This document shows, piece by piece, positions 1 to 64,000 of a stretch of DNA of 64,000 bases (the stretch's first letter is position 1; each line of letters begins with the position of its first letter). The position numbers and the translations under genes were made by a program. The notes beneath the pieces are model-generated. The model was given only the letters and a program-made list of their open reading frames with translations, was not told where the DNA came from and searched no databases. Source of the DNA: Podarcis filfolensis (lineage: Eukaryota); the NCBI GenBank assembly GCA_964270895.1, contig OZ185442.1; one strand, given 5' to 3'.

Positions 1-399
1 ATATTATGATAGATGTATGCCTGTGAAGTGCTATTTTATGAGTTGCACTAAGTTTTAGAGTAACAGGTCCAGAAGAAAAATACACGATGGGAAAAGTACA
101 CGATGGCTGTGATGAAGCAGTGCCAGAGTTGTGGAAGTTTTGTAACGAAGCATTATTAACAACGTGTGCCATTGAAATAAGCACATTATAGCTGTGGCCC
201 TCTCTCATTTGTGGGGGTCCTCATTACTAAGCAAGTATATGGCAACAGGGCGAAGAGTTGGGAAAGTGGCCTCTTTTTTCCACATGTTCACTTCCCCTGC
301 CCCCTCTTTCCCTGCACAGGGGTCTTTTCCTGTACCTTCTTACCCCACAGCCCATGTATTTCCCCTTGCCCCGTTCCTGTCGATAGGTTAATTGCCCAG

Positions 400-660
400 G
401 GTCAGGGTTATTGACAGCCTGATTAGTGCCCCTGTCAGCTCTGTACCAGGCTAATCTAGGCGGCCACAGCCCGGAAACACCAGCGCATTGATTTTTTGGG
501 GGATTCCCAGCGACCCCCGCGCTGACACATTGATCCGGCTCCCGGGAGCGAACTCTCTGTCAGCGCTTTGCTGCAGGCCTGCCTTCCTGTCCCAGCCGCA
601 CGCACTCCGCGCCAAACTCAGGCTGGGAAGCTATATATAAAAAAAAGAGGCGCCAGGTTT
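400..660. promoter_or_regulatory. CpG-retaining candidate enhancer with CATTGATTTT (486-495) and CATTGATCC (528-536)
   Basis: Local CpG enrichment, no repeat hallmarks, CUT-homeodomain-type cores. Confidence 0.4.
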
Positions 661-845
661 TGTTGTTGCTATACTTGCTGGGATTAAAAATGCCCAATTT
701 GTGATCCCTTGCTTGAACCGCTAGGCCACAGATGTCTCCCACAAGTGGCAACAGTAGAGGGACCTGACTCCCCACTTCACAGTTTGAGTCAAAGTACTGA
801 AATGCCCACCCCTCCTCCTTCTGCACTGTGTCTCAGAGTGCCTAA

Positions 846-987
846 CATAGAATCAGAGAATCATAGAGTTGGAAAGGGACCCTGAGGGTCAACTAGTCCA
901 ACCCCCGGCATGGCAGGAATCTTTTGCCCAATGTGGGGCTCAAACCCATGACCCTGAGATCTCATGCTCTACTGACTGAGCTATCCC
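846..987 (-). mobile_element. tRNA-Lys-derived SINE with CR1 3' tail (P.s.1/SINE-like)
   Basis: Reverse complement of a tRNA-Lys(CTT)-like head (anticodon region deleted) joined to the CR1 terminus ATCATAGAGTTGGAAGGGACC. Confidence 0.8.
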
Positions 988-1148
988 AGGACTAGGACAT
1001 CCCAGAGTTTCCTTCACCTCTTCCCTAAGCAAAGACCCAAGAGATTTTGGTGCCCGAGGCTGAACTCTAAATTCCCCCCACCGAAGTAAATAATACAGCC
1101 AACAACTGTGTCGTTGACAACGGAGGCTCCCTGTCCCTGCAAATTCAT

Positions 1149-1350
1149 TTTACTTATTTATCAGATTTAAACCCCGCTTTTCCTCCAAGGAGCTCACAGT
1201 GGCATACATGGTACTCTTCCACCCCATTTTATCCAGACAGCGTCTCTGGGAGGCAGGCTAGGCTGAGAGACTGTGACTGGCTCCAGGTCACCCCCAGTGA
1301 ATTTCATGACAGAGCAGGGATTTGAACCATGGTCTCCCAGGTCCAACACT
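1149..1350 (-). mobile_element. CORE-type (MIR/Squam3-like) SINE
   Basis: AGGCTGAGAG..GTGACTGGC.C.AGGTCACCCAGTGA.TTCATG..GAG..GGGATTTGAACC pattern with a (TTTA) tail at the left end. Confidence 0.7.
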
Positions 1351-2049
1351 CTTGGCCCTGGTGGGGTTTCTGCTCTTTCATTCCTGGGCTGCATATGCCC
1401 TGTTTGCTGCAGCTTACACCCTTTCCAACATCTGCCAAGGCCCTCCTTACCTCCTTCCATCTTGGGGGATGCAAATGCAAAAGAGGATATGGTTCTTGCA
1501 CCTTGAACAGTGGTGTGGAAGATGGGAAGCAACACCCCAAGCCCTGCTGTTCCTAGGCCTGTGCATCGAGTGACCAGAGGGGAAGGGGGCTGAAAAAGTG
1601 CCATTGTGGCCGACCCTCCAGATCAGCTCTTGGCAAGGCCAGTTCATCTCCTCCACCTAACTACAGCATCTGCAGCTCCTTCTAGGGCAGCAGGAAAAGA
1701 GTCGAGCCGTCGTGATGCCGGACGTTCCCAGTCCACGCACCAGGAGGTAGGCGTAGAATCCCCAAACCCCAAATCTGCAACCCTAGAAAGGCACGGAGAG
1801 GAAGCTCATGCTAAGAACTCAGCGAGCAGGAATAAGAAACGCAACAAGCGGAGCTCCTTCCCAAAGGGAAACAGCGAGCAGAAGATGCCGGGATCCCCCC
1901 CCCCCGCCTTTTCCGCACACGCTTCCTCCAGCTTTCAAGTGCTTTCGTGCCAGACTGGGGTTCCCCCCCCTTTCCCCTCCCCAACTGCCCCCTGCCATCA
2001 CTTACACAAATATTGACGCTAATGGTGTGTAGCGGGATGTAGAACATCC

Positions 2050-2200
2050 CAGCCTTCTAATTGTTGTGACTGGGGATCGGCAGGCCGATTAAACGCCATT
2101 GATTTTCTCATACTAACCGCATTGATTTTTAAATTTCCTATTGATTCCTGCCCTAAATCTCTTTAAGCAAAGACTTCACTCCGCAGATGACATCGGCTGA
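2050..2200. promoter_or_regulatory. Candidate enhancer with three tandem ATTGATT motifs
   Basis: CATTGATTTT at 2097 and 2120 and TATTGATTC at 2139, in CpG-retaining non-repeat sequence. Confidence 0.5.
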
Positions 2201-3379
2201 TTAGCAGGAACAACTGTGGGTACGCTGCGTAGCCAGGGGTGGGGGGTGCGAGGGGCAGGGGGGAGTTTTATATCAATTCTGGAGGGTACAGAGAACCAGG
2301 ACACCTGGATTCCAGCACTGGGAATGGGGAGTGGGCTTCAGTGGGCCGTAGCAGGAATGCCACAAGCTACGAGCCAGGACTCTGGAAGAGGTGGGGGGGG
2401 GTCCTAAGAGGACAGTTGTGGTCGGACACTTTGGGTGTGGCCTTATGAGATGGGTTGGGTGTTTGCAAGTGAGCTCTTGCAAATGCAAGGCCGTTTTTTT
2501 GATGGTCCCTGTTATGACAACAGCGCTTATTCCTCTACAAAGGAATTCTTTGCTATGAGCCCTGTTTAAAAAAAATGCTCAGAGGAAAATGTTTCATCTG
2601 AATTGACCATCCGTGTGTATTTTCGAAGAAAGATCCATAGCGTTGCATTTCTGCTTATTCTTCTCAAGTACCGATTCCGAAAAATTAATGTGGATCTTTA
2701 GCTTCCCCCTGTTTCTCCACAAGGAAGGATAAACGCAACTTTGGAAGAGGCCCGTTTGTGGATTGCAGAATTTGTGTGCCTCTCTGCTGCAGTAGCTCAC
2801 TATGTGTGCACCTACCTTTCTATGTTCTGTGTAATGAAGGGCATTGGGGAATCTTAGGATCCAGCAAAGTTTTATAGGAGTATCCTGCTTTCTGACGTCT
2901 GCAGGTCCGTTGTTTTAGGTACGGAGAGCCTGGGTTTTTCTATCCTGGTGCGCATATAGTTTGGCAAAGGCTACTGTTGGCACAGGTGCTAAATGGTGCT
3001 GGGACCAGAGGTTTGTGGTACTCGCAGATAAAAAAAAAATGGGAAGACCCAGCTGTGGTTGGCATAGAGCTAGCCGGGGCCTTTTCTCTGCCTTGCCGTT
3101 TTGCAACGCTATGATCCTACACCCTTTGCATTTCCGTAGGATGGAAGCAACTCCACTCTAAGGCGTTTGGGGAGAGGTGCATACTATCTCTCGATATGTG
3201 GCCCCCTTGCCAGAAAGGTTGGCCACCTCTGTCTGAGGTATACCTACAAAGTTAAGTTGCTTTAGTAACAGGCCCTGTCATGGCCGACCCCACCATTAAG
3301 CACCATTGTGCAGGATTGGTTCTGTGGGAGAAGAGTGTGAGGCATCCAGGAAAGAAACTGTCAGAGAAGGAGGCCACAA

Positions 3380-3670
3380 ATGCACACCACCTTGGTACCA
3401 ATTTAAACAGCCGTGACTTCCCCTCCCCCCACAAATCCTGGGAACTGTAGCTTGTCACAGGTGCCGAGGGTTGTTAGGAAACACCCTATTCCCCTCACAG
3501 AGCTACAATTCCCAGAGCGGTTTAACAATTAATCCCTCTTCAGGAGGAAATCTGGGAATTGTAGTTCTGTGAGGGGAACGGCTCTCAGCACAACTGACAA
3601 CTCCCAGAATTCTTTGGGGGAAGCCATTGCTGTTTACAGTAGTGTCTTAGTGGGGTGAAAGTGCGGTCTG
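3380..3670. mobile_element. Degenerate palindromic non-autonomous DNA element (same family as 51385-51810 and 5270-5420)
   Basis: Internal inverted arms CCTGGGAACTGTAG...CTACAA(T/C)TCCCAG and CCCCTCACAGAGCTACAATTCCCAGA. Confidence 0.6.
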
Positions 3671-6600
3671 AGTTTTATTGAGGCTCAACTCCATGTGAAC
3701 AGTGCCTGTGTTTAAATCTAGGCCCGATTTAGTCACACTTGAAATGGGGGAGTGGGGGCTGGTTTTCTGAGGCATGAGGTCTGGGGGTGGGTTTCAAAGC
3801 TGTTGAACTTTTTTTATAAAAAAGGTGCTAAGCCTTCTCCCTCATGAATGCATCTTTCCTTCTCACAGTCTCTTTCCTGAAGTCACTTCCCCCCACTTCT
3901 GGGCAACAACCATGGAAGTAAGCTCAGGAGAGAGAAAAGTGTCTGTGGCGAGATGCCATGAGGAGATATGTGGCAGATTGGGGGCGGGTAAGGATTCAGC
4001 TCCCCTCATTGTCCGCATATCCCTTTGCTCTAGAAAATGGCTGCACCCCTCCTTTATATATAGTTAGGGCAGACCACTGTTTAAACCACGTTTGTCATGG
4101 GTCATTTGAGCCTGGTGGAGAGAAAGAAGGTGGCACCTTTAATGTTTTGCCTAGCTTAAAAACAGATTATATATTTGTTCCCAGATGGTTAAAGGTTGCT
4201 GGAGAGAACCACTGTTTTCTCTGGTTATATAGATTCGCTTTTCCTGTGCTATTAGCATATCCGATCAAACAGGTCGTGCAGGTTTTTTAGGATTTTGGAA
4301 AACCTTTCGAAGTCTGTTTGACTGGAGATGACAGTGAGGCGAAATAAATGTGATTGTGTGTGTCCGACTGAGGTAAAGATACTTTTTAATAACGCTTTTA
4401 AAAACGTCTGCTTCCAGTGGGCCCTACTGAGCATTCAATGAAATCTCATTTCTTTGTGTGCAAGTTGTGCAGTATTTGTGCATACATTGCTGTTCCTTTG
4501 GTATGTGCCCGTGAGAGTGGTGTGGTCATCCCAGGCCTTTTCTGACACTCTGTTCTCTCCTTAGGTTCTGGACTGGACTGGAGTGAATGTACTACAGCTG
4601 CCACTTCTGCCTGAAAGGTCAGTAGTTCTGCAAAGTTTGTTTCTGGGGCGTGTGAGCAGGGGGGGGGGGAGGCTATTGACTCCCCACCCGTAAAGAAAAA
4701 TCAACGAGAAAAAGTCACTAAAAACCACGTTTGGAACTCTCTCATTGTATTAGTGACAGATGCAGCAGCAGAGCTACGTGTTACATGCACAGGCCTTTAT
4801 CAAAAGATGGCTGCTTTTCTTGGGCAAAAGCAGCACTGGGGAGGGGGTGGTTTCGAGCAGAGAAGCAGCTGAGTGTGCCTTGTGTGCCGAATCCTTTCTC
4901 GGCTGCTACTTCTCCACTCCAAATTGCTCCGCTCCAAGCCAGCCCTGTGCACCTCCGGTGCCAAAAATGTGCATGCTCTCTGCAGGGGCTGAGGGTGTGT
5001 GTGTGATTTGGAGCCACAGGCAGGGAAGGGATTAAGCACACCCCTGCCACTTCTCTGCTCAAAAATTGCCATCCAAAAGTTGGCTTTTCCCTAGGCGAAA
5101 CAGTTAGTTGTCAGACTCTTGTTACCCACGTATGCATGCGGTGTGAAGCTACGCTGTAAATATCACTAATGCAGGGTAGAATACGGAAGGAAAAGCACGT
5201 ATGGCCAACGTAGGCTTTTCTTCACGGTATGCACCAATTTAAGCGTAAGCTGGTTCCAGGGTCTTTCTTTCTCCCTTGGGAACTGTACTGTGAGGGGAAC
5301 TAGGAAATTCCAAGGAATAACTGCCAACCCCATCACCATACCACAATTCCCAGGATTCTGTGGGAGTAGCCATAACAAAGGGACTTTTTCAAAACCAAAA
5401 TTTGTAGTGTAGATACACTGGACATTTTATGTATGGAAATATCAATGGAGTGTGAATGAAGGAGGCCATCCTGCTGAAATAAATACAGAGGCATGTGCTC
5501 CAACTTTCTGAGGCTAACCCTGACCCCAAAAGCCTAACTGGATGGTCAGCTATTGGATTTCCTGACATAATTTTCTTCTTCTAAGAGCAGCCACTTGGGG
5601 GTCCTGATTCAGAGTAGGACTACAGGAGTATGGCCCTTTAACCTTTTCCCCTTGCACTTCTACCCAGATTCAAATTGCATTCCTACCCCTATCCCTATTA
5701 GCCATGTAGGATGTATAATATAGATACTTTTCTGTCGTCGTCCCCCCTGCAGCTAATAGCAGTAGGTGTGTGCCTGAGGTTTCATTGGTGAAATCAGCAC
5801 CTGGCATGCAGAGGGTTAATTCCCTTTCTGCTGTTCTGCAGCCCCAACTGACTTTCCCCACAGCTGCTACTTGCCTGGAAAAGAAAAAGGTGCTGAGAGA
5901 TGCATTAATGCCACTCCAATATCATGTGTAGTTGGGGTCTAAACTACTAGCAAGAGTAGCAGAGGTATTTTGCTTTTAGGATAGGGATAGCTTCAGCACC
6001 CAGATTTCTAAATTCTCTGAGGGAAATTAATGCTTTGATTTTAGGGCACACAGCTAGGAAACCAAAATATGTATGGGTGGGCAAGCCTTGACTAAGTGCC
6101 TTGTGGGTAGAGACTCTGTTTGGGTCTCTGTGGGTAGAGACCGACTGCTTGTGTGACCCTTAGAGGAATCGCACTGTCTCTTTTTTGATTCCATCTCACT
6201 TTCTGGGCAAGCTGATGGGCAGGGATGGTTCATGGGCATCACTGTGAGTTCTGGCTGAAGATGAGGACATGCTTAGTGACATCTGGCAGTCTTGCCTGCA
6301 TTCTTCCAAGGGATCTTAACCTGTGTCCTGTGTCAGGAGCAAAGCATATTGTAGGTGGCAGGACCATTATATTATTTCAAGCACATACAATGAAGTCTGG
6401 AGAAGTCTTGGCTATTTGATTGGCCAGGCATGTGAAATTTTGATGCTGTCGGTATCTATCCATGGGTGCCTTGGCTGGCACTGGAGAAGTTGCTATGTCT
6501 GTAAAATGGGAATTATAATACTTAACCTTGCAGGGTTATGAACTTGGGAAGATGAAAGAGCTAAAGGGGTAGGGTCCAAATATATGCATGCAGGAGATGG

Positions 6601-8297
6601 ACCCCACACACAGGTAGTGTTTTACTTGCTGTTTTTGCTGACAATGGGAGAAGCCTCTTTTTAAAAAGTGAACAGTGGCTTGATATTTCACTGTTGAGAG
6701 CTGCTGCAGTGCTGGCATTTCCCCTCTTCCTGAACATACCTGCCCCTTCTTCGCTTGCTGGCCAGAAACTGTAAGGAACATAAGTGCCAAATACATCATC
6801 ATACAAAAAAGATACTGCTATGTTTGATTCTGTGACATGGGATTTTATTCATACGTTTTCACTATTGCCTGCTGCTAATAGTTCAAGTTAGAGGAGCAGG
6901 GATCAAGAACAGATCTTTGTACAATCAGGCCAAATGTCTACATTTTCTACAAAGTGGCAAGGAAAATGGATTTGGCCTCTGTTTTCTTCTAATCCAGGGC
7001 TGGAGGGACTAGGTGAAACATACCTATGAATGTGATTCTGGTGTGCATGTTGTCTTTTCTTCTTAACAAGACCCACTGAATCCACAATACTGTACTTTAA
7101 AATAAGTGACAGTCTCCCATTACTTATTTTTCAGGGTGGGTTGAAATTGGCTTTATTGTTTCGTTGAACATTTTTTTAATGTGTAAAGCATCAAACTGTA
7201 CAATTTCTGATCATGTTAAAAGGCACAGGTTACTGCAGTGGAATTTCAGTGGAAAAATTCAGGATGACATCTTTCCCCAAAAGTCATAAAGGATCACTCT
7301 AAAAAAACCAAGCTGATCTCATTGCCCATGGGTGGGATAAAGCAAATGCCTGGCCCCCTACTGATGAAGGCTTACCCCAAATATTTTCTCTTCCATGTCT
7401 TACGTGAGAAAACTCCTCTGTATATTTACTAGTTTCCCACTACAGCAATCTTTTTGCAAATATCAGATCCACTTTCCTACCTTCCCTTTTTTAGGAACTG
7501 GGGAATGAGGGTAAAACGCTTTGCAGGTATCTCCCTATCCCCTAAAAGAAGATAGAGTGGAAGACAGCCCAAGAATGATGCCCCCCCCATTCATTGACGA
7601 TATCCCAGCGAGAGTTCCGCAGCAACAAAGAAATCCCATCTTCCATTCTTTTTGTTCCTTTTATTTCCTCTTTTAATTTTATGTTACTTTCTGTAGGAGA
7701 ACTATTTCTGATTAAATCTCAATCTCTCTTTCTCTCTCTTTAAATTATCACCTCCTCCAAACCTCTTTCTAGATTTCCCCACTATTGCCTCCAAATTAGC
7801 AAATTGCATTTTAAAAAGATAAAATGAACCAACCAAATCTTAATAAGGTTTGGAATGAGAAACTGGAAAAGAGTGTTCATTCCAGATTTCTTGGTAATTT
7901 TTCAGACAGTCCATTAATTGCTCTATTAGATCACTTATTGAATTTTTCTTCCAAATCTTTATTTCTTTTGGATTGAGCTTGTAAGCCACGACATCCTAGT
8001 ACTTTAGATCCTTCTATTTCTTTGAAGGTAGGCCCAGGTTGTAGTGAGGATGCTAGGTTGTACAGGAGGAAAGGCTGAAATTGTACATCTTTTTACGATA
8101 AACATTTAAATGGTAAACAAATATGATACAGTAGGGGTAGAAAGAGATTTCATGTTTCCCAGTTTTTAATTCTAAATGAAGACAGGAAGTATCTTAATAC
8201 ATGCAAAAGACATATCTAACTCTAGAACTGCAAAGTAACATCTTGTACATTGCAGGATAGCAATAATGTTTTCTAAATAATATTTAATAGAGAGTGG

Positions 8298-8299
<2 letters not shown>

Positions 8300-8344
<45 letters not shown>
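8300..8344. repeat. (CT)n microsatellite
   Basis: Read directly from the sequence. Confidence 0.97.
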
Positions 8345-8349
<5 letters not shown>

Positions 8350-11300
8350 CAATTAACCTTTTGTACACATAATCTGCATGGTTGAAGTGACCAAAGAGTG
8401 TGTATGCGTGTTTAGTGATGATTCTTATCCATCTAAGTTGATGGTGCTACTTGCTCTGGATTAATCAGTTCACAGAAAAAGGATATACAAGTTTAACCAA
8501 TCCAGCAAGAAGTATCCATACATAATGCAGGTTCATCTTCTGGATCTGGATCTGTTTACGCTGCAAAATTGCTACATGAGCAGATCTTTTGTTTGGATGC
8601 CAGCACCCAGCTATACATATAGTTCCAGATATTGGATTGGGAACCATGCACGCAGTGCCCAGCGCTCCATTGCTGATTGAATAAGCATTAGTACAGTGTG
8701 GTGTGGATAGGATATTCCTTCCCATCCATCTTGTGTGATGCAGATGGAAACGCAGAATGCCCATCCCTTACTTTGAGTCTGCACATATCTATTACCTGCA
8801 TGCTAATTAATTGCGTGCCATTATATTTGAAGTTTGAATGCACAAATAACAATGTAAAAGCTGGATTATTTAAGAAAAAGCAAACAGGTGTATGCACACA
8901 TCTATATGATCTGTCTACAGAGAGAAATTAAGGCCAGCATCCATAGAACGGCACAACTGGTTCCTCTTACCCAAGGAAGTTTGGCATGCTAGAAAGAAGT
9001 CATTTTTGAAACTAAATAGTTTGTAATATGACACGGAGGAGAAAATTTTGCTGTTTCAAGAAATAAATACTGTAGTCCAGAATCCAAGCAGGGACCCACC
9101 CACAAGCCATTGAGCTCAACTCTTCGGATGCTGGCTTATAGGGATAAAACCTTCCTCTGTTTACTCATTATTCCATACACTTTTCTGTTCCACGTCTCCT
9201 TGTTTAAACCTCTTACTCCATGCATCAGTTCTGTTGTAGAAAGGTGGAAACAATGGAAACAATAAATAAACAAAACAATAAATACTTTTGCCAGCAATTA
9301 AATTTGAGATTAGCGATGTATTTAGGATGAATATTTTTTATTTCCACCCCACCCAATTCCCATTGGTTTAGAGTAGTTACAATATAAAAATAAATCACAT
9401 TGAAACAATCCTTCTAATGCCCAGTAGAGTAAATACTGGTGCAGAAAGGGTGGAGACTGGAAATGGCATATCCATGCTGCACATTTTAAAAGAGCAGTGT
9501 GTTTCTTTTAGTTTGTTTGGGATGAAATAGAAGAGGGGGCAATACCTCATTGGACCAGCAGTTATAAGGGCATTTTAGCAGGTGCTGCTAAGAACTCCCT
9601 TTCATCTACAAAGCAGTACTTTTAAGCGTTGTTAAATGCAGATTAGAATGTGGAAAAGAGTAATTTTCAAGGTAGCCTGTTCAGGATTTACATTTGGTGG
9701 GCAATTCCAATGCAGGCTGAAGCAGCTCTCCTGGAAACGAACCAAGTCCTCCTGTTAGGTGACTGCCTTGTTTCTTTGGATGGGTGGATTTGTGATTAAC
9801 TCAGCTCCTCTTTCCTACGGTGGTTTATTATTAGCATCTACAGACCTTCCTTTTCCCTTTGAAGGCTGAAATGGGGTGCACATGTACCCTCTTCCCAGCT
9901 TCACTCCAGAAAGAGAATTTCTTCAGGTGAGATCAAACACTATCCAAAAACAGCCATCATCCCCAGTTTGGCTTTTGTTATTATTTTGGAAAATGTCTAC
10001 TATAATAGCCTTGGTTGGTTGGTTCGTTTGTGTGTGTATGTGTGTATGTGTACATTCCATCTTCTGTGACCTAGAGACAGGGAGAAAAGGAGAGAGAGAG
10101 AGAGAGAACATATTAACACCCCCACTTTAAGGCTAGCGGCAGTTAATTTCTGACCTCAGCACTATGGTACTGAATCAAATAATTGCACTCTTTCTATCCC
10201 ACCAACTCTTATTTTTTCCTCTTCTTTCTCTCTCCCCCCCTCTCCTTCCCTCTCTGCCCCATGCATATTCATCTATTTGCCCCTCCATCAATCTGATATC
10301 TATCTATATTACACCATATATACCCCTCTCCTCTCTCCTTCTGCCTCTCACTAATATATTTCCATCCCATTCTCTGTCCATCCCTTTCTCCGTCTCTCTC
10401 TCCCCCTCCCTTTCATATATTTTCTGTCTGTCTATCTTCCACTCCGCGCTCTCTCCCCACACATTTCTATCTTTGCATCCATCCTCTATCTACTTTCTCT
10501 CCATGTTTCCAGGGCTGTTGGAATAAAAAAAAAAGGGGGGGGGAATCAAATGATACATGAAAAGAGAGTTCAATGGGACACAGATAATGGTATCTGCTGT
10601 TGATCTCCTTTTGGACCACTTGTTTGAAATGCAGTTGAACAGGACTTGCAAGATCATAATAGAGTAATAAGGGATATGTGCATGGAGGTGGGGAGAAGAA
10701 TCCAACTGCACCCAGAGAGTAAATGGGAAAAAAGAAATATCCTGCGATATTGGGGCAGGACTCAAGTTTTGGGGTTTGGCTGGCTCTAGCTGTGACTCAC
10801 AGCTCATCCACGCAACAGTTTCTCCAAGGGCTGATTTGATGCAGAAGCACCAAACTGGAAGTATGGCGGATGGGGTTCAATGAGGGTTAGTAGTAGCAGG
10901 AGAAAGAGGTACCAACTAGCCTGTAGCATCCCTCCACTCCAGAGGGTTGAAGTCACTTTGGAAAAGCGGTCCTCTAGTTAGACAGGTCTGGCAGGGCTTT
11001 CCCCCCATCCTTGTTGCAAAATCCTACCAAACCCTTTTGGAGAGTGGCAGCAGGGTGGGTGCAGGAGAAATTTGTGTGTCGATGACAGGCGACGAAGCCT
11101 TTAGCGATCCATGTTGGTGAACTCCCTTTTGAAACTATTGTCTGTCTCAAATCTTGCCACCCTGCCACTTCCGAGGAAACAGCGCTGGCTGGGGTTGAGA
11201 CCCCAACTGCGGCTTACACAGACCTGACTGTTGGGGAAGTGGGAGAGAAGGCAGTTGGGGAAAAATAAGGAAACCAACATCGTCTAGAGAAGCAACATCT

Positions 11301-11717
11301 GAATGCATGTGCATTTTAAAAAAATGTGCCAATTCCTTCAGTGGGTGATAAGGCCTGGGTGGGGAGAGAAGCACGGTGTGATCCTGAGCCAGGAACCAAA
11401 GTGATCACAGAAGAGGTCGCTTTCTCACACGTCCCTCCCCAAAGCCTTATAAAGAGAGACTAGGGGATGAACAGACAGGTGCCTCTGCTTTCCCCCTTGA
11501 AGGAAAGTAAAAGAAAGTGAGTCTCCTGGAGAGAAGTCAAAGAGTTATTACAGAAACTCTCTTGGCCTCATTATATATCCCATGGGCTATTTTTGGGGGG
11601 TGGGGAAGGTCACCCCTTTATTATTACAGTGCCTAGTAGTAATTATCTGTGTAAATCTCTCTTCTTCTAATAATAAACCTGGAAGGGGCTGTGAGCGCTG
11701 AGTGCCTGGTTTGGGGC

Positions 11718-11745
11718 CACACACACACACACACACACACACACA
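11718..11745. repeat. (CA)n microsatellite
   Basis: Read directly from the sequence. Confidence 0.97.
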
Positions 11746-12039
11746 TTAATTTAAGTAAGGGGATGGAGGAGCCTTATGAAGCTGATTAAGGGGTTTATTT
11801 TTAGCCCTTGAAAAAGAGGGATAGTGGAAGTGTCAGGTGTAGGGTGTGTGTTAATTTTTTTTTTTTTTTAGAAAGAAGGCAAGCGAAGGAAGATTATTTG
11901 CTTGAGGGGGGGTGTCAATAATTCATCCATACTCTCTTTCCCCTCCCCCCCTTTCAACACCCACACTAAGCTTGTACCTAAGGAATAATTGCTTTTGTCT
12001 GGGTGGACTGTATTTGTGCAAAGAGTGAAGAGGAAGGGG

Positions 12040-12310
12040 GGGGGGAGAGATGTTGGTAGCGGAGCCCCCCGCGGGGGGGATTGCGAGGGACGGCAAGTCG
12101 CTGGCTCGGATGTCATTTGTCAAAGCGGGGTGGTTGGAAGGAGAGAGGGGAGGTAGAAGCAAAGGGGGGGGAGATAACGGGGAAGACAATAAAGTGGGAA
12201 TCGTAGGCTGTGTGTGTGTGTGTGATGGAAAAGGGGGGCGAGGTGAAGTGGGGGGGAGAGAAAGATTCGGACGGAGCTAAGGGGCCCCCGTTGATCTAGT
12301 GAAAAGGGGC

Positions 12311-12344
<34 letters not shown>

Positions 12345-13330
12345 CACTGTCAGGGGGGGCACGCAGTGTTTTACACACACACACTTGCACGCACTCGCAC
12401 CCCCTTTTCCTTTTCTGCAAAAGCCTTAAAACGATGCACACTGTCCGGCTGTAGTGTCCAAACCTCACACCTCCTTGCAGCACGGACAAACACACACGCA
12501 CTTGCCCGTGCACACACCCATGCACGCACGTGTGTAAGTGCAGAAAGCGGAGCAGTGTGTGTCGAAGGGGGGGGAGAGAGAGAGTAGAGAGAGAGATTTC
12601 CACTCCCCCCCCCACCCTGGGTTGATTGTCATCCTCGGTCGATCGTCACCTGTCCAGCGTGTGTGTGTATGTGTTCCCCCCCCCCCACTTCGCCCGCCCG
12701 CCACCCCTTTCTCTCCACTCACCCACCCACCCTTTTATATATATATTTATATTTTTTTCCCTCCGTGGGGTTATGCGGAGTGTCACTCACAGGTCCCCGA
12801 CATGTTCATCCCACTGCCGGTCCCTTTGGTCTTCCAAAGATCCGCCGGCCCGGAGAACGGATGGCGCCTCAAGTCGCCGCTCGCCCTGCGCTCTGCAAAC
12901 GGTAAGAAGAAGGGGGTGTAGGGGGCGGAAAGAGAAAGAAAGCAGCCGGCAAGTCAGCAAGGAACATAATGGGGAAAAGGAAGGGAAAGGGGGAAAGAAA
13001 AAGACGAGAGAGAGAGAGAATGAGAGAGATGCCACCAACTCTTGCAGGCGAGGAGAGAGAGAGAGAGAGAAAGAGGGGGAAAGGAGGGGAGAAAAAGGGG
13101 AAAGAGGGAGAGGAAGAAAGCGGAGATGGGCGAGCGGGGTTTTTATTCATGCGGTATTGATCCGGAGTGTCACTGCTCCGTATCGAACCTCCGGCGCCGG
13201 CATCCTGCGGTCGATAGACGGAGGGGGTGGGGGTCGGTGGGGGTGGGTGGTAAGCAGGGAAAAGAAGCCAAAGGCAGCCGCCGAAACCAACAGCACGCAG
13301 ACGCCGGTGGAAGAAGACTGGGCAAAAAAG
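12040..13330 (+). promoter_or_regulatory. CpG-rich promoter and first-exon region of the distal POU2F2 start
   Basis: CpG density is much higher than in the flanks. Contains G-runs and (CA)n/(GA)n tracts and surrounds exon 1a. A MEF2-type site (TTATTTTTAG, 11795-11804) lies just upstream. Confidence 0.65.
12802..12901 (+). CDS. POU2F2: POU2F2 distal alternative first coding exon (1a): [33 protein letters not shown] + G
   Basis: ATG at 12802 (gacATGt), 33 codons + 1 nt, donor G|GTAAGA at 12902. Phase 1 joins exon 55479 in frame (AAC G|AA = N-E). CpG-rich context. Resembles an MF(I/V)PLPVP...WRLKSPLA N-terminus I recall from fish and predicted tetrapod Pou2f2 isoforms. Confidence 0.75.
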
Positions 13331-16300
13331 AGAAAAAAGAAAGGGGGAGAAAAAAGAAAGAAAAAAGAGATCCCCCCACACTTTCACTTTTGCTGGCTGG
13401 GGGGGGGCGGTGAAGCCTTTGCTCCCACCCCAATCATCAAGTTATTTTTATTATATTGCTATTATTTCCCTATGAGGTTCTTCCTCTGTTCGGTATATGG
13501 GAAACACCAAGTAAGGTTTAGGGTTAGGCAGGTGGTGGGCTGGTGGGGGAGGATTTTTCTAGCCCAGAGAGAATTAGGGGGTGGGGGTGGACAGAAAGCA
13601 CCTGTGAGATCCAGTCTGGGAAGGTGCCCCCAAATAACCCCACCTGCCTCTTCTCCAATGCCAGCCAGTTCTGTCAAATTGTTCGCAGCCTCCCATAAGT
13701 ACCCCTTTTCATCAATTGACCCCCAAGAATATCCTGTTCGAGTTTCAGGTGCAACCCCGGTAAATGGTTACTCTAGTGCAATCATGCCAAACACCCCACC
13801 AATATTTTCTGGTTTTCTGCTTCGGATCCTCCCTCCAAATCTTCCCCACATCTAGTCAAATGCTTCTAACAATAATCTCCTGTTGAAGTCTCCCCCCCCC
13901 CCCCGCCATGTCTGCTTATGCCCACCCTCCTCCACCCACCAATTCTGCAAGTTAAATTCTGGAACTGTGAATAGTTCAGATTCTCTGTCTTCCTTGGGAC
14001 GGGGTGCTGCAGATGGGAAATGAGACAGGACCGTTGCCTTGTGTTTAAGGGGAATTTATGTCCCCTCCTACACCCCACAGCATTTGGGGTCTGCTTTGTG
14101 GCTCACAGCTCCCCTCTTCCGATTTTAGACATTTCCTCTGTATTCTAGTTACTGTTTGTTGTCAGCGTAAGATATATAGTTCCTCTGCCCGCCTCCCCCC
14201 CCCCCGTGTCAAGCTATTTCATTCTGCTATCCCCCCCTCCCATTCTACACACCTCACTATTATGTCTGGGCGCATCTTAAAAATAGACTTTTGGATTGCA
14301 CCTCTCGACCATTAGACTATGGACAGTGAACTCAAAAGATAAGTGGGGATGTGTTCCTTTGAAGTGATGGGCCTTCAGAACAGGGGAGAGGGGGGTGCAT
14401 GGGGGTCTAGTAGTTAGAGAAGGGAGGGGGGGGGCTGTCTCCAGAGCTGGGGCTCCTGAGGTCTATGAAGGGCTTTTCTAGGTGACCTTGGGGGGAAATT
14501 CTCTTCTGCCTCCTAAAATTATGAGGCAGTGGATTATACGGAATGTGCTGGGTAAGAATCTGTGTAAGAACTGGGACGGCAGTGATATTTTTGGGGTGCG
14601 ATGTGGGTGCTTATTAATGAACAAATTAGCAATAACCGCTGACTGGTAGATCTCCTTCTTCCCCTTCCCCTCCCGCTCCCCACCTCATGGAAGAGAACCC
14701 AGGCGTCCTGATGACTGATTTCCCCTACTCTAAGCAACTATACTCTGGGAGAGCTTCCTTTCCTTGGTAGACCTGACAGCTGGAGATTTAGGAGTATCAG
14801 GGATAGGGAAGGGTCAGGGCATGAAGAGAAATGTGGGCATTGGTGCATCAGTGGGTAAGGAGAGAAGCAACCCCTGTGAAAGGGTAAAGGCAAGAACGGG
14901 GCGACCCAAAGGGAGGGGGGAACGACAGGAGGCAGTTTTATAATCTGTTCCTGACACGTTCTATGGCTGGCGGGTGGGTGGGTGGTGGGGGTTCAGAGAA
15001 GTGGCTTTGCAGAGCTGGCCCTGCATGCACACCCCTCCCCCCCTGCTCTGCTGCAGCCAGCGCGGTGTGGAAATTGTATTGGTGTCAAGCCCAGTCCGTG
15101 CTAATGAACCCGGAGATCTGGGAAGCGAAGCTTGTTCAGAGGCAGAAATCGATTTTCCAGCCTGTAGTAACTGCCCCCACCTCCACCCTCTCATGCTCCT
15201 TCCTTCCCTCTCTTTCTTTCTCTCTCTCTCTCTCTGGTCAGAGAAGTCAGTGTGTTTGGTGTGTGTCCATCCTTCCATCCTTGGCGCTTTCCACATCTAG
15301 GTCTGGATGTGGGGTGTTGTGGGATGGCACAAAGCCAGCCAAAGTTCTTTTCGTGGTGGGTGTGGAACCTGGATAGCTGTGCACAAGGGGGAAATGCGCA
15401 TTGTGGACCTTGTCTTGGCATGTTACATTTGTGTTGTGCACTGGCAAAATAATCATAAAGTAAAACTCCATGGGGCAGCCATCAAGGTTTTAGGTACTGT
15501 ACTAAGATCAATTCAGGGGAACTTAACGTTATTGGGAATCAGTTTTCCTTTTCTTTTCTGGGCCTGATAATATATACTTGGTCAGCTGAGTGGGAGGCAG
15601 AGGCCCAGATGGCTGGACAAGCATCCCGTGGCTGTAGGATAGTTACGCCATGCCCTCCTGCATGCAATGTGTGAATGTGTTTTTATGCAGGAGTGTTTGC
15701 CACTGGTATCTCTACACAAGGTTGTGCCTCCTTAGTGTCTTGTGGTCTGTTTACAGTGACACGTACATCCAGTTCATGTTTTTGCATGTGATTTAGGCTG
15801 TGATCTAGGCTGCTTTTGCATTTTTAGCATTACCTAGCTCCATAAGTCAAATAAAAAACCCATGGTAGATAGAACATGCATTTCAAATTGTGATGTCTCT
15901 ATTCAAAAAAATAATACATTTTGAAAAAGATTTTTTTTAAAGGTTTAGGAACATGCCTTTTTAGTGTGTTGCTTCTAGTTTTTAATGTTGTCTTTGGAAA
16001 CTTTAAAGATCCATGTAGGTAATACCGTCATTTCACCAGTTTTGGTGATAGCATAAGGTTGCAAGCTTTTGAGCTAGTCAGAGCTGTTCTTCAGACAGTA
16101 GGCACCAGTCTTTGTAATATTAAGTGCCAGAAAGATGAGAAAGAATTTGGCAGTGATGAAGGTTGCTATGCTTTTATTTAAACTCCCCAGATGTATTGGG
16201 TGATATCCAGTGTTTGTCATACACAGAGTAGACCCGGTGAAATCAGTGGACTTAAGTATATTAGAAGAGTCTTTCTGGATCAGACCAAAGACCCAAAAAA

Positions 16301-19300
16301 ACCATTACCCTGTTCGCACGGTAGCCAGCCAGATGCCTATGGGAAGCCCGCAAGCCCAACAGCACTTTTTTCAACTATGCTCCCCAGCAACTGGTATTCA
16401 GAGGCAAACCACTTCTGATTCTGGTTGTAGTACACAGCCACCGTGACTAGTAGCCATTGATAGCCTTATTCTCCATGAATTCATCTAAACTTTTTTTTAA
16501 AGCCATGCAAGTTGGCTGTTACACTAGGAAACTCCATCGTTGAACCATGTGAATAAATGTGAAGAAATATTTCCTTTTGTCTGTCCTGAATGCCAAGTCC
16601 AATCATTTCAATCATTTCTGCTTTGACTATGACTTGGATATCACCCAGCGCAGGATGGCAGAATTCGGAAAGGCACTGTAACTCAATAGGCAAGCCACCC
16701 CCAAGCTGACCCTGAGCCTCCACAGTGTATTTCGGATTCCGTTTCAGACTTGAGCATCCATTCCTATTGATGGCTTTTGGGATTTGATTCAAACCCATGG
16801 AGAACTTCAGCTTTGAATCTTTCATTTGGCTAAACTTTGATTCGGGCTACATTGCTTTGGTAGCTGGGAGCTCGTTTAGTTTGCTTTGTGGGCTGATTAA
16901 AATCAAAGCAGGCACCTGTCAAAAAATCTGAGCACAAGTTATATACTGAATTCCCATATACCCAGTTGACACTGGCAAGTAATACATTTGCTAATAGCAA
17001 ACTAGGCCCTCAATGAGTGTGGATTTCAAGGACAAAGTTTCTGAAAGGAAGGAAAAATTCCATGAATGTGCATTATTTTGGACTGAAATTTATTATTTTA
17101 TAATATAGCACACCATAAAGTGCTATGCAATCTCTACTTTACTGCCTAAGTACTTTAGAGGTTGCTCTTATTTCCATTTCATATATTGAGAACCTAAACA
17201 CCAAAGCAGATGGACAATAGCTTGTTTAGGATGTGCCGATAGCAGTCGATGCATGTAGCCATTTTCATTGTAAGGAGTGCATTGTGAAACCACCAAACAT
17301 TTGACTTTTTTTGACGTGGTGAGAGGCCTTGTATGAATGCTCTGATATGTATCCGTTCAAACCAGATATATAGCTATTTGTTTGACCAGAAGCTGGTCAG
17401 CCGAGTAGACCAGGCATAGGCAAACTCCGGCCCTCCAGATGTTTGGGACTACAATTCCCATCATCCCTGACCACTGGTCCTGTTAGCTAGGGATGATGGG
17501 AATTGTAGTCCCAAACATCTGGAGGGCCGGAGTTTGCCTGTGCCTGGAGTAGACCTTTCACATCACAGGAATTTCATGGCATCTTCCTCATGGTGATTTT
17601 TACATGCCATTTTGCCCAAGAAGTTTGTGATTGAGGTGAGTGCAAAACTCAGGTCTGCCATACCCACTGTTTGGTTTTCGTGGACATTGTATGTTTGCAA
17701 GTGCTTTATTTTTAACCATGCACAACTGATGGTAATAGCTCATGGTACATGCCTTTATGATGTGTGTATGAATGTCTGCCGCCAGATGACTGGGTTAAAA
17801 GAGAAAGGATAGGCAAACAGATGGAGGAGACACTAACATCCGTACTCAGGGAGTGCAACTGCTTAAACTTGTCAAAAAAAGGCATGGCTATATACGATAC
17901 CTAAATCTCCTACTTCCTCCGTGTGGACAGATCTTTCCCTCTAGGCTCGGTAGCTGTGCTTAGAAGCCCTTGCAAATGGTCCTCTCTTAGAAGTGGGATA
18001 TTTGGTGAGATGGGACAGTCAAACTGATGTGGTATGGTGGGGATTCTGCGTGGGGTTATGTATGCAGGCAAGTGATGGCTATGGCACTGGGCTTGATAGT
18101 GTCTTCGCTCTCCTATGGTATCCGGGGCTGAATCGCCATGTCATTTCCAACACCTCTCGATCCAGTTGTGCTCAGATCCTGGGCGGAGCGGCTTCTTCTT
18201 ATGGCACGGGCAGATAGGGATGTGCCCCTTGCTGGGTTGTGCCCTAGCTGATCCCAGACAATATGGAATCATAAGGAGCCTGGGCAAGGGGGATGGGAGA
18301 TGATTAGTGCATGTGGGGGTATTTCTATACAGTGGCTGCAGGAGGGCCGGCTTGTCTTTGCAAAGCTCCGGTCCTCTTCCCCCCTCCCCCCGCCTCCCTT
18401 TGCTGCCTCCTCCCCTCCTTTCTCCTCTCCTCGCCTCTGCTTTTTCCCTTAAATAATAATCATAAAAAGGTCAGCGGCAGGAGAGCTGCACACCCTGATT
18501 GGCCGAGCTCTGGGCCCTTTGTTCCAGCCGAGCCTCCGGGCACAGCCACGCGCCAGGGTCAGCAGGATTGGGGGGGGGAGGAGGACAGGCCTCCCAAGGG
18601 ACTGGCCATTGGTGATGGGAGGGGGGGTCAGTGCTGAGGCTCATGTGTGTGTGTCTGTGTGTATGAAGGGGGGGGAGAGCTGAGGGCAGGGTGAAAAACC
18701 TTCTCTTGCAGAGACAGCTTTTCCACCCTCCCCGACCCCTTAGCCTCTGCCTGCTTCTTTTCCTCTCTTCCTCTTGCTGTCTCTGTCCACCTTCCTCCAT
18801 CCATATCTCTTTTTGTCTTTTCCTCCTGGAGAAGATCTCTGCGTGAGGTGGGTGCACCTTGAAGTCGCCCACACATATATGTGTCGACCTGGTGTCACTA
18901 AAAATTGTGCTGGTTTTGGGATGTAGGCCAGTGTTGCAGAGGGTTCACCTGTTTTCCCCACTTCTACAATCCCCATGCACACCTTACACAGTTTTCACAA
19001 CCCATTGGTAATATCCTGCCCTCCTGGCCTGTGTAAAGTGCCCTACTCATCTCTAACACCTCCACACTATGTTTCCCATTTCATCTGCCTTCCTTATTGT
19101 ACAAGCCTTTCCACTCTCCTTGTCCCCAGATCTTTCCCTTGTTCTTTTCCCCCCGAACGTGCAACCCTGCCAGCTGCATCAGTTTCTCATCTCTTGAGTT
19201 CTTTCCTCTTCATTCCAAATATTTTGGCTTTCATGCTTTTTTCTCCCCTTACCCTGGAGTTGTTTCAGCTTGTTCCCCCTCACTCCCGTGCTGCTACAAA

Positions 19301-22300
19301 TAAAGGTTTCTGGAGACCCTTATATTTAAGGGGCGACACCTATTTCAGAACAGTTGCAGCACCACAGAAAACACCCACACCTAGCCCCAAAGTGTGCCAG
19401 GTTGTTGACATTTTGTGTGGAAGCTGCCAAGTTGACCGAGCAAGCGAGAGACGACAATGCAGTGGCTGCAAGTTGCTTCAGGGTGATGGCTCACCCAGGA
19501 AATCACCAGGAGCAGATATTTGCCTGCACCAATACTTTCTCCCACTTTGAATCTTCCCCACTACCTTGTGCCTTGCTGACAGCACACCTTTCCCAGAGTC
19601 AGGAACCCTCTCTGATCTCTGCATCTGCTTGCATTTCCCATCCTGCTACCTCTTCCAGTTTTCTGCAGTTCTCCTTTCTGTTCAGCGTGGTGGGTCTCCT
19701 TCACCAATTCTTGCAATTTTCACGTGCCGAAACTCTCCCTGTAGCCCCCTTTTTCTGTTCTTTTTCTCTCTTCAGCCCTGTCACAGGCTGGACACAGGGT
19801 ATGTTAATTCTGATAGCTAAGGTAAAATGGCTGCTGTACTGATGTGAACAACAGTGGGCATGAGAGCTGTCACTAGGCTGGTGTGTGTACTAGTGGCAGT
19901 GAGGGCAGCATATGGATAAGTACATTGAGCAGCTACTGGGTTAGCCATCTTGAGACTGATACCCATACCCTGGTTTTAGACAGACTCGTGGTTTGTTTGT
20001 TTTTCAACCAGCGTATTCTGCAACATGTTGTTGATGCAATAACAGTGCATTAGTGGTGGATTTACAAAGGACCATCCACACATTGTTCCTCTTTATTGAG
20101 TGTTCTGTGATACTTCCTCAATGCTGCTGCACTGTTACTACCTGGAGGGGCTATATTGCACAAAAGTGGGACAACCCCCACCTCAAACCCTAGAAAATTT
20201 GTGCTATTAAAAAGTTACAGGATTTCAGCGGTATATTACAGCAGGACATGCACTGATTGGAAACAAAGCAGTAAGGCCATCACAAAACTCTTGCAGGTGC
20301 AAACAGTATTGAAATCATGTGTAACTGCCCTGATACCATCACGTGCCCGAATGGTGTCTTGAGGGGCCTTTTGTCTCTTAGGTCCACTCCCCTCCCTGAA
20401 ATGTATTATAGGGGATAAAAATAGTGGCCCGTCTTATAAGTGTGTTTTGAGAAAAAGTTGCAAAACTGTACCCAAATGCAGTGCTTTCCTTTCCTCCATA
20501 GCAGTGAATTGCTGCTTGTATATTCTGTCCTATAGAACTTGATGCAAATGTGTCTTAATGGTGGGATTCATGTAGATGCATATTGCCTGTATCATTTACA
20601 AATTGCTGACATGTGAGATGAGTTTTGTGGACTTCCATGAAGCTCATAGCATGCTGTGGGGGTGACTTGATTCACACAGTGAGTCCTCTGTGCATACATC
20701 CAATAGATTTTCTAAAACAAGAAAGGATCTAACTATGCCCTAGACTAGAGCAAAGGTGGGCAGAAATTAGTTCAGGATCTTCTAGTAGATCTTTTGGTGA
20801 TTTGCAGTATATTAGCAAGAGTTTCTGACTCCCAGTTGTTTTAAGAATAGCAATAACTAAAGAATAGCAATAACTAAAAAGCTTCTCACCTCCTTACCCT
20901 AATTACGGTGCTGAAACAAAAAACGAGAGGTGGGTGGGTGTGACCAGCAGTGGGTTTTCATGTCAGATTGGTTCAGGTACTGACTGCAAATTCCTGGACT
21001 GAGCATATGCTCAGAGACACCCTGCTCCTCAGTTCTTACTGTATGTCTGCCTCCCTGAGCTTCAGTTTTACGCCAGGCTCTAGTTGGTGAACTTCAGGTA
21101 AAAAGCAAGCAAGCAAGTCTGAGGTCTGCCTACTCCAGCTCTGGAGGAAATGGAAGGAATATGTGACTGCATGACCACAGATTGCACGGATCTGTGAGTA
21201 CAAAAACACATACAATCCTTTGTATAGATTCTTGCAGAACACATGTGGCATGTGTGGGATAGCTCCTTGAGCATTGTGGAAGGGTGGCTGTGCACTGTAG
21301 GCTGAGTCTCTTGGGTATGTGCACGAATGGCTATTGGACAGCCGGTTGCCGATGCCACTTGCTGCTGGAAAACCATACAAGGTGCTCTGGTGGAACAGTT
21401 GCAGAAGAACTGTTGGATTATTGCATGGCTACATGTGCTGGTCTTTATGGTAGAGTTGGTCATGTGTGTGTGAATCGTTGTGGGGTGACTGTGCATTCAA
21501 GTTTTTGGAAATGCACGGTTTTTATTTAATGTGCCTTCAGATTACCTTATTGATGTGGCTAGCGAGTGTTTGCATTCTCACAGTGTTGGAACCTTTTTTT
21601 GCTCCAAACCATCCTCCACAAACTTATCCAATCCTGTTATGTCAGAGTGAAGTCCTTTGTGTATGAACAGCAGAACATTTTAGCAGCCTTGAGACGATGA
21701 AGTTCAAGATCTTCTGTGCCTGTGAGTGCCAGCATATGCAGAAACATGTAGGCTTTAATTGAAGTGGGCAACTGAAGGAATAGTTGTTGCACAGATGGAA
21801 CCAGCCAGAACAGAAGAAGGCAGATGGATTTTCTCGGAAATCGGTGGTTTGCAACTCAAAGGGAGAAATTTGCAACACAATTCCTGCTGTGGGTTTGCAC
21901 ATCACCACCGAGAGTAGGAACAAGTATGGACTGCTTAGTAGAATAGAATTCCCGCAGCAAATAGTTAAAGGGTTTTCTGTTTTGATTTCAAGTCAGGGAC
22001 AGTATGGTCCAGTAGATAACATTGTGATTGTTTATTTACTAGGAAGTCATTATGACAGGTGGGATGTGTGTTTGTGCGGAGAGAGGACTTGCATATTGCA
22101 AGGACTCATGGGGGGATAGTAGTGCTTCTCTTTGTAATGTGTACACACCATGGGTTCCCTGTTGTTGAAGGCCAGGCCACTCAGAAGCAAGGGGATAGGG
22201 CTTTTTGCCCTCAACACAGAACTGTCCCCAGGTACAGTACTTTATTATCCCCTATGGGAGTGAATGGCAGCTGTTCATGTGTGCTGGAGAAAGCAAGGAG

Positions 22301-25300
22301 TTGAATCAAGGCATAATAACTGGGATAGGGGCTAATTCTGCTCCCTGCTCTTGGGAGGGAGCCAAGCTTGCCTCCATAGGCATACCTCCATCCTGGGTTA
22401 GTTAGATCACTTTTGTCTTTGGCTCCTTCCACCACTGGCTCTGGCTCCACCCACCACCAGCATGTGGCCCCTGACAGATTACCCCTGAAGGAATGTGGCC
22501 CTTGACAGAAAAAAGGTTGATTTCCCCTTCTTTTGATGATCAACTGGCTTTTATATCTGCATGCTTCTCTTCCTCCAGGGGACACATGGTGGAGGAAAGG
22601 TGTGCATGGTCTCTCTTTGCACATCTTTTGTCTCCACTCTCACATCATGCGCAAATGCCTTTTTTGCTTGAGCATCTGTGCACTGTGAGCCATAGCAGCT
22701 TGTCTCATGAGTGGCGCTGTGAATGTGGAATAGATGAAGATTGGCTTTACTCGTTAAAAGTCACGCATAAACGATGAGTGAATATAATTTCTATAATATC
22801 AAGTTGTCCTATATTGCAGCGTTGTGACCAAATGAGAATGGAGCACTTTGGGGAATTCAGGTAGTAAGGCATGTAGTAGTAGTGTAAATGGTGCACTTAG
22901 TCTAATGGGTCGCTCTGCAGGTGGGCAAAAAGGAACAGCTTTTATGTTCCAGAACCCCTGTTCTTCTTCATATACACTTTCCGCCCAATCCTATGCAGCG
23001 CCAAATCCCACTTAGCAGAGTGGAACTGTACTCTCAAATAAGCATGCGTAGGGTTGCTGCCTTTGGGTGGCTCTCTATGTTACGAAGCAGACACAGCATT
23101 CTCATGTTTGCCTGGCAAGGCAAAGGGGGAAAGGATGTTTGCAGGAGAAAATCCACGCATGGGGGCTGCTCAGCACTTCTTGCGCCTGTTGATTCTCTTC
23201 TGCAGAGATCTCCTGCTGCTTCCATCCTTTTCCATCCCTTCATCCCTTCCCAGTTGGCCTCTGGGAGCCTGGAGGGAAAATTGACTCATTTGCAGAGAGG
23301 GAAATCAACAGGTAGAGGAAAAACAACAAAGTAAAGTAGACGCACCTCCTTCTTTACCCACTGATTTTCCTTATAAGTGTGTTCCCTGCATTTGTATTAC
23401 TTCAGCAAATTTAGTTTTGGTACTGTGTGTTTTGCCTTCAGGTGAAACCACACCTATGTTGGTACTATTCTTCTGACACATCCCAACCCTGTTGTAACCA
23501 CTTACAGGGACATGTAAAGGAGGGAAGTTAGGGAAGAAAGCTGCAGTGGAGGATGTTAAGACTTTGTACCTTGCCCATTAGATGGAAACAGCAAGGATTT
23601 ATTGCATCAGTTGTTTAAAACATTTATATCTTGGCCCTTTCCATTACTATCAGAACTTCAGTGCAGCTTCCCAAAATCAAAACACTCTGCCAATATAATC
23701 TGATAAAAGCCACAACTAAAATAGAGAGCATCATCATTTGTCAAAAAGTCCAGGCAAAGAAAATTGTTTTTAATTCCTGTTAAAGGGCAGAAGAAAGGAT
23801 GGTAAATAAATGTTTCTGAGGGAGGCATTCCACAGTCTGGAAGCCATCACAGAGAAGGCTCCGCTCCAGATCCCCTTTTGCCTAATCCCGGTGTGCCTGG
23901 AGCAGGGCTTTCAAAGACCATCTTATGGGCAGAAGACAGGGATGTGTGTGTAGAAAGTGGGAAACTGGGAGGCAAATGCTCAAAATGTGGCTAGAGATTT
24001 GCTTGAAGGCTAGAAAGTTCTGCAGACGGTTTGTGAGGTTGACAGGTCTTATGGCCAAATCATTGAAGCAAAGGGTCTCATTCACAGACGCAACTTCTTT
24101 GCCCCCTATGGCAACGGTTCTGTTTTTCCTGAAGTGTGGTTACCATTGATGCCTAATGACTAGCTGTGTAGGTGTGAAACAAGATTGCTGCAGCGATGAG
24201 CAAGATCCAGGGTGGGGGATGGGAGGGAGGGAGGAAAGGGGAAAGTTCCACAGCAAAAATGGTGCATATAAATATCTACAGGACTCCCGCCAGCCTGGTT
24301 TCCCCACCTGCCAATGCTTTGGACTACAACTCCTGATCCATACTATCTAGAGGGCACCAGGTTGTTGAAGGCTGTTCTGTAGTATCAAATATTAGAATAC
24401 CTTTGTTTGAAATTTGGTCGCTTTGTGAATCTGGTTTAATTTCAGCAACGTCCAAGTAAAACGTACCTAGTATTGCAGGCTCATGCTAGGTTGGGGAACC
24501 TGTGGTCCAGCTCTATCAGCATGGTTGATGGCCAGGGACTATGAAAGCCCAACTGGTAATATGAGGGACTCAAGTTCCCAACTCCATGGTGCAACAAATC
24601 AGGTGGTTATTCTGGAGGTAGTTAATTTTTTATTCAGGGAGGGTGAATTAGTACAGGCGTGGCTGTAACTCACTCTACAGGTCAAGGAAAGGGGAGTGCA
24701 GAAATAGTGAGAGTGGTGTGATGGATATACAGTTGGCTTTGTTAGTTCCAGGTCTAAAGCCTTCTCAGCCATGAACCACACTGGGTGACCTTGGACTTGT
24801 CATCGGCTCTGTTGGCACGTCACAATAAGCAAAACAATGACTTACCATGAAAAACCAAGCATGCTCATGCACAGGAAGAAAACAGTGTCCTCTTCACTAC
24901 TCACCTGTTTCTGCTGCTGCCACACTGCTAGGTGCTAAGCCATGGTTTGGCACAGCATTACACCAGAGCCTGGGCTCATGGTTTGCTTCCTCTAAACAAA
25001 CTCTGAGCAGTAAGCCAAAAACAAACTTTGGTTGCAGCTCATGGTTTCTTTTGCAAACCACCCTGTGCTCCTTGGAGGATGGACAGGAAACCAATGTAAT
25101 ATATAGAAAGGATAGAACATGGGTAGGCAAACTAAGGCCCGGGGGGGCGGATCCGGCCCAATCGCCTTCCCAATCCGGCCCACGGGCGGTCCGGGAATCG
25201 GCATGTTTTTACATGAGTAGAATGTGTGCTTTTATTTAAAATGCATCTCTGGGTTATTTGTGGGGCCTGCCTGGTGTTTTTACATGAGTAGAATGTGTCC

Positions 25301-26835
25301 TTTTATTTAAAATGCATCTCTGGGTTATTTGTGGGGCATAGGAATTTGTCCATTCCCCCCCCAAAGAAATATAGTCCGACCCCCGACAAGTTCTGAGGGA
25401 CAGTGGACCAGCCTCCTGCTGAAAACGTTTGCTGATCCCTGGGATAGAACATTGGCAGAGTGTCACTGGAAAGTTCAGGCTGAAAAGGTCTTAGTGAAGA
25501 AAGGGTAAACTTAAGCCACAGCTCTTTGGATGTAAGGCCTGGAAGTTTGAAATGCTGGATTTGAACATTTTTGTGTCTAAAAAACATGTTCAGTGGTTTA
25601 TTTTTGTTTATTTTTTGAATAGGGGGATATATTTTGAATTAAGGCGTGGAAGCTGAAGGCCAACCACACTGGCTCTATCTTGTAGCATTCTTGAGTCATG
25701 CAAGAGTGTATGTGGGCATCAGCTGCGGAAGGTGTGTGTAGGGCTCTGCCCTCCAGCTCTACTCTCACCAGAGTCTTCATGCATTTTTCTGAATATGCTT
25801 AGAATCGTTCTTGTGAGGATTGTGATTTGGGAACCCTGCATGCAGAGGATTCCTGATTGCCAGAAGGTTTCTTCGTGTATTCAGCCAAACATGCAACTAA
25901 TCCCGTGGTGGGTGGGTGGGTGGGTGGGTATGTAGTCAGTGGGGATAGGGATAGAGACAGGGAAGACTAGTCCAGTTGCTTTTACAGTTGTCTGCTGCAA
26001 ATGAACCTGGTGCAAATGAACCTGGTGTTGGTCTGCCAAAGCCACACCACCCTTGCAGTACTGAGGGCAAGGCTAGTGCCCAGGACCTCCATAGTTTATT
26101 CCCACAGTGTCCTTTGAACAGGCTGAAGAGAGCTACTGACTCGCTCTTTTGTGTTGGCAAAGGGAGCCAGATGGAAAGCTTCAAGGGGTCAGATTAAGTT
26201 CCTGGCCCACCAGTTGTCTACCCCTAGTTTAGAACTTTGAGATCTGACACTTTGGGAAGTTTTGTGGTTAAGAATCTTGGAGCTGGAGCATTTTCATGCT
26301 GGTATGTTGGGAGTGGTGGGTGGGAGGGCCACTGTGAAGAACTGTGGAGTTTTGAAATGCTCCCTTACAGACATTAATGGTAAATCATTGGCTTATCTGC
26401 TGTAATTTGGGAACGGTTTATGACTCAGAAACAACGAAGAAATACTAAAAACAAAACAAAAAACCAACAAGCTGTTAAAATCTCTGTTTTTTAGTAGCTC
26501 AGATCTAGGTTTTTGCTTCTGTAGGCAGGAGATGTAAGGGGTGATGTGGATCATTAAGAGGCTCTGATGCTGAGCTGCCACCACACAGGTGGCTTTGCTT
26601 GGTCGACACTAGGGGCGGGGGTCTAGGCAACCCCCCACCCCAAAATCAATCCTCCCCATGCCTGTTCTAGACTACAGCATGTTATTTAAACACACACCCC
26701 ATACTCAGTTATTGTGTGAAGCTTTAATCCTCTTTACATTACACAATGAGGTTAGATCATGTGGGTTCCTAGCTGCTGTATTAAGAGGGGGACAAAATAA
26801 AGGACCCAGGTATGAAATGGAAAGAACGAACGAAA

Positions 26836-26876
<41 letters not shown>

Positions 26877-29800
26877 GCAGATAAGCGATTGATCAAGCTG
26901 AGGTTTAGAGAGTGATCACATTTACGCACGCTCTTTCCTGCTCTCTCTCTCTCCCCTCATCATCATTTAATGAGGTCGAAGTGGAGCTGCTTAATGAAGT
27001 TTAACAGGGTTTTAATTACTGGCAACTCAGAGCCTGCTCTACTAGGACAGGGCCTGGCCGCCAGCAGGAGTGATGGGGGGTGCTGCTTCCTTGCCAGCCT
27101 CAGAAAAAAGGCTGGATCTTGGGCAGCCGGCAGCGGGGGGGGGGAGGGAGGTGGAAGCACTGGGGGAGCCCCAACTTTGCTTCTTGCTTCCCCCTCCCAT
27201 TAAGGAGCAGTGACTCTATGGCTGGGAGGCTATTGCTGTGGCTGCTTTTCCCGAAAGCTCTGCTTTCGTACCCCCTTTTTCTCCCCACATATTGTCAATT
27301 GGGGGTCAGTTTCTGTCAGGACCGAGCACCTGGTGTTCAGCGGTTGCCTTGGAAAATCCAGAGAATGGGAACTAGCAGGTTTAGGGAGGTGGGCTTTGCT
27401 CGCAGCCCAAAGTCAAAGGGAAACTGCTGGTTCATTGGGATGGGAAGCGGATCTGAGCAGGGTTGCCACCTTTTCTTCTGGTTGCTACTCCGGTGCATTT
27501 CAAGGCAACCTGATACATTGAAATATAGCAGGTGAAGCTTCATCTGGTATAGAGATGAGTGTTAGGTAGAGCTGCAGGTGTTGTGTGCCAGCCTGCTTTT
27601 AGTGGCATGGGAGCAGACCCAGGGAAAGGGGCGAGGAGGAGATGGCAACCATAAGCCCAGAGAGTTGTGTGCCTTCCCCCCTAGTCAAGGACAGAAAGTT
27701 TGTTTCCTGCTGCATCTGTTCCTCACACATATATAAGGTCTGAGTTGTATCCAGGTTCTGTCTGACATGAGTTAGAGTTCACTTTGTATGGTTTTATGTG
27801 TGGAGGGTTGTTCTCCTAGTGGTTAGAGCAGGTGTGGTGTTTCCTCCCTTCCACCCCAAGACAGAGACATTGGAAATCTCCCTGTTCTGGCACGGGGGGT
27901 GGGGGGAGAGATAGGACTACCCCCTTTGTTTTAGGAGGGGGCTTTGCCTTGACCCCCCCGACCCTACTCTCGACCCCCTGAGGGCGCAGCGTCCCCACCT
28001 CGCAGCATGGCTCCTAGCGGCCGACGCGGGCCTGACGGACAGGTCTGGCAATCGGGCAAATTGTGTGGAGGAGGTGGAGCATGAGGCCCAGTCGCCGAAA
28101 GCCAGCAAGGGCCAGCGCCTTGCAGGTCCTTGTCTTGGCACAGAGAAACCTCACTATCACATGTACACAGGGAATTTGGTGCACATGCTCCACTGGCAGA
28201 AGCACTTATGCGTTGGCTGGCATGGCCACCCACCCTCCAGGTCTCGGTGTCCTTTGCAAAACAGGGCACAGATGCATTTCAATGCAAGGGTGTGTCTCCT
28301 CTTGAGTGCATTGTGTGACGAGTGCCTACAGATGAGACTGGTCATGGGGAGAATTTGGGGAACGGGCACAGGCTTCAGGGGAGGACAACCCTATTAAGTG
28401 GCTGTCATAGGTGGTAGATGTGGGAAGTCACCAAAGGTGGCAGAGTGACAGGGAAATCTTCTGGCAAGCTATCTCACCTAGGTCCAACTGAAATAAAATG
28501 TGAGTAGTCCTCTTACACAGCTCCTGTTCCTTTAAATGAGGCTGTGCTGGAGAACACCCCAATGGGTTGTGGGCCCCATGCTAATCCATGGGTGTCCCAT
28601 GGGTGTCCTTGGCCCACTGACTTCAGTATTGTCTACACTGACTGGCAGCGGCTCTCCAGGGTTTCAAGCAGGGGGCAATCTCAGCCCTATCTGGAGACAC
28701 CAGAGATTGAGCCTGGGACCTTCTGTAGGCCAAGTAGATGCCACTGAGCTATAGCTTGGATTTTTAGACTTTGGACTTCATGGTCTTCTTCTATAATGGC
28801 GGGGGGAGTTCTTAAGCTGGCAATGCTTTACTTACTTTGATATGTGGCAAGCAGACCCTGCTGCATCTCTAGGTACTCCTGTGCACTTCTGCCTCTGATG
28901 GCGCTACTGGACCCGCCTCAGTTTCCCGTGGTTCCTGTGTCTCCATCTTTCCTTTTCTGCTGTGTTTTGTCCCGGGCTGAGAAGAAGGAAGTGGCTGGTG
29001 GCTGTGATACGATTTGTAAAGTGCTTTGCAGCCTTTGTGATCTGCACATCAACAACCATGCGAGATGGGTTGCCGCTCTTCCCATTTTACAGCTGGGAAA
29101 CGAAATTGAGAGAAGAGGTGCTTGCTTGAGATCATGTTGTTGTGAGCCTGTTTTAGGGGTAACACCTGAACCCACAATAGGCAACAGAGAGGAAGCCACC
29201 TTTCCCCCAAACGACACATTCTGCCTTCTGGCTCCAGTGTTGTGAACAGCATGCCGTTGCGATTGCAAAATTCTTTCGGGGAGAGGTTTGAGGCCCAGGG
29301 TGGGTGGGCAAAAGCAGAAGGTGGGCAGCTGACATTAATATTAATTCTGCTGCAGTATGTCCTGGGTGCTGGACAACAGGGAAGGGCAGGCCTTAGACCT
29401 ACAGTATGGGATCTACTTTGCATTTTACTAGCAGCCGCAAACCCACCTTTTGCAACCAGGTGCAGAAGATGTAGAATTAAAGAACATGGTGCCTCTGAAC
29501 AACGGCTGAGCTAATGGATTTGTTTTGAGTTCCAGAACTGAGCTGAACTCACAGTCCTTCCACACAAAAATCTGTTCCTGGTGACCCCAAGCTTTGTTCA
29601 TTTCAGCAGTTCAACTGTGGGAAGGGGGGCTCATTTTGTTGTTGCTCTTGTTAAATAACTGGGAGCCAGAAACACTTGCTGATCTACTGCGAAAAGCCTG
29701 TCAGTAGATCCCAATTTATCTTCTGTTCACTCTTGCTGCACAGTACAGAGCTTTCAACCTACTGTAGAGTAAACCAATGTGGTGTAGTGGATTTGGATGC

Positions 29801-30608
29801 GGGAAACCCAAGTTCAAATGCCTACTTGGCCACAAAACTCATTGGAAGGCGGCAAGATTCTATGGGCTTGTCCATACTACACAAGAGTGGAATGTGCATT
29901 TGCACCTACCTGTCTCCTTATTAATGTTGGCAGGTGTCCAACATTATGTCCTCCCCACCCTAATGTTGTGCAGGACCTTCCCCCACCCCTTTAAATTCAG
30001 GGTTTTTTGTTGTTGTTCTTGGGTATTTTACACTTTCTAAGGATTGAAAAAGAACACCCAGCATTTAAAAGGGAAAGGTGTGAGAAACACTGGCATGGGG
30101 AGAATGTCATGTGACTTCGCCCTTGCATTAATGGGGAGACAGTCACAAATTCACATTTCATTGCGGTGTGGACAAGCCCTCTCTCTGAGCTTAAGCTTCC
30201 TCACAAGGCTGTTGGTGAGGATGGGAATGCTGTGTGTACCAATACAGTCTGTGCACACCCTCCCATTTACTCTTCATCCAGTACCCGCCCCCCCCCCGCC
30301 CCCGCTGGTTTGGGAAGTGGTATATGCACAATGTTAGCCACAGTCCATATTTATCCTGCCGATTCTCATGAAAGACTGCATTTTGATGCGTTTCCTCCCA
30401 ATCCGGCTTTGATCCGAATTGAGACAAAGAGCAGCCTTTCAAGCATGTAATGTGTACACACAGCCACACTTGTTGGGAAGGGCAGGAGGTGAGTTTGAGG
30501 GCTGGCTGATGTCTTGTGAGGACGGGGTATAGGGAAGACTCAAGTGGAAAGACATGGACTTAGGGAAATGCTTTGAAGACAAAGGGAGGCAGAAGGTGGA
30601 ATGTGGAG

Positions 30609-30666
<58 letters not shown>

Positions 30667-33600
30667 ACTGGGTTTATATAGAGAGAGGTGGTGTGTAGTT
30701 GAAGGCAGAGGAATACATGTAGCACTAGGCATTAGGGGAATGGGAGATGGAGAAGGAGATAAAAGTGCCCAAGATCAGATACGTAGGAAGATGGAAAAGG
30801 GGGTTTAGGGGAGAAGAGACAGCATCAGACTCCTGGGCAAATACGACTGGTGGAGAACACTGTGGTAAGCTGGGTGGGTTTGCAGAACTTGGCCTAGTCC
30901 CCGTCTGAGACAGGGATTCAGCTCTTGACCTTTGGGGGCTGTTCCCACCTCTAGGAGAGTGAATGGGGTCTTCAGTGGACTAGCTAAACCCATGGGTTTG
31001 TGGCACAGTGTGGGGCTAGAGAGAGGGGTGGGAATTAGGACTTGTGCCGCTGCTTCCAGCTCAGCCATTGTATTTGTATGACCTTGGCAGGGAGTCTTCC
31101 TCCCACCTGCACCATTGAGGATGGCGGTGGAGGTACCTGCCTCTTTGTAAGTGGCTTCTGGAGGCCAGAGAGAAGGGATTTTGGTCACTTCTTGGTTCTT
31201 GGTCCAGGTTTTAGTTTAATGGTGTAGGGTGGGAGGGGGGAGAAGGAAATAAGTCCAGCTGTTCCCCCAGGTTTTGCTGCTGTTATTGCTTTTTTTTTTG
31301 TTGAAAAAAATTATTATTACTATTATAGCTTTGCCAAGGCATGCTGAGAACTGCGAAATCGTGACACAGAGAGAGGGAGAGGAGAAAGAGAGAGAGACTA
31401 GACAGGGTGGGGATGTCACCTGCCCCCCCCTACCATTCCACCACCCCCCAGTCTGCTGCAACGCAGAAACCAGGGAATGGAATAGGAAAGAAAATGAAAT
31501 GCGTCTGAAGCGAGGAGAAGGGAGAAATCGTCGGGTGGAAAAGGTGGGGGGGAGGGCGAGAGAGCCAGCGAGTGAGCGAGAGGCCTGGCCCTGCCGTAGC
31601 TCCAGCCCCCCTCTCTCCCCCTGCACAGTATCGATCGGCAGCCGTGGCTCGAAACCATTTTCATTGTCAGGCGCTTGGGCTGACGGATGCCCCCCCCCCA
31701 ACAAAGCGCAGCCGCTGGGGGATGGGAAGGGATGCTGCAGCTTGGGGGCTGGTTCCCCACGCCCCATCATATTAATCCTATTTATCATCCCTGCTTCAGT
31801 TTTATCCCTCCAAAATAATATCTCACTGCAAATTCCAGTGTCCCCTATTCCTCTCCCTTTCTGCCCCCTGTCCCCCACCCTTTCTTTTCTTTGTAGTTTG
31901 TTGAAGGGGACCATTGTTCATCGGAAGCTCTCCCCCCCCCGTACACACCCATTTCTCAAATTTCCCTTATCATAGGGGGCATACTCCAGATCCCTTAACA
32001 TGGATTAGTTACCCCTTAACACACATTAGATATCCCTCCTTACTCGCAGCCAGGACCGTTAAAGAGAGGCAAAGAGGACGGGATTTCTTTTTCACCCTTT
32101 CGATGTACGCTTATGGGTTAAATGTGATTTTCAGTGATATTGGGGGTGGCGTGAGCATGGGTTTGGAGTCTGGGAATAATTCCCAATTTACTAAACCCAT
32201 ATCAAAATTGAGGAAAAGTCCCAGTATATGTACCACCTCCCCCCACCATGTATTGCCAGGCGTTGTTCTGTCCTGATCGCAGTCCGAGTGAGAATTATAC
32301 CTAGTTTAACTGATGGTTTATCGTGCTGGACCATGTATTGGGATTCAGGTGCTGGATCACGACTTGTGTCCCAGACTGGGGGTGACAGAAGGGAACAGAA
32401 GCTTTGTGGGGACTTAGAACAGTTTCTGAAACATTTCATAAGGAGAAATCTGGAGATATGAGTGGAAGGTGAAGGGAAATACTCAAGTGTGCAGTTGTAC
32501 ACCATGCACATACAGAGGAGGTGGCCTGTGTTCTGTGGTAGCTACTCTCTCACAATCCCGGATACATAACATAGGCCGATGCAACCATTTTTGGCTAATT
32601 TGTGATTAGAAGCCCATCTGACTTCTCAGCAGGACGAGAGGATTGTGTGATTATTCCAACCCCATCTCCAGATCACCTCTCCTTCATCCTCAGAAAAGTT
32701 CCAAGTGATCCAGAGGCTGAGTTGTTGAAATGGGTGTTGAAATAATTCCATAAGCGCCCTCCGTCATGTAGCAAAGGGAGCCGGCTTTGGCTTCCTACAT
32801 CGCAAATGAGCAATAAAGCAGTTGCTTGAATCAGTTCTGATGTGTGCTTCTACTTTCACATGCAGGCATATGTATTAAGCCACACTCCTTATTCATTATC
32901 CTATATTCTCTCATGTTTAATTCCGCCGTCATGTGCACCTACTCGTTTGTGTACACGTCATCCTGAACATGAATCAATGCTTCATCTCACATGCTTGTGC
33001 CTTTTAATTTTATTTCTGGGCTTTCTCACCCTAGTTTTTCTCCCCATAAATCTGCTCAAAACACACTTTTACACTTGAATACTAACTGGCAAACATTCTC
33101 TCTCTGTGTGCATGTCTCTCTGTTTCACGGGCACTTCAGTTCAGCTTGATGATACTTTTTAATTGCAGGAGAAAGTATAAATAATCAAAATGAGCTTCAC
33201 AAGCTGACAAGGCTTGTGTCCCCCCCCCCCCCCACTTTCCTACACACGCTCGCACAAACATTCAGTTTAAATTGTCTTTCATGGCCCATTTCTGCCTGCA
33301 TCTAAATAAAGTTTCATCATCTTTGTAGCACATCTTCATAAGGGAGTTTCCTGCATTTTCAAATCTGCTAGCAGAGCTAATCAAAAGTAAGCACCCCAAG
33401 CTGCCATTACAAACATCAGCACAAATGTATGCCTGAATGAGTAAGCAGGATCCTTTCCCCCTTTTGAAAAAGTGATGTTAGATACCGAGCATTTAAAATG
33501 GTAGAGTTGGAAGGGACCCTGAGGATCATCTAATCCAACCCTCTGCAATGCAGGAATATGCAGCTATCCCATATGGGGATCAAATCTGCAACCTTGGCAT

Positions 33601-36600
33601 TATCGGCACCATGCTCTAACCAACTAAGCCATGAAGGACTTGTTTAGACGAGGGCGCAGCATTGGCACATAACTGAAAGCATGTGAAGCAATGAAAGGAA
33701 GAAAGCATGATTATGGGGCAGGGGGGTTTGCACAGCATTCTGCTGCACGGACTTTGTTTCCTGCCCTGAGTCCATGATTTCTCCCTGACCCACTGTAGAC
33801 TACCTGGGCCTCCGGCATGTTGTTACCATGGGCATGGGATTTGCCAGGTGTGTCTGATTTCTTGAATCCCTGCCCTCTAAACTCAGATATTTAGAGGGAG
33901 CTTCGGGCTTTTTTAGCAGTGCTAGAACAGGCACTTTGCACACAATCAGAATCAAGCTACATTACTGAGCCTAGGCATTGAAACAAGAGTGCTGAGCTTT
34001 GGGTCTGATTAGACCAGGGGATTATCCACACCAAAGGAAAATGTGGATCCTGTCTTCTTGTCCTGGACCTTTCCTCCTTTAAGTGCAGGGTCTTTCAGTT
34101 CTGAGCTTTTTGGAATTTTGAAGAATGGGGGGAGGACCCGACAATTTAAAGGGGTAATGTACAGGACAGCACTGGGATGCGAAGGATGTCATGTGGATGC
34201 CCCCACATTAATGGGGAGAGAGGCAGGTGCAAATCCACATTTTGGTCCTGTGTGGACAAGTCCTTTTTAAAATCACCCCTCCACACACATCCCACAACTA
34301 CAGCTGCAAATATGCTCACAGAGTTCGTTTCCTTGCAATCAGTGATGGTTATTTATAGTGCATAAAATAAATGAAGTGCCACACAGAAATTAGAAATGGT
34401 CCAAATGCTTCTGGTGTAATTGTTGGCAAGGCACAGATGGGAGGGAGACAAGAATATTCTTTTTAGAAAGGCATTCATACAAATGTGGTGATTTGATGCC
34501 CCCTTTGCTTTCTCCCTTATATATTTTTTAAGATTTATAAAAACAAAAGAGATATCAAAGGACGAAAAAAGCAAGAGGAGGAGTATTTTAAAAGGAAAAC
34601 AACAACCAAATAAGACCACATAGGAAAGAGCTATCCCAGGCTGTGTACACATTACCAGTTAAAAATTCCGCTAAGTGGTTCTTTTTCTCTATTCAGATTG
34701 AAGCTGCTTTGGGGGGGAAACACATCAAAATGCAGTATTTCATAAGAAACGACAGGAGAGATATGGATTTTGGCTAATGTTGTGTGTACAACCATTTCCC
34801 AAACCAGCAGTGGGAGCGCACTCGGAGTAGAGCAAACGGAAGGAAAAGATGATAGCAAAATCAAAACATTCCCTTCTGTCCCAGCTACACACATTTTTAA
34901 AGACCATCCCCACAGCTGCTGATTTCTCTGCACACATGGTTCTGCGTGTGTAGGGAGGCTGGAGCTGGTGAAGATCTGAGTTCTTTGGGAAACTGGAGAC
35001 TAGCACTAGTGTGTTGAGGAAGGTTTATTTGACATAAGGCATGTATGACACATGTGTGTTTAAGGCAGAATTTAAGGAGAACAAACTGTGCTTGATGTTG
35101 CAAAAGGAGAGGCAAGTGTGAAAGTGCAAATAGTAAAAATGTGCTGACAACAAGGACTCTGTGTGTATGTGAAGAAGCAAATGAGAATGAAAAAAGATGA
35201 GGACAGAAATGTGGACAGCCAGAATAGGAGTGTAAATGCAGAGAGCTATAAACGCACAAGCAAGGTGGAATAGAGTTATCCTTCCAGTTTCGCTCACATA
35301 TAGTGCATTGCAGGGGGTTGGACTAGATGACCCTTGGGGTCCCTTTCAACTTTACACTTCTGTTATTCTGTAACCAAGTCTTTTTCATGTATGCCTCACA
35401 CCCTGAAAGCATTCCCTTCTATGCTATCTATGGAGCTTCTGAGCTTCTGAGATTTCATCAAGTACTTTCAATTCTGTCTTTGCAGCAAAATGGTCCAGAA
35501 AGTTGCAGTTTTTAAAACAGATGAATGTTAAGATTATCTGAATGCCAAAATCTGTGCCCACAATTTCTGCAGATGTCCTATGTGGCTGCACAACAGGGGG
35601 GCACATACGTTCCTGCCTACAGTGCTTCAAGGTTTATAGCTAGTTCACACAGCCATTTCTGGTTTGGTTTTACACAGTGAAATCCTAACATGAACCACTC
35701 AATGCTGCTCAAAGTTGGCAAGGCTAGGATATGTTGGATTGTAATTCAGACACCTGTTGAAATTTGGTGACCATGGTCCAAAAATGAGATCTGGATTGAT
35801 TTCACATTGAAAAATAATCCAGAAAGGGTCACATTAAACAGCGTGATTTAGGTATGTTATAATCCAGAATGGCCGTCCTAACCTATACTGCTCACTGAAG
35901 TATCACACAGCCATATTGCTGAATTTGGGAAATGCCGAGGGTGAAACCCACACCTCATCAAGAACATAACACTGGCTAGAATCCGTTTTTTGTATCTGCC
36001 AATGCATTCACACGGTCATGCAGGTGTGTGATGAATGACAACCACCTAGTTTGTGAAGGCGTCATGTGAAAAGGTCTGAAGAAATTGGTGAAGAAATAAA
36101 GGTTACCTCAGGATTAAAAGTGGTACCTGCCTTATATCAAGTGGTTGTATGAATGCATTGAGGGAGGGGCTGTGACTCAAAGGGTCCTAGAATGAATCCC
36201 TAGCAACTCTCATCATCAACCCTGTCCATTGGCCATGCTGATGGGGGCTGATGGGAGTTTTAGTTCAGCAACATCTGCACCCTTGCCCTAAATGGCTCCT
36301 TCTCAAGCCCAGAGGCCAAACTGTTTCCTCCAAGACTGGGAAGATCCATCAGGGAATGCCAGAACTCAAGCCTCTCATTTTTGAACTAGGGTGACTCCTT
36401 GCATGACCTGTGAAAAGTCCCTGTTCTGCACAAATATTAAAGTACACATTGGCTTCCTTTGCCTTTTCTATTGCCTTTCAAGTACTAAGGGGCCTGAATG
36501 CATTGAAGGATTGGACTTCTCTATCTTTAACCAAGGAGCAGGTTGTCATGCAGGGGGTGGGGGAAAGTTCATTTGCCCAAAGATGTCAGGTTATTTACAT

Positions 36601-39600
36601 GCCACATTTTCCACAACTACATCAATGCTGAAATTTTTACACAATTTACACAATCGTGTAAAAACATTCAGAAACAGTTAACATAAAAGCAAAGTCTAAA
36701 TAAGTAATACAATAACATAATGAAAAGTATAATATAGCTACAATGCTAAAAACAACCACCACCCAGTGATTTGTACATCAACATTTAAGGGAGCATACAG
36801 CTCAAGGAAAAAATACCGGTGACTTCACATCCAAATGTAACATTGACACACTTTGCAATGCCAACACCCCTTTTTATACCTCAGCCCAAAAAGCCAGTAA
36901 ATCCTCTCAGAGTTGTTCCAGCAGCCTCTGCAAAGGGGCCATAGTAGAGCATTACCTGCCCTTGTGAATTCTGTTTCAGTTTTACCTTAAATGGGCTGGG
37001 GTGGACGCACTGCCTTTCCAAAGGGATGGAGACCATGTACCTGTGTGGCACAGTGGGGCAGGACTCAAGTCACATTCCCCATCACCCTGGTCCTTCTGCA
37101 CGACGTGTTCTTCCAGTTTTCGTGGTGCTTTTACAGTAACTTTGAGCTTGCCATTTCCACCACTTTTTGTGTAGAAATCCACTGCCTCCTTCACCCGGAC
37201 ACCCCCAGATTGCAGATTTTGGCCTATAGCAAGCAATGCGCCTAAATGTTGTGTACAGCGCTTGTGACAATGACTCTTCAAATTTGTCCATAGAATGTTT
37301 TAGTGCTGAAGCTCTCTAGGGGTAAGTTCTAAATATTTTCCCTCCCTTCTGATCAACTCTTTAAAGGTGCAGAAGTCCCACCAGCTCCCCTTTTCAAAGA
37401 GTGCCAGATGTGAGCCACACTCACAAAGGGATAATTGGGAGGATGCAGCAAGGCTCCTGATTATTCCTTTGCCAGTGTGTGCCAGAGTTAAATTTGGTGC
37501 CTGATGCAAGCCACACTACTTCAGTTGGTGTTGAGTGATTTGCCCATGCACCATGGATCAGCCCCACCCATTTGTCAAACGTGGCTAATGGTTTCAGGCA
37601 CAATTTGACCCAGAAGTGGTTCCCTAGCCCTGTCTCAAAGGTACATGAGTTCTCTTTCCTACTTCACATCTGGTTACCTTAGCCTTAATCCAAGAATGCA
37701 GATTCTGTGGCACTCTTGATGTTGTTGTATTCCAGCAACTTCCATCATCCCTGCCTGGGCCATGTTGGCTGGGGCTGATTGGAGTCGGAGTCCAACAATA
37801 TCGTTTTCCCCTTCTTTGCCTTTATCTCCAACGTGAAGCCATGGTTTGTGTGTACTTGGCCTTATAAGACACACACTCTGCACATGCTCACAGGCAATTT
37901 CTTGCCCCTGCCTTGTGGTCTGTCAAAAAACAAACCTGCCAATTGAACAAAGATATTAATGTGGATACTGTGAACAGGCTGGGGACAAGCAGGGCCGCTC
38001 GCTTGCGTTAATGTCCTCTTGTCAACACCCTCTGGTCTAAGAAACATGAAGCTGTGTCCCAAGAGAAGGCGCTTAAGGAGGGGAAAGACCTCTCTGTAGG
38101 ACAGAGCAGCCAAGAAGGCCTCAGGCCTAGACCTAGGGCTAGGGTTGCCACTGAAATTTCACCTGAAGCAAAATTCGAGGCAAACATGCGTTGTGTTCCT
38201 CCAGAGGCGAAACACCCAAGGGAACTCAGAAGGGCATCGATGAGACGAACAACGTTTCACGGTGATCTTTTGCCACCACATTTCATTCAAAGTGAAATTT
38301 GGAGCTTGGAAATTCTGGGGTTTCTCCTCAGGCGAAACGCCTGGGGGGAAATCTCAGGAAAGCTAGAAGTTTCGACACAACCAGCAAAATAATATAGATA
38401 ACAATCTACAGCAGAGGTTTGAATACCCCCGTGCCACGGAGACAGGCTTCGTTAGAGGAGTGCACCTGCAAACATTGGTGTGGAAAATGCCAGCCGCCTG
38501 TATAGGCAAGGGGAGAGATAGTAGTGAGCCACAGACCCCCTCCTTCTCTCCCTGCACTCCACCCCATAACTTGTTGTGCCTTCTGCCACCTCACCCCCCA
38601 AAAACCTGCCCCATTCCCTGTACTTTCCCCCCGCCTGCTGCTCCCCTCCCCCGCCCTGCTCCCCCGGGAGCACACTCTAATAATGTATTTGATCGACTGG
38701 CGGCCGCGGACAAGCGATTATTGTCTTGTAGGGAGTCAAAAGTATTGATCGGGGGAGAAATATGAGCAGCGCGATGGAGCCGGCGCGTCACATACAATAA
38801 CCACAGCCCCGGGGGAGCGCCCGCGACACCGGCCGTCTCCTCTCATTACCGCCCGCCTCAGCCAGCCGCGGGGACAGGGAGACAGGGACCGGGCAGGGCG
38901 ACTCTGCTCTTGCCCCTCAATGCTGACCCGCAGGCCTATTGCTATTCCAGCCGCAGGTTCCTCATAGACGGCATGGGTTGTGAGCTGTGTGGGGGGGTAG
39001 GGAGCATGGCTGGCTCCTTAATGAATCTCTTTGCCCCCCTGAACAGCTTGGCTGGTGTGTCGCAGTTGCAACCTGTAGCTCTCCACTCCAGCAGAAAGAG
39101 GTCCTAATACTCCAGGTGGCCTGGGAGCAGGCATCTCTTCTGACCTGAAAGTCTGAGGATCTTATCCCAGAGATGTGGTGAGATTGCTCTGTACATGTTC
39201 AGAGGCCCTCTGAGCTAAACCTTAGGTCAAAGGAAAGCCTGCCTGCAATCACATTCCCAAACTGGTGCACATCTCACAACTTTGATACCCTAGTTTGAGG
39301 GCAAACTTCAGCCTTCGTCTTATATCCTGCATCAATGCATTGGCATCCCACTGTCTAGCAACTGCTGCTGACCTAACTCACAGTGAAGGATGCAGTGAGA
39401 ATGGATCATGAGGACTTTTTGCTGCCAGTCTAATTCAGGAACTCCTACTCCAAGAATTAAACACCGGTCCATTGTTCTTTTGTCACAGTAGAGTCAAACA
39501 GCCTTGGCTGCTTAGATTGCAAGTCCCAAGCCTCCTAACCAAGCAATAACTCCCATTAAATTCAGTTGGACATAATTCCAAGTAAGCATGTTTAGGACTG

Positions 39601-40091
39601 GGCTGCTGAAGTTTCGTTTCGTTTTAGTGATAGATCCCCTCTCTCAAAATCACAACTGCAGTGTTCCTGTTTTGCAGGGCAAGAGCTGTACAGTACTTTC
39701 AAAGTTGCAAAACTGTTTTCACAGTTTTTCGTTGTTGTTTGCAATGACCCTGTGAGGCAGGGCACTGTTCCCATTTTACATATCAGGGACTGACATTGGA
39801 TCACTGGCTTAAGGCCTCTCAACGAATAACTTGTTTTGATCCATGCTTTCCTGCTTCTGTTCACAAGCTGCTGGGCCCTTTTAAGTGAACATGTATATAG
39901 AGCTGTCTTTATATAAAGAGTTCTTCTAGTCCAGTATTGCCTACTTTGACTGATGGTGTCTCTCCAAGGACTCAAACAGAGTTCTTTCACTTCTTGGCAA
40001 TGTTGAGACTTTTAAAGTGAAGACACTGGGCTGGAGTCTAAAACATTTGGAGGGCACCAGGTCGGAGAAGGCTGCTCTATTAGTTCTGGTA

Positions 40092-40156
<65 letters not shown>

Positions 40157-43100
40157 TGTGTGAAGTCTCTCTTACTCTGGGACTCATAACCCTCTTATTC
40201 CAGCCCCTGGGCTCTCTAAACTTACATAAGCAGCTGTGGATATGTGCTTTTAACTCCCATACACCCAATTAGTCTAAGCCTAAATTAGTAGAGGGGTGTG
40301 TGTGATTTTCTGGACGGCGCAAGTTTGACTTGAAATGGGTTAGAGCAAAGGTATACAAGATGGGATGTAAGCAATTTTCTGTCTTGGAAAATTGTTATTC
40401 ATGGGCTTGTTAGGGGCATAGATTGTAGGTGTGTCTGGGTGGCCATGTGTCACAGTGTTCCTGGATGTGGGTGGGCACAATTGCTTTCTTGTGTATTTTA
40501 GGGGCTTTGCCCCTGGGCAAAGTCTGGCCTCTTAGCTGCCAATCCTGAAGGCAAAAGTGGGATGTGGATAAGCAGAACATGTGGCAATGAGACTTGGCAG
40601 CTGGTGAGCATGAATTGGGGCCTTTGCGCTTCAACCCTCACTCCAGAGTGGCTCTCTGGCAGAACTAGCTGCTGATCTGAGCTGTGAATACAAATGGCTT
40701 GCTCTCACGTAGACATTGCATATAAGGGGTTCATGGAGAATAAAACTCTCAATGGCTACTAGCCATGATGGCTGTGCTCTTTCTCCATTGACAGTGGCAG
40801 TGATGCTTCTGAATACCAGTTGCTGGAAGCAAGAGTGCTCTCTTGTGCTCAGGTCCTGCTTGCAATCGTCCCAGAAGCATCTGGTTGACCACTGTGAGAA
40901 CAGGATCCTGGACTAGATGGGTCATTGGCCTGATCCAGCAGGCTCTTTTTACGTTATTATCTTGCATATAGTAAATAAATGATCTCAGGTCAGACTACTT
41001 GCATTACGAAAACCTCTAACCAATGATAAATCCATAATTATCACTGTCTGTATTTCTCTGTTTTTTCTTTCCTTCCTTCTCACTTTTAACAACTCCCCCC
41101 CTCACCCCATCCCAAGCCATGTATAGCTTTACCTGCAGCTCCAGATAATACTTTGATACATTTGATGAAGTGTAGGTTCGGTCATAATAAATGTACTAGT
41201 CTTTAAGGAGCCACAAGACTCTTCATTGTTTTTGCTGCAAGAGACTCGCACAGCTACCCCTCTGAAAAAAGCAAAACTCAGTGTACTCCTGGCTGTCCAA
41301 ATGTGTGAGACTGTGAGTAGTAGTGTTTGGTGGATGCACTGATGCTTGTGTGTGTGTGTGTGTGTGTGTGTGTTTGTGCATGTGTCACATTGCTGAGAGC
41401 GAATGTGATGGTCATCATGTGCAAGGGAGAGCTGTTGGGTGGGACCGTGCTGTCTCTCAGACTGGAACAGGCCACATCGCCACAGGTGAGTGTGAGAACT
41501 GGTGGCATGCTGCTTCCCCCCAGTGGTGAGTTGGCAAAAATGCAGAACCAACTGCTAGCATCCAGCAGCAGCTATGTGTTGTCTTACTTACTTAGGTTTT
41601 ATGGGGCTTAGAGCTTATCCACATTTACCTTTTGCCCCACTTATTCCAGGCATAGGTCCATGCTTTCAAGCGTTGTGTCTGATTGAGTGCTAAAGAGCGG
41701 GCTTTTGCAGGGAAAGCTCTGGGACAAAAAAAGGGGTGCTCGGACTCAGAGCTTTAAAGTGTGGACCGTGTCTGGAAAGAGCAGAGGAAAGGTAAGTGTG
41801 GATAAACCCTGAGCCCCAGAATCTGTTTCTAATGCCAGAGGTCAGCCCTAGAGCATATGATGCAATAAGAAAACTGCCTCTGAGTATAAATAGAGTGGTT
41901 TTCTCTCACCACCAGTTAACCACAGCCAGCCCCCACATTTCTGGTGTTTGGGGAGGGTTTCCAGGGTTCATCAGTCTGGAGTCACCCCAACTGTGAAGAC
42001 AGAAAGGTGGTTTTTGTCTCTTCAGGGATAGCTAAACCTGGTTGAGTAGATGCCTCACCATCTTAACATAATAAGCTCCACATTGAGTCTTCCACAATGA
42101 GCTGTGAGGATATTCAGTTAAGAAGACCATCATTATGAGATTTCCTGTAAGACGTAGGATGGGATTAGGATTGCTAGGTCCAGACCCTCAGAGATCACAT
42201 TTACCATTTCAGGGCTGTTTCTCTGTCTTATCATCCAGACAGTCTGAGTCCTGCTGTACCACCTGGGGACCCGAGGCACTTGCCTAGGGCTGTGTACACA
42301 TTACTGGCTTAAAACACAGTTAGGCTGCTTCCCCCCCCCCCAATCAGATCGAAGCTGGTTCTGGTTGGGGGTTTTGGGAATGCATAAGAATGTAGTTTTT
42401 CCTAGGAAATGACAAGGCAGATAAAGAATATCTATGGATTGTGACCAACCTGGTGCGAACGCTGCTTCCCAAAGCAGTGGTGAGGGCACACAGGATGCAG
42501 TGCAAACAGGATTGTGCGTACACAGCCCTGGACAGCATTTCTCCAGCCACCACCAAAGGGCTTCAGTTTCCTTTTCCCCCAGTCCCACATTAGCACACAT
42601 GCTTCTGCTGCTAAGGACATGCCAACCAACAGATAGGGATTGTGACAGCAGCTGCAGAAGGAGTACCTACTAGGCCTGGGACCCAGGTTTTAAGGATTGT
42701 CTGGATGAACAAGTCCTTGACCCAAGAAGACTAAAGTCCACTGAGAGGTATTGGGGGCAGTGGCAAGCTGGAGGTTGATGGGAAATGTATTGTATATCCA
42801 AGGGAGGCCCTAAGGCTCTTGACAAGCTATTGGCTATATGCAGTATTTGAGGTGGGATGTAGGACTGGAGTTGCAGGATCTAGTTTGTGTGTGTGTTTTG
42901 GGGAGAGGGACTGTGTTGCTGTTTTAATCTTTCAGCTAGCATGCCAGAAAGATTATAAATGGTCCCACTCACATTGGGGGTTGGGGCTGGGCATTATTCC
43001 AGATTCAAGAGAAAATTTATCTGTGCTCATGCCCAGGTATGTAGTACAGCATGTGTGAGAGAATGTGGTGCCGTGGTGTGTGCATTTTGCACGAACCCTT

Positions 43101-46100
43101 CACACCACATCTCTGTTGGGTGTCCAGGAGCCCTGAGTATGGCAAGCACAAAGGGGAGGGCAGCACCTGTGGGCGACAAGGGTAATTGGCAGGTAACACA
43201 CATGCCCACGCACATGTGTTTGTTGTGTGCCAGTCCTTGCAGTGTTCTTGGCTCCCACCCCCCAACATACCGCTATGGCTTCTTCCTCCCAGCTGCTTCC
43301 TGCCGCATTCACTGTTCTTGCTTCTGAAGCACCAGGGGACTCCCCCGGCTCTGCCCCAAGCTCAGAGGCCCTTCCTTGTCCCGCCATCCGCTCTTCCCCT
43401 CTCTGGAAGAGGTACCGGCTGTCAGCGGCAGGCAGGGCTCTCCAATGCTCTCTCTCCTGCACCAGAAGCATCGTTGCCATGGTGAACTCAGGGCTGTGGG
43501 CGGCAGGTAAGTGCCAGAGGATATACTGGTGCCAAACTGAGTGCATGGGCCACAAACAATGCTGCCCCTGTCACACCCCACTTTCAGCACTTTTTGAAAA
43601 CTATTGTCTATCGCCAGTCCTGTCTTCTCTGCAGCTCAGTGCAAAGGTGAAGGGAGAGGATAGGGTTTGGGGAAAGAGACTCCAGTAGGCCTGAGGTCAG
43701 GGCTGGAGCATGGAGTTGGGGATAAGCAGCAAAAGCACACTGGGACTTACGGATGAAAGGTATTTGAAACAGAGGGGAGCATTCTAGCTTTTCTCTAGTG
43801 GGGCTCCTGTGCCCAAGAGCTCCCTGCCAGGCAGAAAGCCAGCTGGAATGTTTTTGTCCCTGCATAGAGATGTGGGCTTGGGGGTGGGATGGGGGGAAGC
43901 GCCACACCTAATTTCTGCTGTTAAAGTCACAGGAGCCCTGCTGGGAAAAAGGTGGCAACCTGACTAAGAGCACAGGCCAAGATTTCCAACTTTGTAAGCA
44001 ACCACAGTAGCTGTGCCTTCAGCAACAACTCTATGTACAGCCATTAGCAAGTGATGCTTATCTCCTTGCTGTGAAAAGTTTCACTTGCTGATTTCTGCAG
44101 AGCGAGGTACTGTTAAAAGCACAGGCTCTGGTCACTATGCAAACCGAGCTGGCTGCGAGGGTAGTCCCAAACTTATTTCTATCCTCCAGCGTACTGATGA
44201 AGAACCTGTGGCCGTTGCTGGGCCACAGTTCCCTTTAACCCTGGCCATTGAACGAGCTGGCTGGGGCTGGCAAGAGCTTGAGTCCAACGACATCTCTAGA
44301 GTTACTGCTTCCCCATCATTGCTGCATAACTTTAGATTGAAGCAAACAAACCAGTTTACTCTCCCTGTTCCCCTCAGGCTTCCAAATTCCTGCAAGGCTT
44401 CCTGAAATCCAAGGAGACAGCAGGCTGTCCCATGCAAAAGAAGACACTGTCCCTGTATCTGTCATAGCTGCTTGCACAGTACTATTTTTGCAGGAACGAA
44501 AACAGATTCCCTTTCCTGCAAAATGACTAAAATGGCTCAGAGCTCTGCCTTCCATTGTATCTGGCTACCCTAGCTGTTTCCATCCCAGTGTTTTCCTGCA
44601 GAGGGTGCTGTAGAGAGCCAAGGCAGGAGAATGAGGACCGGCTGCTAGGGGTAGGAGGAGCGCTGCCCGGAGGCTGGTTTCTGGGCTTCTGTTTTTAGCT
44701 GGGGTTTCAGTAAATTGGAGTCTGTTTTTAAAACATCTAAAAATGTGAAAGGGAAGCAGAAGTGAAAGCCAGCAAAGGGTGGCCGGCAGTTTGGAGGACT
44801 GCGGTGGAGGAGGGGAGAGGCTGGAGAAGCATCATCTCTCAGGTCCAGCTGTAGCTGCCGGGTTCCCTTGAGAGAGAACTTGTGCAAATTTAAGAGCCAC
44901 AGTGAGGAGGAAACTCCTGAAATTATTTCATGAGTGACGTGACAATTGGTAAAATTGCCACTTAAAAAAAATAGGCCCTGCTCCTGTATCTCTATGGCAG
45001 TAATTCGAGATTCAGACATTCAGCTGGTGAGGCTTTTCCGGATGTGGAGATAAAACTTTCCCCAACAGATTTCTGAAGAAATTCTTGTATGTCTGGCTGC
45101 TGTTAAAGGCACAGGGGCAGGACCCCTGAAAACATCTTACTTCCCTAAAGCAGCAGTCTTGGGCCATTTCAGAATCAGGACGCGCTTTTTCACACTGCTG
45201 TGCAACTTCAGACCCACTCTTCAATTTTCTGCCATTTGTACGTTTTTCTTCTTCCCTCTGTTTTTCGCCATTTCTTGGCTCTTCCATAGTGTCAACATCT
45301 TCAGATGGGATTCCATTGCATAGCGACACATTCAGGCTGCACAATTTGGAGTTCTTGCTCAGCAAACCTGCTTCCCCAAAGAAGCAGACTTTCTGTGGTA
45401 AGCAAAGTGGAAACCGTGTGATGACATCCTCTTGACAATAAGGATGACAAAATCTGCCCATTTGGGTTTCTCTGAGTTTCTCATTTTTCCAGTCTTAAAT
45501 GCAATTCTCCACATTTCCACATGAGCTTGCAACTTAAAGAAGAAGAAAAAAGTTCTCACAAAAACTCACCAGCATTTTAGTGTGAATTTTGCCTAATATA
45601 TACACACACATGTCTGTTTGTATGCAATTTTGCCTAACTCAACTGAATTTTGAAGAATGGCTGTGTTTTGGTTTGTGTATTGTTTTGGAAAGTACATAAA
45701 GTATGTAAATTCAACTTTAAATAAGAACTGAATAGGATCCCACCCCCTCGCCCAATCCGTCTTTGAATCAGTGTCTCCTGCAAACAAATCAGAATGAATT
45801 CTCAATAAAAAGCCAGCATAGTCTAACCTCCTTGCAAATAGATCAAGATGATTGCTCAAGAAATAGATTGTTTGGAAGCAACATCTCTCTGCCTCTCTCC
45901 CCTTATCTTCTTCTCCAATTGTCTGTTTCTCTGTGTGTTTCTCTTCCTTTTTAAAAAAGACAGTAAGCAAAAGAGTTTTGGTGCCTGTGGTCTGACCAAC
46001 TTTAGGTGAGGGTGCAGTAACTCACTTAGAATCATAGAGTTGGAAGAGACCACAAGGGCCATCGAGTCCAACCCCCTGCCAAGCAGGAAACACCATCAGA

Positions 46101-49100
46101 GCACTCCTGACATATGGTTGTCAAGCCTCTGCTTAAAGACCTCCAAAGAAGGAGACTCCACCACACTCCTTGGCAGCAAATTCCACTGTCGAACAGCTCT
46201 TACTGTCAGGAAGTTCTTCCTAATGTTTAGGTGGAATCTTCTTTCTTGTAGTTTGGATCCATTGCTCCGTGTCCACTTCTCTGGAAAGAGAAGCGGACTT
46301 GTGGGTACCAACATCACCGGTTGACGACTAGCGCTGAAGCATCTTTGAATGTGGGATGGCTCAGTTGGTAGAGCATGAGACTCTTAATTTCAGGGTCACA
46401 GGCTGGAGCCCCCACATTGGGCAAAAGGATTCCTGCATTGCAGGGGATTGGATTACATGACCCTTGTGGCCCCTTCCAACGTTACAGTTCTAGGATTCTA
46501 TGAATGCTACAGGTATTGGAGGCACTAGCTGCCTTCAGACAAGTCTGAGATGACTATAAAGAACAGAATTGCCAAAGAATTTACTTCTGCTTTAAACCAT
46601 ACACACGTAGCAGAAGAAGTTGCTGCTTCTGGGCCTCCTACCCTAACCCTTCCCACATCTTGCTGCTGAAAGAATGAGAAAGGAGGATGGAGGGCAAACA
46701 GAGGACTGACTGGGACAGGAGATGCAGCTGGACACGCTTTCACTGCTTTAGTGTGGTTAAAAAGTAAAATGTAGAATCTCTGGGTTGTAACCTGATAGCC
46801 GTAGTGTAAAAATATATCTTAGATACAAACAATATGTTTTCACACACACCTGTTACTCACTTCATGCACATAGATGCACACAGCCATGCATAACACCCCA
46901 AGCATCTCGCACGTGCACACATTACCACTGTTAGTGCTGCTATTTCAGTTTGAGTGTCAGCGGTGGACAGAATTTGCAAGAAAAGTGAAAATTCAGTAAG
47001 AGAAGCCTTTGCAATAGGACAGAGTTTTAGTTGTTGTTGTTTGCAGATCACAACACATTTTTCCTGCGATCCGTATATTATTTTTGTATTTCTTGTTTAT
47101 TGAATATATTGGTCGCTTTTTAACCAAGGCAAGCCAAAGCAACCTACAGTATATAAACAAACACATCCATGAAAACTGGCATAAAAATACAAAGAAAAAT
47201 CTAAAAGGCAGATCTATTTTTTTAAAAAAGCTAGATTAAAACATCCCACCCACCAGGGGTGCCAACTTAAATAAAATATTGTGGGGGCCCAGGTAAGCCC
47301 CGCCCCGCAAAATTGATAGCATGATGCAGTGTGCACACACAATTTGAATGGGAATGCCCATCAACTTTGTGGGGGCCTGCCCCTCTAAAATATTTTATTG
47401 TGGGGGCCAATGCCCCCACAACCCCCAGGACTTGGGTCCTATGCCACCCACTCAAAGCTACAGAAAATTAAAAGCCAAAGGCCTGGGGGAAAATGTAATG
47501 TAATGTGATGTAATGATGGTGCCTGGCGAGCCACACCAGGGAGAGCATTCCACAAACGGAGCTACCACTGACAGGGCCTGTTCTCCTGTTGCTGCCCTCT
47601 GGTCCTCCCATGAAAGGCCTCAGAGGACAATTTCAGGGTCTGGGTTCATATGGGGAAGAGGCAGTCCTTGAGGTACTGGGGTCCTCAGCCGTATAAGACT
47701 ATAGGTCAAACAAGCACTTTGAATTGGGCCTGGAAACTAATTGGCAGCCAGTGCAGTTGGGCCAGGATTGGTGTTATGTGCTCGGACTGTACTTCCCCAG
47801 TGAGAAAGACCTCTGCAGAACTACCTCCTTGTACATGCCAGACAAGTGTCATTTCTCTTGTCTTTTCGGCACCTGATTTTTCAGCGCCTTCCTTTTTTCA
47901 TAAGCCTTTTAAGCAAAGATTTTCAGATGGTAGATATACCTGATTTGAATTTCTATTAATTGTTTATGTTTTTTATTGTTAATTATTTTGAAATGTTTTC
48001 AAGGGAAGTAATTCATAAGCTGAATAAGTAATTGTAAATAAATAACAGAGAAACTGACATAATTCTTACCCACTGTCAAAATATTTTAGGGCTGCCACAT
48101 TTTCATCTTACTGGGCTCCTGCGTCTTTAGCATTTGTTAGTCCTTTGTAATATTTGATCCCGGAACTCCCTGACAGGCAGAAATTCAATAAAGAAGGGTT
48201 TTCCTACTCACATCAGAAAACGTGTTGCCATTTAAATTTTCTGTTTGTCACCGAAGTCGTGCTAGGAGTTTGGGGTGTTTGTGTGCACATACCAATTCCT
48301 GATAGGGTTTGATCAACAAAATCTAATTCATTTGGGTTTAAGAATGGTACTTTAATTCCTTGCATTTGTAAATTGAATGAACGAGCCCATTGATGGGAAG
48401 GTGCATTTAATCTGAAAATATGGCTCTTCCATTTTTGGTACCGAATTAACAACATTCAAAGAAGGTGAGTTTGGATGTCATGTTTGTGTATCTTGTGGGC
48501 GGCGGGGGGGACGTAACCCTTTAGCTTATTATTCTTTCTCAAAACCAACTTGCTTGCCTCTTACTCATACATACCTACTGCCTCCCCATTATCTTTGATC
48601 AGAGGTTATAGAAACTGCTGATTTTTATCATTCTCACTATCGGTCGCCTTACTGTAGGTTGCTTGCAGCAATGAGTTCCACTTATACTGATCATTCTGTG
48701 TACAGTGCTGCCACCTGTTCCTCCTGCAGTTCCTCCCCTGCCTCTAACAGCAGTTTGACACTCAGAAATGGAGTAGGTGAACTTTTGCCCATCATTTCAT
48801 CAACACAGCAGGGAAAAAAGCTTCAGCCGTTTTATTTCTGCTTGTCATTGTCATTTTAAAAGGAGGCAAGCTAATTGTGAATATTCCTCAGTATCGTTTT
48901 GAACCTTCTTTAACTTCTGATGTTGCTTCACATCTACACCACCTCCTTCTAGATCTTGATTGTCATGAATCCCATGGAGATATCATGGAGGGGAATGGTT
49001 GGATTCTGAGGACGAATGGGTGGAGCTCGGGGAGTTGGAAATGGATGACCCTGGGGAGCGTGCTAGTGCAATGGGGAATGTGACATTGGGACCCTGAGAT

Positions 49101-52100
49101 GTGCCTGAGCCTGAGGAGTAGGCCAGAAGTCTAGGGAGTGGAGAGCTGGATCCAGGGCAGGGTTGGCAGAGGACTGTTTCACCCCATGACATCAGACACT
49201 CCTAGTCAGATCAAGCCAGTGTGAACCAGCCCATTTGCTTGCAGTGAGGACCAGGACAGTTTGATCCAACCCCTACAAGCCCAGACCTCACATCAAGACT
49301 GGTGACCAATAATTGCACGGCAACAACTAGGACAACTTCATTGCAACCATGGTCAAGTCCTTCCAGCAGCCTTAGAAGAAGGAGACACCCACACGTTGGC
49401 TTCAAAATCAGAGGCATGGGGGAGAATCAGTGGGTGATTACACCAGTGTGTTTAGACTGTAGGCCCAGGACTGGAATTGAAATAACAAGGTGTATATGCT
49501 GCAGTACCAGTTGAGGCTAAATGACGAGATCCTTGATGAATTGGGGCAAACAGCTCTGCCTGGCATCTGATCAGCCCTCATTCAGCTGTGTGGTAGACCT
49601 GAAGGTTGCCTGGAGTTCCAGTACCATGCTCTGGCACACATTTCCCATTGTAGTGTGTGAACATGATTGGTTTCAGGGGAGGAACCTATGCAGATTGGAT
49701 TAGCATGTTCCCGGTTGATGAAGGATGAGAAGACAGGAAGGTGAAAGAAGTGTGTGTGCCTCTGTTGTGGGAAGGTGAGGCACTGTGCCATGTTGTGTTC
49801 GGCCAAGCCGGTTGTCAAGACTCTGGTACTAGAAAACTCAAAATCCTAACTCTTATAGAGGTCTGGGAGCTGGGACCAAAGAAGGAATGTGGACCTCCCC
49901 AGAAGGCCCCTGAAGCTCCACCACCACTCAAATCAGCCATCACCCTGCCTACTGTCTTGCACACCCCTTTGGGGAAAGGGGTGCCTACTTGAGTCATGAT
50001 AGACTCAGGACCCTCTAGCAATTTCCTGGATTGGGACATTGCCAATCAGCAGGGCATTGGTTCATGGGAGCTCAGTGAGTCACTCTTCATGGATGCCATT
50101 GACAGTAGAGCAATGGTGCCTGGCACAATCATGCGGGCGACTGCACCTGCTACTCCTGAAGTTGCTGGACCCCCAAGAAGAGCTGACATTTTACCTGGCA
50201 ACCCCACCATGCTTTCCCATTATGCTGGGGGCTGCCCTGGTGCGCTCAGCACAACTTGTGCATCTCGTGGGGGCAGCAGTCCCTGGCATTTTCACTTCTA
50301 TCAGCAGTACTACAAGAAAACAGGATGTGTTGGCTGCAGCCACTGCGCTTTCTTCCCCTGAAAACACCTTGCCCCCTTTCACAGCAAACAAGGACAAACT
50401 CCCAGCCAAGTATGCCATCTTTCAGGATGTGTCCTGCAAGAAAGAGGCTGGCAAGCTACCACCACACTGTCCCTACACTGTGTCTGTGGTACCGCAGCAT
50501 CCCTATCGCCACCGAGATGGATCCAGGAAAGGCATAGTGTGGTTTGACCCAGCAGCCACCTTGAACCAAGAAGGGTTTTCAGCATCTCATGGGGTTCACA
50601 AATAACTCCTGGAAGTTCATTGTCTCCTTCCCTTACTGTGCCATTGACCAACTGCCTCAAAGGTGGGAAATCCTTTCAGTGGACCGAGAAGGCTCAAGAG
50701 GGTTTTCATGGTTGAAAATAATGCCTCTGATGTGCCTATTGGGGTAGTGTTGTTGTAGGCCAACCAAGAAGAAAGAGTTGGTTCTGTGCGCATACGATTC
50801 TCGGAAACTGACCCCTCCCAAGCAGACCTGCTCCAAATGGAAGAATTGAGGAACGTGCACAATATGTGGGATAACGCTCACTTGATGAAACATCATCTGA
50901 TCTCCCCACAACCAAATAATGATGAGTACTTATTAAATAGCCAACATGGTCTAATCTTTCTGGAAACAAAGCAGCCTAGATGCGCATTAAAAAGGTTGTC
51001 TGGAAGCGACCAATAACATTGTCACCTACTAATAGTGAACTCAAGAGTGCCATTCCCTAGGAAGCCAAAACAGCAATAAGGGAGTTATTGGCCAGCTTGG
51101 AGGCATCTTGTGCTTTGCAAAAGTAGTAGAGACCTCAGAACAGCACGCTCGGTAGCTACAGAATTTTGAATGTCCATTGGAGTGGGGATGAAATCAAGTA
51201 TCTGGGAAAATGGCATGACTGGCTGGAACCCTGAACCAAGAGCATTCAGCTCTGCAACATTTTATTGCATGTCCCACTTATTACCCAGAATGCTTTGCTT
51301 ATTTCTCTCAGCATGGGGCTAATTGAAGGGTGCTAGAAGGCAGAGCAGGAAGGAGAGTTTGGGGAATCTTGGTGTGTATTTGACCCCATCCGCACTGAAC
51401 ATTTAAAGAGGTATCATACCACTTTAAACAATCATGGCTTCTCCCAAAGAACCCTGGGAAGCATAGTTTGTTCAGGGTGCTAAGAATTGTTAGGAGACCT
51501 CTATTGTACTCACAGAGCTACAGTCTCCAGATTTCCCTGGGAACAGGGATTGATTGTTGAACCACTCTGGGAATGGTATCTCTGTGAGAAGAATAGGAGT
51601 CTGTTTGTTAGTCCCCTCACAGTGCTCCAATTTCCAGAGTGGTTTAACAGTCTACTCCTCCTCACAGGGAATTCTGGGAACTGTCATTCCATGAGGGAAA
51701 TTGGGGTTTCCTAACAACTCTCAGTATCCTTAACAAACTACTTTTGCCAGAATTCTTAGGGGGAAGCCGTGACCACTTAAAGTGCTTAAACCTTATGGTG
51801 TGAATGTGGCAGATGCCTGCAGCTGGTTCCACTCAGTGGCCAACATCTGGAGGGCTACAGAGCCCCCAGCCCTACACACATGAGTGCGCAGGGCCAGCCC
51901 ACTCAGGAGGCAGAGTGAAGCAACCGCCTCAGGTGGCAGAATACTGCGGGACGGCACTCCCACAAGGTTGCATGGCAACTGCAGTGGCAGCTTCTGGTGA
52001 GATTATATAGTAGTTTATTATTTATACCCCGTCCATCTGGCTGGGTTTTCCCAGCCACTCTGGGCGTCTTCCAACAAAACACTAAAATACAATAACCTAT

Positions 52101-54143
52101 TAAACATTAAAAGCTTCCCTAAACAGGGCTGCCTTCAGAGGTCTTCTAAAAGTTTGGTAGTTATTTTTCTCTTTGACATCTGGTGGGAGGGCGTTCCACA
52201 GGACGGGTGCCACTACCAAGAAGGCCCTCTGCCTGGTTCCCTGTAACTTGGCTTCTTGCAGCAAGGGAACCGCCAGAAGGCCCTTGGTGCCGGACCTCAG
52301 ATTTCATGTTTTCCAACGCATGCATGGCAAAAATTCTCCTTTCTGGTGGAGTTAGGCGATCAAACTAACCAAGGTGAGAGAGATCTTGCCTCAGAGTAGT
52401 TTGCCCATTGGCACGAACTCTCTGTGCTACACTGCCTGGCTGCAAGAGGAATCCTTGCCCTCCTCTACCATCCCCACAGCTGCTCCCCCCAGATTTCTGA
52501 TCAGGTGCAGAATACGGTGCTGCACGTTGCCTAAAGGATGTGTTTTATGAGGTGACTAATATAACTAATAAATAAATAAGCTTGGTAAAATTCTCCTCAG
52601 CCTTTGACAGGATGGTGCAGGGCACCGATACAGATGACCAAACTGCACGCTGGGAAACGTATAACCGTTTGTATATCGTCTTGTCAGGAGAATTTTTGCC
52701 ACACGGAAGGTAGCAAAATGGTTGCCTGTAATGGACTTAATGTACAGCTACCGCTGTTACACATGCACTTCGGCTACAATTCGGTGGATGTTATTCATTT
52801 AATGAGAGGACCCAACTCAGGGGGCGGCCCCCCTTTTTTGTACTCTCCACCCGTCAACTGCCCCCCACATCGCATGCTGAGGTGTAGCCTAGCTCAACAG
52901 GGCTTCCTTATTAGAGTGTGACTCATTAAGCATATGCAAATCAGACTGGAACAGCCGGTGATAAGGCTCCAGTCTTGGGGGTGGGAAACGGAAAAGACAT
53001 CTTAAGAGGAAGGCAACTCTCTACGCCCCCATCCCTGTCTTGCACTGCAGGGCTGGTCCAGGTAGGAGCTGGAGGGCCAGGAGAGGGCAAAAGAGACCCT
53101 GGAAGCAAGGAGGGCTTTCCTTTTTTAAAACTGCTTTGGGTGAGGCAGCTTTTAGGCCAGACTGGAGCGAGAAAAGCAGTGTAAAACCTGCTCACTAAAG
53201 CTTTCCATTGTGAATGGTGGGGGTGGAGGGAGAGTTGACTTCAATCACTTTCAGTTATCATAGTATGTAGGCCCAGCCGTGCCCGAAATGGTTACAGTTG
53301 TGTACCTCAGCTGGGGCTGCTTGTTATTAAGAAAGAGATTTTCCCCACTTCAAGCTAAGCTACGTGCAGTTCTAGCACGGGACCAAAAGTGCCCAGAGCG
53401 GGGAAGTCCACTTTCTGACTCTCCCCAGTTGCATCCAAATCACACCTTCCCCTCCCAGGTACCTCGCAGTGTTGTGTGTGCCTTGTTTGGCTGCATCCTC
53501 TACTGGCAGCACGTTCACTAAGGGCAGGATTAGGTAATTTGATTCGTGGGGATCTTGGGGGCCAGGAATTGAAATGGATGACTTTGTGGTTTTAACAATC
53601 TGTGGAAATTTTGTTTTGTTTTGTTATTTCTATCCCCTGTGAAGCTGGGCGAGTGGTTGCCTAGGCCCTCCTTTTGCAAGGTTTCACTTTCTGATCTGAG
53701 CTGCTGGGGTCTCCCCAAACATATTGGGCCTTTCCGAAGAGTGTTCTATAGAATAGATTTCTGTAGTGCTAAAGTCACACAAACTAGGGTCTAGCATTTG
53801 TAGTGCAATATCTTATTCCTTTGTAGTGTAGCTTGGGAGGTGGTGGGAAGGAGAGGATGTAGCGTATGTTGGAAAGCAAAAGTATGCCTCTTTTTATTTA
53901 TTTTGTGCACATGATCCATGTTAGAAAAAAAGCAACTTTTAGCTCTCATCTTTGCACCTTCTGCCATGCCATGCTATTTGGACCCAGTTATGTATAAATA
54001 GGGGTATGGGAAAGCGGGGAAGGAGTCAAGTTTGTTGGTGATGCCAAATTATTTAGGAGAATCAAAAAATTCAACAGAACTAAATGAAAAACATGATGGC
54101 AGTAATATTGCAAAATGAGATAACAATAATGATGATGATGATG

Positions 54144-54186
<43 letters not shown>

Positions 54187-57100
54187 CCTGCCCATCTGGC
54201 TGGGTTTCCCCAACCACTCTGAGCAGCTTCCAGCAATGGATAAAAACATAATAAAATGTCAAGCATTAAAAACTTCCCGAAACAGGGCTGCCTTCAGATG
54301 TCTTCTAGAAGTTGCGTAGTTCCTTATCTCCTTGACATCTGATGGGAGGGCGTTCCACAGGGCGGGTGCCACTGCCGAGAAAGCCCTCTGCCTGGTTCCC
54401 TGTAACTTCACTTCTTGTGGGAGGGAACTGTCAGAAGAGCCTCGGAGCTGGACCTCAGTGTCTGGGCAGAATGATGGGGGGACCACCTCCTGCGGTGAGC
54501 ACTGGAAGGGAGGATAAGTGGCCTTTAGGGGCCTGGTCCTCTCATGGATATTCCAGGTTCCTCCTCTGAATTTTCTGCTTCCATTAAAAAGAGAAAGAAA
54601 CTATTGTTTTTACTTGCAGGAGATAACTAGGAAAAACATGCAAGCAGTGTTCTGCCCTCTTGCTCAACAAAAAGTAAACTGCTTTTCAGTATTGGCCACT
54701 GAAATGTCTTTCCATTATATTGGTCAAGATATAGTAAGAGAGAGATGGGAATCTGCCAGAAGTTATTAGACTCCATTTTCCATCAGCCTTAGCCAGCAGG
54801 GCCAATGGTCAGCAGGGCCGGAGGCTCCAGAGGGTGGCACCACTGCCACTGTGCACCCACTGCATGCCACCTCCAGTTGCCCACAGGGCACACACTGCTG
54901 CTGGGTGACCTCTTCCTCCTCCTGTTCCTCTGCCACTGTGACTATGTCCTCCCCACTGTTGTGTCTCCTTTACACCACCTGGAGGCAGCCTGGGGAAGCT
55001 GTGGTTTGCTTGGCTGGCAGGTGGTCTGCTGTGCAGGCTATGGAGAGGTGGGGATAGATGAGGGACTGTGGTGGTGGGACTTGGTCACAGCAGCGGAGGA
55101 GCAGTAGCAGGTGCCGAGCAGTAGTAGATGCCCAGCGCTGATGAAGATCAGGAGGGGACAGAGGAGGGGGAATAGCTCCAGGGCTTTTGCCTCAAGCAGC
55201 AGAATGACCTGGGCTGGCCTTAATGGTCAGGGATGATGGGAGATGGAGTCCAATAATGCAGGAGAGCCACAGATTGCCCATCCCTGATCCAACTAGGCAT
55301 ATATTTTCAAATTCTATGTACTGTAAATGTTACTGTATTGATATTTAAATACTTTAGATTAGTATTTAAGTTCTGGGTGTTCTGCTCTGATTCCCCCCAC
55401 TGCCGCTTGGTGTACCGTCACAATCTGATTTAGCGCTCACCCCCATTTTCTTTCCACCCTCTTTTCTTTCTCTCATAGAAGTAAGAATGTCTAAGCCCCT
55501 GGAGCTGGAGAAGGCGCGGCTGGAGCTGCAAGAGGAGCACACAGGTAGCAGTGCCTGGAGGGACGGGATGGGAATTTATTTGTCCATTATAATTTTTATG
55601 AACTAGCAAAATATCTGTCATTATGAGCTTTGAAAAGTGGGTGAGGGATGGGAGACTGCTGTGATGTGCACAGTGATCACTAGAGTAATCTCACCTCAGT
55701 ACAGACTTCTGTGCTCCTCCATCACCCAACAACGGTGCCCAAAAGCCATTTTCCTTTGTCCCATAACCCCACAGTTGCAGGGAGACCATGCCTCAGCTTT
55801 CATTTGCTTTGCTCTGTCCTGAGTTCCATTCTTTGGTCCTAATGGAATGTGACAAACTGACAAGCTTAGGAACTAGCCTTCATATAATATATGAAACACA
55901 TGTTTTGTGATATGTACACTTCTTGTTTCTTTTGTAAACTCCTCCTCCTTCTCCTTACTATTATTGTAAAATAAATCCTCCCAATGTTCTGCATTTTAAA
56001 AAGTTTTTTGGACCCAATAAATTAGACTAAGCAATAAATATGCAACTAAGGTAACATATGATTTGCACTAGCAAGTTTTTGAATGAATCTTAGTGAAGCA
56101 AATTTGGGGGAGAGGGGTAAAGCTGGGCATAAAGAAAAATGGTCATGTCGGGTGTCTGGGGACTGAGAAGAGAAGCAGTGAGAAGTCCTGAAAGCGATTG
56201 TTTTAGGGGAGCAGAAGGAATGAAGCAGAGAATAAATGGTAGAAGGCAGGCTGGGTGGAAAGAAGCAGCCAATGTTTGGTACATGGCCATGCCACTTAAC
56301 TATTTAGTGGGCCAGATTACCCCTTGGTAGAAAGAAGGGAAAGCACCAAATATCAGACAAAAAGCGGGGAGACCTCAGAGGTTTGCCTACCTCTATAAAC
56401 ATGCTACATGTACAATCCATAAAACATTCAGGAAAAAAAGCTTGTGTCTTTAGAATTTACTGTAATGTAGAAATGAATGCAAATATTGCATACAAAACCA
56501 CCTAGCCTTTATATTATAACAACTCATTTCAAAAATGTAATTAAGTCCCTTTCTTTAAAACCATACCAGCATTGTCCAAAACGCCAGAATTATAGTATGG
56601 GTTGCATATATATCTTGATTTTAGAGTGATTCTACACTTGGGCATGTGTGTTCATGCATGTACAGTACCATAAGAAACATCATAGCCATGACTGAAATCC
56701 TGCAAGCGACAGAGAAAGGCACAGGGCCTGCGGGGAGAGGAGAAGAAGAAACAGGCATGGCAGGCTTGATGAGGCCTATGGGACTCCTATTTGGGAATGT
56801 AGGCCTTGGGAGGAGGGCTCAAGGAATGGGGATTATTGAAGCGATGGCTTTGTATGGAAGCTTTATGACAATTATCTCCTTTGCTTTCAGATACAGAAAG
56901 AAATGGACCTGACACAAACCACCAGGTGAGAAAAGGTGGCCAGAAGCTGGAGGTTTAAAGTAGTGGCACAAATGTTGTTGTGGCAGACAAGGGGCATGCT
57001 CTTAGTCTGTCCATGCTGACTTCCTTTTTCTCTCTTTGTCCCTTGCAGACCCAGCAGAGCAAACCTTCCCCGTTCTCCCCATCCCCAACCAGCACCGGCA

Positions 57101-57619
57101 CCAAGGTAAGTGGCATCCTCTAGCCAACCCACTTGCAGCTTCCACTAGCACCACGGCAGGGGACAATGTTTCTCTGCCAGTTCTCACCATACTCAAAAGG
57201 GAAGACAGTTTCCCATACATGCTTGTAATAACAGTGGTCTCTACCAGTAGGGACCATCTTCCAACAGTTTGCAGGGCTGCTTTTTTATGCTTCTTTGTGC
57301 ATGGGGAACAAGGTTAAGTGTCCTCTAGATACCATCTATGGGGAATAAAAATGTCACCTCTCATCTGCAACCACTATAGCCAAGTCTAAGAGAATGGAGG
57401 TCAGAGAGGGAAGAAATCAGGTTGCAGGTTATAATATTAATGAGGAAATAGGAATCCAATTTTGCAGTGCCTCTGACTGGGGAACCTCTGAACTTTGGCA
57501 CCCAAGCCACACTACCACTTCACAAGGAGGAGAGATTTGCTTGTTTTGTGAATGGATGTGTGTGTGTATGAAAAAATGTATAAATACTAATAAATATATC
57601 AATAAATATATTTTAATAA

Positions 57620-57670
<51 letters not shown>

Positions 57671-60600
57671 TTAATAGGTAAAAATAAAGGTAAAATATGT
57701 TAATAGTTAATAGGTGAAAAGGGAGGCTGAGGTACCTAGCTATGTTCACTAGCAGCTGCCACCAGAGGGAGCACCGCATCAATTTGCAGTGCCCTTCGTG
57801 AAGAGGGTAGCCGCATTCTGATCTTCACAGTGGTTTGGGAGGTGCAAATCAAGCCAGCTTGTATCAGAATTCAGAAAGAACAAATTCCTGAAGTATCCCT
57901 ATTTATTATGATAGAGGTGTATAAAATTATGCATGGTATGAAGAGAGTGGGTAAGAAACTCACCCCCCCATCATAATACTAGGACCTAGGGCCATCCAAT
58001 AAAGCTACATGTTGGAAGTTTCAGGACAGACAAAAGGAAGTACTTTTTTTCACACAGCATGTATTTAAACGATGCAATTCACTACCAAAGATGTGATGGC
58101 TTCAAACTTAGCTGGCTTGAAAATGGGATTAGACAGATTCATAGAGGATAAGGCTATCAGCAGTGGCGGAGCTTGCTGCTCCGGCACCCGAAGCAGGGCA
58201 TATGCTGGGCGGGGCTAGCCGCCTGCAGGGGCGGGGCTAGCCGCCAGGAGCGCTGACGAGTCTCGGGGGGGGAGGTGCTCTGGCGGCGGGAGCCTTTCAT
58301 GATTAATACACTGATAAGTTTAGGCAATAGGTTTATTAGAGTGAAAAGAATTTGGAAAGGATAGGAAGTCAAGTTTACATTTCATTCTCCTTCTCAGTGC
58401 TCCTCCTTGATTCTCTGAAGACCAGTGGTCCAGAGGGTTGTTTAAATGCCTTTTTACAAAAAGGATTTCCGAATGGCCTGTGCTGTGCTTTGAAATCCCA
58501 ATAAGTGGGGCTGCAAAGGGTAACATGACCTGCCACCCATCTGTCAAATTTTGTCCAGGAGGGTTGGAGAGACAAGGATCCGACCCACTCGCCAGAAAAC
58601 GTTCTCCACCTCTGTTTATCAGTGTGTTTATCTGTCTTAGCTGACCACTGTTTCCTCCAGATCTCCTGTGGTTCTCTAAATGCTGTACTGCAACTCCCAT
58701 CATTCCATGCTAATGGGAGTTGGAGTCCAAAGACATCTGTGGGCCACAGGTTCCCCATCCCTACCCCAGAACCAGCTATGGTGGCTGTAGATGAGTGAAT
58801 TCTAAGGAAAAGTATCATTTCTGCAGTGCCATGAAGTATTATTTACTACATTTCTATTCCAGTCTTCATTTGTAAAGCAACTTACAGGTCCCTCAGGCTA
58901 GTCCTCCCATCAGGTCACTGACCTACCGGTACCTACTTAGCTTTAAAACTCTGTTTTTTTTACAGCCCCTCTATATTTTCTGGTTAAACAAATGTTGCTG
59001 TGTTTTGAAGCACAACAGAAACCTGCAAAACCCATTTTGTCCCAGGACTGGAATCATGAAGTAATTCAATATCCCCCCCCCCCAGTTGATTGATTTCTGA
59101 GTAACTGAAGAAACTTATTTTTCATTTTTCTGGTATAATATATAGCTGAGTGGAAGGTTGGGTGGGTCAGAACCGTGGGCAACTTTGTACTTTTGAAATC
59201 AGTGTGGTAGAGACTCATGAATCAAGTTTGGTTTTGCGGGGGAATTCCCTGTGCCTCAGGCCCAGCAGCAAAACAGGAAGCCAACCTAGCAATGAGTCAG
59301 AGAGATAGCATCAACTTCCAGTTGTTGGGATTTTGGTGCTTGTGTTGCTCTTTGTCCCTTTAGCAAGTCGCTTGCAGGAGCAGAGTGAATTAAACACGTG
59401 TAGAGCTGCTTATTTAGCATAATGTATTCAAGTTGCAGAATTTTTTTGTTTTCCTTGGTGTTGCTTAGCATCACCCAGCACCCTGGACAATGTTCCTCAG
59501 TTCCATTGGGCCATCATCCTCTCCCTGCAGTGACACAGATAGGACTCCGCATTTTCAATGGTAGCCTTAAAACCCGATCCTTTTGCGCTGCCCTGTGAGA
59601 GCTACCCATTGCCATAGCTCTGCTTAAGCGCTTCTTCCAGGCTGGTAGCTCGGATGTTAGGGAAGGGGAGATTAGGGGCACAAGAGAGGGGGTCAGGAAG
59701 CATGGAAGGAGAAGGAGGACAGCATCAAATTTGTGTCTCAAACAAGCAATGTTGAGCTGCAACAGGAGCGGAAGGATATCTGTCACACACAGCTGGAGAG
59801 AGAGTCGTACTGATTCTCTTTCATCTTGTTTTCTCCCTCCAGATCAAAGCTGAAGACCCAACAGAAATTCCTCCAGCTCCAGCCCCAGTCCCGGCTCCCT
59901 CAGCTCAGCAGCCACACCTGCCCCAGGCCCAGCTTATGTTAGCTGGCAGCCAGCTGGCTGGGGTAAGTGGAAGGTCCTGTGGCCAGACATAGATTACGGA
60001 GTTTGGCTTAAGTGGCCCAGGGGGTGGCAGGGAGGTGGGTACAAACAAAGGGCTGTTTCCATGACCAGTTTTCTAACAACTGAAAGTCCTGAACTCAAGA
60101 AGCATTGAGCCAACGTTCATTATATAAAAAGCATGGTTATTATCTGATGGGAAGCTTCTCTCTTTCCATATAGTTGTTTCATAGATTATGTAGAAACAAA
60201 TCCAGGTTTGTAAGTATACAGATTAGAGAGAGAGAGAGAGTGTGTGTGTATCTTCTGACAACCACACTGTATGTGTTTATTATTTAGGTGTGCACTTGGA
60301 AAAAATAGTTAAAGAAATCATGTATTAAAAGGCCTGTGGTATCCGTTAATGATTCAGAATAGTTTAAGGGAAATAGAGGGTTGATAGGATGATGGTAGCT
60401 GGGGAGGCATGGCTCCCTGGCACTCTGGGGTGGACACTGAAGGATGATGAAAAGGAAATGATGATTTTGAAATCTCACCCCTCTCCTCTCCTCTTAATGT
60501 GGTAAGTAAAGGCCTGGGGAAGTGGACATTTCTCCAGTGCAGGTGTGGCTTGTGGAGAGGCTTGGATTGAAACTAAATTCTCATTCTGCATTGCCCTAGC

Positions 60601-62453
60601 AAAATGCTGCTTATACCTTCCTCATATAAGCAGTAAGAGATCCAGAATGGTGTTGTGTGTTCATCAGCATTTCTCAGTAATGTGAGAAGCTTAGGTTTGT
60701 CCACTCCATTCCTCCTCCTGTGCCTTTCCCAGGAGAAAATAAACACACACAGGATTTCCTGTCCCTGAACATAATGTGAAAGAACAACAGCCCTCATCTG
60801 CTTAGTGAAATTGTCCTATTGTGTTGAATTATAAGCACAGGCACTGCTGTCAGGAAAGGAGTTGGCAACCAAGAGGAATATATTGCTTGGCTCTCTGCTT
60901 GCTGGGCCTCTCATACCTCTGCTGATGCGCTGGGTGGGAGAAGGACCCAACTAACCAGCTTCTTCCTTCTCTCTGCCTGGTTGATTTCTCCTCCTTCCCT
61001 TTTTCGCCTCTACTCCCCTTTTGCCTGGTCACCCCCTCCTGGCCTGCCATCTGCTATGCTGCCCTTGGTACACCTCTTCTCTGCCTTCCACCAACCCAGC
61101 TTACGGCCCTGATGCCTGCCCAACAGCAGCTGCTTCTGCAGCAGGCCCAAGCGCAGCTCCTGGCAGCCGCCGTGCAGCAGTCCAATGCCGCAGCTGCCGC
61201 AGCCTCCTCTCAGCAGCCTGGGGCTGAGCTGACGGCGCCACAGAACCAGCCCCAGACGCCACAGCTTGCCCTGTCGCAGCCAATCCAGCTCACTGCACAG
61301 GTAAGGGCTTGTGCACGGGAGGCTCAGCTTGCCGGGGGTCTGGCCAGAATGGGTTGCCCAGCATTACACGCTCACCACCACACAGAGAATAGGGCAGAAG
61401 TCAAAGTGTATGACAGGCTGCTCATGCAGACATGGCCTGATCCACGATTGGCATCCATCTGTCTCAGGAGACAATGGAGGGGTGCGTCTTTCTGGGCGAG
61501 GTCAAACTGTTGGAAAGTTGCAGTGCCTGCTGTGGCTCTAGAGACCGATGCGGGAGAGACATGTTTTGTTGCAGCTGGGACAGGTGAAGGCGTTCAGTTA
61601 TGCTGCTGCAGGTGCGCTGCGGCATTTCTTCTCTTATGTAGGGATGTGTATAGAAACTAGGAGAGGATGTGTTTGTTAGATATTATCCTTCGTGAGTTCA
61701 GCAGGCTGCATCCCTTTGTCGGCCAAAAATAAGGAACCTGTTGATAGGTTAGCTTTAACCTTTAGTTTTAGTAATGCAGGATGCTTTACTGCAGACTGGA
61801 TTTCCTGTTATTTCCCCCTTTTCTCCCTTAAAAACAACAGACACGCCAAACAGTCTTCTTATAAGTAAAGATAGATTTCCTTGCTCAGTTTCACAATAGC
61901 AGTCTTGAGGCAGGCTGAAAATGTAGTTGCAGACAGTAGTTTAGATCAAAATGGAGTTTGAGCTGTGACTCAGATTCAGCACTTGTCCTTCATCCCTAGT
62001 CATTGATGAGGCATCGAAGAGAAGAGGAGAGAGAAATTGGAGATCAGGAATCAGAGAGAGAGCAGGCTGGGAACGTGACCGGCTTATATAGGCTGTGCCC
62101 CTTTTACCTGGCTGTACACAGTGGAAGTGGCTCTCACAGGGAGGATTTTCTGTAGACCCTGTGAGATCCAACTTCCTCTGTGTGTGTCTTTCTAGCAAAC
62201 ACATTGCCACTCGCCATACCTGACCCTGGTCAACTGTAGGAGAATCCTCAACACCTTCACCGGACTGCAGTCCTCAGCATTAAACTGGCATAAATTTGCA
62301 TGGTAGATATACCCACACTCTTCCTCCCACTCACTTCTCTGTTCTAGGACATCCAGCAGCTGCTCCAGCTCCAGCAGTTAGTCCTCGTCCCAGGGCACCA
62401 CCTCCAGCCGCCTGCACAGTTCCTGCTGCCACAGGCCCAGCAGGGACAGCAAG
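12802..62453 (+). CDS. POU2F2: POU domain class 2 transcription factor 2 (Oct-2), 5' part of a multi-exon gene; the POU/homeodomain exons lie beyond the window
   Basis: The spliced translation ...[22 protein letters not shown]|[12 protein letters not shown]|[19 protein letters not shown]|IKAEDP...[13 protein letters not shown]|...|[35 protein letters not shown] matches remembered human Oct-2 (EIRMSKPLEAEK..., [18 protein letters not shown]..., [32 protein letters not shown]). All introns are GT-AG with compatible phases. Confidence 0.97.
15040..15170. promoter_or_regulatory. Candidate intronic enhancer
   Basis: CpG retention, GCTAATGA (15100-15107), perfect palindrome AAATCGATTT (15146-15155). 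Confidence 0.4.
16345..16620 (-). mobile_element. CR1 LINE 3' fragment
   Basis: TAGTAGCCATTGATAGCCTTATTCTCCATGAATTCATCTAA...TTCCTTTTGTCTGTCCTGAA is the typical CR1 ORF2 end and 3' UTR, reversed. Confidence 0.75.
17411..17546. mobile_element. hAT-type MITE, near-perfect 136-bp hairpin
   Basis: 58-bp inverted arms with 1 mismatch, 20-bp loop, perfect 8-bp TSD GAGTAGAC (17403-17410 and 17547-17554). Confidence 0.92.
18330..18847 (+). promoter_or_regulatory. Candidate internal promoter with three reverse CCAAT boxes and a possible non-coding first exon
   Basis: ATTGG at 18498 (full NF-Y consensus CTGATTGGCC), 18567 and 18608. GC-rich. Donor-like GAG|GTGGGT at 18848. Confidence 0.4.
23800..24070 (-). 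mobile_element. Old L2 LINE fragment
   Basis: GGAGGCATTCCACAG.CTGG.AGCC..CACAGAGAAGGC is the reversed 'AFSV.AP.LWN.LP' motif. Confidence 0.55.
25118..25441. mobile_element. hAT (Charlie-like) non-autonomous element with an internal 63-bp duplication
   Basis: TIRs CATGGGTAGGCAAACT and CGTTTGCTGATCCCTG, 8-bp TSD GGATAGAA on both sides, direct repeat at 25204-25266 and 25275-25337. Confidence 0.85.
26838..26875. repeat. (AAAG)n microsatellite
   Basis: Read directly from the sequence. Confidence 0.95.
26880..27070. promoter_or_regulatory. Homeodomain/POU-motif-rich candidate enhancer
   Basis: GATTGATCA (26887), TAATGAGGT (26968), TAATGAAGT (26992), TAATTA (27013). CpG retained. Confidence 0.5.
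27974..27987 (+). promoter_or_regulatory. Possible CTCF site CCCCCTGAGGGCGC
   Basis: Close to the CTCF core CC(A/G)C(C/T)AG(A/G)(G/T)GGCGC, within a small CpG-rich patch (27950-28060). Confidence 0.4.
28618..28755 (-). mobile_element. tRNA-derived SINE (squamate family with CR1-type tail)
   Basis: Reversed head GATTGAGCCTGGGACCTTCTG...CCACTGAGCTATAGC and body TTGTCTACACTGACTGGCAGCGGCTCTCCAGGGTTTCA. Confidence 0.7.
30611..30667. repeat. (AAAG)n microsatellite
   Basis: Read directly from the sequence. Confidence 0.97.
31540..31720. promoter_or_regulatory. CpG-rich candidate regulatory element
   Basis: CpG cluster with TATCGATCG (31629-31637) and TGTCA; no repeat hallmarks. Confidence 0.4.
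33495..33631 (-). mobile_element. tRNA-derived SINE with CR1 3' tail, diverged
   Basis: GTAGAGTTGGAAGGGACCCTGAGGATCATCTAATCCAACC followed by a reversed tRNA-like head. Confidence 0.65.
35305..35382 (+). mobile_element. CR1/SINE 3' tail fragment
   Basis: GCAGGGGGTTGGACTAGATGACCCTTGGGGTCCCTTTCAAC. Confidence 0.7.
36982..37630 (-). pseudogene. Decayed PNMA-family / Ty3-Gypsy gag capsid-like coding remnant
   Basis: Minus-strand frames give, in PNMA order, [32 protein letters not shown] and SQA, versus remembered PNMA1 TFDPW, VIRILKSNNPAITTAEC, YQNPGEKLSAY and NQA. Several stops and frameshifts are needed. Alignment by eye only. Confidence 0.5.
38640..38900. promoter_or_regulatory. CpG-island-like candidate enhancer or promoter about 4.6 kb upstream of exon 1b
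   Basis: Dense CpG with TAATAAT, SOX-type ATTGT and ACAAT, TATTGATCG (38743), CGCGTCAC and CTCATTA. Confidence 0.55.
40094..40162. repeat. Compound (CT)n(GT)n microsatellite
   Basis: Read directly from the sequence. Confidence 0.97.
40745..40950 (+). mobile_element. CR1-type 3' UTR fragment
   Basis: AATGGCTACTAGCCATGATGGC...GGATCCTGGACTAGATGGGTCATTGGCCTGATCCAGCAGG. Confidence 0.7.
41348..41372. repeat. (GT)n microsatellite
   Basis: Read directly from the sequence. Confidence 0.95.
41611..41809. mobile_element. PIF/Harbinger-like MITE
   Basis: 22-bp TIRs (19/22 match) with TNA-type flanks (TTA / TGA). Confidence 0.65.
42287..42528. mobile_element. PIF/Harbinger-like MITE (related copies near 30340-30465 and 34638-34940)
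   Basis: 14-bp TIRs GGGCTGTGTACACA / TGCGTACACAGCCC. The TSD is not clean. Confidence 0.55.
43479..43506 (+). CDS. POU2F2: POU2F2 proximal first coding exon (1b): MVNSGLWAA + G, probable ortholog of mammalian MVHSSMGAP exon 1
   Basis: Kozak gccATGG, 28 coding nt (the length of the human exon 1 CDS as I recall it), donor CAG|GTAAGT at 43507, phase 1. Aligns codon for codon with M-V-H-S-S-M-G-A-P. Confidence 0.75.
45440..45750. mobile_element. AT-rich squamate DNA-transposon-like repeat (same family as 63620-63975)
   Basis: Shares blocks TCTCA.TTT.TCATTTTTCCA.TCTTAA and AATGGCTGTGTTT with 63620-63975. Confidence 0.55.
46028..46284 (-). mobile_element. CR1 LINE 3' end, 5'-truncated
   Basis: Encodes the CR1 ORF2 C-terminus [51 protein letters not shown] and ends in the ATTCT-type tail. 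Confidence 0.92.
46353..46503 (+). mobile_element. Full-length tRNA-Lys-derived SINE with CR1 tail
   Basis: A box TGGCTCAGTTGG, tRNA-Lys-like GTAGAGCATGAGACTCTTAAT, degenerate B box, CR1 tail ending ATTCTATGA. Confidence 0.85.
47090..47790 (-). mobile_element. L2 LINE 3' fragment interrupted by a younger insertion
   Basis: GGGAGAGCATTCCACAAACGG.GCTACCAC (reversed LWN.LP motif) and GGCCTGGAAACTAATTGGCAGCCAGTGCAG. Confidence 0.65.
47254..47443. mobile_element. hAT-type non-autonomous element nested in the L2
   Basis: Perfect 8-bp TSD CCACCCAC (47246-47253 and 47444-47451), degenerate CA...TG TIRs. Confidence 0.75.
48961..51000 (+). mobile_element. Decayed, internally deleted Ty3/Gypsy LTR retrotransposon (sushi/Mart-like lineage)
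   Basis: Gag remnant [15 protein letters not shown] (49502), CCHC knuckle [14 protein letters not shown] (49757-49798), protease [12 protein letters not shown] (49996), pol start [23 protein letters not shown] (~50408), [11 protein letters not shown], RNase [13 protein letters not shown] / AYDSRKLTP (~50710-50815). No RT catalytic core is seen, and the ends are approximate. Confidence 0.85.
51385..51810. mobile_element. Palindromic non-autonomous DNA element
   Basis: Outer arms ...CATGGCTTCTCCCAAAGAACCCTGGGAA and ...AGAATTCTTAGGGGGAAGCCGTGA are inverted, with an extra internal arm. Confidence 0.7.
52012..52300 (-). mobile_element. L2 LINE 3' end
   Basis: Alignable to 54185-54450, with the reversed RAFSVVAP.LWNALP motif. 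Confidence 0.85.
52560..52945. promoter_or_regulatory. Candidate intronic enhancer ending in a composite AP-1/heptamer/MORE/octamer site
   Basis: CpG-retaining unique-looking block. TGACTCA 52919-52925, CTCATTA 52922-52928, ATGCAAAT 52934-52941. Confidence 0.5.
54120..54470 (-). mobile_element. L2 LINE 3' end with (TTA)n/(TCA)n tail
   Basis: Minus ORF ...[46 protein letters not shown] is an L2 ORF2 C-terminus. Microsatellite tail at 54123-54184. Confidence 0.9.
55479..55544 (+). CDS. POU2F2: POU2F2 exon 2 ([23 protein letters not shown])
   Basis: Polypyrimidine tract + TAG acceptor, 66 nt, phase 1-1, donor CAG|GTAGCA. RMSKPLE matches Oct-2. Confidence 0.95.
56891..56925 (+). CDS. POU2F2: POU2F2 exon 3 ([12 protein letters not shown])
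   Basis: ttgctttcag| acceptor, 35 nt, donor CAG|GTGAGA. The peptide is identical to the human sequence. Confidence 0.97.
57049..57105 (+). CDS. POU2F2: POU2F2 exon 4 ([19 protein letters not shown])
   Basis: Strong polypyrimidine tract + CAG, 57 nt, donor AAG|GTAAGT. Aligns with human NPQNKTSPFSVSPTGPSTK. Confidence 0.93.
57626..57667. repeat. (TA)n microsatellite
   Basis: Read directly from the sequence. Confidence 0.97.
57757..57773 (+). promoter_or_regulatory. Probable CTCF site TGCCACCAGAGGGAGCA
   Basis: Matches the CTCF core CCACCAGRKGGCRC with one substitution (C>A). Confidence 0.55.
57905..58160 (+). mobile_element. CR1 LINE 3' fragment
   Basis: ATGATAGAGGTGTATAAAATTATGCATGG...TTCAGGACAGACAAAAGGAAGTACTT...TTAGACAGATTCATAGAGGATAAGGCTATCA. 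Confidence 0.8.
59843..59962 (+). CDS. POU2F2: POU2F2 exon 5 ([40 protein letters not shown])
   Basis: ttctccctccag| acceptor, 120 nt, phase 0-0, donor GGG|GTAAGT. IKAEDP and [17 protein letters not shown] match Oct-2. Confidence 0.95.
61100..61300 (+). CDS. POU2F2: POU2F2 Gln/Ala-rich cassette-type exon ('5b'): [27 protein letters not shown]...SQPIQLTAQ
   Basis: aacccag| acceptor, 201 nt (67 codons), phase 0-0, donor CAG|GTAAGG. Homologous to the Oct-1 segment [24 protein letters not shown]...LSQPIQIAQ. Confidence 0.9.
62348..62453 (+). CDS. POU2F2: POU2F2 exon 6 ([36 protein letters not shown]), glutamine-rich activation region
   Basis: ctgttctag| acceptor, 106 nt, donor AAG|GTAAGA. Near-identical to human Oct-2. 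Confidence 0.97.
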
Positions 62454-63194
62454 GTAAGAATGGCTTGTGTGTGAAAATGAGACTGCATAGGCCACACTCC
62501 GCTTCTCCTGGCAAAAGGGTCTTTGCAGGCAAGCAGTTCCTAGTGCAACGAGCTGTTGTTTTTCCGCTGTAAGCTGCAAATGAAATTGCCATTGACTTTA
62601 TGCCCTGATGGGGGGAAAGCTCAGCGAAGTGCTCTTTCCCAACAACTTTTGAGATGTATAAGAAAAACATTCTAAAATGTTGTGGTAAGTCTGAAAAATA
62701 AAATATTGGCACAGGATGAAAAGACAGCAGCATTTGAAAATCAGCGCTATAATACTCTTTCATAGAAGTGCAGTGGCATGAATATTTTAATATTTAAAAA
62801 TGGTTCTAAAAGCATTTTCAGTGTTAATTAAAACATTTTTTAAAACAACAACAATGTAATGAAATGATGCTGACTAGAAAATAATAATAGTGAAGGTGAA
62901 ATGGCAATAGGTTCAGCTGCTTTAGGCAGCAGATGCCAAAACCAGATGGAAAAGAAAATGGAAGAGTAACAATACTATGGTGATTTACACCTGTAAAGAT
63001 TCCACTAGTGTTTTTATTGTTAACAACAACAACAACAACTTGGGATTTTTTGTGGTCTGCTGAAAACCAGAAGAAGCAGCACAGAGAAGACACAGGGGGG
63101 AGATAGTGAGTTGATGATGTTGTGTAGATGCCCTATAAAAAGTGAGTGAACCAAGTGTGAGGATAGAAAGCACCTAGTATGGAAGCACTGTAAG

Positions 63195-63333
63195 GTAGGG
63201 ATGGGGAATCTGTGCCCTCCCCCCTCCAGATGCTCTTCGATCTACCAAACTACAGCCAATGTGGCCATTGGTCAGGAATGGTGGAGTTGTAGTCCAGCAA
63301 CATCTGGAGGACCACACATTCCTCATCCCTGCT
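63195..63333. mobile_element. Degenerate hAT MITE related to 17411-17546
   Basis: TAGGGATGGGGAATCTGTG.CCTCC...GGAGGACCACACATTCCTCATCCCTG inverted ends. Confidence 0.6.
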
Positions 63334-63619
63334 GTAAGCCTTGGACAAAAAACCCAAAACACAGAGTTCACTGTCAGCCTACATCTACTTACCCCACCCT
63401 CAGCAAGCCCAGGTCTACCAGGAATTATGTTCAGTCCTGAAAGGTGATAAAATCATGTGTCTGAATATTTTCAAAGTACTTTTCCCTCACCACAGAATTC
63501 CCCATTTGTTCCCCCCATTCTGGGATGAAGAGGCAGATTAGGGAACTGGAGAAATCTGTTCCACTTTGCCTCAGCATAAAGCATTTTATTCTCTCAAGTT
63601 AGAATCATGTGCTGGATGG

Positions 63620-63975
63620 TAGGGATGAGACGATTTGCCAATTTTGCTTCATCTCAGTTTTTCATTTTTCCAATCTTAAGTTTCCACACCAGTTTGCAAT
63701 TAAAAAAAAGAAAGTCCTCATGAAAATTCCATCAACATTTTTGTACGAATTTATCCTAATAAATATATTTTTCCAGAGCAATTTTCTTAATATAACACTA
63801 CATTTCTATGTTATTTTCACAAATATATGATTTTATATGCAGCCTTTGCTCTCATATATGAATCTTAGTGCAAAATAACCTAGCTGGAGAACTGCATTGC
63901 AGAATTTGGAGAATTATGAATTTCAACAAATGGCTGTGTTTCAGATTATACTTTGTTTCAGAAAGTGTGAATTAA
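63620..63975. mobile_element. AT-rich squamate DNA-transposon-like repeat
   Basis: Starts TAGGGATG and shares blocks with 45440-45750. Confidence 0.55.
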
Positions 63976-64000
63976 ATAGGCTCACCTTCAAATTCCTCCC

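Follow-up and report, generated by a model that had tools for sequence, protein, structure and literature searches.

Exons whose branch point lies far upstream of the acceptor have been described by Gooding et al. (2006, PMC1431707), among them PTBP1 exon 11, alpha-tropomyosin exon 3 and GABBR1 exon 23, all with an AG-exclusion zone (AGEZ) above 100 nt. According to these authors, a long AGEZ is the mark of an exon with a distant branch point and a tendency to be alternatively spliced, and every such exon studied was PTB-regulated; AGs less than 12-15 nt from the branch point are bypassed, and between one-fifth and one-half of the AGEZs of at least 100 nt are estimated to reflect true distant branch points. 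Distal branch points are also enriched upstream of skipped exons, and the introns that carry them splice late, although Taggart et al. found that, despite the distal branch point, productive splicing often proceeds via one at the usual distance from the acceptor (PMC5378181). A second related system is formed by neural exons on which SRRM4 and PTBP1 act as antagonists (Raj et al. 2014, summarised in PMC10551640 and PMC5247714). There, SRRM4 opposes PTBP1 by way of UGC motifs that it recognises downstream of the pyrimidine tract and ahead of the exon, in a programme that consists chiefly of microexons of 3-27 nt.

Oct-2 occurs as distinct lymphoid and neural isoforms, and exon E5b of the mouse gene, Pou2f2, is neural-specific (Harris et al. 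2019, PMC6561314). The literature searched offered no explanation of the splicing mechanism that chooses mouse E5b or the lizard exon 5b considered below, and combining Pou2f2 with Ptbp1, Srrm4 or Rbfox in the search returned nothing on this exon.

Exon 5b of the lizard gene

Our analysis covers a window of 64,000 nt containing what we take to be the Podarcis filfolensis POU2F2 (Oct-2) gene, on the strength of short peptide motifs of mammalian Oct-2 and of the exon order. The exons and splice sites concerned are the following.

59843-59962, + strand: POU2F2 exon 5, 120 nt, phase 0-0
61098-61099, + strand: AG of the 3' splice site of exon 5b, context CCCAG/C
61100-61300, + strand: exon 5b, 201 nt, 67 codons, phase 0-0, Q- and A-rich
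61301-61360, + strand: donor region of exon 5b, CAG/GTAAGG, then GCTTG (61307), (T)GCACG (61312), GCTTG (61327), GAATG (61347) and four G-runs
62348-62453, + strand: POU2F2 exon 6, 106 nt

Exon 5b is in frame between exons 5 and 6, both its splice sites are canonical, and its donor is strong, matching the consensus at eight of nine positions. Its placement makes it the positional counterpart of mouse neural exon E5b, which likewise sits between exons 5 and 6, keeps the frame and adds sequence upstream of the POU domain (PMC6561314). The two differ in length, 279 bp in the mouse against 201 bp in the lizard, and in their flanking introns, which measure 288 nt upstream and about 15 kb downstream in the mouse (coordinates of PMC5989265) against 1,137 and 1,047 nt in the lizard.

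The pyrimidine tract and a candidate distant branch point

Three further features lie in the upstream intron, directly before the acceptor of exon 5b.

60949-60955, + strand: candidate branch-point sequence AACTAAC, branch A at 60954, five of six U2 pairs
60957-60958, + strand: AG bounding the tract on its 5' side, 3 nt past the candidate branch A; 5' edge of the AGEZ
60959-61097, + strand: AG-free tract, 139 nt, 81% pyrimidine

The first-pass annotation of this DNA had pointed to the tract and the acceptor AG, and its coordinates are exact to the base; we also recovered at their positions the AACTAAC motif, the branch A, the 145-nt distance and the AG 3 nt later. By the Gooding definition, the AGEZ of exon 5b measures 141 nt, as against 45 nt in exon 2, 31 nt in exon 3, 38 nt in exon 5 and 42 nt in exon 6, and it thereby falls within the length range of the long-AGEZ, distant-branch-point class (at least 100 nt). 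Intervals of at least 139 nt between AGs are rare on the + strand of the whole window (4 of about 4,650). Upstream of the zone the AG frequency is normal, with AGs at 60957, 60942 and 60939 and 1-10 AGs per 50 nt across the remaining intron, while the pyrimidine fraction rises from about 0.48 to 0.86 immediately downstream of AACTAAC.

The absence of AG from the tract results from its base composition (A10 C61 G17 T51, or 80.6% pyrimidine). When its 139 nt were shuffled, 25% of the shuffles were AG-free (P = 0.25; 1.2 AG expected), and AG, GA and AA are equally scarce in the tract, so that a specific avoidance of AG was rejected. The unusual feature is thus a pyrimidine tract of this length abutting the acceptor, rather than the avoidance of AG as such. 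A repeat origin was likewise rejected, the tract showing no tandem repeat and no second copy within the window. Away from known exons, the window has further AG-free runs that are CT-rich and 100-350 nt long.

Exon 5b resembles the exons of the Gooding class in that a high-scoring branch sequence stands at the zone's 5' end, the pyrimidine tract adjoins it, AG is found upstream at normal frequency, and regulatory motifs are located inside the zone (PMC1431707). It differs from them in three respects: its branch point is a predicted one, its zone is at the short end of the range, and its candidate branch A is placed before the zone, with the bounding AG 3 nt further on. The Gooding-class exons are alternative; for exon 5b, alternative use is known in the mouse counterpart and would be expected in the lizard.

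The candidate branch A at 60954 precedes the last base of the intron by 145 nt (the acceptor by 145-146 nt), and its U2 pairing is the top score between -187 and the acceptor. Sites as strong as the AACTAAC at 60949 occur 1.1 times per kb, and among the 20 AG-free runs of at least 80 nt in the window, only the exon 5b tract has one at its 5' edge. Each of exons 2, 3, 5 and 6 offers an A preceded by U at -2 at 15-60 nt from the acceptor (in exon 5, a conventional TACTGAT motif at -30), whereas the A's at this distance from exon 5b (-51, -44, -30 and -28) all lack it. Since exon 5b, unlike its neighbours, has no such adenine, a distant branch point at 60954 is the best reading of the sequence, and from one situated further upstream (at 60925, for example) the first AGs to be reached would be those at 60939, 60942 and 60957. 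As regards the distant branch point that the annotation had proposed, the motif, the adjoining tract, the long AGEZ and the lack of a nearer conventional candidate all hold in silico, and from these we infer that the branch is used.

It is conceivable that the whole arrangement is a by-product of composition, that is, a CT-rich intron end served by a degenerate proximal branch (A 61070, 61072 or 61056, or a non-A), with AACTAAC present by chance or as a non-productive 'holding' site. Vertebrate branch points are degenerate, so that the branch might yet form at -28, -30 or -44. The share of AG-free shuffles and the CT-rich runs found away from exons agree with such an origin, as do published data, in which 50%-80% of long AGEZs have no distant branch point behind them (PMC1431707) and the productive reaction often takes place on proximal branch points (PMC5378181). 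Yet none of the proximal A's has the U at -2 that every neighbouring exon offers, the onset of the tract coincides exactly with the strong motif, and an equally strong site within 40 nt of the zone edge would be expected by chance only about 4.5% of the time. We consider a compositional by-product somewhat unlikely.

Our preferred reading, to which we give about an even chance, is that the tract forms an extended 3' splice-site region belonging to a cassette exon of lizard POU2F2, in frame and 201 nt long; this exon would be the counterpart of mouse neural E5b, and the distant branch point would make its inclusion conditional. U2 snRNP would pair with the near-consensus AACUAAC at A 60954 and U2AF65 would sit on the pyrimidine tract starting 5 nt downstream; the AG 3 nt past the branch would be sterically bypassed, and the second splicing step would occur at the next AG, 145 nt off. 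This long, weak arrangement of branch point and acceptor would leave inclusion of exon 5b conditional, and the 140 nt of CU-rich RNA in between could be bound by repressors, namely PTBP1/2, or by activators, namely SRRM4 on the UGC motifs. An RNA structure shortening the distance from branch point to acceptor was unsupported by folding (z = -1.67, not significant).

A splice-site layout of this kind is already known and is typical of regulated exons; since it is textbook, the gain lies in a mechanism for one gene and not in a new principle. As an element on which the choice of exon 5b could turn, a distant branch point followed by a regulatory tract of 140 nt is concrete and testable, and it predicts that the neural isoform would be disrupted by a variant creating an AG at any position of the tract.

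Candidate regulators of exon 5b

Three elements within the tract bear on the factors that may act on it.

60965-60978, + strand: CU-rich element CCTTCTCTCTGCCT, copy 1 of a 14-nt direct repeat, adjoining the candidate branch point; best PTB-type site
61045-61084, + strand: cluster of five UGC motifs, at -55, -48, -43, -40 and -18, SRRM4-type or MBNL YGCY-type
61073-61086, + strand: CU-rich element CCTCTTCTCTGCCT, copy 2 of the repeat, 86% identical, 14-27 nt from the acceptor

The tract had been described as CU-rich, with UCUU and CUCUCU motifs for PTBP1. Such motifs are present (two UCUU, one CUCUCU and three UCUCU, besides the two 14-nt CU elements), but their counts are at or below what composition predicts, and enrichment in PTB motifs was rejected, neither UCUU nor CUCUCU exceeding expectation. 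PTBP has indirect support from the mouse, where Pou2f2 is listed, at the level of the gene, among those whose splicing is altered in pro-B cells lacking both Ptbp1 and Ptbp2, and where the spacing of a PTBP1 iCLIP cluster fits the 3' part of E5b (PMC7058386). A Bayesian-network analysis of mouse splicing did not call the 279-nt Pou2f2 cassette a target of Ptbp, Rbfox, Nova or Mbnl, and Pou2f2 does not appear in the supplementary data of Li 2014 or of Linares 2015.

In the full model of the first-pass annotation, PTBP1 would repress exon 5b in B cells, and relief from PTBP1 in neurons would be joined by RBFOX activation via a TGCACG 12 nt into the downstream intron. This motif is found where it was placed, at 61312-61317, and together with two GCUUG and one GAAUG its GCACG brings the first 50 nt of the intron to four RBFOX-like sites, against 0.7 expected (P about 0.004-0.015); 1.5% of 60-nt windows reach four such motifs, and a count of four is likewise found in the 60 nt downstream of exon 6. 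GCACG is a lower-affinity primary RBFOX motif, and about six secondary motifs are needed to equal one GCAUG in reporters. RBFOX-activated exons are expected to have (U)GCAUG within about 300 nt downstream, whereas no canonical GCAUG occurs within 990 nt downstream of exon 5b, the first GCATG being at about 62297-62298, 997 nt into the intron. The RBFOX half of the switch keeps its GCACG and three secondary motifs but lacks a nearby GCAUG and is matched in motif count after exon 6. For the combined model speak the CU-rich element beside the branch point with its second copy near the acceptor, the gene-level pro-B-cell splicing change and the iCLIP cluster, and the downstream sites; against it, in addition to the RBFOX points, stand the unremarkable PTB-motif counts, the already strong donor and the negative calls for the mouse cassette. 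We judge it unlikely.

UGC motifs are more frequent than expected, with 7 in the tract against 2.8 (P = 0.013) and 5 in the last 60 nt before the exon against 1.2 (P = 0.002), and they lie between pyrimidine tract and acceptor, as in SRRM4-activated exons. This enrichment makes SRRM4 a rival activator at least as plausible as RBFOX. The same architecture could accordingly be read with SRRM4 (nSR100) or SRRM3 as the neural activator, acting on UGC and counteracting PTBP1, with little or no role for RBFOX. For RBFOX to be abundant, e11.5 is an early stage. The spinal cord of the mouse includes E5b as early as e11.5 (PMC6561314), and exon 5b shares with the exons antagonised by SRRM4 and PTBP1 a pyrimidine tract that is interrupted by G and also contains PTB-type CU motifs, with UGC ahead of the acceptor. 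Conversely, SRRM4 prefers microexons (PMC10551640) and exon 5b has 201 nt; UGC is also part of YGCY (MBNL) and CUG-type motifs; and the literature searched contained no link between Pou2f2 and SRRM4-dependent splicing. We put SRRM4 forward only tentatively.

A broader and more doubtful proposition is that lizards and mammals share the tract as a conserved switch, by which PTBP1/2 would bar an ancestral Q/A-rich exon from lymphoid Oct-2, and loss of PTBP1 together with SRRM4 at UGC would restore it in neurons. If so, the presence in Oct-2 of a glutamine-rich activation segment like that of Oct-1 would depend on one RNA element.

Inclusion of exon 5b could also be coupled to the choice of first exon and promoter, a distal neural start going with 5b and a proximal B-cell start without it. 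Coupling would act via elongation kinetics or co-transcriptional loading, the slow distant-branch-point intron merely supplying the time window. We think this quite improbable, as cell-type-specific factors explain the same correlation equally well. The correlation itself comes from the mouse, where spinal isoforms join the distal exon E1X and E5b and B-cell isoforms lack both (PMC6561314), and the late splicing of distal-branch-point introns (PMC5378181) is consistent with such a time window.

Exon 5b and its mouse counterpart

Exon 5b of lizard POU2F2 (61100-61300) measures 201 nt, or 67 codons, and is of phase 0-0, and the reading frame is kept whether the exon is included or skipped. The flanking exons, together with exons further upstream encoding SKPLE and a 12-residue peptide, carry what we take to be mammalian Oct-2 peptides, an identity that rests on peptide resemblance and exon order and not on a database match.

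Features around exon 5b (window positions)
59843-59962, + strand, exon before 5b, phase 0-0
60949-60955, + strand, AACTAAC, candidate branch motif (branch A = 60954)
60957-58, + strand, AG after the branch motif
60959-61097, + strand, AG-free tract, 139 nt (A10 C61 G17 T51, 80.6% pyrimidine)
60965-60978, + strand, CU-rich repeat copy 1, CCTTCTCTCTGCCT, adjoining the candidate branch motif
61073-61086, + strand, CU-rich repeat copy 2, CCTCTTCTCTGCCT, adjoining the acceptor
61098-99, + strand, acceptor AG of exon 5b
starting 61301, + strand, donor CAG/GTAAGG of exon 5b (slash, exon end), strong, 8/9 consensus positions
61312-17, + strand, TGCACG in the downstream intron
62348-62453, + strand, exon after 5b

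The sequence description in the first-pass annotation was borne out exactly: AACTAAC, the nearby AG, the 139-nt AG-free tract and TGCACG all lie where it had placed them. In mouse, E5b is an extra in-frame 279-bp exon between exons 5 and 6 that marks spinal-cord isoforms, B-cell isoforms being without it (PMC6561314). A Pou2f2 cassette of the same size (279 nt, gene coordinates 19711-19990) is recorded by Weyn-Vanhentenryck et al. (PMC5989265, Supplementary Data 9), with 1 cDNA for inclusion versus 20 for skipping. By these coordinates mouse E5b starts only 288 nt past exon 5 and ~15 kb before exon 6, whereas both lizard introns flanking exon 5b are ~1.1 kb.

The purine-poor tract and the candidate branch point

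On the + strand of the window, 4 of ~4,650 AG-bounded intervals are at least 139 nt long. Under the definition of Gooding et al. (PMC1431707), the AG-exclusion zone (AGEZ) of exon 5b spans 141 nt, and those of exons 2, 3, 5 and 6 span 45, 31, 38 and 42 nt. Yet the real signal is the long purine-poor tract running up to the acceptor, not AG avoidance as such: 25% of shuffled versions of the tract likewise lack AG, and AG, GA and AA each occur in it about once at most. The tract is not a tandem repeat, which rules out that origin; as for a dispersed repeat, a second copy is absent from the window. The window also contains CT-rich runs of 100-350 nt without AG that lie away from known exons, and its longest AG-free stretch lies at 10160-10510 (351 nt, 79% pyrimidine). 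A tandem duplication occupies 25204-25337 in the large first intron (71-nt unit, 1.9 copies, 98% identical).

Tract and acceptor together (60959-61099) stay open in the reading frame of exon 5b over all 141 nt (47 codons, 0 stops), owing to the scarcity of A. Were the AG at 60957-58 to serve as acceptor, the protein would thus gain 47 residues and not be truncated.

Every A from -187 (counted upstream of the exon 5b start) to the acceptor was scored for pairing with the U2 branch-recognition sequence. The top-scoring A was 60954, with 5/6 U2 pairs in a yUnAy context, followed inside the zone by 61031 (-69) and 60984 (-116), and none of the A's closest to the acceptor in the scanned zone (-51, -44, -30, -28) has a U at -2. 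Upstream of each of exons 2, 3, 5 and 6, one or more A's at 15-60 nt from the acceptor carry a U at -2 (exon 5 has a perfect TACTGAT at -30), whereas exon 5b lacks any such A. With the 50-nt bin beginning just past AACTAAC, the pyrimidine fraction rises from ~0.48 to 0.86. Sites matching 60954 in strength have a density of 1.1 per kb, and among the 20 AG-free runs of at least 80 nt in the window, the exon 5b tract alone has one at its 5' edge. For a branch point on the 5' side of 60954 (e.g. 60925), the AGs at 60939, 60942 and 60957 would come first, which makes 60954 the furthest-upstream branch that could serve the exon 5b acceptor. No significant RNA structure bridging the distance from branch point to acceptor was found (fold z = -1.67).

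AGs less than 12-15 nt from a branch point are bypassed (PMC1431707), and at least ~8 nt are reported to separate a branch site from its 3' splice site (PMC5378181), which backs the earlier premise that an AG this near would be unusable. Skipped exons are enriched for long AGEZs and distal branch points (PMC1431707, PMC5378181), in agreement with the further premise that such features mark regulated exons. The exon 5b layout belongs to a well-described class, and its best-supported explanation is a putative distant branch point. An AGEZ of at least 100 nt is found in 838 of 67,334 human introns, with only one-fifth to one-half estimated to be true distant-branch-point cases (PMC1431707), and a proximal branch point often carries productive splicing despite the presence of a distal one (PMC5378181). 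The dominant branch probably lies at least 69 nt upstream of the exon 5b acceptor; that it is 60954 itself we put at an even chance or slightly less.

Candidate regulators of exon 5b

A PTBP1-off/RBFOX-on switch had been proposed for neural inclusion of exon 5b. The UCUU and CUCUCU motifs invoked for PTBP1 are present in the tract (2 UCUU, 1 CUCUCU and 3 UCUCU), mostly within a CU-rich direct repeat whose two copies are each 14 nt long, but their counts are no higher than expected from composition. Both CCTTCTCTCTGCCT and CCTCTTCTCTGCCT pair a PTB-type motif with a UGC motif.

PTBP control of exon 5b has indirect support from mouse. Among the Pou2f2 entries of Monzon-Casanova et al. (PMC7058386), the gene appears in sheet Genes.AS.dKO_cl_i_ii, which lists genes with a splicing event altered in Ptbp1/Ptbp2 double-knockout pro-B cells at gene level, naming no exon; its mRNA level increases by log2 0.75 on single and log2 0.95 on double knockout; and PTBP1 iCLIP gives four CDS-labelled clusters. 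We compared the cluster spacings with the mouse exon coordinates (PMC5989265). With the most upstream cluster placed in the last ~100 nt of E5b, another falls in the exon starting at 42458; if that cluster is instead set in exon 5, a second "CDS" cluster would end up within the intron preceding exon 6. The spacing thus fits a PTBP1 cluster in E5b, a fit that is suggestive only. The 279-nt mouse cassette has Mbnl, Rbfox, Nova and Ptbp target flags all of 0 and is assigned to no developmental module (PMC5989265). These zero flags are weak negative evidence on regulators. That survey mainly profiled cortex, a tissue in which Pou2f2 expression is low.

UGC occurs 7 times in the tract versus 2.8 expected (P = 0.013) and 5 times in its last 60 nt versus 1.2 (P = 0.002), at -55, -48, -43, -40 and -18. 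SRRM4 counteracts PTBP1, and the UGC motifs that it recognises lie between pyrimidine tract and exon (PMC5247714, PMC10551640). Judging from this enrichment, SRRM4, which the first-pass annotation did not consider, is an equally good candidate activator of exon 5b. A literature search for Pou2f2 in combination with Ptbp1, Srrm4 or Rbfox gave no account of how exon 5b/E5b is controlled, matching the earlier statement that no such mechanism was known for POU2F2.

RBFOX control is weakly suggested. GCACG is a lower-affinity primary RBFOX motif, GCUUG and GAAUG are secondary, and in a reporter about six secondary copies match one GCAUG (Begg et al., 10.1101/840272). The TGCACG put forward as an RBFOX site does lie at 61312-17, and the first 50 nt of the downstream intron hold one GCACG, two GCUUG and one GAAUG (4 versus 0.7 expected, P ~0.004; a count of 4 is reached in 1.5% of 60-nt windows across the locus), but no GCAUG occurs downstream of exon 5b before 62297, ~1 kb away, and the 60 nt past exon 6 contain as many RBFOX-like motifs. 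Four G-runs lie in the same stretch at the start of the intron after exon 5b. A perfect octamer, ATTTGCAT (an Oct-factor binding site), at 62294-62302, 51 nt upstream of exon 6, overlaps TGCATG, the sole canonical RBFOX hexamer of this intron. The same intron contains a 14-nt inverted repeat at 62128-62170 (93% complementary, 15-nt loop) that may form a hairpin.
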